This document shows, in pieces, positions 1 through 64,000 of a DNA stretch of 64,000 nt. The notes under the pieces were generated by a model. It ran no database searches, had not been told where the DNA came from, and saw only the letters and a program-made list of their open reading frames with translations. The DNA is taken from NCBI GenBank assembly GCA_020162035.1, contig JAIUNM010000002.1, positions 126,533 through 190,532 of the forward strand. Direction: 5' to 3'. A program made the position numbers and the translations under genes. The DNA comes from Bacteroidota bacterium. GTDB lineage: Bacteria > Bacteroidota > Bacteroidia > B-17B0 > Aurantibacillaceae. Each line of letters opens with the position of its first letter. Positions within the stretch are counted from its first letter, which is position 1.

Positions 1-719
1 AATTGTAATTTATAACCTGCCTGTAACTCAAAATTTATTAAATTGTTTTTAATTACAAAACTTGCTTGGCTTCCACTTCTATCAACACCTTCAACATCAA
101 ATTCTTTAAATAGATATTTATTATGGGTATCGTCAATAAACACACGTATCATACCACTTGTTGTGTTGCTTAAAGCTTTAATTGTAAGTGTTTCTATTCT
201 GGTTCCATTACTGCTTGCACTTGCTGTTAATCCCTCTACTAAAGTACCTGTACCGTTTAAGTTTGAGTTGGCAGTACTTAACAAATTAACGCCAGTGTTA
301 GCAGTAAAACGTGTACTTTCGGGCCTAACTGATGATGTGTAGTAAGTCCAATTTAAGCCTTGTGCAATTACATTAAAAGATTCAGAATTTTGTGTACTTG
401 CATACAATTTCCAATCTGCTTTTAATTTAATATCGCAATTCCATGTAAATTCAAAAGTTTGAGTAGTTGCTGCGTTTGTATTAGCAGGTATTTCAATTTC
501 TTGTACAATGTAATAAGAGGAGCCATTGTAAATAAAAATTCTAACCATACCTTGTGTGGTTGTAGTTTGTTGCGCTTTTACGGTTATAGTTTTAATTAAA
601 GTGCCATAAGCACTTGCCGTTAAAAGTAAACCTAGTGTACCAGTGCCATCTAAATTGCTATTAGCGGTTGATAGTGTAACAACCCCTGTGTTTGCTGTGT
701 ATTGTGTTTCTGCTGCCAT
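1..719 (-). CDS. Hypothetical protein (3'-partial, at least 239 aa) with two tandem copies of a ~125-aa beta-rich module; not in the ORF track
   Basis: Hand translation from ATG at 719 is stop-free to base 1: MAAETQYTANTGVVTLSTANSNLDGTGTLGLL...GMVRIFIY...STRFTANTGVNLLSTANSNLNGTGTLVE...GMIRVFID. Clearly paralogous to 732..1184. No signal peptide. Confidence 0.9.
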   Translation of the reverse strand, partial: MAAETQYTANTGVVTLSTANSNLDGTGTLGLLLTASAYGTLIKTITVKAQQTTTTQGMVRIFIYNGSSYYIVQEIEIPANTNAATTQTFEFTWNCDIKLKADWKLYASTQNSESFNVIAQGLNWTYYTSSVRPESTRFTANTGVNLLSTANSNLNGTGTLVEGLTASASSNGTRIETLTIKALSNTTSGMIRVFIDDTHNKYLFKEFDVEGVDRSGSQASFVIKNNLINFELQAGYKLQ

Positions 720-731
720 TTTATTTTTAAT

Positions 732-1184
732 TTATGGAAATATTATGTCTAATGCTTCAATTGCTATACTATAGGTTTCGGCATATTGGGTTGATGCTTT
801 AAGTGTTAAACCGGCACCAAAACTCCAATCAACATCATAGCTAACCTCAAACGATGGTTGAATGCTATTTTGTACTACCGCATTTATATTAAATTCTTCA
901 ATTAATCTGGTAGTTGAACCATCGTAAATAAATAATCTTACCATACCCCTTGTTGCATTAGCTAATGCTTTTATGGTAATTTTTTTTACCAATGAGCCAA
1001 CAGAACCAGTTGTTGCACCTGTACTTAAAACATTTGTTAAAGTTCCTGTTCCGTCTAAATTAGAATTAGCCACCGAAACTGTTGCAACTCCTGTGTTAGC
1101 CTCATAATGTGCTCTTTCGCCAATGTTTGAGTTTACCTCACTGTTTTTTAAACTAAAGCCTGTGTTTATTGATTCTACTAACAT
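732..1184 (-). CDS. Hypothetical protein, one copy of the ANTGV/ANSNLDGTGTL module
   Basis: 150-aa ORF containing ANTGVATVSVANSNLDGTGTL...TIKA...GMVRLFIY...ASTQ. Ends 12 bp before the ATG of its paralog at 719. Confidence 0.85.
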   Translation of the reverse strand: MLVESINTGFSLKNSEVNSNIGERAHYEANTGVATVSVANSNLDGTGTLTNVLSTGATTGSVGSLVKKITIKALANATRGMVRLFIYDGSTTRLIEEFNINAVVQNSIQPSFEVSYDVDWSFGAGLTLKASTQYAETYSIAIEALDIIFP

Positions 1185-1333
1185 ATTATTGTTTTTATTT
1201 AAAATAATTTTTACTTTTAAACATTATAAAAAATTAACAAGCTTCTAATAAATCTAAATTACAAATAGTAATAAGCATTTTGCAAAACATTTAGTTAGCT
1301 TTATGCGTAATATTTAACTCAATTTGTGTAAAT

Positions 1334-1715
1334 ATGAATATTAATTAATCAATCAATAAGAAAAATAAGAGAGTATAAAAACCTTACTCAAGAATATGTA
1401 GCCCAAGAAGTTGGTAAATCAAGAAAAACTTATGCAGAGATAGAAAATGGCAATGAGTTACCTAAAATTGAATTGCTCGAAAAAATTGCTCGTACATTAG
1501 GTGTTACCGTAGATGATATTATTAATTTTAGCAATAAAAACTTTTTACAATCTATATTTAAAGATAGTGCAAGCAACACAGGTGTTGTGTTTTCGTTAAA
1601 AGACGAAAACTCAGCTATTGAACTTAAAAATTTATATGAGAAATTATTATTAGAAAAAGATTTAAGAATAAAAGCAATTGAAGAATTAATTATAGAATTA
1701 AAAAGTTGTAAATAG
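1334..1715 (+). pseudogene. XRE-family HTH transcriptional regulator with a 4-bp duplication after codon 4 (or an intact gene using an ATA/ATT start)
   Basis: The frame of the 1473..1715 ORF extends upstream as INQSIRKIREYKNLTQEYVAQEVGKSRKTYAEIENGNELPKIELLEKIARTLGVTVDDII, a canonical XRE HTH. The ATG at 1334 is out of frame (ATG AAT ATT AAT TAA). C-terminal coiled coil. Confidence 0.8.
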
Positions 1716-1796
1716 CAAATTGGGATACCAAAGTAACTATTTTATTTATTTCCGTAATTGTTGGTAACAATAAAATCAATAGTAAAAAATGGTAGA

Positions 1797-3155
1797 TTAT
1801 TTAATTTTAACACTACTGTACTTTATTTTTGGCATTACTAACAAACCAACAAAGCCAACAACAAAAAATGCAATTAACGCAAGTACCGATTGTCGCATAG
1901 AGCCTGTAATTCCTTCAATTAAGCCAAAACTAAATGTCCCCAAAACAATACCTAGTTTTTCTGATACATCAAAAAAACTAAAATAACTTGCGTGGTCTTT
2001 TGTTTCGGGTAACAATTTAGAATATGTACTGCGCGATAAAGCTTGTATGCCACCCATTACTAAACCTACACTTGCTGCAATGCAATAAAACTCTACAGGC
2101 GTATTAATAAATAGATAAACGCTTGCGCAAATAACTATCCATAAAAAAATAGCAATAAGTAAAGCTTTTACATTACCTATTTTGTTAGATAACCACGAAA
2201 ATAAAAACGAACCTGCAATACCCAAAAATTGTATTAATAAAATACTTATAATTAAAGCTGTTTTTTTATAACTATCGTTTGGCCAATCAATTTCTTTGGC
2301 GGCAAACAATGTTGCCATGTACATAACGGTTTGCACGCCCATATTATAAAAAAAATAAGAGCTTAAAAATTGCTTTAAAGTTTTTTGTGTTTTAATTTCT
2401 TTAAAAACTTTAAGTAACTCGTTAAAACCTTTAGTAAATATTTTTTTTGAATTTTTATTTTCAACAACAGTATTTATTGCTGGTAATTTTTTTAAAGTGT
2501 ATTGTGCAAAGCCAAACCACCAAATGGCAACAGTTATAAAAGCAAAACGTGCATCAATGCCTGGTAAAGCTAAATTTAAATCGGGAAATAATTTTTTAAA
2601 AGTACCCGTTAAAATAAAAACTAAATTTATAATTAATAAAATTGAGCTTCCTAAATAACCCAAAGCAAAGCCTTTAGCACTTACTTTATCTTGCAAATGT
2701 TCGCTTGCTATTTCGGGTAAATACGCATTATAAAAAACTATACTCCCCCAATAGCCAACGGTTGCTAATAAAAAAGGAATCATTGATAAAAGCATAGAGT
2801 TTTTATTAAAGAAAAATAAACCAGCAACAGAAAACGCGCCCAATGCACAAAAAAAGGAAAGAAATCTTTTTTTATTGCCTCTATAATCTGCAATTCCTGA
2901 AAGTATTGGCGCAGTAAAACACACAATTAATAATGATATGGAAACGATGTACGAATAAAATTCGGTGTTTTTAAACGTAAGAGAACCAATTATAATATCG
3001 CTGTTTATTAACTCGCCCTGCGTGTTGTGCGAGGTTTGATATTCATAAAACGCCGGAAAAATAGCAGAATTAATAACTAATGGGAAAACTGAGTTTGCCC
3101 AATCGTAAAACGTCCAAGCTTTAATAGTTGATTTATCATCTTTTTTAATTTCCAT
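1797..3155 (-). CDS. MFS transporter (UMF1/Atg22-like)
   Basis: N-terminal AWTFYDWANS motif, about 12 hydrophobic segments, GIADYRGNKKRF loop, GGIQALSRS motif. Confidence 0.88.
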   Translation of the reverse strand: MEIKKDDKSTIKAWTFYDWANSVFPLVINSAIFPAFYEYQTSHNTQGELINSDIIIGSLTFKNTEFYSYIVSISLLIVCFTAPILSGIADYRGNKKRFLSFFCALGAFSVAGLFFFNKNSMLLSMIPFLLATVGYWGSIVFYNAYLPEIASEHLQDKVSAKGFALGYLGSSILLIINLVFILTGTFKKLFPDLNLALPGIDARFAFITVAIWWFGFAQYTLKKLPAINTVVENKNSKKIFTKGFNELLKVFKEIKTQKTLKQFLSSYFFYNMGVQTVMYMATLFAAKEIDWPNDSYKKTALIISILLIQFLGIAGSFLFSWLSNKIGNVKALLIAIFLWIVICASVYLFINTPVEFYCIAASVGLVMGGIQALSRSTYSKLLPETKDHASYFSFFDVSEKLGIVLGTFSFGLIEGITGSMRQSVLALIAFFVVGFVGLLVMPKIKYSSVKIK

Positions 3156-3157
3156 TT

Positions 3158-4474
3158 TTATAATACTTCTTTAAGTTGTTCCATTTTCATTCCACGCGAA
3201 CCTTTTATTAGAACAGTTGAGTTTTTTATTTTATTTTCTACTAAAAATTGTTTTGCCTCGTTAGTTGTTTTAAAACAATTAAAAGTATTTTGATTTAATT
3301 TACAAAACTCATTTCCTACTAAAACTACATTGTTTAATTTTAATGAAATTAAAAGGTCAACAATGGCTTGATGCTCTTTCTCACTAAAATTACCCAACTC
3401 AAACATATCGCCTAACAACAAATATTTATTTTCAGCATTATATTTTGCAAAATTATCTATTGCTGCTTTCATACTATTTGGGTTTGCATTATAAGCATCT
3501 AACAAAATTTGATTGTTTTCTGTTTTAATTAATTGTGAGCGGTTATTATCTGGCACATAATTTTCTAAACCTAATTTAATGTTGGCATCGCTAATTTTAA
3601 AATAATGCCCTACACAAGCTGCAGCTAAACAGTTTATAAAATTATACCGCCCTACTATTTGAGTGTTAACTTGCATTAATTTATTCCAATCTTTTTCGCC
3701 ATAACGGTTTGTAAATTTCAACAACACATTTTCTCCAACTGTACAATCTTTACCAATTGTATCGTAAAGTTTTTTTACACCAAATGTTATTTTATTGTTT
3801 TCAACCGCTAAATCATGTAAAACATCATCATCGCCATTTACAAAAACCTCAGCATTTTTTTGTTTTAAAAAACGGTACATTTCTGTTTTGCCTTTTATTA
3901 CTCCTTCAATACCACCAAATCCTTCGAGGTGTGCTTTGCCAATGTTTGTAATGTAGCCGTGCGTTGGGTTGGCAATTTCGCAAAGTTCATTAATTTCGCC
4001 TTGATGATTGGCACCCATTTCTATAATAGCAAATTGATGATCTTTATTTATTCTTAATAAAGTTAAAGGTACACCAATATGGTTATTTAAATTTCCTATA
4101 GTTGCAAGAGTATTTAATTGTGTTTTAAGCACTGAATGTATGAGTTCTTTATTGGTTGTTTTGCCATTGCTTCCTGTAATTGCTAAAACGGGTATATTAA
4201 ATTGGTTACGATGATGGTTTGCTAACTCTTGCAGTGTTTTTAAAACATTTTTTACTAAAATAATTTTATCATTTGTAACAAATTTTTCTTCATCAACAAT
4301 TGCAGCAATGCAACCGCTTTCAATTGCTTTACTTGCAAATTCGTTCGCATTAAAATTTTCGCCTTTAAGTGCAAAAAATAAATTATTTAAATTAAGTTTT
4401 CTGGTATCGGTTGTTACACCGGTTGATTTTAAGAAAATTTTATATATACTTTCTGTTGAAGAAAAATTTTGCAT
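3158..4474 (-). CDS. murF: UDP-N-acetylmuramoyl-tripeptide--D-Ala-D-Ala ligase
   Basis: ITGSNGKTT P-loop, NLNNHIGVPLTL, EMGANH, DAYNANPNSM, LGDMFELG, KGSRGM. Confidence 0.97.
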   Translation of the reverse strand: MQNFSSTESIYKIFLKSTGVTTDTRKLNLNNLFFALKGENFNANEFASKAIESGCIAAIVDEEKFVTNDKIILVKNVLKTLQELANHHRNQFNIPVLAITGSNGKTTNKELIHSVLKTQLNTLATIGNLNNHIGVPLTLLRINKDHQFAIIEMGANHQGEINELCEIANPTHGYITNIGKAHLEGFGGIEGVIKGKTEMYRFLKQKNAEVFVNGDDDVLHDLAVENNKITFGVKKLYDTIGKDCTVGENVLLKFTNRYGEKDWNKLMQVNTQIVGRYNFINCLAAACVGHYFKISDANIKLGLENYVPDNNRSQLIKTENNQILLDAYNANPNSMKAAIDNFAKYNAENKYLLLGDMFELGNFSEKEHQAIVDLLISLKLNNVVLVGNEFCKLNQNTFNCFKTTNEAKQFLVENKIKNSTVLIKGSRGMKMEQLKEVL

Positions 4475-4483
4475 AAGTATAAA

Positions 4484-4518
4484 AATAAAAAACCCTTAAG
4501 TTTTTAGCTTAAGGGTTT
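4484..4518 (-). terminator. Intrinsic terminator downstream of gldJ
   Basis: 11-bp inverted repeat AAACCCTTAAG (4490-4500) / CTTAAGGGTTT (4508-4518), followed by a T-tract on the minus strand. Confidence 0.75.
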
Positions 4519-4538
4519 AAATATAATTATTAACAAAA

Positions 4539-6203
4539 TTATTTCCCTAAACCAACTGGGCTACCTACGCGTGTCATTGCACAACGGAAACCTAACCAAG
4601 CAGCAGTTTGTCTTTGATCTAAATATCTACGTGTACCCGGATTTAAAAAGTAAGCACGGTCTCTCCAACTACCACCTTTATACACACGAGATTTATCGTT
4701 TATTAAAGATGTTTTTGCGTATTCGTACATTAATTTATCACCTTGAGATGAATAAGCTTCTTCACCATCAGTATAGTAAATACTTGAATTTACATCACCA
4801 TCTAAATAATTAATATAGTCTGCGGTTTTGTAATTTCTGCGTTCATCTAAGTTATCTGTTGCAACAGCACTACTAACTTCTCTCCATTGCACACGGCCTG
4901 GTATATCTGATTTACCTTCTGGAGTAGCGTTATTGTTTCCATTTGCATCTACAGTCATAAAAGTTAAAATAGAATCTGTAACAGTTTCAGGCTCTACACT
5001 AACACCGTGTTGAGTTGGAATATTAACTTTATGGTTAAATTTTTGCCAAACTGGTCCATCTACGTTAGTTAAAATTTCGCCACCATAACCACCAATTAAA
5101 GTTGTACTGTCTTTCTTTTGAGTAGTAAAAATGTTACCACGGAAAGGTCTAAATTCATCGGCATCTTGTCCTGTACTTGGGCGGTAAACATCCATAACCC
5201 ACTCGCAAACGTTACCACTCATATTATATAAACCATAATCGTTTGGCCAATATGAATAAACAGGGGCAGTTACATCGGCATTGTCATTTAAGAAACCTGC
5301 AGTTCCCATATAATCACCAGCGCCACGTACAAAGTTGGCGTTAATTTGTCCAATAAATTTATCGGTTGAGTTACGAACTCCATGTCCGTTCCAAGGATAA
5401 ATTCTTCTATCTGTAATACGCTCGCCAATTGTGTTACCTATTAAACCATAAGCTGCATATTCCCATTCTGCTTCGGTTGGAAGGCGGTATTTTGGTAAAA
5501 ATATTCCATCTTCCATTTTAACATCACGCTCAGGGTTTTGATCATCGTACGAAGGTAATTTTTGTTTTAATTGCCCTTGCCATTTGCCTGATAAATAGGC
5601 TTCTGTACTAAAATAATCTTGATCTGAAGGAGAAGGAACATGCTCTAATAAACCTTCACGAACTAAGATAAATTCATTTACTCGGTCTGTTCTCCAAGCG
5701 CAAAAGTCATTGGCTTGCAACCAGTTAACACCAACTACAGGGTAATCTCTGTAAGCTGGGTGACGTAAATAATACTCTACATAAGGTTCATTATAAGCTA
5801 ATTTTTCTCTCCAAACTAAGGTATCTGGTAAAGCTCTGTAAAAAATATCTGGAAAAGTTGGTCCAAATACACGGCTTGTCCAATATAAATATTCTAAGTA
5901 CGAGAAATTACTTACTTCAGTTTCATCCATATAAAAAGACGAAACAGTAACTCTACGCGGAACGTTATTCCACTCATAAGTTACGTCGTTTTCTGTACGT
6001 CCAAATGTAAAGGTACCACCTTCAATTAGCACCAAACCTGGCCCTGTTTCTTGCTCCTCGTATGGTGTTTTCTCAAAACCACCGTTACTTGGGTCATTAT
6101 AAGCCCAACCTGTAACAGGCGAGCGTTCTTGCGAGCATGAAACCGCCATAAGTGCAACTACAGCTGCAACAGTTTTACGGTTTTTTATCCAATTTAGATT
6201 CAT
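4539..6203 (-). CDS. gldJ: Gliding motility lipoprotein GldJ (SUMF1/FGE-sulfatase domain)
   Basis: Lipobox AVSC, EQETGPGLVLIEGGTFTFG, SFYMDETEVSN, RLPTEAEWEYAA, RVYKGGSW, GFRC. Context porP-gldJ-murF divergent from porU-porV is the arrangement I recall for gldJ. Confidence 0.88.
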   Translation of the reverse strand: MNLNWIKNRKTVAAVVALMAVSCSQERSPVTGWAYNDPSNGGFEKTPYEEQETGPGLVLIEGGTFTFGRTENDVTYEWNNVPRRVTVSSFYMDETEVSNFSYLEYLYWTSRVFGPTFPDIFYRALPDTLVWREKLAYNEPYVEYYLRHPAYRDYPVVGVNWLQANDFCAWRTDRVNEFILVREGLLEHVPSPSDQDYFSTEAYLSGKWQGQLKQKLPSYDDQNPERDVKMEDGIFLPKYRLPTEAEWEYAAYGLIGNTIGERITDRRIYPWNGHGVRNSTDKFIGQINANFVRGAGDYMGTAGFLNDNADVTAPVYSYWPNDYGLYNMSGNVCEWVMDVYRPSTGQDADEFRPFRGNIFTTQKKDSTTLIGGYGGEILTNVDGPVWQKFNHKVNIPTQHGVSVEPETVTDSILTFMTVDANGNNNATPEGKSDIPGRVQWREVSSAVATDNLDERRNYKTADYINYLDGDVNSSIYYTDGEEAYSSQGDKLMYEYAKTSLINDKSRVYKGGSWRDRAYFLNPGTRRYLDQRQTAAWLGFRCAMTRVGSPVGLGK

Positions 6204-6260
6204 AATATTATCTAATTTTAACGCTATAACGTATATTTTTTTAAAAGGTTACAAAAATAA

Positions 6261-7208
6261 TTAAAATGATGGGCAACTAATTGTTCTATATTTTTTGCGT
6301 TTAGTTTTACATTCAAATTGTATTTGTATCGAAATTTCGTGTGAACCTGCAGTGTTACCACTTAATTTTGAAACAGTTATATCGTAACTGTATCCAAATT
6401 TAAAGTTTTTGTTTTGAATACCAACTAAAGCAACTACAGCATCTTGGTTACGGTACCATAAACCAGCCACAAAAGGTCCTTTAACATAATATAAACCAAT
6501 ATTTAATTGTTGGAATTTTTGTTGTGCTTGAAATAAGATATTAGGAGATAAATAACTTTCGTTTCCTTTTTCTAATGGGATAATTGCCCCACCATGTACT
6601 GTAAATTTAGTTGGTAATGGCGATGGACCAAGTAAACCTTCATCTGGTTGATTTATATGGTGTGCTGCAAACCCAAAGAAATAGTTTTTGCTATAACCTA
6701 ATAAACCAGCAGAAAAATCTAAATTACTTTTACGTTGTAAAGGGATAGCTTCTTGTGTATTCCAAACAAAGCCTCTTCTTGCATCAATCATATCACCAAA
6801 GTTTAGTCTAGAATTATCTAATGTTTTTTGTAAATAAGTTGCTTGTACACCAAATTTCATTGAAAATTCTCTATTAATAGGAGCTAAATAAGAATACATT
6901 AATGAGAAATTATTGGTTTGTAAGGTTCCTCTAGCTTGATCATCTGAAGTAACTAAAACACCTATACCACCAGCTAAAGGGTTTAAGTGCATGTCATAAG
7001 AAGCTGAGTAAGTAACATAAGTACCACTTAAGTTAGGCCATTGGTTACGGTAATTCATTGCAATACGCGGACAACGAGCTGTACCTGCAAAAGCAGGGTT
7101 TAGATATAATGGATTGGCGTAAAACTGTGTAAATTGCGGGTCTTGTGCCTTAAGGTCAGTTAAAACCGCTATAAACACTAGTAAAGGAAACCAAATACGT
7201 TTATTCAT
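6261..7208 (-). CDS. T9SS membrane protein, PorP/SprF family
   Basis: AQDPQFTQFYANPLYLNPAFAG, NYRNQWP, FGYSYD, GSHEISI. Confidence 0.95.
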   Translation of the reverse strand: MNKRIWFPLLVFIAVLTDLKAQDPQFTQFYANPLYLNPAFAGTARCPRIAMNYRNQWPNLSGTYVTYSASYDMHLNPLAGGIGVLVTSDDQARGTLQTNNFSLMYSYLAPINREFSMKFGVQATYLQKTLDNSRLNFGDMIDARRGFVWNTQEAIPLQRKSNLDFSAGLLGYSKNYFFGFAAHHINQPDEGLLGPSPLPTKFTVHGGAIIPLEKGNESYLSPNILFQAQQKFQQLNIGLYYVKGPFVAGLWYRNQDAVVALVGIQNKNFKFGYSYDITVSKLSGNTAGSHEISIQIQFECKTKRKKYRTISCPSF

Positions 7209-7234
7209 AATTAATGTTAATTAAGCCTATTTTA

Positions 7235-7265
7235 CAAATATATTAATAAAATCTTACCAAACAAA
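7235..7265 (-). promoter_or_regulatory. Bacteroidota housekeeping promoter for porP-gldJ
   Basis: Minus strand TTTG (7265-7262), 19-nt spacer, TATATTTG (7242-7235); matches the TTTG-N19-21-TAnnTTTG consensus. Confidence 0.7.
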
Positions 7266-7399
7266 AAAGATTAAAATAAAATTCCACTTATAACGCTTTT
7301 TTGCCGATTAAAATGTATTTTTCTTATATTTTTATTAATACGCATTATACAATAAATTGCCAATTTTATCGTTAATTTTATGCCTACATTTACATAAAA

Positions 7400-10300
7400 A
7401 TGAACAAAACTGGTCTTTTTTCTTTAATTTTTACTATACTTTTTGTTTTTAACGTAAAGTCGCAAAAAAAAGTTGCATCTATTTTAAATATTGACGCTAA
7501 TTTATCTGCAACTTCTAATATAATTCAGCTTAATGACAATGATACAAGTTACACAAAAGTTGTTTTAAAAGGAGCAATGTATTTACCTTTAAAAAACAAT
7601 TTACCTTATTTTTCTATAACCCAAAGTTCAAATCAACCGTTAGATTTAAAAATTAGCGATATTGTAACAGTAAAAGTAGCCGAACCTACCGCTTCTATAA
7701 TTAAAAAACACTTTGGAAATTATTTAACTAGTGAGTTTGAGTTAATTAATGTTTCAGGTATTTCATCAGGTAAAATAATTAACCACTTTCAATTAATTCC
7801 ATTTAAAATAAACAACCTTAACCAAGTGGAGGAATTAGTTTCGTACAAAACAAATTGGGTTGAAAATTTAAACAGCAAATTAAATGCAAAATCAACTTCA
7901 ACTTTTGTTAGCAATTCTGTTTTATCTACTGGTAATTGGTATAAAATTGGTGTTGGCAAAACTGGTGTTTATAAAATTGATAAATCTTTACTCACAAAAA
8001 TGGGAATTGATGTTAGTTCATTAGATCCAAAAAAAATAAAAATATATGGCAACGGCGGAAACGCTTTGCCTGAATTAAACAGTGCAACTGTATTAGATGA
8101 TTTAAAAGAAAATGCCATAAAAGTTGTAGGTGAAAGTGATGGTGTATTTAATGATAATGATTACATTTTGTTTTATGCAAAAGGTAGCCAACAATTAACC
8201 TACAATGCAACAAGCAGATTAAAATATAATCTTAATAACAACATTTATTCAGATTCGAGTTTTTATTTTCTAAATTTCGAAAACACAAATGGCTTAAGAA
8301 TTGGCGCTTCAAATACTCCAAGCAACATAGTTAACAACACAAATTCATATGATTATGTTGCTATTGAAGAAAAAAACGATATAAATTTTATTAAAAGCGG
8401 ACGAGAGTTTTATGGACAGTTTTTTGATATAACAAATACCTATAATTTTACGTGGAACGATGGAAACTTTGTTTTAAACGATAGTTTAATTGCAAGCGTA
8501 ACTATGGCCGGAAGAGCTTACACTCCTAATTTTTACTCATTTAATGTTAATGGAATAAGTCAAAGTTTTACAATATCGCAAGTTGGCACCTATTACTTAG
8601 ACCCCTATGCTAATGTAATAAATACAGTTGCAGGTGGGGCCAATTCTAATATAAATAGTATAAATTTAAGTGTTACCAAACTTTCTAGCAGTGCTTTAGC
8701 TTGGTTAGACAAAATAACTATTAATGCGCGAAGGCAGTTATCTATTACTAACAAACAATTTAATTTTAGAGATGCGAGAGTTACAGGCACATTAAGTACA
8801 AATGCTATAACTTACAATTTACAAAATACAAATAGCGAGTTTGTAACAATTTGGAATGTGAGTGATTTTACACAGCCTATTGAAGTTGTTAACACAAATA
8901 GTAATTCATCTATATCTTTTAATTACGGGCAAAATAATACACCAGATGAATTTGTTGCAATGGTTGATGAAGATTATTACAAACCAGTTTATGTAAGCAA
9001 AGTTTCTAATCAAAATATACACGCACAAGCACCCGCAGAATATTTAATTATTACCCATCCGCTTTTTGTTTCGCAGGCGCAAAGGTTAGCAAACCTACAT
9101 CAAACAAACGAAAATTTAACTTATCAAATTACAACTACCGAAGAAATTTACAATGAGTTTTCGAGCGGAAATCAAGATATATCTGCCATTAGAAACTACA
9201 TAAAAATGCTTTATACAAAAGGTGTAAACTCAGGAACAAACACTCCAAAATTTGTAGTATTGCTGGGAGATGGCTCTTATAAATTAAAAAATAGAGATAT
9301 TAATACAAATAGTTGTTTAATTCCCAGTTACCAAAGTATAAACTCAACTGCACCATTAGCAAGTGTAACCACAGATGATTTTTATGGTTTAATGGACGCA
9401 AATGAAGGAGAATATGCTGATGGTTCGTTAGGGAGTAATACCTATAAAGTTGATATAGGTGTTGGGCGTTTAATGGCTCGCACTGTAACCGAAATGAATC
9501 AAATGATTAATAAGATTGAAAACTATTACGCTAAAGATGATATAAATAATATACTTGCTCAACAATCTAACTGTGGTAATACAAGCGAAGGTACTTATGG
9601 CGATTGGCGCACTTGGGTTAGCTTTATTGCAGATGATGGGGATAAAGCTTTACACATGAACCAGTCTAACAAACTTGCAAATGTTTTAAAAGCAAGTAAC
9701 CCTGAATACAATCAAGAAAAAATTTACTTAGATAGTTACCAAAGTGTTTCTACTCCGGGAGGTATTAGATACCCAGATGCAGTTAGTGAACTTGAAAGAC
9801 GCATGAAAAAAGGAGCTTTGGTTATTAATTATACTGGGCATGGAGGCGAGTTAGGCTTAACCGAAGAAAGAATTGTTGATGTAAACTCAATTAATAATTG
9901 GAGTAATTTTAATAAACTTCCGTTAATGATAACTGCAACTTGCGAGTTTAGTAGATTTGACGACCCCGAAAGAACTTCGGCAGGGGAATACGTAATGCTA
10001 AACCCTAAAGGAGGTGCCGTAAGTTTATTTACAACTGTGCGTGTGGCTTTTGCTGAAACTAATGAATATTTAAACAATATTTTATTTAAGTATTTATTTT
10101 CAACTAATTTACAAGGTAACAAATTAACAATTGGCGAAGTTTTAAAAAACACTAAAGCTGATATAGGTCAAGCCACAGTTTATGCCAATTTTCATTTATT
10201 GGGCGACCCCGCAGTTGTTTTAAGATACCCTAAACAAAAAATTGTAACCACTCAAATAAACTCTGATACAGCAAAATTAGTTTTAAAAGATACTTTAGGC

Positions 10301-11359
10301 GCATTAAAAAAAGTAATTTTAAAAGGTAAAATAGCATTAAAAGATTCTAGTTTAATTAATACGTTTAATGGAATAGTTTATGTAACCGTATTTGATAAAG
10401 AACAAAACATTAGTTGTTTAATTAATCAGCCTTATAGTGCAACAAATTATGGGTCTGCAGCACCAACAGATCCATTAATTCCATTTACATTTAATTCTTT
10501 TAAAAACATAATTTATAAAGGAAAATCGATTGTAAAAAATGGAGAATACAGTTGTACATTTATTATCCCTAAAGATGTAAGTTTTGTGCCTGGGAACGCT
10601 AAAATTAGTTACTACGCAACAGATGGAATAGTTGATGCAAGTGGTTATTACACGAATATTGTGGTTGGTGGTAAAATGGCAAATGATGCAATAACCGACA
10701 CAGATGGGCCTAACAGCAAATTATTTATTAATGATATTGGTTTTGTTGAGGGAGGAACTACAAATGAAAAACCTGTTTTTTACGCAAATATTACTGATTC
10801 AAGCGGAATAAATACCATTGGAACAGGTATTGGGCATGATATAGTTGCAATTTTAGATAATAGCGAAAATAATCCTTTAATTTTAAATGATTTTTATGAA
10901 GCAAATATAAACAGTTACCAAAGTGGGCAAGTTAAATACCAATTTAATAATTTAAGTGAGGGCAACCATCGCATAAAATTTAAAGCTTGGGATATTCAAA
11001 ATAATTCGTCAGAATCTTATATTGATTTTGTAGTTGCTAATAGCGATGAATTGGTTTTAAAACATGTATTAAACTACCCAAACCCATTTACCACAAATAC
11101 AAAATTTTCTTTTGAACATAACCAAGCTTGTACGCCACTTAAAGTAACAATACAAATTTTTACTATTAGTGGTAAACTTGCTAAAACAATACAAACTTAT
11201 GTTTATTGCGAAGGCTATAGACCCGGAGGAATTGTTTGGGACGGAAAAGATGATTATGGCGATAAATTAGCTAAAGGCGTTTACATTTATAAATTATCTA
11301 TTCAAACAAATGATAACAAAAATGCTGAAAAGCTCGAAAAATTAGTAATTTTAAATTAG
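7400..11359 (+). CDS. porU: T9SS sortase PorU (C25 peptidase family)
   Basis: 1319 aa with GNWYKIGVGKTGVYKID, YLIITHP, LLGDGSY, DIGVGR, NYTGHGG, ITATCEFSRFD, LLGDP and a C-terminal CTD (NYPNPF...LAKGVYIYKL). Lies directly before porV. Confidence 0.96.
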   Translation: MNKTGLFSLIFTILFVFNVKSQKKVASILNIDANLSATSNIIQLNDNDTSYTKVVLKGAMYLPLKNNLPYFSITQSSNQPLDLKISDIVTVKVAEPTASIIKKHFGNYLTSEFELINVSGISSGKIINHFQLIPFKINNLNQVEELVSYKTNWVENLNSKLNAKSTSTFVSNSVLSTGNWYKIGVGKTGVYKIDKSLLTKMGIDVSSLDPKKIKIYGNGGNALPELNSATVLDDLKENAIKVVGESDGVFNDNDYILFYAKGSQQLTYNATSRLKYNLNNNIYSDSSFYFLNFENTNGLRIGASNTPSNIVNNTNSYDYVAIEEKNDINFIKSGREFYGQFFDITNTYNFTWNDGNFVLNDSLIASVTMAGRAYTPNFYSFNVNGISQSFTISQVGTYYLDPYANVINTVAGGANSNINSINLSVTKLSSSALAWLDKITINARRQLSITNKQFNFRDARVTGTLSTNAITYNLQNTNSEFVTIWNVSDFTQPIEVVNTNSNSSISFNYGQNNTPDEFVAMVDEDYYKPVYVSKVSNQNIHAQAPAEYLIITHPLFVSQAQRLANLHQTNENLTYQITTTEEIYNEFSSGNQDISAIRNYIKMLYTKGVNSGTNTPKFVVLLGDGSYKLKNRDINTNSCLIPSYQSINSTAPLASVTTDDFYGLMDANEGEYADGSLGSNTYKVDIGVGRLMARTVTEMNQMINKIENYYAKDDINNILAQQSNCGNTSEGTYGDWRTWVSFIADDGDKALHMNQSNKLANVLKASNPEYNQEKIYLDSYQSVSTPGGIRYPDAVSELERRMKKGALVINYTGHGGELGLTEERIVDVNSINNWSNFNKLPLMITATCEFSRFDDPERTSAGEYVMLNPKGGAVSLFTTVRVAFAETNEYLNNILFKYLFSTNLQGNKLTIGEVLKNTKADIGQATVYANFHLLGDPAVVLRYPKQKIVTTQINSDTAKLVLKDTLGALKKVILKGKIALKDSSLINTFNGIVYVTVFDKEQNISCLINQPYSATNYGSAAPTDPLIPFTFNSFKNIIYKGKSIVKNGEYSCTFIIPKDVSFVPGNAKISYYATDGIVDASGYYTNIVVGGKMANDAITDTDGPNSKLFINDIGFVEGGTTNEKPVFYANITDSSGINTIGTGIGHDIVAILDNSENNPLILNDFYEANINSYQSGQVKYQFNNLSEGNHRIKFKAWDIQNNSSESYIDFVVANSDELVLKHVLNYPNPFTTNTKFSFEHNQACTPLKVTIQIFTISGKLAKTIQTYVYCEGYRPGGIVWDGKDDYGDKLAKGVYIYKLSIQTNDNKNAEKLEKLVILN

Positions 11360-11380
11360 TATATTTACACCCCCTTTTGA

Positions 11381-12649
11381 ATGATTAATATGGCGATGAT
11401 TAAATTTAATAAATACAAAGTGTTTTTAATCACATTATTGTTTTCTTACAATTCTTATAATGCTCAAATATCTACTTTACAAACCTTAAATGGACAAACA
11501 GTTGTAATTAACCCTATAACTACTGCGGTGCCGTTTTTGTTAATTGGTCCTGACAGTAAACAAGGTGCAATGGGCGATGTTGGAGCGGCAACAGACCCAG
11601 ATGCAAACGCTATACACTGGAATGGAAGTAAAATGGTTTTCTCTGATAAAAAATTTAGTTTTGGTTTAAGTGCAACACCTTGGTTAAGAACTTTAGTACC
11701 CGACATTTACTTGTATTATTTAGGTGGATATGCAAAGGTTAGAAAAAACACGTCTGTTGGTGGTTCTTTAAGATATTTTAGTTTAGGTAATATAGATTTA
11801 ACAAATATAAATGGGGTTCAAACAGGAAGTATAAGACCAAATGAGTTTGCATTAGATGCTGCAATTTCTCAAAAATTATCAGATAATTTTAGTATGGGCG
11901 TAGCTATGCGTTTTATTAATTCTGGTATTAGCAGGGCATTTACTAGTAATGCTAACTCTGCAAGAACAGCTGCAGTTGATATTAGTGGTTATTACAAAAG
12001 CAACGAGTTTAAATTAAGCGATAAAAAAGCAATTGCCACAGCGGGCTTTGCATTTACTAATTTAGGTGCTAAAATAAAATACAGTAACGATCCTAACTTT
12101 ATTCCAATGAATATGAGATTAGGTGGAGGATTAAAAACTAAATTTGACGATTACAATACCTTTGGGTTTTATTTAGATTTTAATAAGCTTTTGGTACCAA
12201 CATCTCCAATTTATAAACACAAAGTAGATGCAAGTGGCCAACCAACCAATGAAATAGAAATAGACCCTGCAACAGGCGAAAAAGTAATTTTAAAAGGTAA
12301 AAACCCTAATGTTCCTGTTGCTCAAGGTATCTTCCAATCATTTGGCGATGCCCCAGGTGGAGCAAAAGAAGAGTTGCAAGAGGTAAACATTGCAACCGGA
12401 GTTGAATATACTTATAACAATGCATTTTCACTAAGAGCAGGATATTTTTACGAACCCAAAACAAAAGGTAGTCGCCAATACGTTAGTTTTGGTGCCGGTT
12501 TTAGATACAATGTAATTAAAATAGATTTATCATACTTAATTCCAACTCTTATAAATAATCCTTTAGCAAGAACTTTAAGATTTTCGTTAACTTTTGATTT
12601 TGATCCGGCAAAAAAAGAACAAACACCAAACCCTGCAACTCAACCTTAA
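11381..12649 (+). CDS. porV: T9SS outer membrane shuttle PorV
   Basis: ITTAVPFLLIGPDS..GAMGDVGAAT, PWLRTLVPDI, GGSLRYFSLG, LRAGYFYE, RTLRFSL. Confidence 0.96.
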   Translation: MINMAMIKFNKYKVFLITLLFSYNSYNAQISTLQTLNGQTVVINPITTAVPFLLIGPDSKQGAMGDVGAATDPDANAIHWNGSKMVFSDKKFSFGLSATPWLRTLVPDIYLYYLGGYAKVRKNTSVGGSLRYFSLGNIDLTNINGVQTGSIRPNEFALDAAISQKLSDNFSMGVAMRFINSGISRAFTSNANSARTAAVDISGYYKSNEFKLSDKKAIATAGFAFTNLGAKIKYSNDPNFIPMNMRLGGGLKTKFDDYNTFGFYLDFNKLLVPTSPIYKHKVDASGQPTNEIEIDPATGEKVILKGKNPNVPVAQGIFQSFGDAPGGAKEELQEVNIATGVEYTYNNAFSLRAGYFYEPKTKGSRQYVSFGAGFRYNVIKIDLSYLIPTLINNPLARTLRFSLTFDFDPAKKEQTPNPATQP

Positions 12650-12734
12650 TAACATAGGGTTGTGCATAATTGAGGTGCAAAAAAATATTTTCTCTAAATT
12701 TTAAAAGCAACTTTGTACATAAAGTTGCTTTTTT

Positions 12735-14372
12735 ATGTCATTAAAAAATTTAATATTATTTGTATTTGTTTTATTTTTTGTTTCGTGCAAAGAAACAAAG
12801 GAATCAAAAGAATCAAAAAAAATATTTTCATACAATGAAATGGCAGTTGTAACTAGCCTCGACCCTGCTGCCGCATCTAATTTCGAAAACATTTGGCCAG
12901 TTAATCAACTATTTAATGGTTTAGTTCAAATGGACGATCAGTTAAACGTATTACCCTCAATTGCTAAAAAATTTAGTGTAAGTAAAAACGGATTAGATTA
13001 CGAGTTTATATTACGCAATGATGTTTATTTTCATGACAATAAATGTTTTGCAGATGAAAAAGGCCGCAAAGTAATTGCAAAAGATTTTATTTATAGTTTT
13101 ACAAGATTGTTTGATAGTAAAGTAAGTAGTGCAACAACATTACTAAGTTGTGTTGACAGAAGCGAAAAAACAAATTTTAAAGGTTTTGAAGCAAAAAACG
13201 ATAGTATATTTATAATTCATTTAAGTAAACCTTATAGCGCATTTTTAAATATTTTAACCATGAAATATTTTAGCGTTTTACCCGAAGAGGCTATAGATTA
13301 TTATGGTGAAAATTTTAGAACAAACCCTGTGGGTACAGGACCTTTTATGTTTAAAAAGTGGGATGAAGGCACAAGAATAATTTTGCAAAAAAACCCTAAC
13401 TATTTTGAAAGAGATGAAAAAAATGAGAGATTGCCTTATTTAGATGGCGTTTCAATATCATTTATAAAAGATAGAGAAACTGCATTTATGGAATTATTAA
13501 ATGGAAAATTTGACATGCTAAGTGGTGCAGATGCTTTTAACCCTATGGAAGTTTTAACAAGAGATGCAGAGCTAAAAGATACTTACAAAAAAAGATTTTA
13601 CTTACAAAAACAAACCTTCTTAAAAACAGATTATATTGGAATTTTAGTTGATGAAAATATAGACATAGTAAAAAAATCTCCATTAAAATTAAAAGCCGTA
13701 AGACAAGCGCTAAACTATGCCTTTGACAGAGAAAAACTTGTAAAATTTATTCGTAATGGGATAGGTATTCCTGCAAACTGCGGTTTTATCCCTAAAGGAA
13801 TGAAAAGTTATAACCCAGAAAAAGTAAAAGGTTATTATTACGACCCTAATAAAGTAAAGCAACTCTTACAACAAGCTGGTTATCCAAACGGAGAAAACTT
13901 ACCTGAAATTGTTATTCATGCTGCCGATAATTTTAAAGAAGCATTAGAATACATACAATCTCAATTAGCGCAAAGTAATATAAAAGTTCAAATAAGTATT
14001 GAGAAACCTTCGGTTTTAAAACAAGCCGTAAATGCCTGCGAATATGGTATGTTTAAAAAATCGTGGGTAGGAGATTATAGCGATGAAGAAAATTTTATGA
14101 GTTTATTTTACAGTAAACATTTTGCACCACAAGGCGTAAATTATTTTCATTATAGTAATTTGGAATTTGATAAATTATACGAAGAAGCTTTAATTTCAAC
14201 ATCAGACACGAGTAAAATAAGCCTTTACCAACAAATGGAAAGACTTTTAATTGAAGATGCGCCCGTTATACCATTGTATTATGATGAAGTTGTAAGGATA
14301 GTTGATAAAAAAATAACTGGTTTACCTATAAACCCAATGAATTTGTTAACTTTAAAAACTGTACGTAAATAA
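12735..14372 (+). CDS. ABC transporter substrate-binding lipoprotein (OppA/DppA family 5)
   Basis: Lipobox FVSC, SLDPA, LFNGLVQ, PVGTGPF, VRQALNYA, APVIPLYY. Confidence 0.92.
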   Translation: MSLKNLILFVFVLFFVSCKETKESKESKKIFSYNEMAVVTSLDPAAASNFENIWPVNQLFNGLVQMDDQLNVLPSIAKKFSVSKNGLDYEFILRNDVYFHDNKCFADEKGRKVIAKDFIYSFTRLFDSKVSSATTLLSCVDRSEKTNFKGFEAKNDSIFIIHLSKPYSAFLNILTMKYFSVLPEEAIDYYGENFRTNPVGTGPFMFKKWDEGTRIILQKNPNYFERDEKNERLPYLDGVSISFIKDRETAFMELLNGKFDMLSGADAFNPMEVLTRDAELKDTYKKRFYLQKQTFLKTDYIGILVDENIDIVKKSPLKLKAVRQALNYAFDREKLVKFIRNGIGIPANCGFIPKGMKSYNPEKVKGYYYDPNKVKQLLQQAGYPNGENLPEIVIHAADNFKEALEYIQSQLAQSNIKVQISIEKPSVLKQAVNACEYGMFKKSWVGDYSDEENFMSLFYSKHFAPQGVNYFHYSNLEFDKLYEEALISTSDTSKISLYQQMERLLIEDAPVIPLYYDEVVRIVDKKITGLPINPMNLLTLKTVRK

Positions 14373-14421
14373 TTTTTTTATTTTTAATTATTATGTATTT
14401 TAGCATTTTAAAATTATAACC

Positions 14422-14658
14422 ATGGGAAACGATCATAACCACCACAGCGATGAAAAAAAACCTGTAGCATTTGTAGCTCCATTAATTTTTGGGTTGGTAA
14501 TTACTTTTGTAATACTTGCATTTGCAAGTTTAGGAAATCCTTGCCATCATCATGGAGATTGTAATACAAAAGAATGTGAAAAAACAACACAAAGTTCTCA
14601 CAACGAAAACACAGAACATTCTACAGAAACAAAAACTACAGAAGAAGCTTCTCACTAA
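14422..14658 (+). CDS. Small single-pass membrane protein with His/Cys-rich flanks
   Basis: 78 aa: DHNHH, one hydrophobic span, then CHHHGDC..C and a Thr/Glu-rich tail. Followed by a strong terminator-like hairpin. Confidence 0.7.
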   Translation: MGNDHNHHSDEKKPVAFVAPLIFGLVITFVILAFASLGNPCHHHGDCNTKECEKTTQSSHNENTEHSTETKTTEEASH

Positions 14659-14682
14659 AGTTATTAAATAACATTTAATAAT

Positions 14683-14743
14683 CATTTCGAGATTAATTGA
14701 GAACATTCAGTACACTCATTTAAACTCGAAATGTTTTTGTTTT
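14683..14743 (+). terminator. Long-stem intrinsic terminator
   Basis: CATTTCGAG (14683-91) pairs with CTCGAAATG (14725-33). An inner TTAATTGAG/CTCATTTAA stem has one mismatch. Followed by TTTTTGTTTT. A separate 9-bp hairpin lies at 14661-14681. Confidence 0.65.
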
Positions 14744-14844
14744 AAATCGAACAAACAATTCCTTAAATTGGAATAAAATTTCCTTCAAATGCAATAAAAG
14801 TATTGATTTACGTTATTACATTTACAAAGAATAAATAAAGCTTT

Positions 14845-15924
14845 ATCAAAAAATTAATAAATATTCAACTCTTTATATTTTTATTAATTTGTGTAAATAA
14901 AATAACAAGCCAAAACGATACTTTAAAAAAAATTACCTATTCGGCACTTGTTGACGCTTATTATGTTTACGATTTAGCCGAACCAAAATCTAATTATAGA
15001 AATTCTGCTTTTTATAATTACAATAGGCACAACCAAGTAAACATTAATTTAGCTTTTTTAAAAGCTAATTATACTAACAATTCAATTAGAAGCAATATTG
15101 CAATTGGCGCAGGTACATATATGCATGATAATTTAAGTGCAGAGCCAACATTATTACAAAACATTTTTGAAGCAAACTTAGGTTTTAAAATTTACAAAAA
15201 TTGGTGGTTTGATATTGGCGTTTTTCCATCACATATAGGTTTTGAAAGTGCAATATCAAAAGACTGTTGGAACTTAACACGAAGCATTTGTGCAGAAAAT
15301 ACACCGTATTACGAAAGTGGTGCAAAAATAAGTTACAACACTAAAAATCAAAAATGGCTTTTTAGTGGAATGTATTTAAATGGTTGGCAACGCATACAAA
15401 AAAATCCTGGTTATACATTACCTTCATTTGGCACACAAATAGTTTATAAACCAAGTGCAAATGCTACAATTAATCATAGTACATTTTTAGGTTACATAAA
15501 TCCTGATTCTACAGCTGTTTTAAGACTTTATAACAATATATATTTTGTTTATCAAGTAACAAATACTTTTGGCATAACAATGGGGTTTGATTATGGGCAA
15601 CAACAACATTCAAAAAAAGACCCTACTTTAAATTTTTGGTTTAGTAATGTTTTAATTTTAAAGTATAATTTAACTAAAAAAGCATCGTTTGCTTTTAGGA
15701 GCGAATATTATAGTGATCCTAATCAAGTTATTATTCAATCGCCCAATGGAGATTTTAATGTTTTTGGTAACTCAATAAATTTTGATTTTATACCTCAAGA
15801 AAATTTTTTGGTACGAATTGAAGGGAGATATTTAAAAGCAAATAACGATGTGTTTTTAAGTCCTGTAAAGGGTTTTAAAAACAATAACACGTTTTTTAGC
15901 ACATCGGTTAGTTATCAATTTTAA
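14845..15924 (+). CDS. Outer membrane beta-barrel porin (BBP2-like); N-terminus extends past the tracked ATG to an ATC codon
   Basis: Frame is open from the TAA at 14836-38: ATC AAA AAA TTA gives (M)KKLINIQLFIFLLICVNKITSQ, a signal peptide, then VDAYYVYD...YNRHNQVNINL. Also IGVFPSHIGFESAIS, AENTPYYESG and a terminal YQF. Confidence 0.8.
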   Translation: MKKLINIQLFIFLLICVNKITSQNDTLKKITYSALVDAYYVYDLAEPKSNYRNSAFYNYNRHNQVNINLAFLKANYTNNSIRSNIAIGAGTYMHDNLSAEPTLLQNIFEANLGFKIYKNWWFDIGVFPSHIGFESAISKDCWNLTRSICAENTPYYESGAKISYNTKNQKWLFSGMYLNGWQRIQKNPGYTLPSFGTQIVYKPSANATINHSTFLGYINPDSTAVLRLYNNIYFVYQVTNTFGITMGFDYGQQQHSKKDPTLNFWFSNVLILKYNLTKKASFAFRSEYYSDPNQVIIQSPNGDFNVFGNSINFDFIPQENFLVRIEGRYLKANNDVFLSPVKGFKNNNTFFSTSVSYQF

Positions 15925-15925
15925 A

Positions 15926-16732
15926 TTATTTTTCTAACTCAGTTATTGCCGAATTAAAATTAATAAATTCTATTTTATTTGATTTTAAATACTCAATTAA
16001 CCATACATACCAATTTAACCATGTTTTAAACGAAGGCGAAAAATACCTATCGTGAAAATCAATTCCTAAATAATTTATTTTTTTAGTGTAAGCTTCATCA
16101 ATCAATTTTAAAGTACTTTCTTTTGCCTTTTGTAAATTGGTATTTTGCCATCTTGTACCATTTTGAATAACCCAACCATCCATTATTTGAAATGGGAACT
16201 CCCACATATTACCAATTTTATAAGGATTAATAAAGTCATTAATTGTGCTATCGTACTTATATCCTGCTTTAGCTAAATTCATTAATGTTTCGTTATTATT
16301 TCTAACATAATGCATTCTTATACCAAAGTTATTTAGTTCAGATATTTTATTAAACTGTAAATACTCATTATTAATTAAATCAAAATTTTCGTATGAAATT
16401 CCATGAACTCCAATTTCGCAATTACGAAGTTTCATTTGCAAAATCCAAGGAATTGCGTTGTTTAATGAATAGTTTAAGCCAACTCCTTTGTTTACAGCAA
16501 TAAAAAAGCTACTTGGTATATTGTTTAAATTATTAAATGTAATAAGTTCATCAATGTTTTGCCATTTATTTTTAAAAAAATCTGTATATCTTAAAAATAA
16601 TTCTTTAAAAGATATTTTGCCTGTAAGCAACTCTAGATGCATTCTAGTAATATATTTAGGAATTATTGTATCTTTTAATAAATGTTCCCAAACTGTTATA
16701 TGATCAATATCGTGTGAAATAATTGCTTTCAT
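15926..16732 (-). CDS. Polysaccharide deacetylase-like protein (NodB/CE4-like)
   Basis: SHDIDH, EIGVHG, GIRMHY, YDST, WEFPFQIMD, DFH. Confidence 0.75.
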   Translation of the reverse strand: MKAIISHDIDHITVWEHLLKDTIIPKYITRMHLELLTGKISFKELFLRYTDFFKNKWQNIDELITFNNLNNIPSSFFIAVNKGVGLNYSLNNAIPWILQMKLRNCEIGVHGISYENFDLINNEYLQFNKISELNNFGIRMHYVRNNNETLMNLAKAGYKYDSTINDFINPYKIGNMWEFPFQIMDGWVIQNGTRWQNTNLQKAKESTLKLIDEAYTKKINYLGIDFHDRYFSPSFKTWLNWYVWLIEYLKSNKIEFINFNSAITELEK

Positions 16733-17634
16733 TAATTTTTCTTTATCATCTTAATTAATTTGGGTAAATTATTTACTTTAACGTATTGATAGTTTAGTTC
16801 TTTACCGCCTAAACCTTTATAAAAATTAGCTAAACCAATATTTATTGAGCCGCCACCAAAATCGAAAAACTTTTTTGTATTTGAATAATGTTTAATTGCA
16901 AAATCTAATAATAAATGCATACTTCCTGAATTTTCATTTTTATCAAGTGTTGTGCCTTTTAAATACAAAACATAATTTGCATTGTAAATAAAAAAAGCAA
17001 TTGCAACAATTTTATTTTTTGGGTCTTTTGTAACCATGCAATGTAATGCATTAATATTTATAGCTTGATTTATTAATTTTGAAAATACCTTAAGTTGATT
17101 ATTTTTAATTGAAATACTTTTTAAAAAAGGGTATATATGCTTTTTAACTAAACTTTCAGAATCATTAGGATTGATAAATTGGGCTTGATAATTTAAAGAT
17201 TGTGCTTTTTTTATATTCCTAATTGTATTTTGATTGTAATTAATTTCATTTTTATAATCAATAATAAATGTTTTTTTGGGTTTTGTATTTGTGCTATTAA
17301 GTTTATTTGAATAATTAAATTCATATTCAATCAACTTAAATGTTTTTTTTATATAAGTGTAAAATTCAGATACAATTTCGGTTTTAGTATTTCCAAAGAC
17401 ACCTAATTGAGAGGTAAATGAAGGTTGAGGTAAATAAAGGATTCCTAATTTTTTTTTAAACGTCACAGGTAAAACAGACTCATAATCATTTAAAATTAAG
17501 GCGTCCCAATTAGGACTGGTAGCATTTAAATAAAAAGATTGAGCAAAAACTAAAGGTATAGGAGAATTAAGAATTACATTATCCCATTTTGCAAAATCAA
17601 TATTTTTATGTTTAATATAATTTAAACCTTGCAT
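16732..17634 (-). CDS. GNAT/FemAB-like protein
   Basis: KWDNVI, LPQPSFTSQLG, NTIRNIKKA, SMHLLLDFAI, FDFGGGS..GLANFYKGLGG. Confidence 0.7.
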   Translation of the reverse strand: MQGLNYIKHKNIDFAKWDNVILNSPIPLVFAQSFYLNATSPNWDALILNDYESVLPVTFKKKLGILYLPQPSFTSQLGVFGNTKTEIVSEFYTYIKKTFKLIEYEFNYSNKLNSTNTKPKKTFIIDYKNEINYNQNTIRNIKKAQSLNYQAQFINPNDSESLVKKHIYPFLKSISIKNNQLKVFSKLINQAININALHCMVTKDPKNKIVAIAFFIYNANYVLYLKGTTLDKNENSGSMHLLLDFAIKHYSNTKKFFDFGGGSINIGLANFYKGLGGKELNYQYVKVNNLPKLIKMIKKN

Positions 17635-18593
17635 TAAAACAAATGACGTTTTTTTAATTTTAATATAATTTCTATAGCTAAATTTCCTTTATTTACTGTG
17701 TAATATGGAATTAATTTTCCACCAAAGCCTCTAAAAAATTTTTCAACTCCAACTAACATACTTCCTTCAAAATCAAAAACACTACAGCCTAAATGTTTCG
17801 CATTTTCTATTGCTTTTAAAATTAATAAATTATTTATGCCTTGTATTTCGGAGTTTTTATTAGTGCCTCCAAATAAATAATAACAAGTTTTAGAATCGTA
17901 TGCGCAAAATACTGCACCAATTAAAACATTATTTGAATACGCTTCTATTGAAAATGAATTTTTATCATTTGCAAAATTTAAAAACAAAGCTTTAAGTTCT
18001 GTTTCGTAAACGTTTGCGCCTGCTTCAGTTAAACAATTTTTAAAATAATCGAATAAATTATTTTTTGATTGTTTATTAATTTCAATTATTAAATCGCTTT
18101 TTATGGCTTTTTTAATACTATTTCTGTTTTTTGGATCAAAATTTTGATTTAACTCTTCAATAGTTTTATTTAAATCAAGTTGATATGTATAATTTGGAAT
18201 TACTTTAAATTTATTCCAAATAAATGGCTGCATATCAATTACAGAAGTAGGAAAAGCTAAAATTGTTAGTGATGAATTTAGAGAGTTAAAGTATTCGCTT
18301 ATAAGTTTAATTGATTCTTTTAAAAATCCATTAATAATAGATTCATTATTTGCTTGTACTAAAATTCTTAGCCCACAATTAGGCGAATATGGCGGAAGTT
18401 TAATAAAATTAATTCCAAATTTTTTAATTTTATAATAATAAAAACTTCCAATTAATTTTTGTTCATCTTGAAATATGCCAACAAAATTTATATTTTCATT
18501 ATAAATAGAAACCCAATCTAACGTATTAAATACAGAACAATTTTCATTATTTAATGAGCTAAATTCTTGTATTGATATATCTTTTAAAAACAC
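17634..18593 (-). CDS. GNAT/FemAB-like protein (peptidoglycan-bridge glycyltransferase fold)
   Basis: YTYQLDL, NRNSIKKA, CYYLFGG, NNLLILKAIE, FDFEGSMLVGVEKFFRGFGG. Confidence 0.8.
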   Translation of the reverse strand: MFLKDISIQEFSSLNNENCSVFNTLDWVSIYNENINFVGIFQDEQKLIGSFYYYKIKKFGINFIKLPPYSPNCGLRILVQANNESIINGFLKESIKLISEYFNSLNSSLTILAFPTSVIDMQPFIWNKFKVIPNYTYQLDLNKTIEELNQNFDPKNRNSIKKAIKSDLIIEINKQSKNNLFDYFKNCLTEAGANVYETELKALFLNFANDKNSFSIEAYSNNVLIGAVFCAYDSKTCYYLFGGTNKNSEIQGINNLLILKAIENAKHLGCSVFDFEGSMLVGVEKFFRGFGGKLIPYYTVNKGNLAIEIILKLKKRHLF

Positions 18594-18596
18594 GTG

Positions 18597-19286
18597 TTAT
18601 TTGGTTCCTACAATAGTTATTATTCCTAAATTTTGATTACGAGCATTATAAGTAATTAACTTAGGCTGTAATCCTAATTTAATTAATTTGTTTTCGTAAG
18701 CCAATTTCATTTGTTGAGGTGTAACAATTGAAGCATTATTACAATTATAAAATTTTTCTCTTGCTTCAATCCATTCATTTACAAAATCGTTTGGGTGTGG
18801 GTGTAATTGAAGCATTATATTAATATTTGTTACAACATTTAACATTATAACAAACTCGTTGGCTACATTATTAAAAATGTTTTCAAAAAACAAAAAATGT
18901 TCAAAATTTTTATCATTATACTTAAATGGAACAGGTAAATCAATTAAAACGAAATTAAAATCATTTCGATTTAATTTATTATTAATTATAGCTTGAATAG
19001 AATCGCCACAATTAACATTAGCATTAGGAAATTCCTTTTTGGCATATTTAATGGCTTGCTCATTAATATCCCACATTTCTAAATAACTTGTTTCGTTGGC
19101 AAAAATTCTTGTCCATTGTAAACCTGTTTGGCAAAAGGCATCTAGAGCTACAAGTTTTTTAGGCCAAAAATTATAATCTTTTAAAGTTAAAATATTAAGC
19201 ATTAACGATGTAAACAATCTTTTGTTTTCGAAAGGTTTAATTAACTTAATAATAAATTTATTTTTATAATATAATTTAGAAACCAT
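18597..19286 (-). CDS. Hypothetical protein, degenerate class I SAM-methyltransferase-like
   Basis: ALDAFCQTG (motif I-like), MWDI acidic residue, CGDS, VLIDLP. Confidence 0.5.
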   Translation of the reverse strand: MVSKLYYKNKFIIKLIKPFENKRLFTSLMLNILTLKDYNFWPKKLVALDAFCQTGLQWTRIFANETSYLEMWDINEQAIKYAKKEFPNANVNCGDSIQAIINNKLNRNDFNFVLIDLPVPFKYNDKNFEHFLFFENIFNNVANEFVIMLNVVTNINIMLQLHPHPNDFVNEWIEAREKFYNCNNASIVTPQQMKLAYENKLIKLGLQPKLITYNARNQNLGIITIVGTK

Positions 19287-20384
19287 TTAATTGCTCAATA
19301 TATTTTTATAAATATTAATCATTTGTTCTAAATTACTTTGCCAACTGTAATTTTTAAGAACATGTTCTCTAGCTAGTTTTCCTTGTTGGTTTGCTGTGTT
19401 TGAATTTAAATAATATTCGATTGCATTAACTAGTTCTGTTGTGTTTTGTTTAGGAATTACTTTTGCATACTTACCATTATCTACAACCTCTAACAAGCCT
19501 TTAACATCTGTAACAATTATTGATTTTTCGCAAGCCATTGCTTCAACTACTGCCACTCCAAAACTTTCGCTATCATCAATAGAAACATTTAAAAAAACAT
19601 CTAGTAAATTATGATAATATTGGACTTCTGAAAATGGGATTCTACCGGTTATAATAAAAGAGTTAGTTAAATTTTTATCATTAATAATATTTTCATAAAA
19701 TGATAAATTATTTCCTGGACCAATTAAATAAAATTTTATGTTTTTTAAAGGGTATTTTTTAATAAGTATTTCTGCTGCTTCAATAATATATATAATTCCA
19801 TATTTTTCTTCTATTGGTTTTATTGTTCCAATATAAAATTCATCTTTAGGTTTATTTTCTATAATTTGGGGCTTAAACACTTCGGTATTTACGCCAAAAG
19901 GAGTTACAATAATTTCTTTTTTTGTATACAACTTAATTTCATCTTTCATTACATTACTTGTTGAAAGAATAACATTTGCTTTTTTTAAATTATATTGAAA
20001 AAGTTTCTTATGTAGTTTACTTTTTTTAGGGAAATTATAAACATCGCTTCCCCAAACCGACAATATAAAAGGCTTAAATCCACTTAATGCGCCTATTAAA
20101 CCGTAACTTGTTGCATAATGTGCATGTAAAATATCTGGTTTAAATTGTTTAATAATTTTTTTTAATACACCAACATATTTTATATAAGATACTTTAGTTA
20201 AAAAATTATCTGCATCAATTTTTTTAGAGGGTTCAAAATATACAGTAATATTTTTATGATTATGCCACTCGTAATTTGCTTTATTAAAACTGAATAAGCC
20301 AACTTCAATGCCACTATTTGCCAAACCTAAAGCCCATTTTTCGGTGTGCTCACTAAAAGTATCTGATAACAGCAATATTTTCAT
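19287..20384 (-). CDS. Glycosyltransferase family 4
   Basis: PDILHAHYATSYG, SVWGSDV, ESFGVAVVEAMAC. Confidence 0.95.
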   Translation of the reverse strand: MKILLLSDTFSEHTEKWALGLANSGIEVGLFSFNKANYEWHNHKNITVYFEPSKKIDADNFLTKVSYIKYVGVLKKIIKQFKPDILHAHYATSYGLIGALSGFKPFILSVWGSDVYNFPKKSKLHKKLFQYNLKKANVILSTSNVMKDEIKLYTKKEIIVTPFGVNTEVFKPQIIENKPKDEFYIGTIKPIEEKYGIIYIIEAAEILIKKYPLKNIKFYLIGPGNNLSFYENIINDKNLTNSFIITGRIPFSEVQYYHNLLDVFLNVSIDDSESFGVAVVEAMACEKSIIVTDVKGLLEVVDNGKYAKVIPKQNTTELVNAIEYYLNSNTANQQGKLAREHVLKNYSWQSNLEQMINIYKNILSN

Positions 20385-21142
20385 TTACGAGGTAAAATTT
20401 GATGTTTAAATAATCTTAAATAAGAAAACCATGTGAGGAAATGATACCACTTTCTTCCATATTTTTCGCTAATTAGAAGTTGATCTTTAATAAAATTAGT
20501 TGTTAAACTTCCTGTTTTTGAAACAGAATGCTGTCTAAAATTTGCTACCTTAAAATTACAGGCGTAAACTTTTGCATTATTTTTCAAACAACGTAAAACG
20601 TATTCATAATCAAAACAACAATTGTAATTTTTTAATAAACCAATGCCATTAGTAAATGATTTTTTAAAAAAAGAACCTTGTTGAAATATTCCAGGCACTT
20701 TAGTTACCAAGGTTTTATAGCTAATTAAACGAGTTGGGAAATTTTGCATAAAATTGCCTTCAGCATCAATATAATCAATTGAACCATAAATATAATCAAT
20801 ACTTATATCGTTTTTTAAAATTTTAACTAATTCATAAAACCCTTCTACATCTAAAGTATCATCGGTGTTTAACCATGTCCAATAATCTCCTGTACATTGT
20901 TCAATTCCTTTATTTATAGCATCAAATTGCCCTTTATCTTTTTCAATTTTAACTACATCTATTTTTGATTTATATTTTTCAATAATTTGTTGTACCTTAT
21001 TATTAGAGACAGCATCAAAAAGTAGTATTTCAATTTCAACTTGATTGATTCCAGCTAAATTTTTTATAGCAATACAATTCTTTAAAGTTTCCTCAATATA
21101 GGCATCTTGATTATAAGAAGGTATGATGATTGAAAGTTTCAA
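20381..21142 (-). CDS. Glycosyltransferase family 2 (WcaE-like)
   Basis: KLSIIIPSYNQ, GQFDAINKG, WLNTDD, DYEYVLR. Confidence 0.93.
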   Translation of the reverse strand: MKLSIIIPSYNQDAYIEETLKNCIAIKNLAGINQVEIEILLFDAVSNNKVQQIIEKYKSKIDVVKIEKDKGQFDAINKGIEQCTGDYWTWLNTDDTLDVEGFYELVKILKNDISIDYIYGSIDYIDAEGNFMQNFPTRLISYKTLVTKVPGIFQQGSFFKKSFTNGIGLLKNYNCCFDYEYVLRCLKNNAKVYACNFKVANFRQHSVSKTGSLTTNFIKDQLLISEKYGRKWYHFLTWFSYLRLFKHQILPRK

Positions 21143-21157
21143 AATATAGCTTTAAAA

Positions 21158-21880
21158 TTAATAAAAAAACTGGTTTTTACCTATTAATCTATTAAATACG
21201 CGTTCAAAATTTCTTAAAATTACCTTTATTTTATTTCTTTTTAAAATAATACTATTTGAACCAGAAATGCCACTTAATAAAGGCGTAAAAAGGTGTACTT
21301 TAGATTTAATTTTAGAATTTTTTGCATTTGAAAATAAAATTTGTTCGATATAAATGCCTTGTATATCGTTTACTAACTTATAAGCATCAAAAATGTTTGA
21401 ATTATATGAATTATAATCAAAAGCCAATAAATAAACTTCAGCTGCTTTTGTTTTAGATCTTAAATCAATATAGTATCCATTTTTATAATTTTTTGTTATT
21501 TTAAAAATGTTTTTAATAATATATCTACCTGTAATTTTAATATAAAAATTATAATTGTTTTTTAATAATTCTACTGTTTTTTGTAACATTTCAAATTCCT
21601 GGTATCCTTTGCCTCTGTTAAATTCATTAGATTTTGGAAAACGAATAACTTTGAAATTAAATTTATTCTTAAGCTCAATAAATAAATTATTATTGTCTAA
21701 ATCGTACTCGCTATTTTCTATAAAATAAACATCGTCGTTTTTAAAAACATTACAATAAAATTTTAACGCAGTAATATAATCATTTAACCTATCCTCAGGG
21801 TTTACATGCGAAGTATAAATACTGTTTGGTATTATTGTAGCTGTTAAAATAATAGCTCGTTTATTTAGTATATTTGTCAT
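21158..21880 (-). CDS. Hypothetical polysaccharide-locus protein
   Basis: 240 aa, first gene of the glycosyltransferase operon; ILTATI, FIENSEY, GKGYQE, IKITGRY. Confidence 0.7.
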   Translation of the reverse strand: MTNILNKRAIILTATIIPNSIYTSHVNPEDRLNDYITALKFYCNVFKNDDVYFIENSEYDLDNNNLFIELKNKFNFKVIRFPKSNEFNRGKGYQEFEMLQKTVELLKNNYNFYIKITGRYIIKNIFKITKNYKNGYYIDLRSKTKAAEVYLLAFDYNSYNSNIFDAYKLVNDIQGIYIEQILFSNAKNSKIKSKVHLFTPLLSGISGSNSIILKRNKIKVILRNFERVFNRLIGKNQFFY

Positions 21881-21915
21881 GCAAACATCTAAATATATAT
21901 TAATATTTAAAATAA

Positions 21916-23052
21916 TTGAATTTTAAATTTGCATATTTATCAACTGAAAATCCAAACAACAAACGCGTTTGGAGTGGCACACATTATAGTATTTTAAAAC
22001 ACTTAAAAACAATTGGTACTGTTGATATACTTGGCCCTTATGAACCAAAATGTGAAATTTTATTTAAAAGAATTTTAAACCAAATAACATTTAAGTTATT
22101 TAACAAAAGAATAGCATATAGGCATAGTACTTTAGTTGCTAAAAATTTTGGAAAATACTTTACTGAAAAACTAAAAAATAAAACCTATGATTTTATAATT
22201 GCACCTGCTGCATCAGGAGAAATTGCATATTTAAAAACTAAAATACCAATAATATATATAACAGATGGCACATTTAATGGTTGTTTAAACTATCATAAAA
22301 ATTTAAGTTTATTAACTAATACTTCGCAACAAGAAGGCGAGTTAATTGAACAGTTAGCAATTAATAAAAGTAACTTAATAATTGCAAGTAGTGAATGGTG
22401 CGCTAACTCAATAATTAATCATTATAATAAAGATAAAAATCAAGTTGTAACTTTGCCTTATGGAGCAAATTTGGAAAATATTCCAAATTCAATTTCTCCT
22501 AAAAAATTAAATAAAAATGATGTTTTTAAACTTTTATTTGTAGGCGTATATTGGGAAAATAAAGGTGGGCCAATAGTTATTAATGCTTTAAATAAATTAA
22601 TTTCTGAAAATTATAAGGTTGAATTAACCATAGTTGGTTGTGAACCAAATTTAATTTTACCAAGTGGGGTAACTGTTATTCCATTTCTTGATAAAAATAA
22701 CAATGATGGTCAACTTAAAATGATGGAAATTTTTAAATCTCATCATGCATTAATTTTACCAACACGATTTGATTGTTCGCCAATTGTTATAAATGAAGCA
22801 AGTGCATTTGCAATGCCAAGTTTAGTAAGTAATACTGGAGGTGTAAATGGACATTTAACAAATAATGTAAATGGTTTTTTAGTGGATTATGATGACGATG
22901 GTAGTGGTTATGCAAAATTAATTTCTGGTTGGATTAATAATCCAATTTCATATTCAAATATTAGTGAAAGTACTTTAAAACAATATCAAAATTTTAATAA
23001 TTGGGATAAATGGATTAGTGAATTAAAAAAAATATTATTAAATTTAAAATAA
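21916..23052 (+). CDS. Glycosyltransferase family 4
   Basis: WSGTHY, LLFVGVYWENKGG, LILPTRFDCSPIVINEASAFAMP. Confidence 0.92.
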   Translation: MNFKFAYLSTENPNNKRVWSGTHYSILKHLKTIGTVDILGPYEPKCEILFKRILNQITFKLFNKRIAYRHSTLVAKNFGKYFTEKLKNKTYDFIIAPAASGEIAYLKTKIPIIYITDGTFNGCLNYHKNLSLLTNTSQQEGELIEQLAINKSNLIIASSEWCANSIINHYNKDKNQVVTLPYGANLENIPNSISPKKLNKNDVFKLLFVGVYWENKGGPIVINALNKLISENYKVELTIVGCEPNLILPSGVTVIPFLDKNNNDGQLKMMEIFKSHHALILPTRFDCSPIVINEASAFAMPSLVSNTGGVNGHLTNNVNGFLVDYDDDGSGYAKLISGWINNPISYSNISESTLKQYQNFNNWDKWISELKKILLNLK

Positions 23053-25142
23053 TGAAAATAAATATTTTAATAATTCTGTTTTTTATTTGCAATGTAGGAT
23101 TTGGTCAAATATCTCAAAGTAACAACGCTTTTAGACAATATTTATCTAAAAGCAATTCGATAGAAAATTTTGTTGTAAAAGGGAATTTAGAAAAATTAAA
23201 ATCACAACAAAAAAATGAGAATTACACATTTTTATATGGCTATAATTCAATTGCAGTTATTAAATGTAGTTTTAGTACAATAACCAATTTATTAAATAAA
23301 AAAATAATAAATTATGTTGAATTTATACCCGCAAACAATAAACCAATGAATGATACTATGCTGGTTAAAAATAAAATTTTACCAGTAAAGCAAGGGCAAT
23401 CGCCCCTGCTTGCAGCGTATAACGGTAGTGGAGTTGTTATTGGAATTATTGATACTGGCTGCGATTTTAATCACCCAGATTTTAAAACATCAAGTGGTAA
23501 TACAAGAATAAACTATTTATGGGATCAAACTATTACAAGTGCAACAACGTCGCCCCTACCCTATGGTTACGGACAAGAATGGACATCTGCTCAAATTAAT
23601 GCCAGCTTATGTACGCATAGCGATTTAGCACACTATGGACATGGTACACATGTAACTGGAATTGCTGCAGGAAATGGTTTAGCAAATGGAACGCATTATG
23701 GAATTAGTTCTGAAGCAGATATTATTGTAGTTGCTCTTGATTTTAATAAAAATGGAACTATAATTGCTGATGCGGCAAATTACATTTTTAATAAAGCAGC
23801 ATTATTAGGTAAACCATGCGTTATAAATGCAAGCGTTGGTAATTATTATGGTAGCCACGATGGAACAGATTTAGAAGCTCAATTAATTGATAATATGATT
23901 GGGCCAACAAAACCTGGCAAAGTTATTGTTGCGGCTGCAGGTAATGCAGGCAATATTAAATATCACACCAAAACAACAGTAAATGGTATTGACACTAATT
24001 TCACATGGATTCAAAACAGTTCATCGTCTCTAAACTATTGGTTGCACGCAGATACTTTACAAATAAAAAATGTGTTTATAAATGTAGGGGTAAACAGATT
24101 AAACTATTCAAACATTGGTAATACAGGATTTAAACCCTACAATTACGCATTAAATACTCAAAAAATTGATACAATTAAAAATTCAAGTAATGATAGAATT
24201 GGTATTGTTAAAAGTTTTGCATCAATAAATACATTTGGGGTTTACGAGCTTTCACTCGAAATTACAGCAGATACTTTAAATCAATTTTGGAGAATAGATA
24301 GTAAAGGGGTTGGGCAACACAATTCATGGAATTTTGATTTTGTATCAAGTGGTTTGCCTACAAATACAGTATATCCTAAAATAAATTATTATGTAATGCC
24401 AGATACATTTCAAACAATTGTTAGTGGTTTTCAATGTTTAGATAATGTTATTACAGTTGGCAATTATAATAATTTGAAATATTATTATGATGTTAACAAC
24501 ACGCTTCAAACAAGTGCAGAAACAGCTAATGCTTTAGCCGCTAATAGTAGTGTTGGGCCAACACGAAATAATAAAATTAAGCCTGATGTTTCTGCAACAG
24601 GTAACAATGTTTTTAGTGCAATTGCATTAGGAATGCAAAATAATTTAATAACTACAGCTCCACAAGTTGTTGCTCAAGGAAGTTTTCATGTAATTGGCGG
24701 AGGAACATCAGCAGCCTCTCCTGTAGTTGCAGGTTTAGTTGGTTTAATTTTGGATAAAGATGGGACTTTAACTGCACCTTTAGTTAAAAGTGCTATAATT
24801 AATTGTACTTATACCGATAATTTTACAGGTGCAGTACCTAATAATTCGTGGGGATATGGAAAATTAGATGGTAAAGCTGCTTTTTTGTGTTCAAATGTAG
24901 TTACTTCATTAAATAATAAATCAGTTAAAAACGTAACAATTTTCCCGAATCCATTTTTTAAAGAGATTAGTATAAAAGGTTTAAATGAGTTTAGCACAAT
25001 AATTTTATATGATTTATTAGGTAATAAACTTTTTGAAACAAGTACAAATTTAGAAACATATACATTAACAAATTTAAATATAACATCGGGTGTGTATTTT
25101 TTAAAAATTAATTCTGAAACTTTTAAATTAATTAAAAATTAA
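23052..25142 (+). CDS. S8 (subtilisin-like) serine peptidase, T9SS cargo
   Basis: Catalytic triad IIDTG / HGTHV / GTSAASP, signal peptide ending in Q, C-terminal CTD (IFPNPF...SGVYFLKI). Confidence 0.93.
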   Translation: MKINILIILFFICNVGFGQISQSNNAFRQYLSKSNSIENFVVKGNLEKLKSQQKNENYTFLYGYNSIAVIKCSFSTITNLLNKKIINYVEFIPANNKPMNDTMLVKNKILPVKQGQSPLLAAYNGSGVVIGIIDTGCDFNHPDFKTSSGNTRINYLWDQTITSATTSPLPYGYGQEWTSAQINASLCTHSDLAHYGHGTHVTGIAAGNGLANGTHYGISSEADIIVVALDFNKNGTIIADAANYIFNKAALLGKPCVINASVGNYYGSHDGTDLEAQLIDNMIGPTKPGKVIVAAAGNAGNIKYHTKTTVNGIDTNFTWIQNSSSSLNYWLHADTLQIKNVFINVGVNRLNYSNIGNTGFKPYNYALNTQKIDTIKNSSNDRIGIVKSFASINTFGVYELSLEITADTLNQFWRIDSKGVGQHNSWNFDFVSSGLPTNTVYPKINYYVMPDTFQTIVSGFQCLDNVITVGNYNNLKYYYDVNNTLQTSAETANALAANSSVGPTRNNKIKPDVSATGNNVFSAIALGMQNNLITTAPQVVAQGSFHVIGGGTSAASPVVAGLVGLILDKDGTLTAPLVKSAIINCTYTDNFTGAVPNNSWGYGKLDGKAAFLCSNVVTSLNNKSVKNVTIFPNPFFKEISIKGLNEFSTIILYDLLGNKLFETSTNLETYTLTNLNITSGVYFLKINSETFKLIKN

Positions 25143-25143
25143 A

Positions 25144-26004
25144 ATGCAAATTTCAGACAACACCTTAAATTCATTGCATTTGTTTTATCAAAACCAATTA
25201 AAAGATGTATATGAATTTGATGAAGTAAAATCTATTTTTATTACAGCTTGCGAACATTTTTTGAAAAAAGACAGGCAAAAATTTCAAAATAATTTTAATT
25301 TAAAAATTAATCAAAGTGAACTAATTAGTATTTATAATTTAATTCCTGAACTTAAAAAATGTACACCAATTCAATATTTATTAAATAACACAAGCTTTTA
25401 TAATTTAAATTTTTATGTAAATAATAGTGTTTTAATACCAAGGCCAGAAACAGAAGAACTAGTTGATTTAATAATTAAAGAAAATAACTCAAATAAAACA
25501 ATATTAGATGTTGGAACAGGAAGCGGTTGTATTATTTTATCATTAAAAAATAATATTAATCCATCAATTTGTAGTGCTGTTGATGTTAGTACTGAAGCAT
25601 TATCAATAGCCAAACTAAATTCTAAAAATTTGAATTTAGAAGTTGAATTTATTGAAGCAGATATTTTAACTACTACTAAATTTAATAAAGTTTATGACAT
25701 AATTGTTAGCAACCCTCCATACATAAAACAAACTGAAAAAGAAAATATTCATAAAAATGTTTTGAATAATGAACCGCACGTTGCCTTGTTTGTGTATGAA
25801 AATGATGAAATTATTTTTTATAAAAAAATAATTGATTTGTGTGAATTAAATTTAAAATCAAACGGTATACTGTACTTTGAATTAAACCCACTAACCGCTA
25901 ATGATGTTTTAAATTATGCTAAAAAAAGTAATTTATTTAAAACAACAGAATTAATTAAAGACATGAGCGGGAAATATAGATTTTTTAGGGGTTTAAAATA
26001 TTAA
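25144..26004 (+). CDS. prmC: Release factor glutamine methyltransferase PrmC/HemK
   Basis: PIQYLL, VLIPRPETEELV, LDVGTGSGCI, SNPPYI, KDMSGKYRF. Confidence 0.96.
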   Translation: MQISDNTLNSLHLFYQNQLKDVYEFDEVKSIFITACEHFLKKDRQKFQNNFNLKINQSELISIYNLIPELKKCTPIQYLLNNTSFYNLNFYVNNSVLIPRPETEELVDLIIKENNSNKTILDVGTGSGCIILSLKNNINPSICSAVDVSTEALSIAKLNSKNLNLEVEFIEADILTTTKFNKVYDIIVSNPPYIKQTEKENIHKNVLNNEPHVALFVYENDEIIFYKKIIDLCELNLKSNGILYFELNPLTANDVLNYAKKSNLFKTTELIKDMSGKYRFFRGLKY

Positions 26005-26010
26005 TGCAAT

Positions 26011-27987
26011 CTACACTCTAAAACCAATTACACAAACATCATCTACCTGTTCAAATTTACCCATCCAATTTTTATAATTGTTTGATATTAAATTTTCAGC
26101 GTCATTAATTGGCAATTGAGATGCAGCAACAACTACTTCTTTAAATCGTTTGGTCATCATTTTTTTTCCATCACCTTTACCGCCACCAAACTGATCGGCA
26201 TAGCCATCTGTGCTTAAAACAATAAAATCATTTGGTTCTAGTTTAATCTCTTCTTGATTATAAACAGTGTTTAAAGGTGTGTGTCCTGCAATACAATTTT
26301 TAGTTGCCTTATATTCTATTAAAACCGAATTGCGCACTAACCATAAATTTCTATTTGCACCAGAATAATAAATAGTTTTAGTTTTTATATTGTATTTAAT
26401 TAATGTAATATCTAAGCCATCTTTTTGTTGCTTAATTGCATTTTTAATTTGGTTGTTAATATTAAATAAAATATCTTTTGGGTTAGTTAATTTATTTTCA
26501 AACAGAGATAAATTTAATTTATCTATGCTTACAATACTCATTAAACTGCCAGGCACACCATGTCCTGTACAATCAGCGCAAGCTAATAAAATTTCATCAG
26601 CGGATAATTGTTGAAACCAATAAAAATCTCCACTTACAACATCTTTGGGTAAATAATAAATAAAGCTATTTTCTAATACTTTATTTATTTCTTCGTGAGT
26701 TGGTAATAAAGCCGATTGAATGCCTTTTGCATATTTAATACTTTGATCAATCTCTAATTTTTTTTCTGAAATTATTTTATTTTTCTCTTCTAAAAGTTCG
26801 TTAGATTTTTGCTTGCTTTTGTTGCTTTTAAATAAAAAATATAATCCAATTAGAACAACTACCGCAAAAAAACCTAACCCATAAATAATAAATTTATTTA
26901 ACCTATTTTTACTTGATGTTATTTGATTTTGTAAAGACAATTCTTTAAGTGCTTTATCTTTTTTTTCTAAAACAAATTGATTTTCTTTATGTAAAATATT
27001 TTGATTAAAGGCGAGGTCTTTTAAAGTATCACTTAAGTTTTTAAAAGCAAATAAATAATTAAATGCATTTTCGTACATTTTATGATTTTTATAAATTTTA
27101 TATAGAGCTTGATATGTTTCTGCTCTTGCATTTACTGTTATAGGATCTTTCCAATAATTATTAAGTAAATTTAAAATTATTGGGATTTTTTTTAGAGAAT
27201 CTTTATGATTTAGAGTTACTAGATAACCACTATACACTGCCGTATAGCTGTATGCATCTAAAATCTTTTTTTGGTTTAAAATATTTATTGCTTTGTATAT
27301 ATACTTTCTCGAAGAATCAATTTGATTTTTATCAGAAAAAAAACCAGACATGTTTATGTATACACCTAATCTATTTTCTTTAAATTTTGTAGTTTCTACA
27401 AAATTTAATACTTTAAAATAATACATTTGACTAGAGTCTAATCCATTTTTATATACTTTAAATTGATCTTTATAGTAACTAGCTAATGCAGAATATAATT
27501 GGATAATACATCCTGTATCTTTTAATTCTTCAAAAATGTTAATTGCATTATAAAATAATTTAACTTGTGAGGTATCTTTTAACTGAAAACATTTAATCCA
27601 GCCCAGATTATATAAACTATTCCCTATAATTTGTTTGTCGTTTAACTTTACTCCAATTTGCTGGGCTTTTAAATAATATTCTGTAGCAAAATCAAATTGA
27701 TTGTTAAACCAATAGGCGTCGGCTAAACGCGAATATGCTTCGGCAATTAATTTAGTGTTAAGATTTTGTTTATTTACACTTAGAGTTTTATTAAACCAAA
27801 TTATAGAAGTATTAAGATCGCGACTAGCATAGTATTTTATGTTTTGAATATAAATTTTAATAGTGTCATTTGCATTTTTGGCTTTTTCTATACCTAAATT
27901 AGGGGTATATGTTTCTTTTGATAATTGAGAATGAACAACATCAATTGAAAAAAATAAAATTAAAATTAAAATTCTTAATTTATACAT
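26011..27987 (-). CDS. TPR-sensor, single-TM SpoIIE/PP2C-type phosphatase
   Basis: Signal peptide, TPR-like helices, TM segment, coiled coil, then PKDVVSGDFYW, ADCTGHGVPG, TDGYADQFGG, QVDDV. Confidence 0.9.
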   Translation of the reverse strand: MYKLRILILILFFSIDVVHSQLSKETYTPNLGIEKAKNANDTIKIYIQNIKYYASRDLNTSIIWFNKTLSVNKQNLNTKLIAEAYSRLADAYWFNNQFDFATEYYLKAQQIGVKLNDKQIIGNSLYNLGWIKCFQLKDTSQVKLFYNAINIFEELKDTGCIIQLYSALASYYKDQFKVYKNGLDSSQMYYFKVLNFVETTKFKENRLGVYINMSGFFSDKNQIDSSRKYIYKAINILNQKKILDAYSYTAVYSGYLVTLNHKDSLKKIPIILNLLNNYWKDPITVNARAETYQALYKIYKNHKMYENAFNYLFAFKNLSDTLKDLAFNQNILHKENQFVLEKKDKALKELSLQNQITSSKNRLNKFIIYGLGFFAVVVLIGLYFLFKSNKSKQKSNELLEEKNKIISEKKLEIDQSIKYAKGIQSALLPTHEEINKVLENSFIYYLPKDVVSGDFYWFQQLSADEILLACADCTGHGVPGSLMSIVSIDKLNLSLFENKLTNPKDILFNINNQIKNAIKQQKDGLDITLIKYNIKTKTIYYSGANRNLWLVRNSVLIEYKATKNCIAGHTPLNTVYNQEEIKLEPNDFIVLSTDGYADQFGGGKGDGKKMMTKRFKEVVVAASQLPINDAENLISNNYKNWMGKFEQVDDVCVIGFRV

Positions 27988-27991
27988 TAAA

Positions 27992-28315
27992 TTAACTAAT
28001 TACCCCCATCTCTTTTCCAACTTTAACAAATAAATCTTTAACTGCATCGGCTGTTTTAGTGTCGCCTGTTGCTCTTACATACGTTTCGGTTAAAGTCATT
28101 ATATTTTGATGATAAAATTTTTTCATCTCATCTACCATCATGTCTTTTGTCCATAAATCTATGCGTAAAGTATTATTTTCTTTAGCATCCCATAAAGCAA
28201 GCATTATGCTTTTACTTTCACTAGCTTCGCCACTATCAGGCGCTTCCCATTTAATTGTTGTTGGTAAGTGATTTTCATCAACAGTAACTGTAAATTTTAT
28301 TTCTGTAGTTTTCAT
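27992..28315 (-). CDS. gldC: Gliding motility protein GldC
   Basis: EIKFTVTVDEN, ALWDAKENNTLRIDLWTKDM.VDEMK.F.HQ. Confidence 0.9.
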   Translation of the reverse strand: MKTTEIKFTVTVDENHLPTTIKWEAPDSGEASESKSIMLALWDAKENNTLRIDLWTKDMMVDEMKKFYHQNIMTLTETYVRATGDTKTADAVKDLFVKVGKEMGVIS

Positions 28316-30195
28316 TAATGTTTTTTTAAGATAAACTCAACTCTTCTATTTTTAGCGTGCTCTTCTTCTGAGCAATTTTCTCCACAAGAGTTAAGAGGTT
28401 GACTTTCTCCTAAACCTTTAGTTGTAATATTAGATTCTAATACGCCATTTGATATTAGATATTTTTTCACTTCAGTTGCTCGTTCGTTACTTAATTTTAA
28501 GTTACTTGCATCAGATCCAATATTATCTGTATGCGCCTTAATTTCTATTTTAATTTTTATGTTTTGTTTCAATGTATAAACAACTTTGTTTAAAATTGCT
28601 TTTGCATCGTTTGTTAAAATTGATTTGTTTGTTTCAAACAAAATATTTTCTACTATTAGTGTATTTTCTTTTTTTACTTCTTTAACTGTAAATTCTAACC
28701 AAGGATCTTCAATCTCAATTTCTCTTAATTGTTGTAAATCACTCCCAAAAACTTTATAATTAAATTTTTTTCCTTTTTCGTGAGTTAAAACTTTTACTAA
28801 TTTTTTATCTTCTCCATACACCAATATGTTTTTATAAACATCTAACTCATTATCTTTATTTTCCATTGATAGGAAGAATTTTTTCAAAAATGGTAAGTAT
28901 TTAAATTTAAAAGTTCCAAAATTATCAGTTTCAACACTATCAATTACATCGTAATTATCGTTAAGCAATAAAACTTTTAACTTTCCAATTGGGTTATTAA
29001 TATTATCGCCATATAATGCAGCTTTTACATTCATTTTAATTTCTTGATTACTTAAAATTAAGTTATCAAACTTAGGGTTTTGATTTGCATGTATAGAAGT
29101 TGCATGGTAATTATTTAAAAACGTGTCTAAAACACTAACAAATTTATCTTCTCTATTTAATAAATCTATTCTACATTCTGGTGCACATTCGTTTGCTAAT
29201 ACAGAAATGTAATAAGTATTACCCGGTTTTATCTCGTCAAATACGAAAGCACCAAAAATATTTGTTTTTGCTTTTTTTATTGCGGTATTGTTCTTGTTTA
29301 ATAATATAACTGTTTTGTTGCTATAAAACTCTTTTTTATTGCTTGTTGTTTGTATTAATTTTCCGCCTATACAATAGCCAAAGTCATCATTCGATAATTT
29401 TGTTAATTGAGTAGAATCTAATTTCCAAACATGTTCACCATTATTAAATTCGCTTGTTAAACAGTAAGTTAATTCTTCATCAAGCAAATACAAATATTTA
29501 TTTTCTTTATCTGCCTTTGTTCTTAATTCATAACCTTTTTCTAATTTAATTTTTTCCATGTAAAACAAACCTGTTCTATTGGTAACAGCTTTTGCGAGTT
29601 GTTTATTGTTTTTAAATAATTGAATGTTTAAATTCTTAACACCTTCAACCTCAACTGTATTTTGCTTAATAACACCCGCAATTTTTACAATTTTATTAGG
29701 GATAATTATAACTGAATCTTTTTTTATTTCCGCAATTGGTTTTTTAAACATTTCTCTATAAAAATTGCCAGTGTAAGCCGTATCGCTTGTCATACTTCCC
29801 TTAGAGTCAAAATAAAGAACTTGAAAAGGTTTTTCGAATGTTAATTTATTTATATCTTCATCATATTTGTAAAAAAAAGGAACATCTATTTCTACTTTTA
29901 TGTTTGTTGTAACATCCGACACAATTGCCTCTTTTGCTTTAATTTCAAAAAACATAGGAATGCTTGCTGGCTCGTAAAATTTAACGATGTAATCTTTACC
30001 TGTTTCTAACTCTAGTTTAATTACTCCTTTAGAGTTTGTTTTAACTGTTTTAATAACATTATTGTTATAATAAACATTGGCCTCGGCTGTTTTTAATGTT
30101 GCATTATTTTTAGTACAATGGCATATTAAGCTTAATTGACCAAATAGGCAATAATTAAATAAAATTAAAAAAACGAATATAATCTGCTTTAACAT
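28315..30195 (-). CDS. OmpA-family protein with N-terminal Ig/carboxypeptidase-regulatory-like domains
   Basis: C-terminal ENILFETNKS...AHTD...NLKLSNERA...GLGESQP...NRRVEF. Repeated (TN)xxGxFxF motifs. Confidence 0.88.
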   Translation of the reverse strand: MLKQIIFVFLILFNYCLFGQLSLICHCTKNNATLKTAEANVYYNNNVIKTVKTNSKGVIKLELETGKDYIVKFYEPASIPMFFEIKAKEAIVSDVTTNIKVEIDVPFFYKYDEDINKLTFEKPFQVLYFDSKGSMTSDTAYTGNFYREMFKKPIAEIKKDSVIIIPNKIVKIAGVIKQNTVEVEGVKNLNIQLFKNNKQLAKAVTNRTGLFYMEKIKLEKGYELRTKADKENKYLYLLDEELTYCLTSEFNNGEHVWKLDSTQLTKLSNDDFGYCIGGKLIQTTSNKKEFYSNKTVILLNKNNTAIKKAKTNIFGAFVFDEIKPGNTYYISVLANECAPECRIDLLNREDKFVSVLDTFLNNYHATSIHANQNPKFDNLILSNQEIKMNVKAALYGDNINNPIGKLKVLLLNDNYDVIDSVETDNFGTFKFKYLPFLKKFFLSMENKDNELDVYKNILVYGEDKKLVKVLTHEKGKKFNYKVFGSDLQQLREIEIEDPWLEFTVKEVKKENTLIVENILFETNKSILTNDAKAILNKVVYTLKQNIKIKIEIKAHTDNIGSDASNLKLSNERATEVKKYLISNGVLESNITTKGLGESQPLNSCGENCSEEEHAKNRRVEFILKKH

Positions 30196-30235
30196 TTAAT
30201 TCACCTAAATTAATAACTTTAGGTCAAACTTTTAC

Positions 30236-31312
30236 CTAGTTTTTCACTTTTTTCAAAATAAAACTAACAGTTTTTTCAGTTTCATTTAAATCAAACTTCT
30301 TTACGTTTATTGGTAAAACCTCAATATTTATAGATTTAGTGTTTAAATTGGCTTTATAAATGTTATTTATATTTTTTAAATATTTTCTGGTTATTGTGCT
30401 TTCAAATTCTCTTCCTCGTTTTTTAATATTCGTAATTAAATTTTCAATTGTAGGGTTTAAGTAAATAATTAAATCTGGTTTTGGTAATAAATTTTCAAGC
30501 TCATTAAAAAGTAATTTAAATTGTGAAAATTCTTTTTTTGTTAAATTATTTTTTGCAAACCACAGGCATTTTTTAAAATAATAATCTGAAATAATTACAT
30601 TATTATTAAAATTAAGAGATTGTAATTGTTTAAACCTACTAAAAAGAAATTCTAGTTCAAGTATGTATGCATATTTTTTTGGTTCTTTATAAAATAAAGG
30701 TAAAATTAAACTTTGTTCAAACTGTTCGGGAACAAAACTAGCTTTTAGTTTTTTTGTTAATGCTTTTGCTAATGTGCTTTTCCCAGCGCCAATGTTACCT
30801 TCAATACAAATATATTTATATTGAATTATTTTATTTACTTCCGTTTTATCTTTACAGTTTTTTAATAAGTAGTTTATGTTTTTTTTTAAAATAGGGTGAA
30901 CAAAATTTGCACAAATTTCTGTTAAAGGCTTTAATACAAAATTTCTTTCTTGCAATTTTGGGTGAGGAACAGTTAAATCAATTGATTCAATAATTATATC
31001 GTCTATAAATAAAATATCAATATCAATTAATCTATCTTCATATATTTTTGATTTATTTTTTCTAATTCTTCCAATTAATTTTTCAATTTCTAAATTTTTA
31101 TTAAGTATAGTTATAGGGTTTAATTTAGTCTCAACAACAACTATTTGGTTTAAAAATTTTTGCGCAGAGTTGTAGCCCCATGATTTAGATTCATAAATTC
31201 CACTTTGCTTTACAATTTTACCTATTTTATTACTAATTAAGTTTAATGCTTGTGATAAATTATTTTGTTTATTACCCAAATTAGTACCTAAACAAAGAAT
31301 TGCACGTTTCAT
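30236..31312 (-). CDS. folK: FolK (HPPK) fused to a deoxynucleoside kinase
   Basis: LCLGTNLG, FLNQIV, RLIDIDIL, VPHPKLQERNFVLKPL, then ICIEGNIGAGKST and PDLIIYL..IKKRGREFE. Confidence 0.92.
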   Translation of the reverse strand: MKRAILCLGTNLGNKQNNLSQALNLISNKIGKIVKQSGIYESKSWGYNSAQKFLNQIVVVETKLNPITILNKNLEIEKLIGRIRKNKSKIYEDRLIDIDILFIDDIIIESIDLTVPHPKLQERNFVLKPLTEICANFVHPILKKNINYLLKNCKDKTEVNKIIQYKYICIEGNIGAGKSTLAKALTKKLKASFVPEQFEQSLILPLFYKEPKKYAYILELEFLFSRFKQLQSLNFNNNVIISDYYFKKCLWFAKNNLTKKEFSQFKLLFNELENLLPKPDLIIYLNPTIENLITNIKKRGREFESTITRKYLKNINNIYKANLNTKSINIEVLPINVKKFDLNETEKTVSFILKKVKN

Positions 31313-31367
31313 AATTAAGTAAGTTGTTTTTTTAATATCTTAGCACGAAAATAAAGTTTAAAAGATT

Positions 31368-33137
31368 ATGAAACAATTCTTTGGTGCATTTTTTGGCTCA
31401 ATAATAGGTATAATTATTTCTACATTACTTGCGTTATTTTTAATAATAGCAGTTGTTAAAGCAAGCATTAGTAAAGTTTCTGAAAAAGAGGAACCAATAA
31501 CTATAATTAAAAATAATTCTATTTTAAAATTTGTAATTGATGGGGCAATTGTTGATAGAAATTTAGAAGAAGACCCATTAAACGAATTAAAAAAAATAAC
31601 GCCTCTTGGAGGAATTGAAGATAGTAATAAAGGTTTAAATTTATTAGTTCAAAAAATTAAAACCGCAAAAAACGACGATAATATAAAAGGTATTTATTTA
31701 TACTTTAAATCTTTACAAGCTGGGTTTGCAACTACTGAAGAGTTAAGAAATGCATTAATTGATTTTAAATCATCAGGTAAATTTATATACAGTTATAGCG
31801 AGGCTATGGGGCAAAAAGAATATTATTTAGCTTCTGCTTCTACAAAAATATTTATTAACCCTCAAGGTGGTATTGAGTGGAAAGGTCTATCAACATCAAT
31901 AATGTTTTATAAAAAAATGTTTGATAAAGTTGGTTTAGATGTGCAAATTTTTAGACATGGAAAATTTAAAAGTGCTGTAGAACCTTTTATGGTTGATAAA
32001 ATGAGCGAAGCTAATCGTTATCAAACCGAAACATTTTTAAATAGTATTTGGCAATCAATACTTAAAGGAGTTTCCGAACAACGAAAAGTATCTGAAAGCG
32101 ATTTGCAAAATTGGGCAAATAACTTAAGTATTCGTTTTCCTGACGATGCCGTTGGTAAATTAATTGATGCAACTGCATATGAAGATGAAGTTTTAAGCGA
32201 GTTAGCTAAAAAAACAAATACAAGCGAAAAACCAAATTTTGTATCTTTAAGTTCATACACTAATACTAAAACTCAAATATCTAAAAATAAAATTGCTGTT
32301 GTTTACGCAATCGGAAGCATAGAAAGTGGACAAGGCGATGACCAAACTATTGGAAGCGACAGGATTGCGAAAGCAATAAAAGACGCAAGACTAAATGATG
32401 ACATTAAAGCTATTGTTTTACGCGTAAATTCTCCAGGAGGTTCTGCATTGGCTAGTGATGTTATGTGGAGAGAAGTTACCTTGGCTAAAAAACAAAAACC
32501 TGTTATAGTAAGTATGGGCGATTTAGCAGCAAGTGGGGGTTATTACATTAGTTGTGCGGCAGATTATATTTTTGCTCAACCAAACACTATAACCGGTAGT
32601 ATTGGCGTATTTGGAATGATGCCAAACTTTCAAAAAATTGTAGAAGAAAAATTATTTATTCATATTGACTCTGTAAACACTAATAAATACAGCGATTTAG
32701 GAAGTTTATTCAGACCAGTAAGTAAACCCGAATATGATTTTATTCAAGGAAGTATTGAAAAAGTTTACGATGTGTTTACAAGTCGTGTTGCCGAAGGAAG
32801 AAAGATGAAACAATCTGATGTAGATAGTGTTGGGCAAGGAAGAGTATGGAGTGGCTTAGATGCGCTTAAAATAAATTTAGTTGATGAAATTGGCGGATTA
32901 GATAAAGCAATTGCTTTTGCTGCTAAAAAGGCAAAACTAGATGATTATAAAATTATAGATTTCCCTAAATTAACTAACCCATTTGATAAGTGGTTGGGTA
33001 AAAAAGAGAAAGACATTGAAAACAAAATTATGAAACTTCATTTTGGTGAGGCATATCCTATAATGATGCAGTTAAAAGAAATAATTAAAACCAAAGGAGT
33101 ACAAGCACGCTTACCGTTTGAATTTAGTGTTAATTAG
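31368..33137 (+). CDS. sppA: Signal peptide peptidase SppA (67K type)
   Basis: GKFKSAVEPF, LRVNSPGGSALAS, SMGDLAASGGYYI, TITGSIGVFG, GQGRVWSG. Confidence 0.97.
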   Translation: MKQFFGAFFGSIIGIIISTLLALFLIIAVVKASISKVSEKEEPITIIKNNSILKFVIDGAIVDRNLEEDPLNELKKITPLGGIEDSNKGLNLLVQKIKTAKNDDNIKGIYLYFKSLQAGFATTEELRNALIDFKSSGKFIYSYSEAMGQKEYYLASASTKIFINPQGGIEWKGLSTSIMFYKKMFDKVGLDVQIFRHGKFKSAVEPFMVDKMSEANRYQTETFLNSIWQSILKGVSEQRKVSESDLQNWANNLSIRFPDDAVGKLIDATAYEDEVLSELAKKTNTSEKPNFVSLSSYTNTKTQISKNKIAVVYAIGSIESGQGDDQTIGSDRIAKAIKDARLNDDIKAIVLRVNSPGGSALASDVMWREVTLAKKQKPVIVSMGDLAASGGYYISCAADYIFAQPNTITGSIGVFGMMPNFQKIVEEKLFIHIDSVNTNKYSDLGSLFRPVSKPEYDFIQGSIEKVYDVFTSRVAEGRKMKQSDVDSVGQGRVWSGLDALKINLVDEIGGLDKAIAFAAKKAKLDDYKIIDFPKLTNPFDKWLGKKEKDIENKIMKLHFGEAYPIMMQLKEIIKTKGVQARLPFEFSVN

Positions 33138-33147
33138 TTTTAAAAAT

Positions 33148-33960
33148 ATGAGAACAACTGAACAAGATTCAAATTACAATAATTTAGAACTAATGAGTAT
33201 TGATGAGCTACTTGTAAACATTAATACAGAGGACCAAAGTGTTCCTTTAGCAATTAAAAAAGCCTTGCCTCAAATTAAAAATTTAATTGAGCAAATTGTA
33301 TTAAAATTAAAGTCAGGTGGAAGATTATTTTACATTGGTGCTGGCACAAGCGGAAGATTAGGTATTGTTGATGCTAGCGAATGCCCTCCTACATACGGAA
33401 TAGAGCATGGTATTGTAATAGGTTTAATTGCTGGCGGAGATGTTGCTATTAGAAAAGCTGTTGAGTTTGCAGAAGATGATATTAACCAAGGATGGATAGA
33501 TTTACAAGAACACCAAATTTCTGAAAAAGATGTTGTAGTTGGTATTGCTGCTTCTGGTAGCACACCTTATGTTGTTGGGGCTTTGAGTGATTGTAATAAA
33601 AACAACATTACAACCGGATGCATTGTTTGTAACACAAACAGTAAAGTTGCTGCAGTTTCAAAATTTCCAATTGAAGTTGTAGTTGGGCCAGAATTTGTAA
33701 CAGGCAGCACTCGCATGAAAAGTGGCACTGCGCAAAAATTAGTTTTAAATATGCTTTCTACTGTTTCAATGATTCAACTTGGTAAAGTAAAAGGAAATAA
33801 AATGGTAGATATGCAATTAACTAACGAAAAATTAGTTGATAGAGGAACAAACATGCTTATGCGCAATGCAAATATTTCTAATTACGAATTAGCAAAAGAA
33901 TTGTTACTTAAATATGGTAGCGTTAGAAAAGCAACTGAAGCCTATTTATTAAATAAATAG
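33148..33960 (+). CDS. murQ: N-acetylmuramic acid 6-phosphate etherase
   Basis: TTEQ, GAGTSGRLG.VDASECPPT, GPEFVTGSTRMKSGTAQKLVLNM. ATG at 33148 preferred to the tracked GTG at 33118, which overlaps sppA. Confidence 0.96.
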   Translation: MRTTEQDSNYNNLELMSIDELLVNINTEDQSVPLAIKKALPQIKNLIEQIVLKLKSGGRLFYIGAGTSGRLGIVDASECPPTYGIEHGIVIGLIAGGDVAIRKAVEFAEDDINQGWIDLQEHQISEKDVVVGIAASGSTPYVVGALSDCNKNNITTGCIVCNTNSKVAAVSKFPIEVVVGPEFVTGSTRMKSGTAQKLVLNMLSTVSMIQLGKVKGNKMVDMQLTNEKLVDRGTNMLMRNANISNYELAKELLLKYGSVRKATEAYLLNK

Positions 33961-34140
33961 TCGCCCCTCAATAATCTGAAAGCATTGATATTAGAAGGCT
34001 TATTGAAAAAATATGGTATAAAAATCTGCCAAAAAAACAAAAAACTTATTTAAAAAGCGGCAGATTTGCTTAAACCAATTATGCCATTATAAAATTTAGT
34101 GTAAAAGTCTTTTTGTTTTTAAATGAGTGGACTGTGTGAA

Positions 34141-34296
34141 AGATGATTTTGCCTCTCGCGAAGCGCCTGTCTGCCGACAAGGCAGGCTTAAATCATCTAG
34201 CTTTAACGCAAAAAAGACTTTAGCTAAATTTTATGAAGGCTTGATTTCCTGTCTACAGCAGGCAGGTTTGGTTCTTTTGTATCAAGACAAAAGAAC
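34141..34296. repeat. GC-rich intergenic palindromic repeat mosaic (REP/MITE-like)
   Basis: AGATGATTT/AAATCATCT inverted repeat (34141-49/34190-98); two CCTGTCT..GGCAGG palindromes (34166-86, 34248-66); 10-bp hairpin GTTCTTTTGT-ATCAAG-ACAAAAGAAC (34271-96). Confidence 0.7.
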
Positions 34297-34393
34297 GAAG
34301 ATAATTTTTAAAAAATACTTTTTAAGTGTCGACTAAATAAAATATTATGCTTTGTTTAAATTCAAAACATAATATTTTATAACTCCAATTAAA

Positions 34394-37300
34394 TTATTTT
34401 AAAATACTAACGTGTCCTTTTTTAGTGTATTTTTTACCATCAAGGGCTATGTAATTTAATAAATATACATACACATCACTTTTACAAATTACTCCTTTAT
34501 ATGACCCATCCCAACCTACATTAATATCTTTAGTGTAAAATAATTTTTCGCCCCATCTATCAAACACAGTTAATTCAATTTTTTGAATACCAGTTCCATA
34601 AATCATAAATAAATCATTTTTACCATCTTCATTTGGTGTAAAGCTATTTGGTATATATAAATTATGATTTTTAGTAACATCAATATTTAATTGATCGCGT
34701 GCTATACAACCTTTATTACTAATTGCTTCTATAATATATAAACCAGAATTACTTGTAATTACTTGAGTTGTTGGGCATGGAGCACAAACTATACCTTCTC
34801 CAGCAATCCAAGTTAAAGTACCCGTTCCGCTTGCTGTAATTAATATTGGCTCGTCTGCATTTATTACTTGATCATCTCCCGCTGTAACTGATGGTAATGG
34901 ATTTACTTTTACGGTAACCGTTTTTGTTACAGGACAGTTACTCATATTTGAAACAGAAACAATGTATTCTGTAGTTTTTTTAGGACTTGCAATTGGACTT
35001 GCAATATTAGGGTCATTTAAGCCATCAACAGGTAACCATTTGTATGTATTACTTCCTGATGATGTTAATTGAGTAGATTCTCCCAAACAAATTTCAACAC
35101 TACTACTTATTGATGCATCTATCGTAGGAACAACTTCAACAAAAACCATTTTAGTTACACCACAACTTAAAGTACCACTTAGGTTGTAACCTATTACAGT
35201 GTATGTTGTTCCTGCAGTAGGTTGAGCTACACCTACATTCCCAGCAGCATTTATTGAAATATTAGTATTTGGTGCCCAGCTATAAAATTGTGCACCATTA
35301 CCTACTATTGTAGTATTATCGCCAAAACATATTCCAGTTTTTGAAATGCTTAAATTAAAATTAGGGCGAGGTGTTACAGAAACAATAACTGTTGCTTTTC
35401 CAGAACACTCTCCATTATTTCCTGTTAAAGTATAAATTGTTGTTACTTGTGGTAAAGAGGTTGTACTGTTTCCAAATTGGTAATTTACACTATGCGCTGG
35501 CTCCCATGTGTATGTTGTAGCTCCGCTTGCATTTAAAAGTACTTGTTCTCCAACACAAATATTTCCGTTTGAAGCTGTAGGATTTAATACTGGCATAGGA
35601 ATTACAGTTACTTCTTTAGTAGTACTTGCTGTACACGTTGCTGCTTCGCCTATTAACGTATATAAAGTATTAACTACTGGCGATGCAGATACATTAGCAC
35701 CAAATGCCGAACTTAAACTAGATGAAGGACTCCAAGTATAATTTGTAGCACCTGATGCAGTTAAATTTATAGATGTGCCTGAACAAACTGTTGCTGTGGC
35801 TGGTAATATATTTAAAATTGGTAAAGGTAAAACTGTTACAGTTGGGTTAACTGAAGCGCTATTACAATTTAAACTTGTTCCAAATACGCTATATACCGTT
35901 GTTACTGATGGGTTTGCAGTAACAGATGCACCACTATTTGAACTTAAAGATGCACCGCTCCAAACATATCCTATAGCGCCTGATGCACTTATAACTGTAT
36001 TAGTTTGAGCACACATACTTGCAGATACCGCAGTAATTACAGGATTTGCAAGTATTGTTAATGGGTATGTTAATGTATTGCTACACGAACTTGCGGCAGT
36101 TGCACTTACGGTTACAGTAATATTTGTAGGCACTGTAACATTTGATGTCATTGTTAAGGTAGAAAAATTTGGGTTACTTGTAGTAACGCTTGATGGTGCA
36201 ACCCAACTATATGTTGATGCGCCACTAGCTGTAATTGTTGCTGTATTTATAGAGCCATTTAAGCCTTGCGCACAAAGATTATTTGAACCTGCTATTGACA
36301 ATACAGGTAATGCAATTGCAGAAGCTGTTGTAACAGCAATGTTTGTACAACTAACATTATTTGTTACAATTACAGAGTAATTTCCGCTTGTTGCAACACT
36401 CATATTTAATACAGTTGGACTTTGTACCGAAGATGTAAAACTACTTGGCCCAGACCAAGCATACGATGTGCCGCCTGTTGCCGTTAAAACAAGTGAATTA
36501 TTTACACATGCTGTTGGACTATTAATTGTAATTATAGGTGCTGGTTTAATAAATACAACAGCTGTGTTAGTTGCTGTAACTCCCATTGCATCTGCAATTA
36601 TAATTGAATATGTTGTTGTTGTTGTTGGACAAACTGTATGTGTTCCTGCCCCAGACCCAATATTTGGAATCCACGTGTAAGTATAAGGGCCAGTACCTCC
36701 AGAGGCTGTAGCGCTTAATGTCGCACAAGCACCCGGGCAAATACTTGAACTTGGAACAACAACGTTTGGAGAACAACTTATTGCTGTTACAACAATTGAA
36801 GAAGTACCAACATTACAAGGGCTACCTGATAATAAAGTAACAGTATAAACACCAGGGTTTGTAAATACATGTGTAGGATACGTTACAGTTGAAGTATTAG
36901 AAGCTCCTGAAAGCGGATCGCCAAAGTTCCAAGTAAATGTTGGAGATGCTGTACTAGATGGACAACCACTAACCGTCCCACCACCAGTAGGAGGTGCAAA
37001 TTGCCCTGTTAAACAAACCATTGTAGCAGTTATTGGCCCTGCAGGAACTGTTAAATAAGACTGAATAAAAGTAGGTAAACCATATTGAGAAGTACCCGAG
37101 GTTAATGTTACTCCATTTTGATTATAACCACAACCAACCCCCAAAACGTTAGGATTATTAATAACAGCTAACTGATTTGAAGCCGCTCTACAAATATAAA
37201 TTTTTCCATTAGGACCAAGTTGCATTGAACCGTGGGTATTACCTCCACTACCTACCATTAATGCAGAACCAACAACACCTGCTGCGGAAGCCTGACATAA

Positions 37301-38167
37301 ATCCCATTGGTAAACTTGATTACTGCTTGCCCATTTACTTCCATATAATATTTTACTATCAGGCGAAAATTCTAAGCCATACATAGGCACTAAACCTGCA
37401 TTACCAGCTAAATTAATTACATTATTTATTACTCCTGTTGAATTATTAAAATCAGCTACATGTAATGCAAATGGTGAATTAGATGCGCAATAAGCAATTT
37501 TTTTGCCATTTGGCGATACTTTCATAGCCCCTACAACATTTCCACTAGTTGGTGCGCCAGCAGAACTAACAACAGGCGTTAAACTAACTCCAGTTGCTGT
37601 AACTAAAAAGGCTTTATAATCACTATTAGTATAATCATGTACAATAACCCATACATCAATCCCATTACAATGCCTTACTGCTGTTAATTTTTCAGAAATA
37701 TTATTTTGAATAACTATATTTTTAACGCCAGCAATTACATTTCCCCAAGGTGCATTTAAAGTCATATCAACTTCAGAATAAGATAATGTACCTGGTGAGA
37801 AATTTGAACTTGAACAAAACACATAATAACGATTAGCCATACCTGGGCGAGGCACTATTATAGCCGCTTGAGTTGTAGATGAGTTTCCAAATAACCCCAT
37901 GCCATTTGGCATTGGTACATTGTTTGCTCCCCAAATTGTTGCTCCTGATGTGTAAAATGCTAAGTTTCCGTTTGGTAAGCCAATACTCGCACAACCTTCA
38001 AACGTGTTCATTGCGCTTCCTGGGGTAGAAACGGGGTTTCCTCCACCAGGAAAATTTAATGCTGCATTGGCACCAAAGTTCCAACGCCAAGTTTCGCCTT
38101 GACTAAAAAGATTTACAGTGCTTACTATAAAGCAAAATAAGGCTAAAAGTTTAGTTTTAAATTTCAT
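34394..38167 (-). CDS. Large T9SS-secreted protein: beta-propeller-like N-terminus, PKD/Ig-like repeats, gliding-motility-associated (type B) CTD
   Basis: WRWNFG, ISEKLTAVRHCNG.D.WV, MQLGPNGKIY, FTWNFGDP...PTHVF (PKD), Thr-rich Ig repeats, LYIPNSFTPNEDGKNDLF..FDRWG..WDG. Confidence 0.92.
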   Translation of the reverse strand: MKFKTKLLALFCFIVSTVNLFSQGETWRWNFGANAALNFPGGGNPVSTPGSAMNTFEGCASIGLPNGNLAFYTSGATIWGANNVPMPNGMGLFGNSSTTQAAIIVPRPGMANRYYVFCSSSNFSPGTLSYSEVDMTLNAPWGNVIAGVKNIVIQNNISEKLTAVRHCNGIDVWVIVHDYTNSDYKAFLVTATGVSLTPVVSSAGAPTSGNVVGAMKVSPNGKKIAYCASNSPFALHVADFNNSTGVINNVINLAGNAGLVPMYGLEFSPDSKILYGSKWASSNQVYQWDLCQASAAGVVGSALMVGSGGNTHGSMQLGPNGKIYICRAASNQLAVINNPNVLGVGCGYNQNGVTLTSGTSQYGLPTFIQSYLTVPAGPITATMVCLTGQFAPPTGGGTVSGCPSSTASPTFTWNFGDPLSGASNTSTVTYPTHVFTNPGVYTVTLLSGSPCNVGTSSIVVTAISCSPNVVVPSSSICPGACATLSATASGGTGPYTYTWIPNIGSGAGTHTVCPTTTTTYSIIIADAMGVTATNTAVVFIKPAPIITINSPTACVNNSLVLTATGGTSYAWSGPSSFTSSVQSPTVLNMSVATSGNYSVIVTNNVSCTNIAVTTASAIALPVLSIAGSNNLCAQGLNGSINTATITASGASTYSWVAPSSVTTSNPNFSTLTMTSNVTVPTNITVTVSATAASSCSNTLTYPLTILANPVITAVSASMCAQTNTVISASGAIGYVWSGASLSSNSGASVTANPSVTTVYSVFGTSLNCNSASVNPTVTVLPLPILNILPATATVCSGTSINLTASGATNYTWSPSSSLSSAFGANVSASPVVNTLYTLIGEAATCTASTTKEVTVIPMPVLNPTASNGNICVGEQVLLNASGATTYTWEPAHSVNYQFGNSTTSLPQVTTIYTLTGNNGECSGKATVIVSVTPRPNFNLSISKTGICFGDNTTIVGNGAQFYSWAPNTNISINAAGNVGVAQPTAGTTYTVIGYNLSGTLSCGVTKMVFVEVVPTIDASISSSVEICLGESTQLTSSGSNTYKWLPVDGLNDPNIASPIASPKKTTEYIVSVSNMSNCPVTKTVTVKVNPLPSVTAGDDQVINADEPILITASGTGTLTWIAGEGIVCAPCPTTQVITSNSGLYIIEAISNKGCIARDQLNIDVTKNHNLYIPNSFTPNEDGKNDLFMIYGTGIQKIELTVFDRWGEKLFYTKDINVGWDGSYKGVICKSDVYVYLLNYIALDGKKYTKKGHVSILK

Positions 38168-38174
38168 GTTTAGT

Positions 38175-38573
38175 TTATTCTATTATTAACACTAGTTTAT
38201 TTGAATCTACCGATTGTATTTTGTAAGTTTTACTTTTATTTTCTGAAGTTAGAATTAGTTTATCATTAGATAACTGCCAAGTTCCTTGCTCGCTTGTCTG
38301 CGGGTCGCTATTTTTAGTTTTTAAACTTTCGGCTTTGTATTGGTTATTGCCGGCGATATTTAATTTACCTGGATCAAAAGCAAAATAATCTTTCCCAACA
38401 ATTACTTTATATTCTGTTAAATGGAACACTAATGTTGTTGCATTAGTCTCTTCTTTTGGCCACTCGAACCATTGCTTTTGTAGTAATGTAGTATTTATAC
38501 TTGTGTTGGTTTGCGCTGTAGTTTTTTGCGAAAAAATAAGGAAAATAAATACTAAATAAACAAGTTTTTTCAT
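38175..38573 (-). CDS. Hypothetical secreted protein (lipocalin-like)
   Basis: Signal peptide ending in Q, GTWQL, C-terminal KTYKIQSVDSNKLVL. Confidence 0.7.
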   Translation of the reverse strand: MKKLVYLVFIFLIFSQKTTAQTNTSINTTLLQKQWFEWPKEETNATTLVFHLTEYKVIVGKDYFAFDPGKLNIAGNNQYKAESLKTKNSDPQTSEQGTWQLSNDKLILTSENKSKTYKIQSVDSNKLVLIIE

Positions 38574-38713
38574 AGGGTTAATTTTACACCCTAAAAATAC
38601 AATCCTAATTGTTAAATTACCAATTCTTTAATCATTAATTAGCTATTCTCACTCAATTATTTGGTGTTTATTTTAAAAAATAAAAAAACTCACTTTTTAT
38701 TTAACTATAAGTG

Positions 38714-39490
38714 TTAATTTTTTTTATCCTTTTTTATTTCAGAAAGTTCAACTTTTAAGCCTCTTAACATATTCATAATGCTATTTAAGTTTAACTCATC
38801 TTCGCCATATTGACCCATATTTATACAACAAGTATATTCCCAAAGTTCTAAAACATCTTCAGTTTTTACTTTATAAGGTTGGTAAATTTTATTATCACTG
38901 TGCAATTCTATTTCTTTACGTGTGGCATTCATAATACGTTTGTAAGATAAGCCGTCATCTTTAGTAACTACAACGTAAGTGTTACCCAATTTTAAATCTT
39001 CCATTTTTTCAATGTGTTTACCAATAACAAAAGATCCATCTTTTATTGGAGGCATACTATCTCCTTTAATAGGAAATGCTCTGTGCTTGCCTGTTGGCAA
39101 AAAGGGTAATTTCATTTTTGGTAACCGTTCAATATAATCTGGGTCAGAGTATCCTCTTAAATAGCCTGCTTGTGCTTTTACCGGTATTAATTCAACCATG
39201 TCATTTCCTTCACTATCAATTAAAATTGGGAAAAGTATCCTGTTTTTACCAACTTTCATCAAACCATCTAAATTGGTTTTTTTTAAATCGCCACGGATTA
39301 AAGCATCTATTGCTACATGAAAATATTCCGACAAACGAATTAATAAATCTATTGGGGGTTCATTTCTTGCCTCTTCGTACCCACCAACTCTAGAGCGTGT
39401 TATGTTTAATTCATCGGCCAATTGTTCTTGCGATAAACCGCGCAATTGACGTAAAAACCTAATGTTTGATGCAATTTTATTTAAACCCAT
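38714..39490 (-). CDS. LexA/CI-like repressor (XRE HTH + S24 peptidase)
   Basis: NIRFLRQLRGLSQEQLADEL..YEEARNEPP HTH; Ala-Gly site KAQAGY; catalytic Ser in KGDSMPP and Lys in SYKRI. Confidence 0.92.
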   Translation of the reverse strand: MGLNKIASNIRFLRQLRGLSQEQLADELNITRSRVGGYEEARNEPPIDLLIRLSEYFHVAIDALIRGDLKKTNLDGLMKVGKNRILFPILIDSEGNDMVELIPVKAQAGYLRGYSDPDYIERLPKMKLPFLPTGKHRAFPIKGDSMPPIKDGSFVIGKHIEKMEDLKLGNTYVVVTKDDGLSYKRIMNATRKEIELHSDNKIYQPYKVKTEDVLELWEYTCCINMGQYGEDELNLNSIMNMLRGLKVELSEIKKDKKN

Positions 39491-39510
39491 ATATTTTATT
39501 TTAATTAATT

Positions 39511-39548
39511 ACTATATTTTATAGTTTAAAATTACTACTTATTATAGT
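39511..39548. promoter_or_regulatory. Candidate tandem operator ACTA-N7-TAGT
   Basis: ACTATATTTTATAGT (39511-25, 6-3-6 palindrome) and ACTACTTATTATAGT (39534-48), 23 bp apart, 20-58 bp upstream of the repressor ATG. Confidence 0.5.
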
Positions 39549-39807
39549 ATTTTACAAACATATATTGTTAATTTTTATTGCATGTAAAAAATAACCCATT
39601 TTTGAAGCTTATATTAAACTACATTTCAAAAATCATAAGTTTTTCTTTTATTAACAAGTAATCGTTTGATTATCAATAATTTAAAAACAATTAGCAAATA
39701 AAAAAATTACAATTTGTTAAAATCTATTAATTTATTTAAAAGTATTTTGCTTTGAATGATACATTTTTTTGTATAATTGTATATTAATTAACAAGTTAAA
39801 TGTAATT

Positions 39808-40491
39808 ATGAAAAACTTTAAATTGTTTTTACTTGGTTTTTTTGCATTGATTTTATGTGGAAAAATTGATGCTCAAATAAAAACTAAAACCGAAAATAAA
39901 AGCTCTGCTAAAAAAAGTGGATTTCAAAAATTTATGTCTGAAACCCCTTGGACATTTGGAATTAGCGGACATGTTGTAGATGATGATGGTAAACCATTTC
40001 AAAATTTATTTAACCCAAGTACGGCTTGGAATTTTTTATATTACCCATCTAGATTAACTATTGACAAATATTACAAAGATGGTTTTTCTTTTCAACTTGA
40101 GTTTGCTTATAACCAATTTACTAGTGGCAAAAGCATAAACAATGAAGTGATAAAAACAAATTGGGCATTTTTTTCAAGTGATCTTAACGCGAAATTTGAT
40201 TTAAACGAATTAATGGGGCCTACCAATTGGTTTGACCCTTATGTAGCTTTAGGTATGGGTTTTACTTCAAGAAGTGGAGCATCAAACCCAAGTACAATAA
40301 CATCAAACATGGGGCTTGGGGCTAACTTTTGGATTTACGAGAACTTAGGTTTTAGTTTACAAACAATGGCTAAATTTTCGATGATTGAAGGCACATCTAA
40401 TTACCTACATCATTCAGTTGGTTTAGTTTATAAAATAAAAAGTGGCCCCGGATGCGGTCGTTTAGGTAAATTAAATAGATTTTCAAACTAA
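39808..40491 (+). CDS. Outer membrane beta-barrel protein (OmpA-membrane-domain-like)
   Basis: ATG at 39808 gives MKNFKLFLL...AQ, a signal peptide. PSRLT, FDPYVALGMG, GLGANFWIYE. Confidence 0.78.
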   Translation: MKNFKLFLLGFFALILCGKIDAQIKTKTENKSSAKKSGFQKFMSETPWTFGISGHVVDDDGKPFQNLFNPSTAWNFLYYPSRLTIDKYYKDGFSFQLEFAYNQFTSGKSINNEVIKTNWAFFSSDLNAKFDLNELMGPTNWFDPYVALGMGFTSRSGASNPSTITSNMGLGANFWIYENLGFSLQTMAKFSMIEGTSNYLHHSVGLVYKIKSGPGCGRLGKLNRFSN

Positions 40492-40514
40492 AAAATTATT
40501 TAACTGCATAAATT

Positions 40515-41099
40515 ATGAAAATTAAATCTACTTTATTAATTGTATTTTTTATTTGCAGCTTAGGCTTATCTGCACAATACTTTAGCTTAAAACGAACAGA
40601 TTGGACTTTGGGCTTAAGCAGCCATATTGTAGTTGATGGGGGTAAAGAAATGAATTTCCCATTTCAAACTAAAGCTTGGAATTTTGTACCATACCCAAGC
40701 AGATTAACTGCTGAAGCATATTTAGTTAAAGGTTGGAGCGTACAAACAGAACTTGCTTACACGCAATATAAAGTTGGAAACATTTTAGATAATGTAGCAA
40801 CTACAAAATCTGGAACTTATTTTGGATTTGATGCAAACGCAAAATTTGCTATGAGCCATTGGACAAAAAAAAGAGGTTGGTTTGACCCATATTTAACTTT
40901 TGGTTATGGTTATACCATGAGAAGTTTGGCAAAAAACGTACATACAGGCAATAGCAATTTAGGTTTAGGTTGTAATTTTTGGATTTACGAAGGCTTTGGG
41001 CTTAATTTACAAGGCTTAGGTAAATTTGCTTGGAAAGGCGGAACAAAATCTAACTACTCACACTATTCGGTTGCTTTAGTGTATAAGTTTAAACCTTAA
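40515..41099 (+). CDS. Outer membrane beta-barrel protein, paralog of the upstream gene
   Basis: Shares AWNF.YPSRLT, FDPY, NLGLG.NFWIYE, NY.H.SV.LVYK with 39808..40491. Confidence 0.78.
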   Translation: MKIKSTLLIVFFICSLGLSAQYFSLKRTDWTLGLSSHIVVDGGKEMNFPFQTKAWNFVPYPSRLTAEAYLVKGWSVQTELAYTQYKVGNILDNVATTKSGTYFGFDANAKFAMSHWTKKRGWFDPYLTFGYGYTMRSLAKNVHTGNSNLGLGCNFWIYEGFGLNLQGLGKFAWKGGTKSNYSHYSVALVYKFKP

Positions 41100-41120
41100 A
41101 AATTTAAGGCACTAATTTTA

Positions 41121-41154
41121 AATTAAAAAAGCCGCAAAAGCGGCTTTTTTAATT
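41121..41154. terminator. Bidirectional intrinsic terminator
   Basis: Perfect 15-bp stem AATTAAAAAAGCCGC-AAAA-GCGGCTTTTTTAATT between convergent genes. Confidence 0.92.
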
Positions 41155-41169
41155 AATGTAATTTATCTA

Positions 41170-42108
41170 TTACTCTTCTTTTAATCCTTTACCAATTTTA
41201 TTGATTTTGTTATCGCGCTTTAATTCGTTTACAACATTATCTAACACCCCATTTAAAAATAATTTACTTTGAGGAGTACTGTATTCTTTACTAATATCTA
41301 TATATTCGTTTAACGATGCTTTAATTGGAATTGTTGGTATATACATAATTTCAGTTAAAGCCATTTCCATAAGTAACATGTCCATGTTTGCTATACGTTC
41401 TAACTCCCAGTTTTTCGTGTGTTTACCAATTAATTCTTTAAAATCTGCTTTATACATTATTGTTCTATTAAACAATGCGCTCATAAATTCTAAATCATCT
41501 TTTTCATCTTTTAATAAAGGCAATAACGAAAATGCATCTGAAGTTTTATCTAAATTTCTTACAACTGAGTTAAAAGCAACAAATGCATCATCTGCCCAAT
41601 GTAAATTTTTATCTTCAAATAAGGATAATAATACTTCGTTTGTGCTTAATTGTTCGGTTATATAATCTATTAAAAACTGTTTATCTTCTTTAATGGTATT
41701 GATAGAATTTTGCATGTAATTTTTATATAAATCACTTGCTCTTAAATCAAAAAAAAGTTTTCTAATTAAATCAAAATCGTTTTGCCAATTTATTTTTCTT
41801 TTTTCTAAAATATCAGCAAAAGCTTTGTTATTAGACAACTCTAGTAATATAAAATTATTTACAAATTTTAAATTTGGATTTAAATCTTGTTGAGTAGGTA
41901 ATTTTTTATTTTTATTTTCATCAATAATTACAAGCGCAGTATGATGTACATGATTTAATAAACTTAAAATAGTTAAATAAAGCTCATAGATTTTATCAAG
42001 GCTTTTAAACATATCTTTTTCGAACTGTTTTGCATTAGCGTTTTCGTGTTGAAAATACCCGTATAATGCCTGCATTACTTTAATGCGTAAAAACCTTCTG
42101 TTTAACAT
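41170..42108 (-). CDS. nusB: Transcription antitermination factor NusB
   Basis: MLNRRFLRIKVMQALY, NWELERIANMD, SLNEYIDISKEYSTPQS..FLNGVLD. Confidence 0.95.
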   Translation of the reverse strand: MLNRRFLRIKVMQALYGYFQHENANAKQFEKDMFKSLDKIYELYLTILSLLNHVHHTALVIIDENKNKKLPTQQDLNPNLKFVNNFILLELSNNKAFADILEKRKINWQNDFDLIRKLFFDLRASDLYKNYMQNSINTIKEDKQFLIDYITEQLSTNEVLLSLFEDKNLHWADDAFVAFNSVVRNLDKTSDAFSLLPLLKDEKDDLEFMSALFNRTIMYKADFKELIGKHTKNWELERIANMDMLLMEMALTEIMYIPTIPIKASLNEYIDISKEYSTPQSKLFLNGVLDNVVNELKRDNKINKIGKGLKEE

Positions 42109-42112
42109 AAAT

Positions 42113-43216
42113 TTATAGTACTGCGTTAATTCTAGCTATTGCTTCTAATCTTTGTTCTCCTAATCTATTAGCTGCTTTATAAGTTGCAATTTTTTCGGTT
42201 TTTGCTAATTGAAATAAATTAAACGTTGTATCGTAAATTTTTTCGGCATGAGCTAAAGCTCTATCTCTATTATAACCATCTAATTCATAATACACATTAA
42301 TTATACCTCCTGCATTAACTACAAAATCAGGCGCATATAAAATGCCTTTTTTTCCTACCTCTTCGCCATGCTTAACCTCATCAGCTAATTGATTGTTGGC
42401 TGCACCACAAATAACTTTACATTTTAATTTTTGTAATGTATTATCATTAATTGTTGCGCCTAAAGCACAAGGGGCATAAATATCAATATCTAAATCAAAC
42501 ATTTTATCTGCGCTTACAACCTCAGCTTTATATGTATTTGAAACTTGTTTTAATCTTTCTTCGCTTATATCATTTATAAAAACTTTTGCGCCTTCTTTTG
42601 TTAAATGACTTACCAATACTTCGCCCACATGGCCAATTCCTTGAACTAAAACTTTTTTCCCACTTAAACTGTCGCTTCCCCATGTTTCGCGAGCACTTGC
42701 TTTCATGCTTACATAAACACCATAGGCTGTAACAGGACTAGGATCGCCGCTACCTCCCATGTTTTCTGGTAATCCGCTAACATAATCGGTTTCCATTTTA
42801 ATAATTTCCATATCGCGACTAGTCATTGCTACGTCTTCTGCAGTAATGTATTTTCCGCCTAAACTATTTACAAATTTTCCAAATCTTCTTAATAAGGCTT
42901 CGTTTTTTATTTTTTTAGGATCGCCAATAATAACTGCTTTACCACCACCTAAGTTAATTCCTGCTACGCTAGATTTGTATGTCATCCCTCGAGATAAGCG
43001 AAGCACATCAGTTAATGCTTCTGTTTCATTATTGTAATTCCAAAACCTTGTACCGCCTAATGATGGGCCTAAGATGGTATTGTGTACTGCAATAATTGCT
43101 TTAAGTCCGGTAGCATTATCGTTACAAAATAAAATTTGTTCGTGGTTATGAATAGACATTTGTGAAATAACCGGATTAGCAGTTAAATCTATTTGAGATA
43201 AGGTTTTTACTTCCAT
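42113..43216 (-). CDS. Glu/Leu/Phe/Val dehydrogenase (leucine dehydrogenase-like)
   Basis: LGGTRF, RLSRGMTYK, GGGKAVI, YITAED, GDPSPVTAYGV, PCALG, GAANNQL, NAGG. Confidence 0.95.
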   Translation of the reverse strand: MEVKTLSQIDLTANPVISQMSIHNHEQILFCNDNATGLKAIIAVHNTILGPSLGGTRFWNYNNETEALTDVLRLSRGMTYKSSVAGINLGGGKAVIIGDPKKIKNEALLRRFGKFVNSLGGKYITAEDVAMTSRDMEIIKMETDYVSGLPENMGGSGDPSPVTAYGVYVSMKASARETWGSDSLSGKKVLVQGIGHVGEVLVSHLTKEGAKVFINDISEERLKQVSNTYKAEVVSADKMFDLDIDIYAPCALGATINDNTLQKLKCKVICGAANNQLADEVKHGEEVGKKGILYAPDFVVNAGGIINVYYELDGYNRDRALAHAEKIYDTTFNLFQLAKTEKIATYKAANRLGEQRLEAIARINAVL

Positions 43217-43235
43217 AATAGTAATTTTTGCGGTG

Positions 43236-43243
43236 CAAATTTA
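43236..43243 (-). promoter_or_regulatory. Bacteroidota -7 promoter element
   Basis: TAAATTTG on the minus strand, about 20 nt upstream of the dehydrogenase ATG. Confidence 0.55.
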
Positions 43244-43301
43244 GGTTTAATTTTTAACTAATATACTAATTAGCTGTTGATTTGAATTAATTTATTTTTA
43301 A

Positions 43302-45073
43302 TTACTCTACAATAAGTTTAGAGTTATAAATACCCGTTGTTGTTTTAATAGCAACAATGTATATACCATTAGCTAAATTACCAATGTTAACCTCTGTAAT
43401 ATTAAATGATTGTTTATTTAAAACAAGTTGGCCATTAAGGTTATAAATATTAACTTCTTTTATTTTTTGTTTACTTTCTAACTTAATGTTATTTGATGCA
43501 GGATTTGGCCATATTTTAAAATTATTAAATGTAAAATTACTTTGATTAAAATTTGTAGCTGGATTAATAGAACACACGCATTGTGCGTATTTTCCTAACA
43601 TGGCTCTATCTTTTGCGGCATTAGTGTTTGTATTATAAGTATTTGGTAAACTAAAAATAGGCCAATTATAATTTCCGCTTGTAAAGCAGGTTGGGCGATT
43701 AGCACCAAACAAATATAAACTAGTATCGGCAAAATTAATTGCGTTAGTTGGAGATAGAACGCCTTTAATGTTATTACCATATGTAACATTACCATTACCT
43801 ACAATTGTATATAAACCAGTGCTGTTGTTAGTTACTTCGTTTCCTATAAACTGCGTTGTATCTGTTGCTGGTGAGGAGTTCATAAAAATACCATAAAGTT
43901 CGCTTCTGTTTCTGAAAAATGTATTGTAAGGGCCATTTTTATCATGGCTATTATCAATAACTGTGTTTTGATTTATATTCCCTTCAAACAAATTTGCAAA
44001 TGGGTAATTACCGTGTAAAACCAAATCACCTGCACTGTTATTTGGAAAAAAAGACTCATTCCAATAGGGATTAAATGAATAATTGTAGCCTATAACATTG
44101 CCATTTGCGCCAGCTTGTAATAAAACGGAATGTCTTAAATTGTTAAACACATTGTTTTCGATTTTACATTCGCCACTACTAAATTGCAAAACTGTTCCAT
44201 AACCTTGTCCGCCACCACCATAAGCATACGCATGATGAAAATACGAATTAGTTATCTCTATGTTTGAACATCTATTTAATTCGACATGAGCAAAATTTGT
44301 AGAGTCACCTTTTATTCCATTTAACCAACATTGTACAGCTTTATCGTAACTAATTAAAGAAGTTTGACCAGGAGTTGATTCCATTCGTTTTATATCTAAA
44401 CATTCGAATGAAATAACTTTGCGAGGTGTTATTTTAGTAATTTTTGCTTGTAACGATTTTAAATAATTAAACCTAAACGGAGAATAGAATGTGATTTTAT
44501 TTGCATTAATACTTTTTATTTGCATTATTTGACCTATGCTACCAATAGCCCATGTACTTGCTGGCACAAAAGCATTATCAGTAAATTGTACATAAACCCA
44601 ATCGTTTGCATTAAATAAAGTAGAATTGTAAACGTTTACCCAATTACTATCGCGTACACCATTAATTGTAAAATAGGTTGAATCTATTGTATTTTGAGAA
44701 CCAAATATATTTATGCAATTACTTAAAACTGGCCCCATTGTAAATCTTAATTGTGTACTGTCATGCCCTGCGCCTTTAAAAATTATACTATCTCTATTTA
44801 TATTAATTGTTGTTGTAAAATTATAAACCCCTTTAGGGAAATAAATAACACCGCCTTTGTTATTTAAAGCTGTAATTGCATTAGTTAGTGCTAAATTGTT
44901 TGCTGCGCTATTTGTGTTATTACCTCCATAACTCATAATATTAATTGTTTGGTTAAATACAGGTTTAACACCTTTATAGCCGGCATCTGCCCAATTAAAT
45001 TTTTTTATGGAATACTGCCCAAAAGCTAACAATAAGCTAAATTGTAGTAATAAAAAGCAATATGTTTTTTCAT
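43302..45073 (-). CDS. T9SS-secreted parallel beta-helix protein (pectate-lyase-3-like N-terminus); signal peptide out of frame at an A6 run
   Basis: AITAL..KGGVIYFPKGVY, beta-helix repeats, CTD (IWPNPAS...LANGIYIV). The ATG at 45073 needs one more A to read MKKTYCFLLLQFSLLLAFGQ into the 43302..45032 frame. Confidence 0.82.
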
Positions 45074-45295
45074 TTTTAAATAAATGGAATTATAAAATAA
45101 ATTTAAGAAATTATTTGATTAAAATATTAATTACTTAAACTGAAATCAGTTTATTTCTAACAAAGTATTTTACCACTTAAATTTAAAAAAGCGCCAAGTA
45201 ATTATAAGAATTAACCACTTTTAAATTAACTATAATATTTAGCAAAATTGTAATTTACCTTTATAATAGATTATTAAACTTAAAAAAATAGTGTT

Positions 45296-46108
45296 ATGAA
45301 ACTTCAAGTAAATAATGAGCAAAAAATGACAGAGATTATTTTTGCTAATAGAAACAAAGCATACGGAGCATACGAAATACGATCGAGCTATGGCGAAACA
45401 GTTTTTAAATCGCTATTATTTGTTAGTTTAACTTTTTTAATTGTATTTGCATTAGGATATTATTATACACATAAAACAGAAATAACAAATACGGTTGTAT
45501 TAGATCAAATTGTACCAAAAGATATTGTTACCGTAGTTGATATTAAGCCTGAAATTGAAATTGAAAAACCAAAAGCAAAAAATACAGTAATTCCTTCGCC
45601 AGAAAAACAACCAAACACTCAAAGTTTAGGTGCAATTATTAAAGATTCTGTTGCGGTTGAAACAAGCTCTACTGCTTTAAACTCAGAAAACATTAGCACC
45701 TCAACATTAACAGGAAATAGTACAGGAAGTGTAACTGGGAATACGGGTTCATCTGGTGGAACTTCAACAACAAATTTAGTTAATAATGACGCAGTAATTT
45801 TTGCTGATTCTCAACCCGAATTTGAAGGAGGTTTATCTGCATTATATAAATTTATTTCATCAAAAATTGTTTACCCAAATAATGCAAGAGAAGCAGGCAA
45901 AGAAGGTACAGCTTACATAAGATTTATTGTTGATGAGCAAGGTAATGTTACTAATGTAATTACACAAAACAAATTAGGATATGGATTAGATGAAGAAGCT
46001 AAACGTGTAATTGAATTATTACCTAAGTTTAAAAAACCTGGGTACATAAATAAACAACCGGTTAAAGTTTACTATAATATACCTATTAAGTTTACAATGA
46101 GTAAATAA
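45296..46108 (+). CDS. tonB: Energy transducer TonB
   Basis: EIIFANRNKAYGAYEIR, TM segment, low-complexity linker, PEFEGG..IVYP..G..RFIVDEQG..PG..PVKV. Confidence 0.9.
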   Translation: MKLQVNNEQKMTEIIFANRNKAYGAYEIRSSYGETVFKSLLFVSLTFLIVFALGYYYTHKTEITNTVVLDQIVPKDIVTVVDIKPEIEIEKPKAKNTVIPSPEKQPNTQSLGAIIKDSVAVETSSTALNSENISTSTLTGNSTGSVTGNTGSSGGTSTTNLVNNDAVIFADSQPEFEGGLSALYKFISSKIVYPNNAREAGKEGTAYIRFIVDEQGNVTNVITQNKLGYGLDEEAKRVIELLPKFKKPGYINKQPVKVYYNIPIKFTMSK

Positions 46109-46110
46109 CA

Positions 46111-46141
46111 AAAAAAGCCGAACAAATTGCTCGGCTTTTTT
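46111..46141. terminator. Bidirectional intrinsic terminator
   Basis: AAAAAAGCCGA / TCGGCTTTTTT inverted repeat between convergent genes. Confidence 0.88.
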
Positions 46142-46198
46142 AAAATATTATTTTTAATACAAACTATTTTATTACTTGTGTATATGCTTTAGCAGTTG

Positions 46199-46912
46199 TT
46201 ACACACGAATACCTATAACACATACATCATCAACTTGTTCTAAATTACCTCTCCATTGTTCAAATGCTGTTGTTAATTTTTCTTTTTGTTCATCTAATGT
46301 TAAATGACTTGTGGTTAATAACAATTCTTCTAATTGTTTATATTTAAATTTTTTACCTTTTGGTCCACCAAATTGATCGGCAAAACCATCGGTAAATGTG
46401 TAAATTGTATCTCCTTTTTGTAAATCAATTTTTTGTAAAGTAAATGGTTTTAGCTCTTCGCTATATTTACCAACAGGCATTTTATCAGGCTTAAATTCTG
46501 TAATTTGGCCATTTCTAACCAACCATAAAGGATTGTTTGCTGCTGCAAATTCTAATTTATAGTTTTTAAAATCATAAGCGCAAAGCACGCAATCCATACC
46601 GTCTTTACTCTCCTCTTCGCTTCCCTCTGGGTTTAAAGAATCAATAATACCGCGTCGTACATTATCTAAAATTAAGTTTGGGTGGATTAAGTTTTTTTCA
46701 ATTATACTTTCGTTTAATCTTGATATACCCACCATACTCATTAAAGCACCTGGCACACCATGGCCAGTGCAATCTGCAGTACACATGTAAAATATTTCAT
46801 GATTATACCCAGGAGGTTGATGCGCTTGAGCATAATAAAAATCTCCACTTACAATATCTTTTGGTTTGTAAAGGATGAAAAAATTTCTTGTGCTTGTTTC
46901 TGTTTCACTCAT
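46199..46912 (-). CDS. Stand-alone SpoIIE/PP2C-type phosphatase
   Basis: PKDIVSGDFYY, ADCTGHGVPGA, DGMD, TDGFADQFGG, QVDDV. ATG at 46912 preferred; TATTTTTG -7 box at 46951-46944. Confidence 0.85.
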   Translation of the reverse strand: MSETETSTRNFFILYKPKDIVSGDFYYAQAHQPPGYNHEIFYMCTADCTGHGVPGALMSMVGISRLNESIIEKNLIHPNLILDNVRRGIIDSLNPEGSEEESKDGMDCVLCAYDFKNYKLEFAAANNPLWLVRNGQITEFKPDKMPVGKYSEELKPFTLQKIDLQKGDTIYTFTDGFADQFGGPKGKKFKYKQLEELLLTTSHLTLDEQKEKLTTAFEQWRGNLEQVDDVCVIGIRV

Positions 46913-46963
46913 GATATAAAAATATATAAAAAAAATAGAACTACAAAAATATATAATCAATAA

Positions 46964-48448
46964 TTACCAATTACTGCTTGCACCACCTCCGCCTGACCTT
47001 CCGCCTCCACCAGAATAACCCGAATTTGAAGAAGAACTTGAACTACTACTTGATGAAGATGAACTTGAACTACTTGATGAACGAGATGAAGAATATTTTG
47101 AACCTCCACTTCCTCCTCCACCTCCTTGAGGTAGCCAATTAAATAATTTAGAATTAAAACAGTTTTTATTTATTTTATTAACTAAAACTATCCCTATTAT
47201 TTGAGTTGTTGCAAGAAATATAAAAATAATTACTTCGTAAGTAGTACTAAATTCAAGATAACTATCTATAAAAGCAATATAAACCATTTCGAAGGTCATT
47301 AAACTAAGGTAGGCATAGGTATTAGATATAGACAATAAAATTCCTAATAGTATTTTAGTAAATGTAATTTTATTATTTACAACATTATTTTGTTTTGTTG
47401 GTTTTGTTACTTTATAAATAATATAAAGCAATATACATAATCCAATTAAAATTGATATTACATATAACAAAAATCTAAAATTATTTTGAAAACCTTCATA
47501 TTCTTGGTTAATTAAAAAAGTACATGTGTCAATTAAACCAATTGTAGATAATTTTAAGGTAAGTTTATCGGTTTCATCATATAATTGTTTATTTAAATAA
47601 CTGTGATATTTTGAATAATGTGTGTAATACACTATTTCATATGTTTTTTTTGTTTGATCAAATTTTAATAGTGAATCATTAGAATCTATGTAGTATCCTG
47701 GATTACAATTAATTAATAATAAAGCTGTATCAAATTTAGAATTGTACCTTTTTTGAATTATTACAGAATTAGAATAATTACTGTTATCTAATTTGGTTAT
47801 AACAACTGAACCTTTTTTATTTAAAAATTTTTTCAAATTATTTTCGAATGTTTGCTTTTGCTCGTCTGTAAATATTTGCGCATAATCAAATACTCTATTA
47901 TTAGTAGATTCAATTTTTATTTTATTTAAAGGTTTATAGCCAACATTTTCTTTACTAATTAAATTTAAAATAGAAAAACAACCATTTTTAATTGCTTTAT
48001 AATAGTTGCCATTTTTAAGTTCTGGCACCATAATATCTCTTTCAATTTTAGCACAAATTAAATCGGGTAAAGCTCCTTCAAGGCCATAACCTGTATGTAT
48101 TCTTAGTTTTCTGCCTACAGCATCAATATTAGATCCTGCAATTATTACTAAAACACCATTATCTAATCCTTTTTGTCCGGGTTGCCACTTTTCAAACAAT
48201 TTTTGTGAGTAATCTTCTATGGTTAAATTGCCTAAATAATTTGTTGGAATACAAATCACCATTAATTGATTTGAATTAGCATCATATTCTTTTTTTATTT
48301 CAAATGCAATGTTTTCAATTTCATCGTTTGTTAATAGGTTTTCAAAGTCGCTTACAACTTTTAAAGTTGGCTCTGGAATAAATGCGTTTTGAGTAAAGCA
48401 TATATTAAAAGCACATATTAATAGAAAAGTTATAATTTGTTTTAACAT
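46964..48448 (-). CDS. TPM-domain membrane protein with Gly/Ser-rich tail
   Basis: KWQPGQKGLDNGVLV, RIHTGYGLEGALPD; second degenerate VFDYAQIFT repeat; TM helices; poly-Ser and GGGGRSGGGGASSNW end. Confidence 0.88.
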   Translation of the reverse strand: MLKQIITFLLICAFNICFTQNAFIPEPTLKVVSDFENLLTNDEIENIAFEIKKEYDANSNQLMVICIPTNYLGNLTIEDYSQKLFEKWQPGQKGLDNGVLVIIAGSNIDAVGRKLRIHTGYGLEGALPDLICAKIERDIMVPELKNGNYYKAIKNGCFSILNLISKENVGYKPLNKIKIESTNNRVFDYAQIFTDEQKQTFENNLKKFLNKKGSVVITKLDNSNYSNSVIIQKRYNSKFDTALLLINCNPGYYIDSNDSLLKFDQTKKTYEIVYYTHYSKYHSYLNKQLYDETDKLTLKLSTIGLIDTCTFLINQEYEGFQNNFRFLLYVISILIGLCILLYIIYKVTKPTKQNNVVNNKITFTKILLGILLSISNTYAYLSLMTFEMVYIAFIDSYLEFSTTYEVIIFIFLATTQIIGIVLVNKINKNCFNSKLFNWLPQGGGGGSGGSKYSSSRSSSSSSSSSSSSSSSSSSNSGYSGGGGRSGGGGASSNW

Positions 48449-48536
48449 TATAAAATATTAATATATTTTAAATAAAGATGCGTAAATATTTGTTAATTAC
48501 AAATAAAATTAAAAATGAATACTGTAAATTTAAACA

Positions 48537-49262
48537 ATGATTTTGCGTGGTGAAAATTTAGTAAAACGTTACAAAACAAGAACTGTTGCTAATAACGTAA
48601 GCATTGAGGTTAAACAAGGTGAAATTGTTGGTTTACTTGGCCCAAATGGCGCGGGTAAAACCACATCTTTTTACATGATTGTTGGAATGGTTAAACCAAA
48701 CAGTGGGAAAATTTTTTTAGATGATAAAGAAATAACTCATGAACCTATGTATAAACGAGCGCAATTAGGAGTAGGTTATTTACCGCAAGAAGCATCTGTT
48801 TTTAGAAAATTAAGTATTGAAGATAATTTAAAGGCCGTTTTACAAATGACCAAATTAACTGCAAAAGAACAAAACTTAAAAGTAGAAAGTTTGCTAGATG
48901 AGTTTGCATTACACCATGTAAGAAAAAACTTAGGCGATCAGTTAAGCGGGGGCGAAAGAAGACGAACAGAAATTGCTAGAGCTTTAGCAACTAGTCCTAA
49001 ATTTATTTTGTTAGATGAGCCCTTTGCAGGTGTTGACCCCATTGCGGTTGAAGACATTCAAACAGTGGTAAGAAAATTAAAAGAAAAAAATATTGGAATT
49101 TTAATAACCGATCATAACGTTCATGAAACGCTTAGTATTACAGATAGAGCATATTTACTATACTCCGGTAGCGTTATTAAAAGTGGAACTGCCGAAGATT
49201 TAGCTAATGATGAGCAAGTAAGAAAGGTTTACTTGGGTCAAAATTTTGAATTAAGGAAGTGA
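48537..49262 (+). CDS. lptB: LPS export ABC transporter ATP-binding protein
   Basis: [62 protein letters not shown]. Confidence 0.97.
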
Positions 49263-49353
49263 TTAACTTCTTTTTAACCCTCAATATATTCTCTGTTTTT
49301 AGTAATGTTTTTCAAGTAATTTTATGTAATCAATACATAATTTTGAACTAAAA

Positions 49354-49384
49354 TTTGTCTATTAAGTAATTTGTGTTATATTTG
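49354..49384 (+). promoter_or_regulatory. Bacteroidota housekeeping promoter, about 226 nt upstream of the protease ATG
   Basis: TTTG (49354-57), 19-nt spacer, TATATTTG (49377-84); exact consensus spacing. Confidence 0.7.
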
Positions 49385-49512
49385 ACTTAACAAAATGTAT
49401 ATCAAGAAAAAGAAATAAAAAAATCACATATCAATAGCGTTTTTAGCTTAAATCTAAATCAAAAAACCGCGAATTTTTTGACTTCCAAATACAATACGAT
49501 TAAAGTAAAAAA

Positions 49513-49596
49513 ACGCCCGAAAGGGCGTATGTTTTTATTGTTCGTATTGTGGGTGCTTCGCGGTTACCTTGATTTGAACTTAAGAATAATACGCCC
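49513..49596 (+). promoter_or_regulatory. Structured 5' leader with alternative pairings
   Basis: ACGCCC-GAAA-GGGCGT hairpin (49513-28). GGGCGTAT (49523-30) is also perfectly complementary to ATACGCCC (49589-96). Confidence 0.5.
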
Positions 49597-49610
49597 AAAC
49601 TTTAAACATT

Positions 49611-50195
49611 ATGAAATCTATTATTAAATTAACAACAACATTAGTTCTAACTAATTTTTTATTAAAATCTCAAACAACAAGCTATGGATTAGTCAATAAA
49701 TTGAATGAGACGATAACAAGTGCCACTGATACCGCTAATTTGGCACCTATTGTTAAGGCTGCTCCCAACACATACGTTGTTAGTACAAATAACAAAGTTT
49801 CCTCAACTCAAAACGATATTAAAACCACTTGTTTAAATGGAAATATAGCAGTACAGTGGAGTCAACAACATAATGCAGGGGTTAATAAAGCGTTTAGCAC
49901 TGCCAATGCAAGAGATAATGCCGGGAATATTATTGTGGTTGGAAGTACAAACACTGGAGGGATAAATGGTCAGGATATCACTGTAATTAAATACGCACCA
50001 TCAGGTGGTATACCCATTTGGGTCAAATATTATAATGGACCGGGCAACAGTTATGACGTTGCTTCTTCACTAGTTGTAGATGCCGCAAACAATATTTATG
50101 TTACTGGAGCAAGTGTTGGAGGTTTTTTTCAACAAATAGATTATGTGACTATTAAGTTTAATTCAAACGGAACGCAACTATGGGCTTCTTTCTAG
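49611..50195 (+). CDS. N-terminal fragment of the split protease gene (signal peptide + SBBP repeats)
   Basis: MKSIIK...KSQ signal peptide; WVKYYNGPGNSYDVASSLVVDAANNIYVTG repeat; premature TAG. Confidence 0.6.
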   Translation: MKSIIKLTTTLVLTNFLLKSQTTSYGLVNKLNETITSATDTANLAPIVKAAPNTYVVSTNNKVSSTQNDIKTTCLNGNIAVQWSQQHNAGVNKAFSTANARDNAGNIIVVGSTNTGGINGQDITVIKYAPSGGIPIWVKYYNGPGNSYDVASSLVVDAANNIYVTGASVGGFFQQIDYVTIKFNSNGTQLWASF

Positions 50196-50301
50196 ATACA
50201 ATTTTAGCAACGGAATTGATATTCCGACAGGAATTTGCCTTGATAATTCTGGAAATGTAGTTGTTAGTGGAAGCAGTTCGTCTAATTCCTTTAATAGTAA
50301 T

Positions 50302-53085
50302 ATGGATTTTACAAGTGTAAAATATAATTCAACAACAGGAACACAATTACAGGTTCAAAGACAAGCGAATACAGGGAATGCAAAGGATGTTGTGACAGCT
50401 CAAACTAAAGATGCTTTTGGTAATATTTACATAACAGGCAGCACAAGCAGTAATGGAATTGATTTTGATATCCAAACCATTAAATATGATCAAAACATGA
50501 ATTTAATTTGGGTGAAAACATTGGATGGTTATGGCAAAAGTGATCAAGGGAATGATATTGTTGTTGACCCATCTGGAAATGTATATGTTACAGGTTATTT
50601 AACAAGAACCAATCTTACAAAAGAATTGCTCTTATTGAAATATGATAATTTGGGTAATGTTATCTATCAAACGAAAAAACAACCATTATTTAATAACAGT
50701 GATGCCGAAGGAATCAAATTGCAATATAAAAGCGCAAATGAAATTTTTGTTGGGGGGAATTTCACGAAAAATAATAATAAGGATATTGCGGTCTTACGTT
50801 TCGATAATAATGGAAAGCAAACTTTGGAAACTGTTTATAATGGCATTAGCAATTTAAAAGACGAACTATTAGATTTACTAGTTGACAATAATTTTTTTAT
50901 TGTAAGTGGGAAAACATTTAATGGAACTATAGATCAAAATATAACAATTAAATATGAATACAAAGATTTTAATCAAACCCCTGTCTTTATTAGTCCAACT
51001 GAAGAAGTTTCACAAAATGAATTAATTATTAGGTTTAATGTGAACGACTTAAATCTTCCAAAAATTAATGATAAAGGTTTTAAGTTTGGGATTCTAAGTG
51101 ATTTTTTGAGTACCACAGTTTGCAATAGAATGGACTCAGTCTTGAATAAAGATTGTGTTTTTAGATCAGCAGACCTTGAGACAAGAAAGATTTTTTATAA
51201 TGCAACAACTAATGATACAGTCTCCATTTCTAGAATGGGCAATCCGGTTAAGTTACCACCAGTATTTAGTAGTTTATTAATTCGTTTTCCTGAGTGTGTA
51301 AAGTTAAACACTATTATTAGTGAACTTAATGGAATTAGTAACCATATTGTCAGCTCAAATTACAATAGAGTTTACCGATTAGCCTCAAACGATCCTGAAT
51401 TTCCTTTACAACATAGCTTAAAACAGTTTCCTTTATATCCAAATTCAAGCACAAATGTAGATTCAGCCTGGGCATTTACAACAGGGGAGAATTTCATTAA
51501 AGTTGGTGTTTTCGACTCCGGAATAGAGTTTAATCATTCAGATTATTCTGGTGCTAACACTGGCGGGTTCGATTATTTCAATAATTCAAGTTTATCAAAT
51601 CAAGACGATGGAAATCACGGGACTGCAGTTTCAGGGGTAATAGGCGCCGTAAGAAATAATGGCATAGGGATGGCTGGTATAGCAGGAGGAGATGCTTCTA
51701 TAGGTAAACAAGGAGTAACTATGCATGATTGCAAAGTATGTTCTTTTGGTTCATGTTACACTAATCATATTATTAATGGAATTTATACCGAAGTCACTAG
51801 TCCAAGCGTTGGCGGAAATGGCCTAAATGTTTTAAATTTTAGCATCGGTACTGGTGGGGCTCAAAATCCATTTAATTTATATTGGCCGGAAACCGAACAA
51901 TTGAATTTAGCTAACAAACATGGAGTAGCAATGGCTGCTGCTAAAGGTAATTTTAATGCAGTAACTATTATTTTCCCAGCAGACATTAGTGACGAAATAG
52001 TTATGGCAGTTGGTTCATCAGGAACAGATGGGAATTATTGTGTTCTTGGCACTAATTGTTCAAATCTTTCTTCTCGTGGTTCTAATATTGATTTTATTGC
52101 ACCCGGAACGGATTCTCTTGTAAAAACTCTTAATCCTGCCAACAGTTATTCTCGAAGAAGTGGCACTTCTGTTGCTGCACCTCATGCTGCTGGAGCTGCT
52201 GCATTGATGATGGGATACATAAATACTACAAGCCCTTCTTGGGACAATATTGCTGGAGAAGATTGTGAGTATATTTTACAACGAACAGCAACTGATATAA
52301 CCACTGGTACTTATTCTGAAACCGTAGGCTACGACGAAGCAACTGGATGGGGAAGAATTAATATTGGAAGAGCATTAGCTAAAATAAAGAAAGGTTTTTA
52401 CACTATAAAACATATAGACTTAACGCATTTTGCAACAGGAGTTAAAACATCTACTCCAATTGCAGTTAATGTGGTGCGAAATTGGCCTCAATTACAAGGG
52501 GTGCCTCAAGGGACGCATAACACAATTGTTTATGAACAAACCACTACATTAAACTTTTCTTTATCACCTACTCAAAGTTTGATAGCAGTTTGGCCACATA
52601 CTAAGGAGTGTGTTGGAAACAGGGACTCAAGTACAATAAGGGTAGATCGTCCTTATTATTGCGAAGTTGTATCTTTCAGCCAAAGTCAAGTTGTTTTAAG
52701 AACTTATTTCCATTATTCTACATTACATAATAAATTTTACCCTGCAGATAATACTGGGGTAAATGCAGCTGCTTCTCTTTATATTTTTGATCCTACTGGT
52801 GTTATGAGTGTTAAGGAACTAGATAATACAATTTTCGAACTTCAATCTTTTCCAAATCCTACAGGTGATATTCTTTACGTTGACTTTTTTTGTAATAAGT
52901 CCGCAAAGGTTCAATTAATCTTGCGAGATATAATTGGTAAGACTCTTATGGTGGAGAATAGAAATATTGTTCCTGGTAATTACCAACATAAAATGGATAT
53001 TCAAAATTTACCTTCTGGAGTTTATTTTTTGAGTATTGTTGATGATGAGGTAAGTCGAAAAACTATTAAAGTAATAAAAAAATAA
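50302..53085 (+). CDS. C-terminal fragment of the split protease gene (SBBP repeats, S8 domain, CTD); no signal peptide
   Basis: DAFGNIYITG and DPSGNVYVTG repeats, S8 triad, type A CTD. Confidence 0.7.
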   Translation: MDFTSVKYNSTTGTQLQVQRQANTGNAKDVVTAQTKDAFGNIYITGSTSSNGIDFDIQTIKYDQNMNLIWVKTLDGYGKSDQGNDIVVDPSGNVYVTGYLTRTNLTKELLLLKYDNLGNVIYQTKKQPLFNNSDAEGIKLQYKSANEIFVGGNFTKNNNKDIAVLRFDNNGKQTLETVYNGISNLKDELLDLLVDNNFFIVSGKTFNGTIDQNITIKYEYKDFNQTPVFISPTEEVSQNELIIRFNVNDLNLPKINDKGFKFGILSDFLSTTVCNRMDSVLNKDCVFRSADLETRKIFYNATTNDTVSISRMGNPVKLPPVFSSLLIRFPECVKLNTIISELNGISNHIVSSNYNRVYRLASNDPEFPLQHSLKQFPLYPNSSTNVDSAWAFTTGENFIKVGVFDSGIEFNHSDYSGANTGGFDYFNNSSLSNQDDGNHGTAVSGVIGAVRNNGIGMAGIAGGDASIGKQGVTMHDCKVCSFGSCYTNHIINGIYTEVTSPSVGGNGLNVLNFSIGTGGAQNPFNLYWPETEQLNLANKHGVAMAAAKGNFNAVTIIFPADISDEIVMAVGSSGTDGNYCVLGTNCSNLSSRGSNIDFIAPGTDSLVKTLNPANSYSRRSGTSVAAPHAAGAAALMMGYINTTSPSWDNIAGEDCEYILQRTATDITTGTYSETVGYDEATGWGRINIGRALAKIKKGFYTIKHIDLTHFATGVKTSTPIAVNVVRNWPQLQGVPQGTHNTIVYEQTTTLNFSLSPTQSLIAVWPHTKECVGNRDSSTIRVDRPYYCEVVSFSQSQVVLRTYFHYSTLHNKFYPADNTGVNAAASLYIFDPTGVMSVKELDNTIFELQSFPNPTGDILYVDFFCNKSAKVQLILRDIIGKTLMVENRNIVPGNYQHKMDIQNLPSGVYFLSIVDDEVSRKTIKVIKK

Positions 53086-53088
53086 TTT

Positions 53089-53766
53089 ATGATTTTGTTT
53101 TCGAGGTTTTTGATTTTTTTTATTTTGGTTTTCATGTTAAATTTTGATTTAATAGCTCAAACATTCGTTAGTGTTCAAAATCCAACAGTATTGCCAAACC
53201 AACCAAGTACAAGCAGTAATATTAAAATTGCAACTAGAGTTACTACTCCAAGCATTGGTTGGAAGGTATCAAGCAATTATAATATTCTTAGTTCGATTTC
53301 TACTATAGAATTAAAAGGTTCATACTGCGATGGATTATTACCAGGCGGAATTCCAATCAATGACACCTTGAGTATTGGAAATTTAGCTGTAGGGGTTTGG
53401 ACAGTTAACTTCAGAGCCTATTATGGTAGTCAGTTTTTAACTAATTGCGGCATAACGGATAGTGTTTTAAAAACCGTTACATTTACTATTAGCTTAACAA
53501 ATTCAATTAAGGATGATACAACGCCTACAGGATTTAGTATTTATCCAACTTTAGTTATAAATGATTTAAAAATAGATGTTATTGATGCTAATGCTAAATT
53601 GCCAATTGAGGTTGTAGTTATAAATTGTATTGGTCAAATTGTTGAAAGTTATTCATTACCGAATAAAACAAACTCATTAAATCTTAATCATTTAAAGCAA
53701 GGAATATATTTCGTGAAGTTGAAATCAGGACCTTCATCAAGCATTAAAAAAATAATCAAGAATTAA
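53089..53766 (+). CDS. Small T9SS cargo protein (uncharacterised Ig-like domain + type A CTD)
   Basis: Signal peptide ending AQ; IYPTLV..LKQGIYFVKL..KKIIK. Starts 3 bp after the protease stop. Confidence 0.85.
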   Translation: MILFSRFLIFFILVFMLNFDLIAQTFVSVQNPTVLPNQPSTSSNIKIATRVTTPSIGWKVSSNYNILSSISTIELKGSYCDGLLPGGIPINDTLSIGNLAVGVWTVNFRAYYGSQFLTNCGITDSVLKTVTFTISLTNSIKDDTTPTGFSIYPTLVINDLKIDVIDANAKLPIEVVVINCIGQIVESYSLPNKTNSLNLNHLKQGIYFVKLKSGPSSSIKKIIKN

Positions 53767-54274
53767 TTCGATTTTTTTTATACAAAGGCACTGTACTGCA
53801 AGGCTCGCCATACATAATGCTTTTAACGTGTGGTTGTAACAATGCTGTTAATTGTACATAAGCATTTTTAGGTAAATCTACATCGCCACAACCTTTAATA
53901 ACTATGCGCGCATCTTTAAATTCGTTAACTTCTATACCAGCCAACTTATCTGCAAATAAAAGTGTTTCTAATGTTTGTAAATCACCAAATATAATTTTAC
54001 AGGCAAAAGGTTGCAGGGCAATGGTTAACAGCATATATGCCCAAGTAGGAACTATTGCATCTGCGGTACAAGTAAGTGCAACAAATTTATTTTTATAACT
54101 GCTCCAGTCTGTATTTTTAATATATTCTCTAAAATCTTTTTCTTTTAAAATTAACTCATTAAATAATAAAGGTTTTATATCAAAAAGAACTCTTTCTCCT
54201 TTGGTATAAAATTCTTCTAAATCAATAGTTACAATGCCACTATTACTTACTTTATTTACAATTTCTTCTTGCAT
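53756..54274 (-). CDS. DUF2480-like protein
   Basis: EIVNKVSNSGIVTIDLE, LKEKDFRE, DAIVPTWAYML, VIKGCG, SIMYGEPCSTVPLYK. Confidence 0.88.
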   Translation of the reverse strand: MQEEIVNKVSNSGIVTIDLEEFYTKGERVLFDIKPLLFNELILKEKDFREYIKNTDWSSYKNKFVALTCTADAIVPTWAYMLLTIALQPFACKIIFGDLQTLETLLFADKLAGIEVNEFKDARIVIKGCGDVDLPKNAYVQLTALLQPHVKSIMYGEPCSTVPLYKKNRINS

Positions 54275-54277
54275 TTT

Positions 54278-54607
54278 TCACATAAATCCAAGTTCAAGTT
54301 GAGCTACCTCGCTCATCATTTCTTTTGTCCAACTGGGTTCAAAAGTTAAAACTAATTCGGTTGAACTTATACCTTGTAATAATTTACATTTACCTTCAAC
54401 TTCTGCGGGTAATGTTTCTGCCGCAGGACAGTTAGGTGAGGTTAATGTCATAACAATTTTTAAATTATTCTCTGCATTTAAATGTAGTTCATAAATCAAA
54501 CCGAGTTCCCATACATCAACTGGTATTTCTGGGTCATAGCAAGTTTTAATTTCATCAATTACCCTTTGCATTAATTCAGTATTTTCAGTTACAATTATTG
54601 CTGCCAT
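54278..54607 (-). CDS. SUF Fe-S cluster assembly protein (DUF59/MIP18, SufT-like)
   Basis: YDPEIPVDVWELGLIY, MTLTSPNCPAAE, TFEPSWTKEMMS. Confidence 0.93.
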   Translation of the reverse strand: MAAIIVTENTELMQRVIDEIKTCYDPEIPVDVWELGLIYELHLNAENNLKIVMTLTSPNCPAAETLPAEVEGKCKLLQGISSTELVLTFEPSWTKEMMSEVAQLELGFM

Positions 54608-54615
54608 TCAATTTA

Positions 54616-54623
54616 CAAAGTTA
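54616..54623 (-). promoter_or_regulatory. Bacteroidota -7 promoter element
   Basis: TAACTTTG on the minus strand just upstream of the DUF59 ATG. Confidence 0.5.
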
Positions 54624-54653
54624 TAATATTTTTTAGAATTAATCTAAATAAAA

Positions 54654-55724
54654 TTATAATCCCCCTTCTTTTAGTCGCTCAGCATTTTCGGCAAATTGTA
54701 ACTTATCAATCATTTCTTGAATGTCGCCATTTACAAAGTTTTCTAAATCGTATAAAGTTTCATTAATTCTATGATCAGTAATTCTATTTTGAGGGTAATT
54801 ATACGTTCTAATTTTTGCGCTTCTATCTCCTGTAGTTACCATAGTTTTACGACGCTTACTTACTTCTTCTAAACGCTTTTGATATTCAATATCGTATAAC
54901 TTACTACGTAACATTTGCATTGCTTTTTCTCTATTACCAAGCTGGTTACGCTCAGTTTGGCACATCACAACCATTCCACTTGGTTTATGTGTTAAAATAA
55001 CTTTACTTTCTACTTTATTTACATTTTGTCCACCTGCTCCACCGCTTCGGGCGGTTTGCATTTCTATATCGCTTTCTTTTAATTCAACATCAAATTCTTC
55101 GGCTTCGGGTAATACAACAACTGTTGCAGCACTTGTATGAACTCGACCTTGGGTTTCTGTAGCAGGCACACGTTGTACACGGTGTACGCCACTTTCAAAT
55201 TTTAAAACGCCATAAGCTCCTGGCGCAATTACGTTAAAAATAATTTCTTTATAACCGCCCATTGTGCCTGGGTTACTATCTACTACTTCAATTTTATAGT
55301 TTTTGTTTTCACAAAAACGGCTATACATTTCAAATAAATTACCTGCAAAAATACTGGCTTCATCGCCACCTGTTCCTGCACGTAGTTCCATTACACAGTT
55401 TTTAGAATCTTCAGGGTCTTTCGGAATTAACATTAATCGAATTTCTTCGGTTAATTTATTTTCTTTTTCTCTGTTTTCCTCCAATTCTATTTTAGCCATT
55501 TCTAAAAAATCTTTATCTTTTTCGTTAGCTAAAACTTCTTTTGCACTTTCTATATTGCTTAATGTTTTTTTATAATCGTTAATTAACTCAACAACTTCGC
55601 CTAATTCTTTGTACTCAATATTTAATTTTTTAAATAACTTCATATCTGAAACTGTCGCAGGATCAGATAATTTTAATTCGACATCTTGGTATCTTCTTTT
55701 TATTTCTTCGAGTTTGTCTAACAT
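54654..55724 (-). CDS. prfA: Peptide chain release factor 1
   Basis: [17 protein letters not shown] (PxT, RF1-type), [23 protein letters not shown]. Confidence 0.97.
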
Positions 55725-55789
55725 TTTAACAATTTAAAATAGCCTATAAAGATACAGTATTTTCCTAATTAAGTAATTGAAATTTTTAA

Positions 55790-55797
55790 TACTTTTG
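55790..55797 (+). promoter_or_regulatory. Bacteroidota -7 promoter element
   Basis: TACTTTTG 22 nt upstream of the ATG at 55820. Confidence 0.5.
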
Positions 55798-55819
55798 GTT
55801 ATTAACCTATAGTGTAAAT

Positions 55820-58273
55820 ATGAAAAATATTTTTTTACATTTCTTTTTAATTTTACTAATTTATTCTAAAAGCATAAACGCTCAAGATTATCTTGGTTTA
55901 CAAAGTTCTAATTATGCAGGAGTATCAAGCATATACTCTAATCCGGCAAATATTGCTGATAATAGAATGAAGTTTGATTTAGTACTTGGTGGAATTAACT
56001 TTATTGCCGAAAATAATTATGTTTCGGTTAAACGCTCTGCTTTAAAATACGAAGGAAAACTTACTGACCCCTCAAACATAAAAATGCCTGCATCGTGGGA
56101 TAATTACGATAAAAATTCGCCTGATTATTGGCGAAATAATTTTAGAATCGTAAACTCTAAAGGAGATAAAACTGTTTATTCTAAAACTAGGGTTACTATG
56201 CCTTCGTTTATGGTAAACATTAATAATAAAAACTCCATTGCGTTTACTTGGAGTATAAGAAATTACTTAAATGTTGATGGTATTTCTCAAGATTTAGCAA
56301 CCCTTGCTTTTCAAGAATTTAATTACCCAAGTTTATTTATTCAAAAATTAGAAAATAAACGTTTAAGTATTCAAGAAATGGCTTGGGCAGAATATGGTTT
56401 AACTTATGGAAGAGTGTTAAAACAAGACGGTGCGCATTTTTTAAAAGCAGGAGCAACAGTAAAATTATTGCAAGGTTTAGGTGCAGCCTATTTTTTTGTT
56501 GATAATTTAAAATACGAATTTATAGCAGATACAACCCTTTCATTATTTCAATCACATGTTCAATATGGCCATAGCGATAATGTAGATTTTACAAACCAAA
56601 ACAATATTAAATATCAATTTAAATCTTACCCTGGTGTTGGGTTTGATGTGGGCATGGTTTATGAGTGGAGGCCCGATTTTGAAAAATACAAATACGATAT
56701 GGATGGCGAAAAAGGTTTATGGAGAAATGATCAAAATAAATATAAATTAAAACTAAGTTTAGCAGTTAATGACATTGGAAGTATAAGATATAAATTAGGG
56801 ACGTTAGCTAATAATTTTCAAGCAGATATTGGATATTGGAATGTAAAAGATGTTAAAGTTAACTCTGTTGGAGGATTTGATACATTAATGTTAAATATGT
56901 TTCCTAGCAAAAGAGAGGGTGATGATTTTAGAATGATGTTACCAACTACAATAAATGCAAATGCTGATTACCATATTTGGAAACCATTTTATGTAAACTT
57001 TATGGTTAATGCTGGTAATTTTTATAAAAATAAAGCAACAAAAGTTACTGAATATTCTCTTATTAGTTTAACTCCACGTTTTGATCATAAATGGTTTGGT
57101 GTATCTGTTCCTATTAGCTGGGGCTCTATAGCTTCTGTAAGACACGAAGATTTAATGTTAGGTTCTATGGTTAGATTAGGCCCATTGGTTTTAGGTGTAA
57201 ATAACTTACTTGGTTTAGTTTCTAAAGATATGTATGGTGTTGATTTTTATACCATGCTTAAAGTTCCTATACCTTACGGTAAACCTAAAGACAAAGATAA
57301 AGATGGAATTAGTAACAAAAAAGATTTGTGTGTTGATGTACCAGGAGTTTGGGAATTTATGGGTTGCCCTGATAAAGATGGAGATCATATACAAGATAAA
57401 GATGATAAGTGCCCTGATGTTGCAGGTGTAAAAGAATTACAAGGTTGCCCTGATAAAGATGGAGACGGAGTTACAGATTCTGAAGATGCTTGCGTAGATG
57501 TGCCAGGCTTAAAAGAATTTAAAGGATGTCCTGATAAAGACGGTGATAAAATTATTGATAAAGACGACGAGTGCCCTGATGACGCAGGTTTAGTTGAATT
57601 TATGGGTTGCCCTGATAAAGATGGCGATGGAACACCTGATAAACTAGATGCTTGTCCAGATTTATTTGGTCCAAAAGAATACAAAGGTTGCCCTGATAAA
57701 GATGGAGATACTGTTTTAGATAAAGACGATGCTTGCCCTGATGTTAAAGGCCCAGTTGAAAATAAAGGTTGCCCATATCCTGATACAGATAAAGATGGAG
57801 TGTTTGATAAGGACGATGCTTGCCCAACTACACCAGGTTTAGTTGAGTTAAAAGGTTGCCCACCTCCTCCACCAATGAAAGAAGCTGAAAAGAAAATTTT
57901 AGAAAAAGCTTTTGAAAGTTTAGAATTTGCTACAGGCAAGGATATTATTAAAAAAGTATCATATGCATCATTAAATGATTTAGCTAAATTAATGGTTGAA
58001 CATAAAACAGATTGGAAATTAAAATTAAGTGGACATACAGATAACCAAGGTGATGCTGCAAAAAACATGAAATTATCTGAAAAACGCAGTAAAGCAGTTA
58101 AAGCTTACTTAGTTAAAAAAGGTGTGCCAGTTGATAATATTGCCACAGAGTGGTTTGGCTCAACTGTTCCTATTGCAGATAATAATACAGAAGCAGGAAG
58201 ACAAAAAAACAGAAGGGTTGAAATGAAAGTGAATTTTAGAGAAGGAAGTGAAAAATTAGAAAAGAAATTTTAA
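55820..58273 (+). CDS. Outer membrane protein: DUF5723-like barrel + thrombospondin type 3 repeats + OmpA domain
   Basis: GLQSSNYAG..NPANIAD; seven DxDxDG..D.CP..G..GCP repeats; LEFATGK, GHTD, LSEKRS, NRRVE. Confidence 0.92.
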   Translation: MKNIFLHFFLILLIYSKSINAQDYLGLQSSNYAGVSSIYSNPANIADNRMKFDLVLGGINFIAENNYVSVKRSALKYEGKLTDPSNIKMPASWDNYDKNSPDYWRNNFRIVNSKGDKTVYSKTRVTMPSFMVNINNKNSIAFTWSIRNYLNVDGISQDLATLAFQEFNYPSLFIQKLENKRLSIQEMAWAEYGLTYGRVLKQDGAHFLKAGATVKLLQGLGAAYFFVDNLKYEFIADTTLSLFQSHVQYGHSDNVDFTNQNNIKYQFKSYPGVGFDVGMVYEWRPDFEKYKYDMDGEKGLWRNDQNKYKLKLSLAVNDIGSIRYKLGTLANNFQADIGYWNVKDVKVNSVGGFDTLMLNMFPSKREGDDFRMMLPTTINANADYHIWKPFYVNFMVNAGNFYKNKATKVTEYSLISLTPRFDHKWFGVSVPISWGSIASVRHEDLMLGSMVRLGPLVLGVNNLLGLVSKDMYGVDFYTMLKVPIPYGKPKDKDKDGISNKKDLCVDVPGVWEFMGCPDKDGDHIQDKDDKCPDVAGVKELQGCPDKDGDGVTDSEDACVDVPGLKEFKGCPDKDGDKIIDKDDECPDDAGLVEFMGCPDKDGDGTPDKLDACPDLFGPKEYKGCPDKDGDTVLDKDDACPDVKGPVENKGCPYPDTDKDGVFDKDDACPTTPGLVELKGCPPPPPMKEAEKKILEKAFESLEFATGKDIIKKVSYASLNDLAKLMVEHKTDWKLKLSGHTDNQGDAAKNMKLSEKRSKAVKAYLVKKGVPVDNIATEWFGSTVPIADNNTEAGRQKNRRVEMKVNFREGSEKLEKKF
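57289..57858 (+). repeat. Coding tandem repeat, seven ~81-bp units (TSP3-like Ca-binding repeats)
   Basis: GGxTGxCCTGATAAAGAxGG recurs near 57361, 57442, 57523, 57604 and 57685 with 81-bp spacing. Confidence 0.9.
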
Positions 58274-58289
58274 ACAAACTTTAACTAAT

Positions 58290-58325
58290 AAAAACCGCAG
58301 ATTAATACTCTGCGGTTTTTTGTTT
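58290..58325 (+). terminator. Intrinsic terminator
   Basis: AAAAACCGCAGA / TCTGCGGTTTTT stem with a 7-nt loop, then a T-rich tract. Confidence 0.88.
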
Positions 58326-58357
58326 TTACTACTTTTATTTAATTCAAAAAAAATAAT

Positions 58358-59566
58358 TTGAAAAGAAAACAAATATTATTTTATTTTTTTCCAACGTTAC
58401 TCGCTTTTTGTTTGCCTTTTGGCGGCTATGCTCTATCTTATATTATAATTGGTTGGTTGGCTTTATCTTTTTTTAATTTAAAAAAAGAAAAATTAATTTC
58501 CGGAATTAAAAAACCACAATTTATACTTAGTTTGTTTTTTTTTATTTACACACTAATATCTGCTATAGCTTTTGATGGAGTTGAAAAATGGAATAGCATT
58601 GAAATAAAATTAAGCTTTGCTATAATGCCTTATTTATTTTTTTGTTTTGAATATCCATTTATAATTATTCAACGCATTATTGTTGGTTTTGTATCTGGGA
58701 GTTTTTTTGCTTGTATTATACTTTTATGTAGAGGGATTTATTTTGCAGTTAATGGTCAAACAAACTATTTAACCTACTCCGATTTTTCTTATTTTATGCA
58801 TACAGCCTATTTTTCGTTGTATTTATGCTTAGCGTTATTAATTATAAATTTATATTACCCAATTTGGTTCAAGTCTGCTCGTTCACTTCTTAATTTTTCA
58901 AAAATAATGGGAGTACTTTTTACAGTTTGCATTCTTTTATGTGCATCAAAAATTGGCATTTTATGTTTAATATTAGTATATGGTTTTATTGGTTTTACAA
59001 AATTTAAAGGCAAATTAACTTTAACTAAAGGTTTAATAATTTTTGCATCATTGGTAGTTTTGTTATTAGCCACACTAAAATTTGTACCTGCAGTTTATGC
59101 AAGGTTTGATAATTTAATCCATTTAAATATTAATCAACTCAACAAACAGTCAAGCGAAAGTTCAGAAGTAAGAGTATTAATTTGGGAACAATGTTTAGAT
59201 ATAATTAAAACTAATTTTTTTATAGGCGTTGGTGTAGGAAATGCAAATGATACTTTATATCATTATTATGCAAAATATGGATTAACAGGTGCGTTAGACC
59301 ATAAATTAAATGCGCATAATCAGTTTTTTCAAACAGGAATTGGTTTAGGCATATTAGGGGTATTACCTTTGTTAGTGCTTTTAATGTTTGGTTTATATAA
59401 AACTATTAAAACTAATTTTATTTTATTTGTTTTAAGTTTACTTATAATTTTAAATTTTTTAACCGAAAGCATGCTTCAATCAGCGGCTGGTGTACTTTTT
59501 TTCTGTTTCTTCACTAATTTATTTTTTAATTTTAATTCGAAAACATTAAGTGAAAATAAGGAATAA
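58358..59566 (+). CDS. O-antigen ligase family protein
   Basis: Many TM segments; HTAYFSLY, SKIG, RVLIWE, GVGVG, NAHNQFFQ..GILG, ESML. Confidence 0.9.
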   Translation: MKRKQILFYFFPTLLAFCLPFGGYALSYIIIGWLALSFFNLKKEKLISGIKKPQFILSLFFFIYTLISAIAFDGVEKWNSIEIKLSFAIMPYLFFCFEYPFIIIQRIIVGFVSGSFFACIILLCRGIYFAVNGQTNYLTYSDFSYFMHTAYFSLYLCLALLIINLYYPIWFKSARSLLNFSKIMGVLFTVCILLCASKIGILCLILVYGFIGFTKFKGKLTLTKGLIIFASLVVLLLATLKFVPAVYARFDNLIHLNINQLNKQSSESSEVRVLIWEQCLDIIKTNFFIGVGVGNANDTLYHYYAKYGLTGALDHKLNAHNQFFQTGIGLGILGVLPLLVLLMFGLYKTIKTNFILFVLSLLIILNFLTESMLQSAAGVLFFCFFTNLFFNFNSKTLSENKE

Positions 59567-61205
59567 AATAGTTTTATTATTTTTAATAATAGTTTCAATT
59601 AATAAAGGTCAAAATTTTTCGTGGCCTTTAGATAGCCCAATTATAATTACTGGGAATTATGGTGAGTTAAGACCAAATCATTTTCATGCAGGGATAGATT
59701 TTTCAACTGGTGGTAAAATAAATAAACCCATTTACGCAACTGCATCTGGTTATGTATCTAGAATTAAAGTTAGTGCTACTGGATATGGCAAAAGTATATA
59801 CATTACACATCCAAATGGGATAGTTAGTGTGTATGCTCATTTAAACTCATATAATAAATTAATTGCAGAACTTGTTTTAAAAAAACAATACGAATTAAAA
59901 AGTTTTGAAATTGATTTTAACTTAAATCCAAACACAATAAATATAACTAATAAAGAAATGATTGGCTTTTCTGGCAACACAGGAAATTCAACAGGGCCGC
60001 ACCTCCATTTTGAATTACGTAACGAAAAAACTGAAGTACCTGCAAATGTTTTAAATTATTTTAAAATAAACGATACTGTTAAACCTAAATTAAATGCAAT
60101 TGCAATATATAATTTAGCAGATACAACAATGCCTCATGTTTTAGCAACATTAAAAATTAAAACTGATAAAAATAATTTATTACGATTATACAAAGACACC
60201 ATTAGTTTAAAATATAATATTTTAGGTTTAGGTTTTAGTGGCTTTGATTTAATGCGAGATAAAGGAAGTATTAATAACATATTTGCTGCATCTGTAACAC
60301 TTGACAATAAATTAATTTATAATCATGAATTAAACAATATTTCATTTGCAGATCAAAGGTATGTTAATGAGTTTAGCGAAGTAATTGAAAAACAAAAATA
60401 CCAACGTTGTTTTATACCTACCTTATTTCCTAAAGAAATGTATTCTACCTATTTTAGAAAAGGAAGAATTATACTAACCGATACACTTGTTCATGAAATA
60501 ACCTTAACAGTTAGTGATGAAGCATATAATCAATCGGTTTTAAAATTTTGGATAAAAGCTAAAAAGCTGGCGCCTTATTTGCCCCCTACAATTAAAAGTA
60601 ACGATTTTGTAGATTGTACAAAAGATTTTTTAATCTTAAAAAATAAACTACAAATATTTATACCAGCAAACACATTATATAAAAGCACAAATTTAATTTT
60701 TGAAAATACAATTGAAAGAAGTGGGAAATTAATAATTTTACCAAGCGAAGCTAATTTAAAATCAACAAGTATTGTAGGATTTGAAGTTCCTAAAAAATAC
60801 CTATCTGTTAAAAATAAATTAATTTTAAACAGTGGGGTTAATACTTTTATTCCTATAAATGTAAACGATTCTATATTTTATTCAGTTAAAAATTTTGGTT
60901 GGTTTCAATTAAATGTTGATACGATTAAACCTAAAATAAAACTACTTTATAGAGTTACTAAAACAAAAACACAAAAAAATATTAATTCAATTGATTTTAA
61001 AATTACAGACGATGAAAGTGGTATAGGGAAATACAATTTGTATATTAATGATAAATGGGCTTTGGCCGAATATGACGCAAAAAATGATTTACTTAATTAC
61101 ACAATTGATGGTGAAACCCCAACAGGCAATGTTAAATTTAAATTAGAAATTGAAGATAAAGTTAAAAATGTAAATACATTAAACTTTGAACTAGATTTAA
61201 AATAA
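59550..61205 (+). CDS. M23-family metallopeptidase
   Basis: GNYGELRPNHFHAGIDF, YAHL, SGNTGNSTGPHLHFELR. Confidence 0.93.
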   Translation: MKIRNKIVLLFLIIVSINKGQNFSWPLDSPIIITGNYGELRPNHFHAGIDFSTGGKINKPIYATASGYVSRIKVSATGYGKSIYITHPNGIVSVYAHLNSYNKLIAELVLKKQYELKSFEIDFNLNPNTINITNKEMIGFSGNTGNSTGPHLHFELRNEKTEVPANVLNYFKINDTVKPKLNAIAIYNLADTTMPHVLATLKIKTDKNNLLRLYKDTISLKYNILGLGFSGFDLMRDKGSINNIFAASVTLDNKLIYNHELNNISFADQRYVNEFSEVIEKQKYQRCFIPTLFPKEMYSTYFRKGRIILTDTLVHEITLTVSDEAYNQSVLKFWIKAKKLAPYLPPTIKSNDFVDCTKDFLILKNKLQIFIPANTLYKSTNLIFENTIERSGKLIILPSEANLKSTSIVGFEVPKKYLSVKNKLILNSGVNTFIPINVNDSIFYSVKNFGWFQLNVDTIKPKIKLLYRVTKTKTQKNINSIDFKITDDESGIGKYNLYINDKWALAEYDAKNDLLNYTIDGETPTGNVKFKLEIEDKVKNVNTLNFELDLK

Positions 61206-63569
61206 AATTCTATACTGTGGCAATACAAAAAATTTAAGTTGATAGGTTGTATTTATTTTTTGTGAATTAATATCATAAACTTGCTGAAACACATTATTAT
61301 TTTGCGTTAAATTTTGAACATCAACGCTAAACTCATGCGTTGTGTTTTTAAAATTAAGTCTAAACCCTGGCTTTACGTCAATTCTAAAATAATCGGGGTA
61401 TTTGTTTTCATAGGCATGAGTACCATCTCTAATTTCATCTTTAGCCAAAATACTTGCGTTTAAATTTATTGGCACATAACGTTTACCTCCAGCATAGGTT
61501 GAACGAACATCAATAATTAAAATGTATTTGTCGTTTAATTTAAACTCTTTTCCTCCAAGTAAATTAAAAACATAATTACCATTAAATGCAGTATTTCTTA
61601 AAACATTGTCGCTTCCTTTATATTTACTTTCAAATAAACTTGTGGTAAATAAAAAATAATATCCTTTACTGTAAAATTTTTCTAATGTTATTTCTAAGCC
61701 GTAATTATAACCCGTTCCTTTACTTACTAAATTAGTAATATTAGGACTTGTAAAATCTGCACCAAGATTTAAAACAGAAAAATAATCTGGTGTATTTTTA
61801 ACTGGAGCATTAAAAATATATTGATAATAAAACTCAGTTTTTAATCTAAAATTTTGAGCAAAATTTATATCATAAGCAACTATTGCATGAGCAGCTCTTG
61901 TAAAATCTAAATTTTTATTGGTTTCTACTCTTTGTCCATTTATACTATCGCTTGCAAAATAAATATAAATAGGTTGTAATTGTGAATGCATTCCTGCTCC
62001 TAAACTTAAACTTTGTTTTTGATTTATATTGTATTTTAAACCTAAACGTGGTTCAATAGCATTGCTATTATTTAAGAAAAAAAACTGATTACTAACACCA
62101 GTATTTAAAGTGAGTTTATCATTAAATTTATGTTGCCATTGAATAAACGCTCTTGATAAACTAGTTACACCATTGTAATTTCTAAGTGTAATAAATGTTT
62201 TAGTACCAAATAAATAATCAATACTATCTACAAACAAAGTATTAAAAACATCTGTATAAATTCCAAGATTTAAAAAATTACGCGAATTAAATTTTTTATT
62301 ATAAGTAGTGTTAAAAGAATATTTAATGGTTTGCGTTTTTTGTCTGTATTCTGGCTTTAAGTTTTTTGGAGTTTTAAAAGAAGTGTCAAGTCTATCGACT
62401 AAAATATGATTATATGTACCACTTATACCAATATTTGTTTTTACGTATGCATTATTTTTTAATAAATAGGTATGAGTAATTCCACTTGCCCCAACATAAG
62501 ATTTAAAATAGGTATCTCTTGCGCTAAAGCCAAACAAATCGTTATCCTTAGATTTATTACTTTCTAACAAAGCAATGTAACTTGTGCCACCAATTCCCCA
62601 AAAAGAAATTTTACCAATTTTTTTTGTTTGAAAATCTGTTTTAAAAGTAACATCTTGATATTGAGGGATTGCATCTCCGGTTCCAAAATCAATATTTAAA
62701 GCTTTAAAAATAGATAAAGTAGAATATCTATAATTTATCAAAAATGATGAATTTTTCTTTTTATTAAAAGGGCCTTCTGCGCCCAATTCAAAACCATTAA
62801 AGCCAACTTGACCTAAAAATTCAAATTTTTCAGTATTCCCTTGTCGCATTTTTAAATCAAAAACGCCAGCTGTTGCGTTACCGTAATCTGCTGCAAAAGC
62901 ACCAGTCATAAAATCGCTATTTGCTAATGTGTTATTATTTAAAATACTTACGGGGCCTCCAGTGCTACCAGAGTTTCCAAAATGATTTGGATTAGGGATA
63001 TCTAACCCATTTAATCGCCATAAAATTCCTAATGGCGAATTTCCTCTAATTATAATATCATTTCTACTATCGTTTGCTCCACTTACACCAGCAAAATTTG
63101 CAGCCATTCTTGCCGGGTCATTTCTACTTCCTGCATATCGAGCAGCTTCTTCGGCACTAAAAACTCTTGAACTAACAGTACTCATTTTATTGTTTGTTGC
63201 TGTTTTATCTTGCTCTGCAACAACTTCAACTTCTGTTCCCTGAATTACATTTTCTTCTAACTCATAAACATTTATGTTTTCTTTACCTGAATTTAATACT
63301 ACAATTTGATACTTTTCTTTATACCCAATTAATTGGATTTTAATTTGCCATCTTCCAATTGGCACATTTGTAATTTTAAACTCACCATTATCATTTGTAG
63401 TTGCATTTAAAATTGGTTTTGTATTTAATACTTGTATTACAGCACCAGGTAAAGGATACTGACTTTGTTTATCAAGTACAGTACCTTTTATTGTTTGATT
63501 TAAAGTTTGAGAAAATATTTCACCTCCTAAACAAAACAAAGTAAAAAAGGTTAATATTATTGTTTTCAT
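61197..63569 (-). CDS. TonB-dependent receptor with N-terminal carboxypeptidase-regulatory-like domain
   Basis: QTIKGTVLDKQSQYPLPGA, RYAGSRNDPARMAANFAGV, DIIIRGNSP..PNPNHF, YFRIDVK, terminal YRILF. Confidence 0.93.
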   Translation of the reverse strand: MKTIILTFFTLFCLGGEIFSQTLNQTIKGTVLDKQSQYPLPGAVIQVLNTKPILNATTNDNGEFKITNVPIGRWQIKIQLIGYKEKYQIVVLNSGKENINVYELEENVIQGTEVEVVAEQDKTATNNKMSTVSSRVFSAEEAARYAGSRNDPARMAANFAGVSGANDSRNDIIIRGNSPLGILWRLNGLDIPNPNHFGNSGSTGGPVSILNNNTLANSDFMTGAFAADYGNATAGVFDLKMRQGNTEKFEFLGQVGFNGFELGAEGPFNKKKNSSFLINYRYSTLSIFKALNIDFGTGDAIPQYQDVTFKTDFQTKKIGKISFWGIGGTSYIALLESNKSKDNDLFGFSARDTYFKSYVGASGITHTYLLKNNAYVKTNIGISGTYNHILVDRLDTSFKTPKNLKPEYRQKTQTIKYSFNTTYNKKFNSRNFLNLGIYTDVFNTLFVDSIDYLFGTKTFITLRNYNGVTSLSRAFIQWQHKFNDKLTLNTGVSNQFFFLNNSNAIEPRLGLKYNINQKQSLSLGAGMHSQLQPIYIYFASDSINGQRVETNKNLDFTRAAHAIVAYDINFAQNFRLKTEFYYQYIFNAPVKNTPDYFSVLNLGADFTSPNITNLVSKGTGYNYGLEITLEKFYSKGYYFLFTTSLFESKYKGSDNVLRNTAFNGNYVFNLLGGKEFKLNDKYILIIDVRSTYAGGKRYVPINLNASILAKDEIRDGTHAYENKYPDYFRIDVKPGFRLNFKNTTHEFSVDVQNLTQNNNVFQQVYDINSQKINTTYQLKFFVLPQYRILF

Positions 63570-63574
63570 TACAA

Positions 63575-64000
63575 TTACCGTTTAATTAATTTAGGCAAAT
63601 GCCTAACTCGTAAACAAGCTAATTGATTAGAGCATCTGCTTGCGCTTATTTCGTAATAATCTAATGTAAAATCATCTTCTTTAATTGTTAGTTTGTAATT
63701 AGGCTTTGCCCACTCTTTAACTAAACAAGTTTTATGAAAATCTGTAATTGGAGAACCATCTGGTGTTTTTTTTAATACTTTCCAAGGTTCAAATAAAAAA
63801 TATTCGCCAGGTAGATATTTTACAACAACCTTACCACTATCGTTTGTAATTAAAGTATCTACACATTTATTATTTTGAAAAATGTAAAATGTTTGTTTAT
63901 CTAATGGGCGTTCTATTGTAGCAGCTTCGTATTGTTTAGGAGTGGGTTTTGCATTACCACAATAGGGTTGCTTATATCTAAATTCTAATTCCACTTTAAA
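63575..64000 (-). CDS. Hypothetical protein (5'-partial)
   Basis: Frame stays open to the window edge upstream of the tracked GTG at 63994; YKQPYCGNAKP, PGEYFLFEPWK. Confidence 0.65.
   Translation of the reverse strand, partial: FKVELEFRYKQPYCGNAKPTPKQYEAATIERPLDKQTFYIFQNNKCVDTLITNDSGKVVVKYLPGEYFLFEPWKVLKKTPDGSPITDFHKTCLVKEWAKPNYKLTIKEDDFTLDYYEISASRCSNQLACLRVRHLPKLIKR

Follow-up and report, generated by a model that had tools for sequence, protein, structure and literature searches.

A three-gene module with homologues in phage tail modules precedes exchangeable RiPP cassettes in Bacteroidota

Three adjacent genes encoding paralogous, predicted jelly-roll proteins (M1, M2a and M2b) lie at and just beyond the left edge of a 64,000-nucleotide stretch of a Bacteroidota genome (the window; contig C2, C2:126533-190532), and we propose that they are the constant front genes of a polymorphic RiPP locus. 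Going by sequence comparison, their products would form a hetero-oligomer that handles the tagged peptide encoded downstream and takes no part in its chemistry, a reading to which we give about an even chance. The clusters themselves are of known kinds; what is new is the accessory module that the M genes add to them. RiPP clusters have been mined intensively, yet this module is missing from the family databases and from the most thorough survey of graspetide loci that we consulted. Through it, a single constant protein set of apparent phage-tail ancestry links two RiPP classes of unrelated chemistry, along with some Cys-rich peptides that are unmodified.

M1 (window 732..1184, minus strand), delimited by its ORF call and the module HMM, is a one-module protein of 150 aa. 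It is followed on the same strand by M2a, a two-module protein of 261 aa (C2:126466-127251). M2a occupies window 1..719 as an open-ended ORF, with bases 3-719 encoding residues 1-239; its remaining 22 codons and stop codon lie outside, and the gene ends 66 bp to the left of the window. M2b (C2:125657-126454, minus strand; two modules, 265 aa from its ATG) lies wholly to the left. The gaps are 12 bp between M1 and M2a and 11 bp between M2a and M2b. An XRE-family regulator runs divergently (window 1334..1715, plus strand), and the intergenic region in between (window 1185..1333) presumably holds promoters and operator; a sigma-70 consensus scan of this region, with a consensus unsuited to Bacteroidota, stayed at chance level.

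The original prediction, drawn from the window, had placed one module at 732..1184 and two more in a gene running from 719 past position 1 and missing from the ORF track, the two genes lying 12 bp apart and facing away from the XRE gene; both ORFs, the gap and the divergent XRE gene were confirmed. It had also described both proteins as lacking signal peptides, in agreement with the N-termini of M1 (MLVESINTG...) and M2a (MAAETQYTANTG...), which on direct reading are not signal-peptide-like, and the motifs that it listed ([YF]xANTGV, ANSNL[DN]GTGT, GM[VI]R[LIV]F and ASTQ/ATQ) are all present. Its suggestion that the window catches one end of a larger cluster, regulated and expanded by duplication, held as well: the locus continues past the window edge, and extension to the left raises the module count to five through M2b and reveals RiPP genes.

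The module measures roughly 125 to 130 residues. Pairwise identity among the five copies is 30-50% with 16 invariant positions, a likeness that, judged from the alignment, goes far past what chance would give. The HMM made from the five copies recovers each of them at E-values of 1e-58 to 1e-61 (M1 at 1.6e-58). M1 carries in addition an N-terminal extension of about 25 aa, whose motif ...TNINERxKYTANTG is conserved in an alignment of orthologues. In a tree, the M1, M2-N and M2-C modules form position-specific subfamilies in separate old clades, and the subunits are therefore not redundant. A total of 474 homologues were found, none of them named, and the HMM search located a second five-module operon in the same genome, on contig C10.

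A match to a characterised family with a routine role was the outcome against which the original prediction had to be held, and none was found in Pfam, NCBIfam, PHROG, PADLOC or the PDB. No Pfam family reached its cut-off with the module (best DUF4957, 15.6 bits against 30.8, and DUF7298, 15.7 against 27), the best PHROG match was not significant (phrog_4817, E 0.004), NCBIfam gave zero matches, no PADLOC model was matched (the best alignment covers 27 residues at E 0.0037), and 0 matches came from a profile search of PDB sequences. By these searches the three-gene module is uncatalogued, being in no family database that we searched. A role for the M proteins as precursor or substrate was rejected because they are 150-420 aa long, are nearly Cys-free and occur in lanthipeptide and graspetide loci alike.

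The modules are predicted with high confidence to be 8-stranded jelly-rolls: the AF2 model of M2a (pLDDT 93.1, pTM 0.89) consists of two 8-strand beta-sandwiches and that of M1 (pLDDT 82) of one, with residues 1-25 disordered. Foldseek matched the module to TNF/C1q-like jelly-rolls and TNF-like lectins (Eiger, CD40L, BC2L-C) at TM 0.41-0.49 and rmsd 5.5-7.8 A, with which the model has the general fold class in common and nothing closer, and a single module matched the STMV/SPMV capsid and a phage penton (TM 0.34-0.48). Self-assembling jelly-rolls are the kind of protein matched by this search, which we count, as far as models go, in favour of a cytoplasmic hetero-oligomer in which the three M paralogues would co-assemble.

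No PDB entry matches the two-module model of M2a at a TM above 0.33, GH172, PHM and PNGase F heading the list (0.19-0.33), and against BFVD there was one double-jelly-roll capsid match (Gluconobacter phage GC1, TM 0.28). Because the PDB matches are loose tandem-sandwich matches with a TM of 0.33 at best, an enzyme identity was rejected for the two-module protein and, more tentatively, so was a double-jelly-roll capsid identity. That the M proteins are tandem jelly-roll enzymes of the kind of peptidylglycine hydroxylating monooxygenase, PNGase F or GH172, adding a common modification to the peptide, is very improbable. Such a role could draw on the order of the Foldseek list and on several invariant polar positions (D24, R60, E74, T109, R132, E206 and T242), but the invariant columns of the module contain no conserved His, Met or Cys ligand set, the same conserved positions occur in single-module phage tail-module proteins, and a 1+2+2 paralogue set would be unusual for an enzyme.

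The closest relatives of the module are these single-module phage proteins of about 130 aa (125-137 aa), encoded in the tail-fibre modules of tailed phages and detected at E-values of 1e-18 to 1e-35 (hmmsearch) and at 29-43% identity to M2a (tblastn). The family comprises 1212 clusters. Named examples are Pseudanabaena phage Pam2 gp55 (UQS94935.1), which lies directly 3' of an annotated tail fibre gene, and the BFVD entries A0A5Q2WA97 and A0A6J5RT91, and further tail-module examples occur on IMG/VR contigs and in one prophage. Structural matches to the module in BFVD reach TM 0.78-0.83 with rmsd 1.0-1.7 A, and the alignment shows clear homology over the whole module, with the ANTNLDGTGT loop and the GM[VI]RLF motif common to phage and cellular copies. 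The phage genes stand in tail modules and not in head modules, preceded by tail-fibre or minor-tail genes and followed by a gene of tail-fibre-assembly type, and those sampled come from cyanophage and other non-Bacteroidota contexts. None of the phage homologues scored above threshold in Pfam, NCBIfam, PHROGs or PADLOC. The supplements of the Pam2 paper do not mention gp54-56 and hence provide no virion-proteome support for the phage homologue.

A likeness to small proteins near phage tail-fibre genes had been pointed out in the original prediction, and the Pam2, IMG/VR, prophage and BFVD (TM 0.8) matches bear it out. Its further suggestion of a domesticated phage-derived structural module may be right for the module itself, which has phage homology; the larger cluster is a RiPP locus and not a phage-like structural gene set. 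Phage members are single modules, whereas the cellular ones are one-, two- or three-module paralogues in a fixed operon that fronts RiPP cassettes without other phage genes; around the cellular operons examined, the neighbours are regulators and RiPP genes. A well-supported branch of the tree separates the cellular modules from the phage sequences. These comparisons are consistent with a domesticated structural module, and they give a large uncharacterised phage tail-module family of >1,200 clusters its first cellular context. As a tentative and rather unlikely extension, M1 and M2 may form a tail-fibre-derived jelly-roll particle or fibre-like carrier that captures peptides by an N-terminal tag of the MKKxEKLK type and sets them free or hands them over to target cells. 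If true, toxins made from modified peptides would have a new kind of device for their packaging or delivery, one that works whatever their chemistry and with freely exchangeable cargo.

Beyond the window edge, the locus (L001, C2:112000-129000) continues for about 5 kb to the left, with all genes on the minus strand. M2b is followed by a 90-aa putative precursor (C2:125372-125644), a 149-aa protein with a signal-peptide-like N-terminus (C2:124911-125360), an ATP-grasp maturase (C2:123566-124542), a small ORF in the LPL position (C2:123394-123570), a SPASM maturase of 351 aa (C2:122335-123390; TIGR04193, 251 bits, cut-off 175) and a CPBP/Rce1-like membrane protein (about C2:121632-122273; PF02517, 22.6 against 22.4 bits), behind which lies a relic of a SPASM C-terminus (C2:121455-121562; 75% identity over 36 aa). 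There are no terminator-like sites on the coding strand from M1 to the SPASM gene. The putative precursor, matched by no NCBIfam or Pfam model, begins with the leader MKKKEKIK... and is without ...LxxIxGG, that is, without a Bacteroidetes double-glycine leader of the TIGR04139/TIGR04149/PF14406 type. The ATP-grasp frame is broken: a 279-aa ORF scores 130 bits with TIGR04192 (cut-off 230), and the C-terminal 58 residues lie in another frame past an A9 run near C2:123727-123740, which could mean that the gene is a pseudogene or phase-variable, or that the assembly is wrong at this point. The XRE gene is frameshifted too, by an extra TAAT at window 1342-1349, and DNA and protein comparison finds it intact (125 aa) in the sister strain L010. 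Given that both genes are frameshifted, the C2 cassette may be inactive, or the frameshifts may be assembly errors.

The same strain L010, 98% identical to the window's genome, carries a different precursor and maturase cassette. Its XRE and M proteins are 97.5-100% identical to those of the window's locus, whereas precursor, ATP-grasp and SPASM proteins show 39, 42 and 32% identity, and DNA homology between the two strains is lost within about 40 bp past the last M gene and regained after SPASM. A SPASM relic remains behind the window's cassette. In the SPASM tree the window's protein clusters with that of locus L013 and not with that of L010, the M-linked SPASM lineage not being resolved there (support 41/49). 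Precursor and maturases are, on these comparisons, an exchangeable cassette behind constant M genes. Across homologues, M identity stays at 45-73% while the downstream cargo is unalignable, which speaks for a role that does not depend on the cargo, and against immunity or the binding of particular cores. A self-immunity function, with M sequestering the mature peptide inside the producer, would suit the cytoplasmic M proteins, and no classical immunity gene is found at the cluster except the marginal CPBP-like protein, which is confined to the window's locus and L010. Immunity proteins normally co-vary with their toxin, however, and M stays 98-100% identical through cassette replacement and is common to two RiPP classes whose cores cannot be aligned. 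This constancy of M under changing cargo led us to reject immunity, to which we give hardly any credence.

The M1-M2-M2 operon is kept in 28/28 GTDB loci and in further metagenome loci. RiPP maturases follow it in 23 of the 29 informative loci, defined as those with at least 2 kb downstream of M, on the same strand in 22; they are of the ATP-grasp/SPASM type in 14 loci and of the LanC/LanB type in nine. The window's genome has one locus of each type, grasp-with-spasm on C2 and LanB/LanC on C10. On C10, where an XRE paralogue with an HTH_3 match (E 1e-10) is present, the M operon is followed by a 77-aa precursor with 7 Cys, LanC and LanB (PF04738, 392 bits; PF14028, 200 bits; PF05147, 124 bits), and the eight other loci of this type share a Cys/Ser/Thr-rich precursor, LanC and LanB, often with an S41 peptidase. 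TIGR04193 occurs in 9/400 sampled genomes of the phylum, and M in none of these nine other grasp-with-spasm genomes; the only two other M carriers of the sample both have precursor-LanC-LanB directly behind M. Ordinary grasp-with-spasm loci do without M, so the modification chemistry does not require it, and its position directly in front of exchangeable cassettes in dozens of Bacteroidota genomes suggests that the M operon is an accessory part of RiPP clusters that has so far not been described.

The M genes could merely be co-located with the cassettes. One version of this, which we consider unlikely, makes the M operon an independent domesticated tail-fibre-module assembly, such as a lectin-like adhesin, a surface structure or a decoy, around which RiPP and bacteriocin cassettes gather through a recombination hot spot or a common regulator. 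It would account for phage homologues in tail modules, for grasp-with-spasm loci that do without M, for M operons without maturases (L012, L024, L036, L054 and L066; in L054 the operon is followed by unrelated 270-aa proteins) and for a patchy distribution (9/48 congeners, one copy on an ICE). Gene arrangement speaks against it: a hypervariable peptide ORF directly follows the last M gene in nearly every locus, at a gap of 12-60 bp and on the same strand in almost all of them, with two unrelated maturase classes, and the position is kept even in the six maturase-less loci, where the peptide is mostly Cys-rich. No other phage genes accompany the operon, and surface display lacks an evident route, given that the M proteins bear neither a signal peptide nor a T9SS tail.

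We favour instead an M complex that would act on the peptide encoded immediately downstream and not on peptide chemistry. Its most likely mode would be binding of a common N-terminal leader tag, MKKxEKLK / xKLSLF, found on 21/30 post-M ORFs against 11/254 background ORFs, with a pattern chosen post hoc and Lys-rich N-termini being common in AT-rich genomes. The bound complex would provide a scaffold or carrier by which the peptide is handled, released or delivered, and the maturases (ATP-grasp and SPASM, or LanB and LanC) form, together with the precursor, the exchangeable cassette behind the M platform. Against a carrier stands that neither an exporter nor a secretion signal was found that would explain how the complex leaves the cell. 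If M binds the leader or carries the peptide, this would explain how products are handled in exporter-less Bacteroidota clusters, offer a genome-mining handle in which the ORF next to M is a new peptide, and supply a chemistry-independent scaffold for engineering.

Literature searches on grasp-with-spasm systems, Bacteroidota lanthipeptides and RiPPs with jelly-rolls or tail fibres turned up no description of M proteins. Like grasp-with-spasm loci (TIGR04192/TIGR04193), the window's locus has a SPASM protein above cut-off and an ATP-grasp, here with its broken frame, as well as a small ORF separating the two and a precursor that precedes them. We took the 'branch 5' graspetide loci of Bacteroidetes (Makarova et al., 2022; PMC8939145) for comparison; precursors of the described system have double-glycine leaders, its loci encode LPL and a secreted lipoprotein family and often a C39 ABC exporter, and that work describes no M-like component for graspetide loci. 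Canonical loci without M have the different, double-glycine leader, whereas M-linked precursors differ in their N-terminal leader and have no exporter nearby. The C10-type loci share LanB (N and C domains), LanC and an adjacent Cys/Ser/Thr-rich precursor with class I lanthipeptide clusters of Bacteroidota, but are without LanT/LanP and LanFEG/LanI, and to our knowledge the M genes are not among the known lanthipeptide cluster components.

By analogy, M may resemble the leader-binding auxiliaries of RiPP systems (PqqD-like RREs, or LPL as a proposed precursor chaperone), in which non-catalytic leader recognition goes with variable cores. RREs are small winged-helix domains, however, whereas M is a jelly-roll multi-paralogue set and spans two maturase classes, each with its own leader recognition. 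With polymorphic toxin and bacteriocin loci the M loci share constant upstream genes, a sharp break point, cassettes that differ at 98% strain identity, the relic of an old cassette and a patchy or ICE-borne distribution. Known loci of that kind have a recognised protein of secretion or delivery (Rhs, CdiA, tailocin fibres) as their constant part, whereas the M loci have an uncharacterised set of cytoplasmic jelly-rolls, with a RiPP as cargo.

There are reports of lanthipeptide-type systems that act in phage defence, and M could be imagined as a sensor or decoy for the tail parts of incoming or assembling phage, with the RiPP as effector. The homology to a large phage family, the hypervariable, patchily distributed cassettes, one locus directly beside a CBASS operon and another on an ICE would suit such an anti-phage or conflict system, which we nevertheless judge quite improbable. 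No PADLOC model of a known anti-phage system was matched, a known defence neighbour is present at only 1 of about 38 loci, and the sampled phage homologues are not from Bacteroidota contexts. The LytTR/TPR-kinase and GerE regulators at some M loci look instead like those of peptide-bacteriocin or quorum circuits.

The genome examined here comprises 3.17 Mb in 31 contigs, and the left edge of the window (contig C2, positions 126533-190532) carries minus-strand ORFs built from a module, here termed M, that belong to an operon extending further to the left. The first gene, gA (M1; 732..1184, 150 aa), lies 12 bp from gB (M2a; 3..719, open at the window edge; C2:126466-127251 and 261 aa in full), and both point away from an XRE gene (~1334-1715). 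An ORF check bore out these two ORFs, their spacing and their divergence as described in the original prediction, and direct reading of the proteins likewise found no signal peptide or hydrophobic segment in gA, gB or gC. The latter gene (M2b; C2:125657-126454, minus strand, 265 aa from its ATG) was revealed 11 bp beyond gB by the leftward extension that had been suggested, which also completed gB and raised the module count to five. Cut at their evident repeat, the three proteins yield modules of 128-150 aa with pairwise identities of 30-50% and 16 invariant positions, in which every conserved motif reported earlier is present.

An HMM, proposed at the outset for three copies and here built from all five modules, gave 10 matches in this genome: five belong to the C2 locus, and the other five to another operon, on contig C10 (C10:~50000-60000), where a divergent XRE gene is accompanied by M1, a 423-aa M protein, M2, a precursor (77 aa, 7 Cys), LanC, LanB and an S41 peptidase. 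By its gene content, the C10 locus is a complete class I lanthipeptide cluster behind an M operon. The middle, 423-aa protein contains a third domain of ~150 aa in which the YTANTG motif is again present, and the M1 of this operon, like those of L012, L014 and L022, lacks the ANSNLDGTGT loop.

The modules have no match above threshold in Pfam, NCBIfam, PHROGs or PADLOC, and none turned up when a profile was run against every PDB sequence. A collection of 5.8 billion proteins contains 474 homologues of gB (E ≤ 1e-3); among the best 120 of these, every source name given is 'hypothetical protein' and organism labels, where present, are Bacteroidia or Bacteroidota metagenome-assembled genomes (MAGs). 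An exhaustive profile search retrieved 2,136 representative clusters (1,214 at E ≤ 1e-10). The AlphaFold2 model of gB, from a 50-sequence alignment, consists of two eight-stranded beta-sandwiches (pLDDT 93.1, pTM 0.89), and that of gA of a single sandwich after a disordered 25-residue extension (pLDDT 82). Single-domain PDB matches (TM 0.34-0.54) are all generic self-assembling jelly-rolls, including satellite-virus capsid proteins, TNF-family trimers, the TNF-like lectin BC2L-C, a phage penton, and Ena and ExsF spore-appendage subunits. Because these matches are generic and the two-module gB model reaches at best TM 0.33 against the PDB, the fold class is clear, yet without a close relative among solved families.

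A likeness to small proteins near phage tail-fibre genes, put forward in the original prediction, was confirmed from several sides. The closest structural matches, in BFVD, are uncharacterised tailed-phage proteins of ~130 aa (TM 0.78-0.83, identity up to 43%). An IMG/VR scan yielded 11 loci, eight of which contain single-module ORFs matching the HMM; seven of these ORFs measure 126-137 aa, the eighth has an insert and reaches 217 aa, and they have the ANTNLDGTGT and GM[VI]RLF motifs in common with the M modules. Similarly, Pseudanabaena phage Pam2 gp55, from the GenBank phage collection, is a homologue directly following an annotated tail fibre gene; three other contigs show, next to the homologue, genes matching minor-tail, tail-fibre and tail-fibre-assembly PHROGs, and a prophage in a 4.26-Mb chromosome encodes it second to last in an apparent tail module. 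This phage single-module branch, of 1,212 clusters, also has no match in family databases.

We constructed a maximum-likelihood tree over 89 modules, in which a 100/93 branch sets the phage singles apart, the C-terminal modules of M2 form one clade (92/83), and the N-terminal modules group with M1 in the other (97/92), 15 of 17 M1 modules sharing a clade (99/95). Given these position-specific clades, the tandem duplication and the paralogues are ancient, with identity preserved position by position, as would be expected for non-redundant subunits of one assembly.

Directly left of gC, and on the same minus strand, lie gD, a 90-aa ORF with the leader MKKKEKIK and a Cys/Thr/Asp-rich end; gE (149 aa, secreted-looking); gF, an ATP-grasp maturase (TIGR04192); a small ORF; and gG, a SPASM maturase (TIGR04193, 251 bits against a cut-off of 175). 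By its composition this set is a putative 'grasp-with-spasm' graspetide system. The reading frame of the ATP-grasp gene shifts at an A9 homopolymer (L001:11728-11741; C2:123727-123740), such that its last 58 residues, with the conserved EINPVGQF part, sit in another frame, and this could be a pseudogene, a slippage-prone tract or an assembly error. Also, an extra TAAT in the XRE gene (window 1334-1349), compared with the 98%-identical sister strain L010, breaks the 125-aa protein and leaves only an 80-aa C-terminal ORF; both frameshifts may reflect real decay or assembly error. Behind the cassette (L001:9456-10274; C2:121455-122273), a membrane protein of ~213 aa without an ATG start, with an EExxxR motif and a marginal Rce1-like/CPBP match, is directly followed by a 36-aa relic 75% identical to the SPASM maturase C-terminus, which looks like the scar of an earlier cassette.

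To place this arrangement, we took 28 GTDB loci encoding gB relatives and added metagenome and genome-search loci, most of these data being MAGs. In nearly all of the 28, M1 is followed by one to three M2 genes. These jelly-rolls, absent from family catalogues and related to phage tail-module proteins, are organised as a fixed multi-paralogue operon. Among the 29 informative loci (≥2 kb of sequence downstream of M), maturases are present in 23 (14 ATP-grasp/SPASM, nine LanC/LanB), in 22 on the same strand as M and mostly starting 0.3-2.5 kb past the last M gene; the exception, L031, has them 2.8-7.5 kb away on the opposite strand. The start of an ATP-grasp gene is visible in three shorter loci. 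The first ORF past M encodes a hypervariable peptide in nearly every locus, and six maturase-less loci keep a peptide ORF, mostly Cys-rich, in that position. An N-terminal tag of the MKKxEKLK or xKLSLF type occurs in 21 of 30 post-M ORFs versus 11 of 254 others, the p-value being merely indicative because the pattern was picked post hoc. The synteny of M with leader-tagged variable peptides, and with two unrelated sets of maturases, is both tight and recurrent. Upstream regulators differ between loci (XRE, GerE-type response regulators, TPR-histidine kinase with LytTR).

Among 400 genomes sampled evenly across the phylum, just two others contain the module, each with precursor-LanC-LanB directly behind, and TIGR04193 occurs in nine others, none with M. 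These counts, with those of the loci, make M a strong predictor of a RiPP cassette, but most RiPP cassettes lack M. Since the nine TIGR04193 genomes do without it, M is not needed for catalysis; M also carries no catalytic signature, which makes an enzymatic role a rather improbable reading.

Comparison with L010 demonstrates that the cassette is swapped behind a constant M platform. XRE-M1-M2a-M2b are 98% identical in DNA and 97.5-100% in protein, whereas the precursor, ATP-grasp and SPASM proteins share 39%, 42% and 32% identity; DNA homology ends within ~40 bp past the last M gene and restarts, at 94%, after the SPASM gene. In the SPASM tree the window's protein groups with that of L013, from a different species, and that of L010 is placed elsewhere. 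The M operon occurs in 9 of the 48 further species of the window's genus; their loci, L012, L013, L015, L017 and L022, contain a Cys-rich protein, graspetide cassettes or a lanthipeptide cassette. As M stays constant while the cargo changes, a role in immunity is hardly credible. We give roughly even odds to the proposal that the M paralogues co-assemble and that the assembly, binding the leader, would serve the tagged peptide as scaffold or carrier whatever that peptide's chemistry. A less likely account is that M forms an independent assembly, domesticated from phage, beside a cassette hot spot, and one in which M senses phage or acts as a decoy, with the RiPP as effector, is doubtful.

In canonical grasp-with-spasm loci that lack M, the leaders are of the double-glycine type, and one such locus also encodes a C39 ABC exporter, whereas the M-linked precursors carry a different tag. 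Makarova et al. (2022; PMC8939145) analyzed the Bacteroidetes ATP-grasp/SPASM branch in detail and described its precursors, a secreted lipoprotein family and the small 'LPL' protein; term searches of the main text of that work turned up nothing on phage, jelly-roll or beta-sandwich proteins, and the associated families described there do not fit M. Other literature searching found no description of M proteins, and M is therefore rated a new accessory module attached to known kinds of cluster.

Several loci show further neighbours. In L064 (664-7650) the M/RiPP locus directly adjoins a CBASS operon (CD-NTase, TIR-STING, E1/E2/JAB), and in L065 (1716-2762, 17378-18801) it resides on an integrative conjugative element (integrase, relaxase, coupling protein), its S41 peptidase bearing a T9SS Por_Secre_tail. 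The metagenomic L054 (8687-14532) has M1 and three M2 genes followed not by RiPP genes but by a twice-repeated pair of a ~271-aa uncharacterised protein and a ~190-210-aa outer-membrane beta-barrel-like protein. Two maturase-less loci encode Cys-rich peptides after the M genes, possibly disulfide-rich unmodified bacteriocins. A thioredoxin-like (CxxC) protein comes next in L024 (11710-12803), whereas in L012 (11626-12817) the peptide gene precedes those for a small multi-pass membrane protein and a divergent ABC transporter. The records of L010, L014, L019 and L031 bear the names 'uncultured Akkermansia sp.', 'Candidatus Saccharibacteria' or 'Minisyncoccia', although the gene content of these contigs is typical of Bacteroidota; the MAGs were probably mis-binned or mislabelled.
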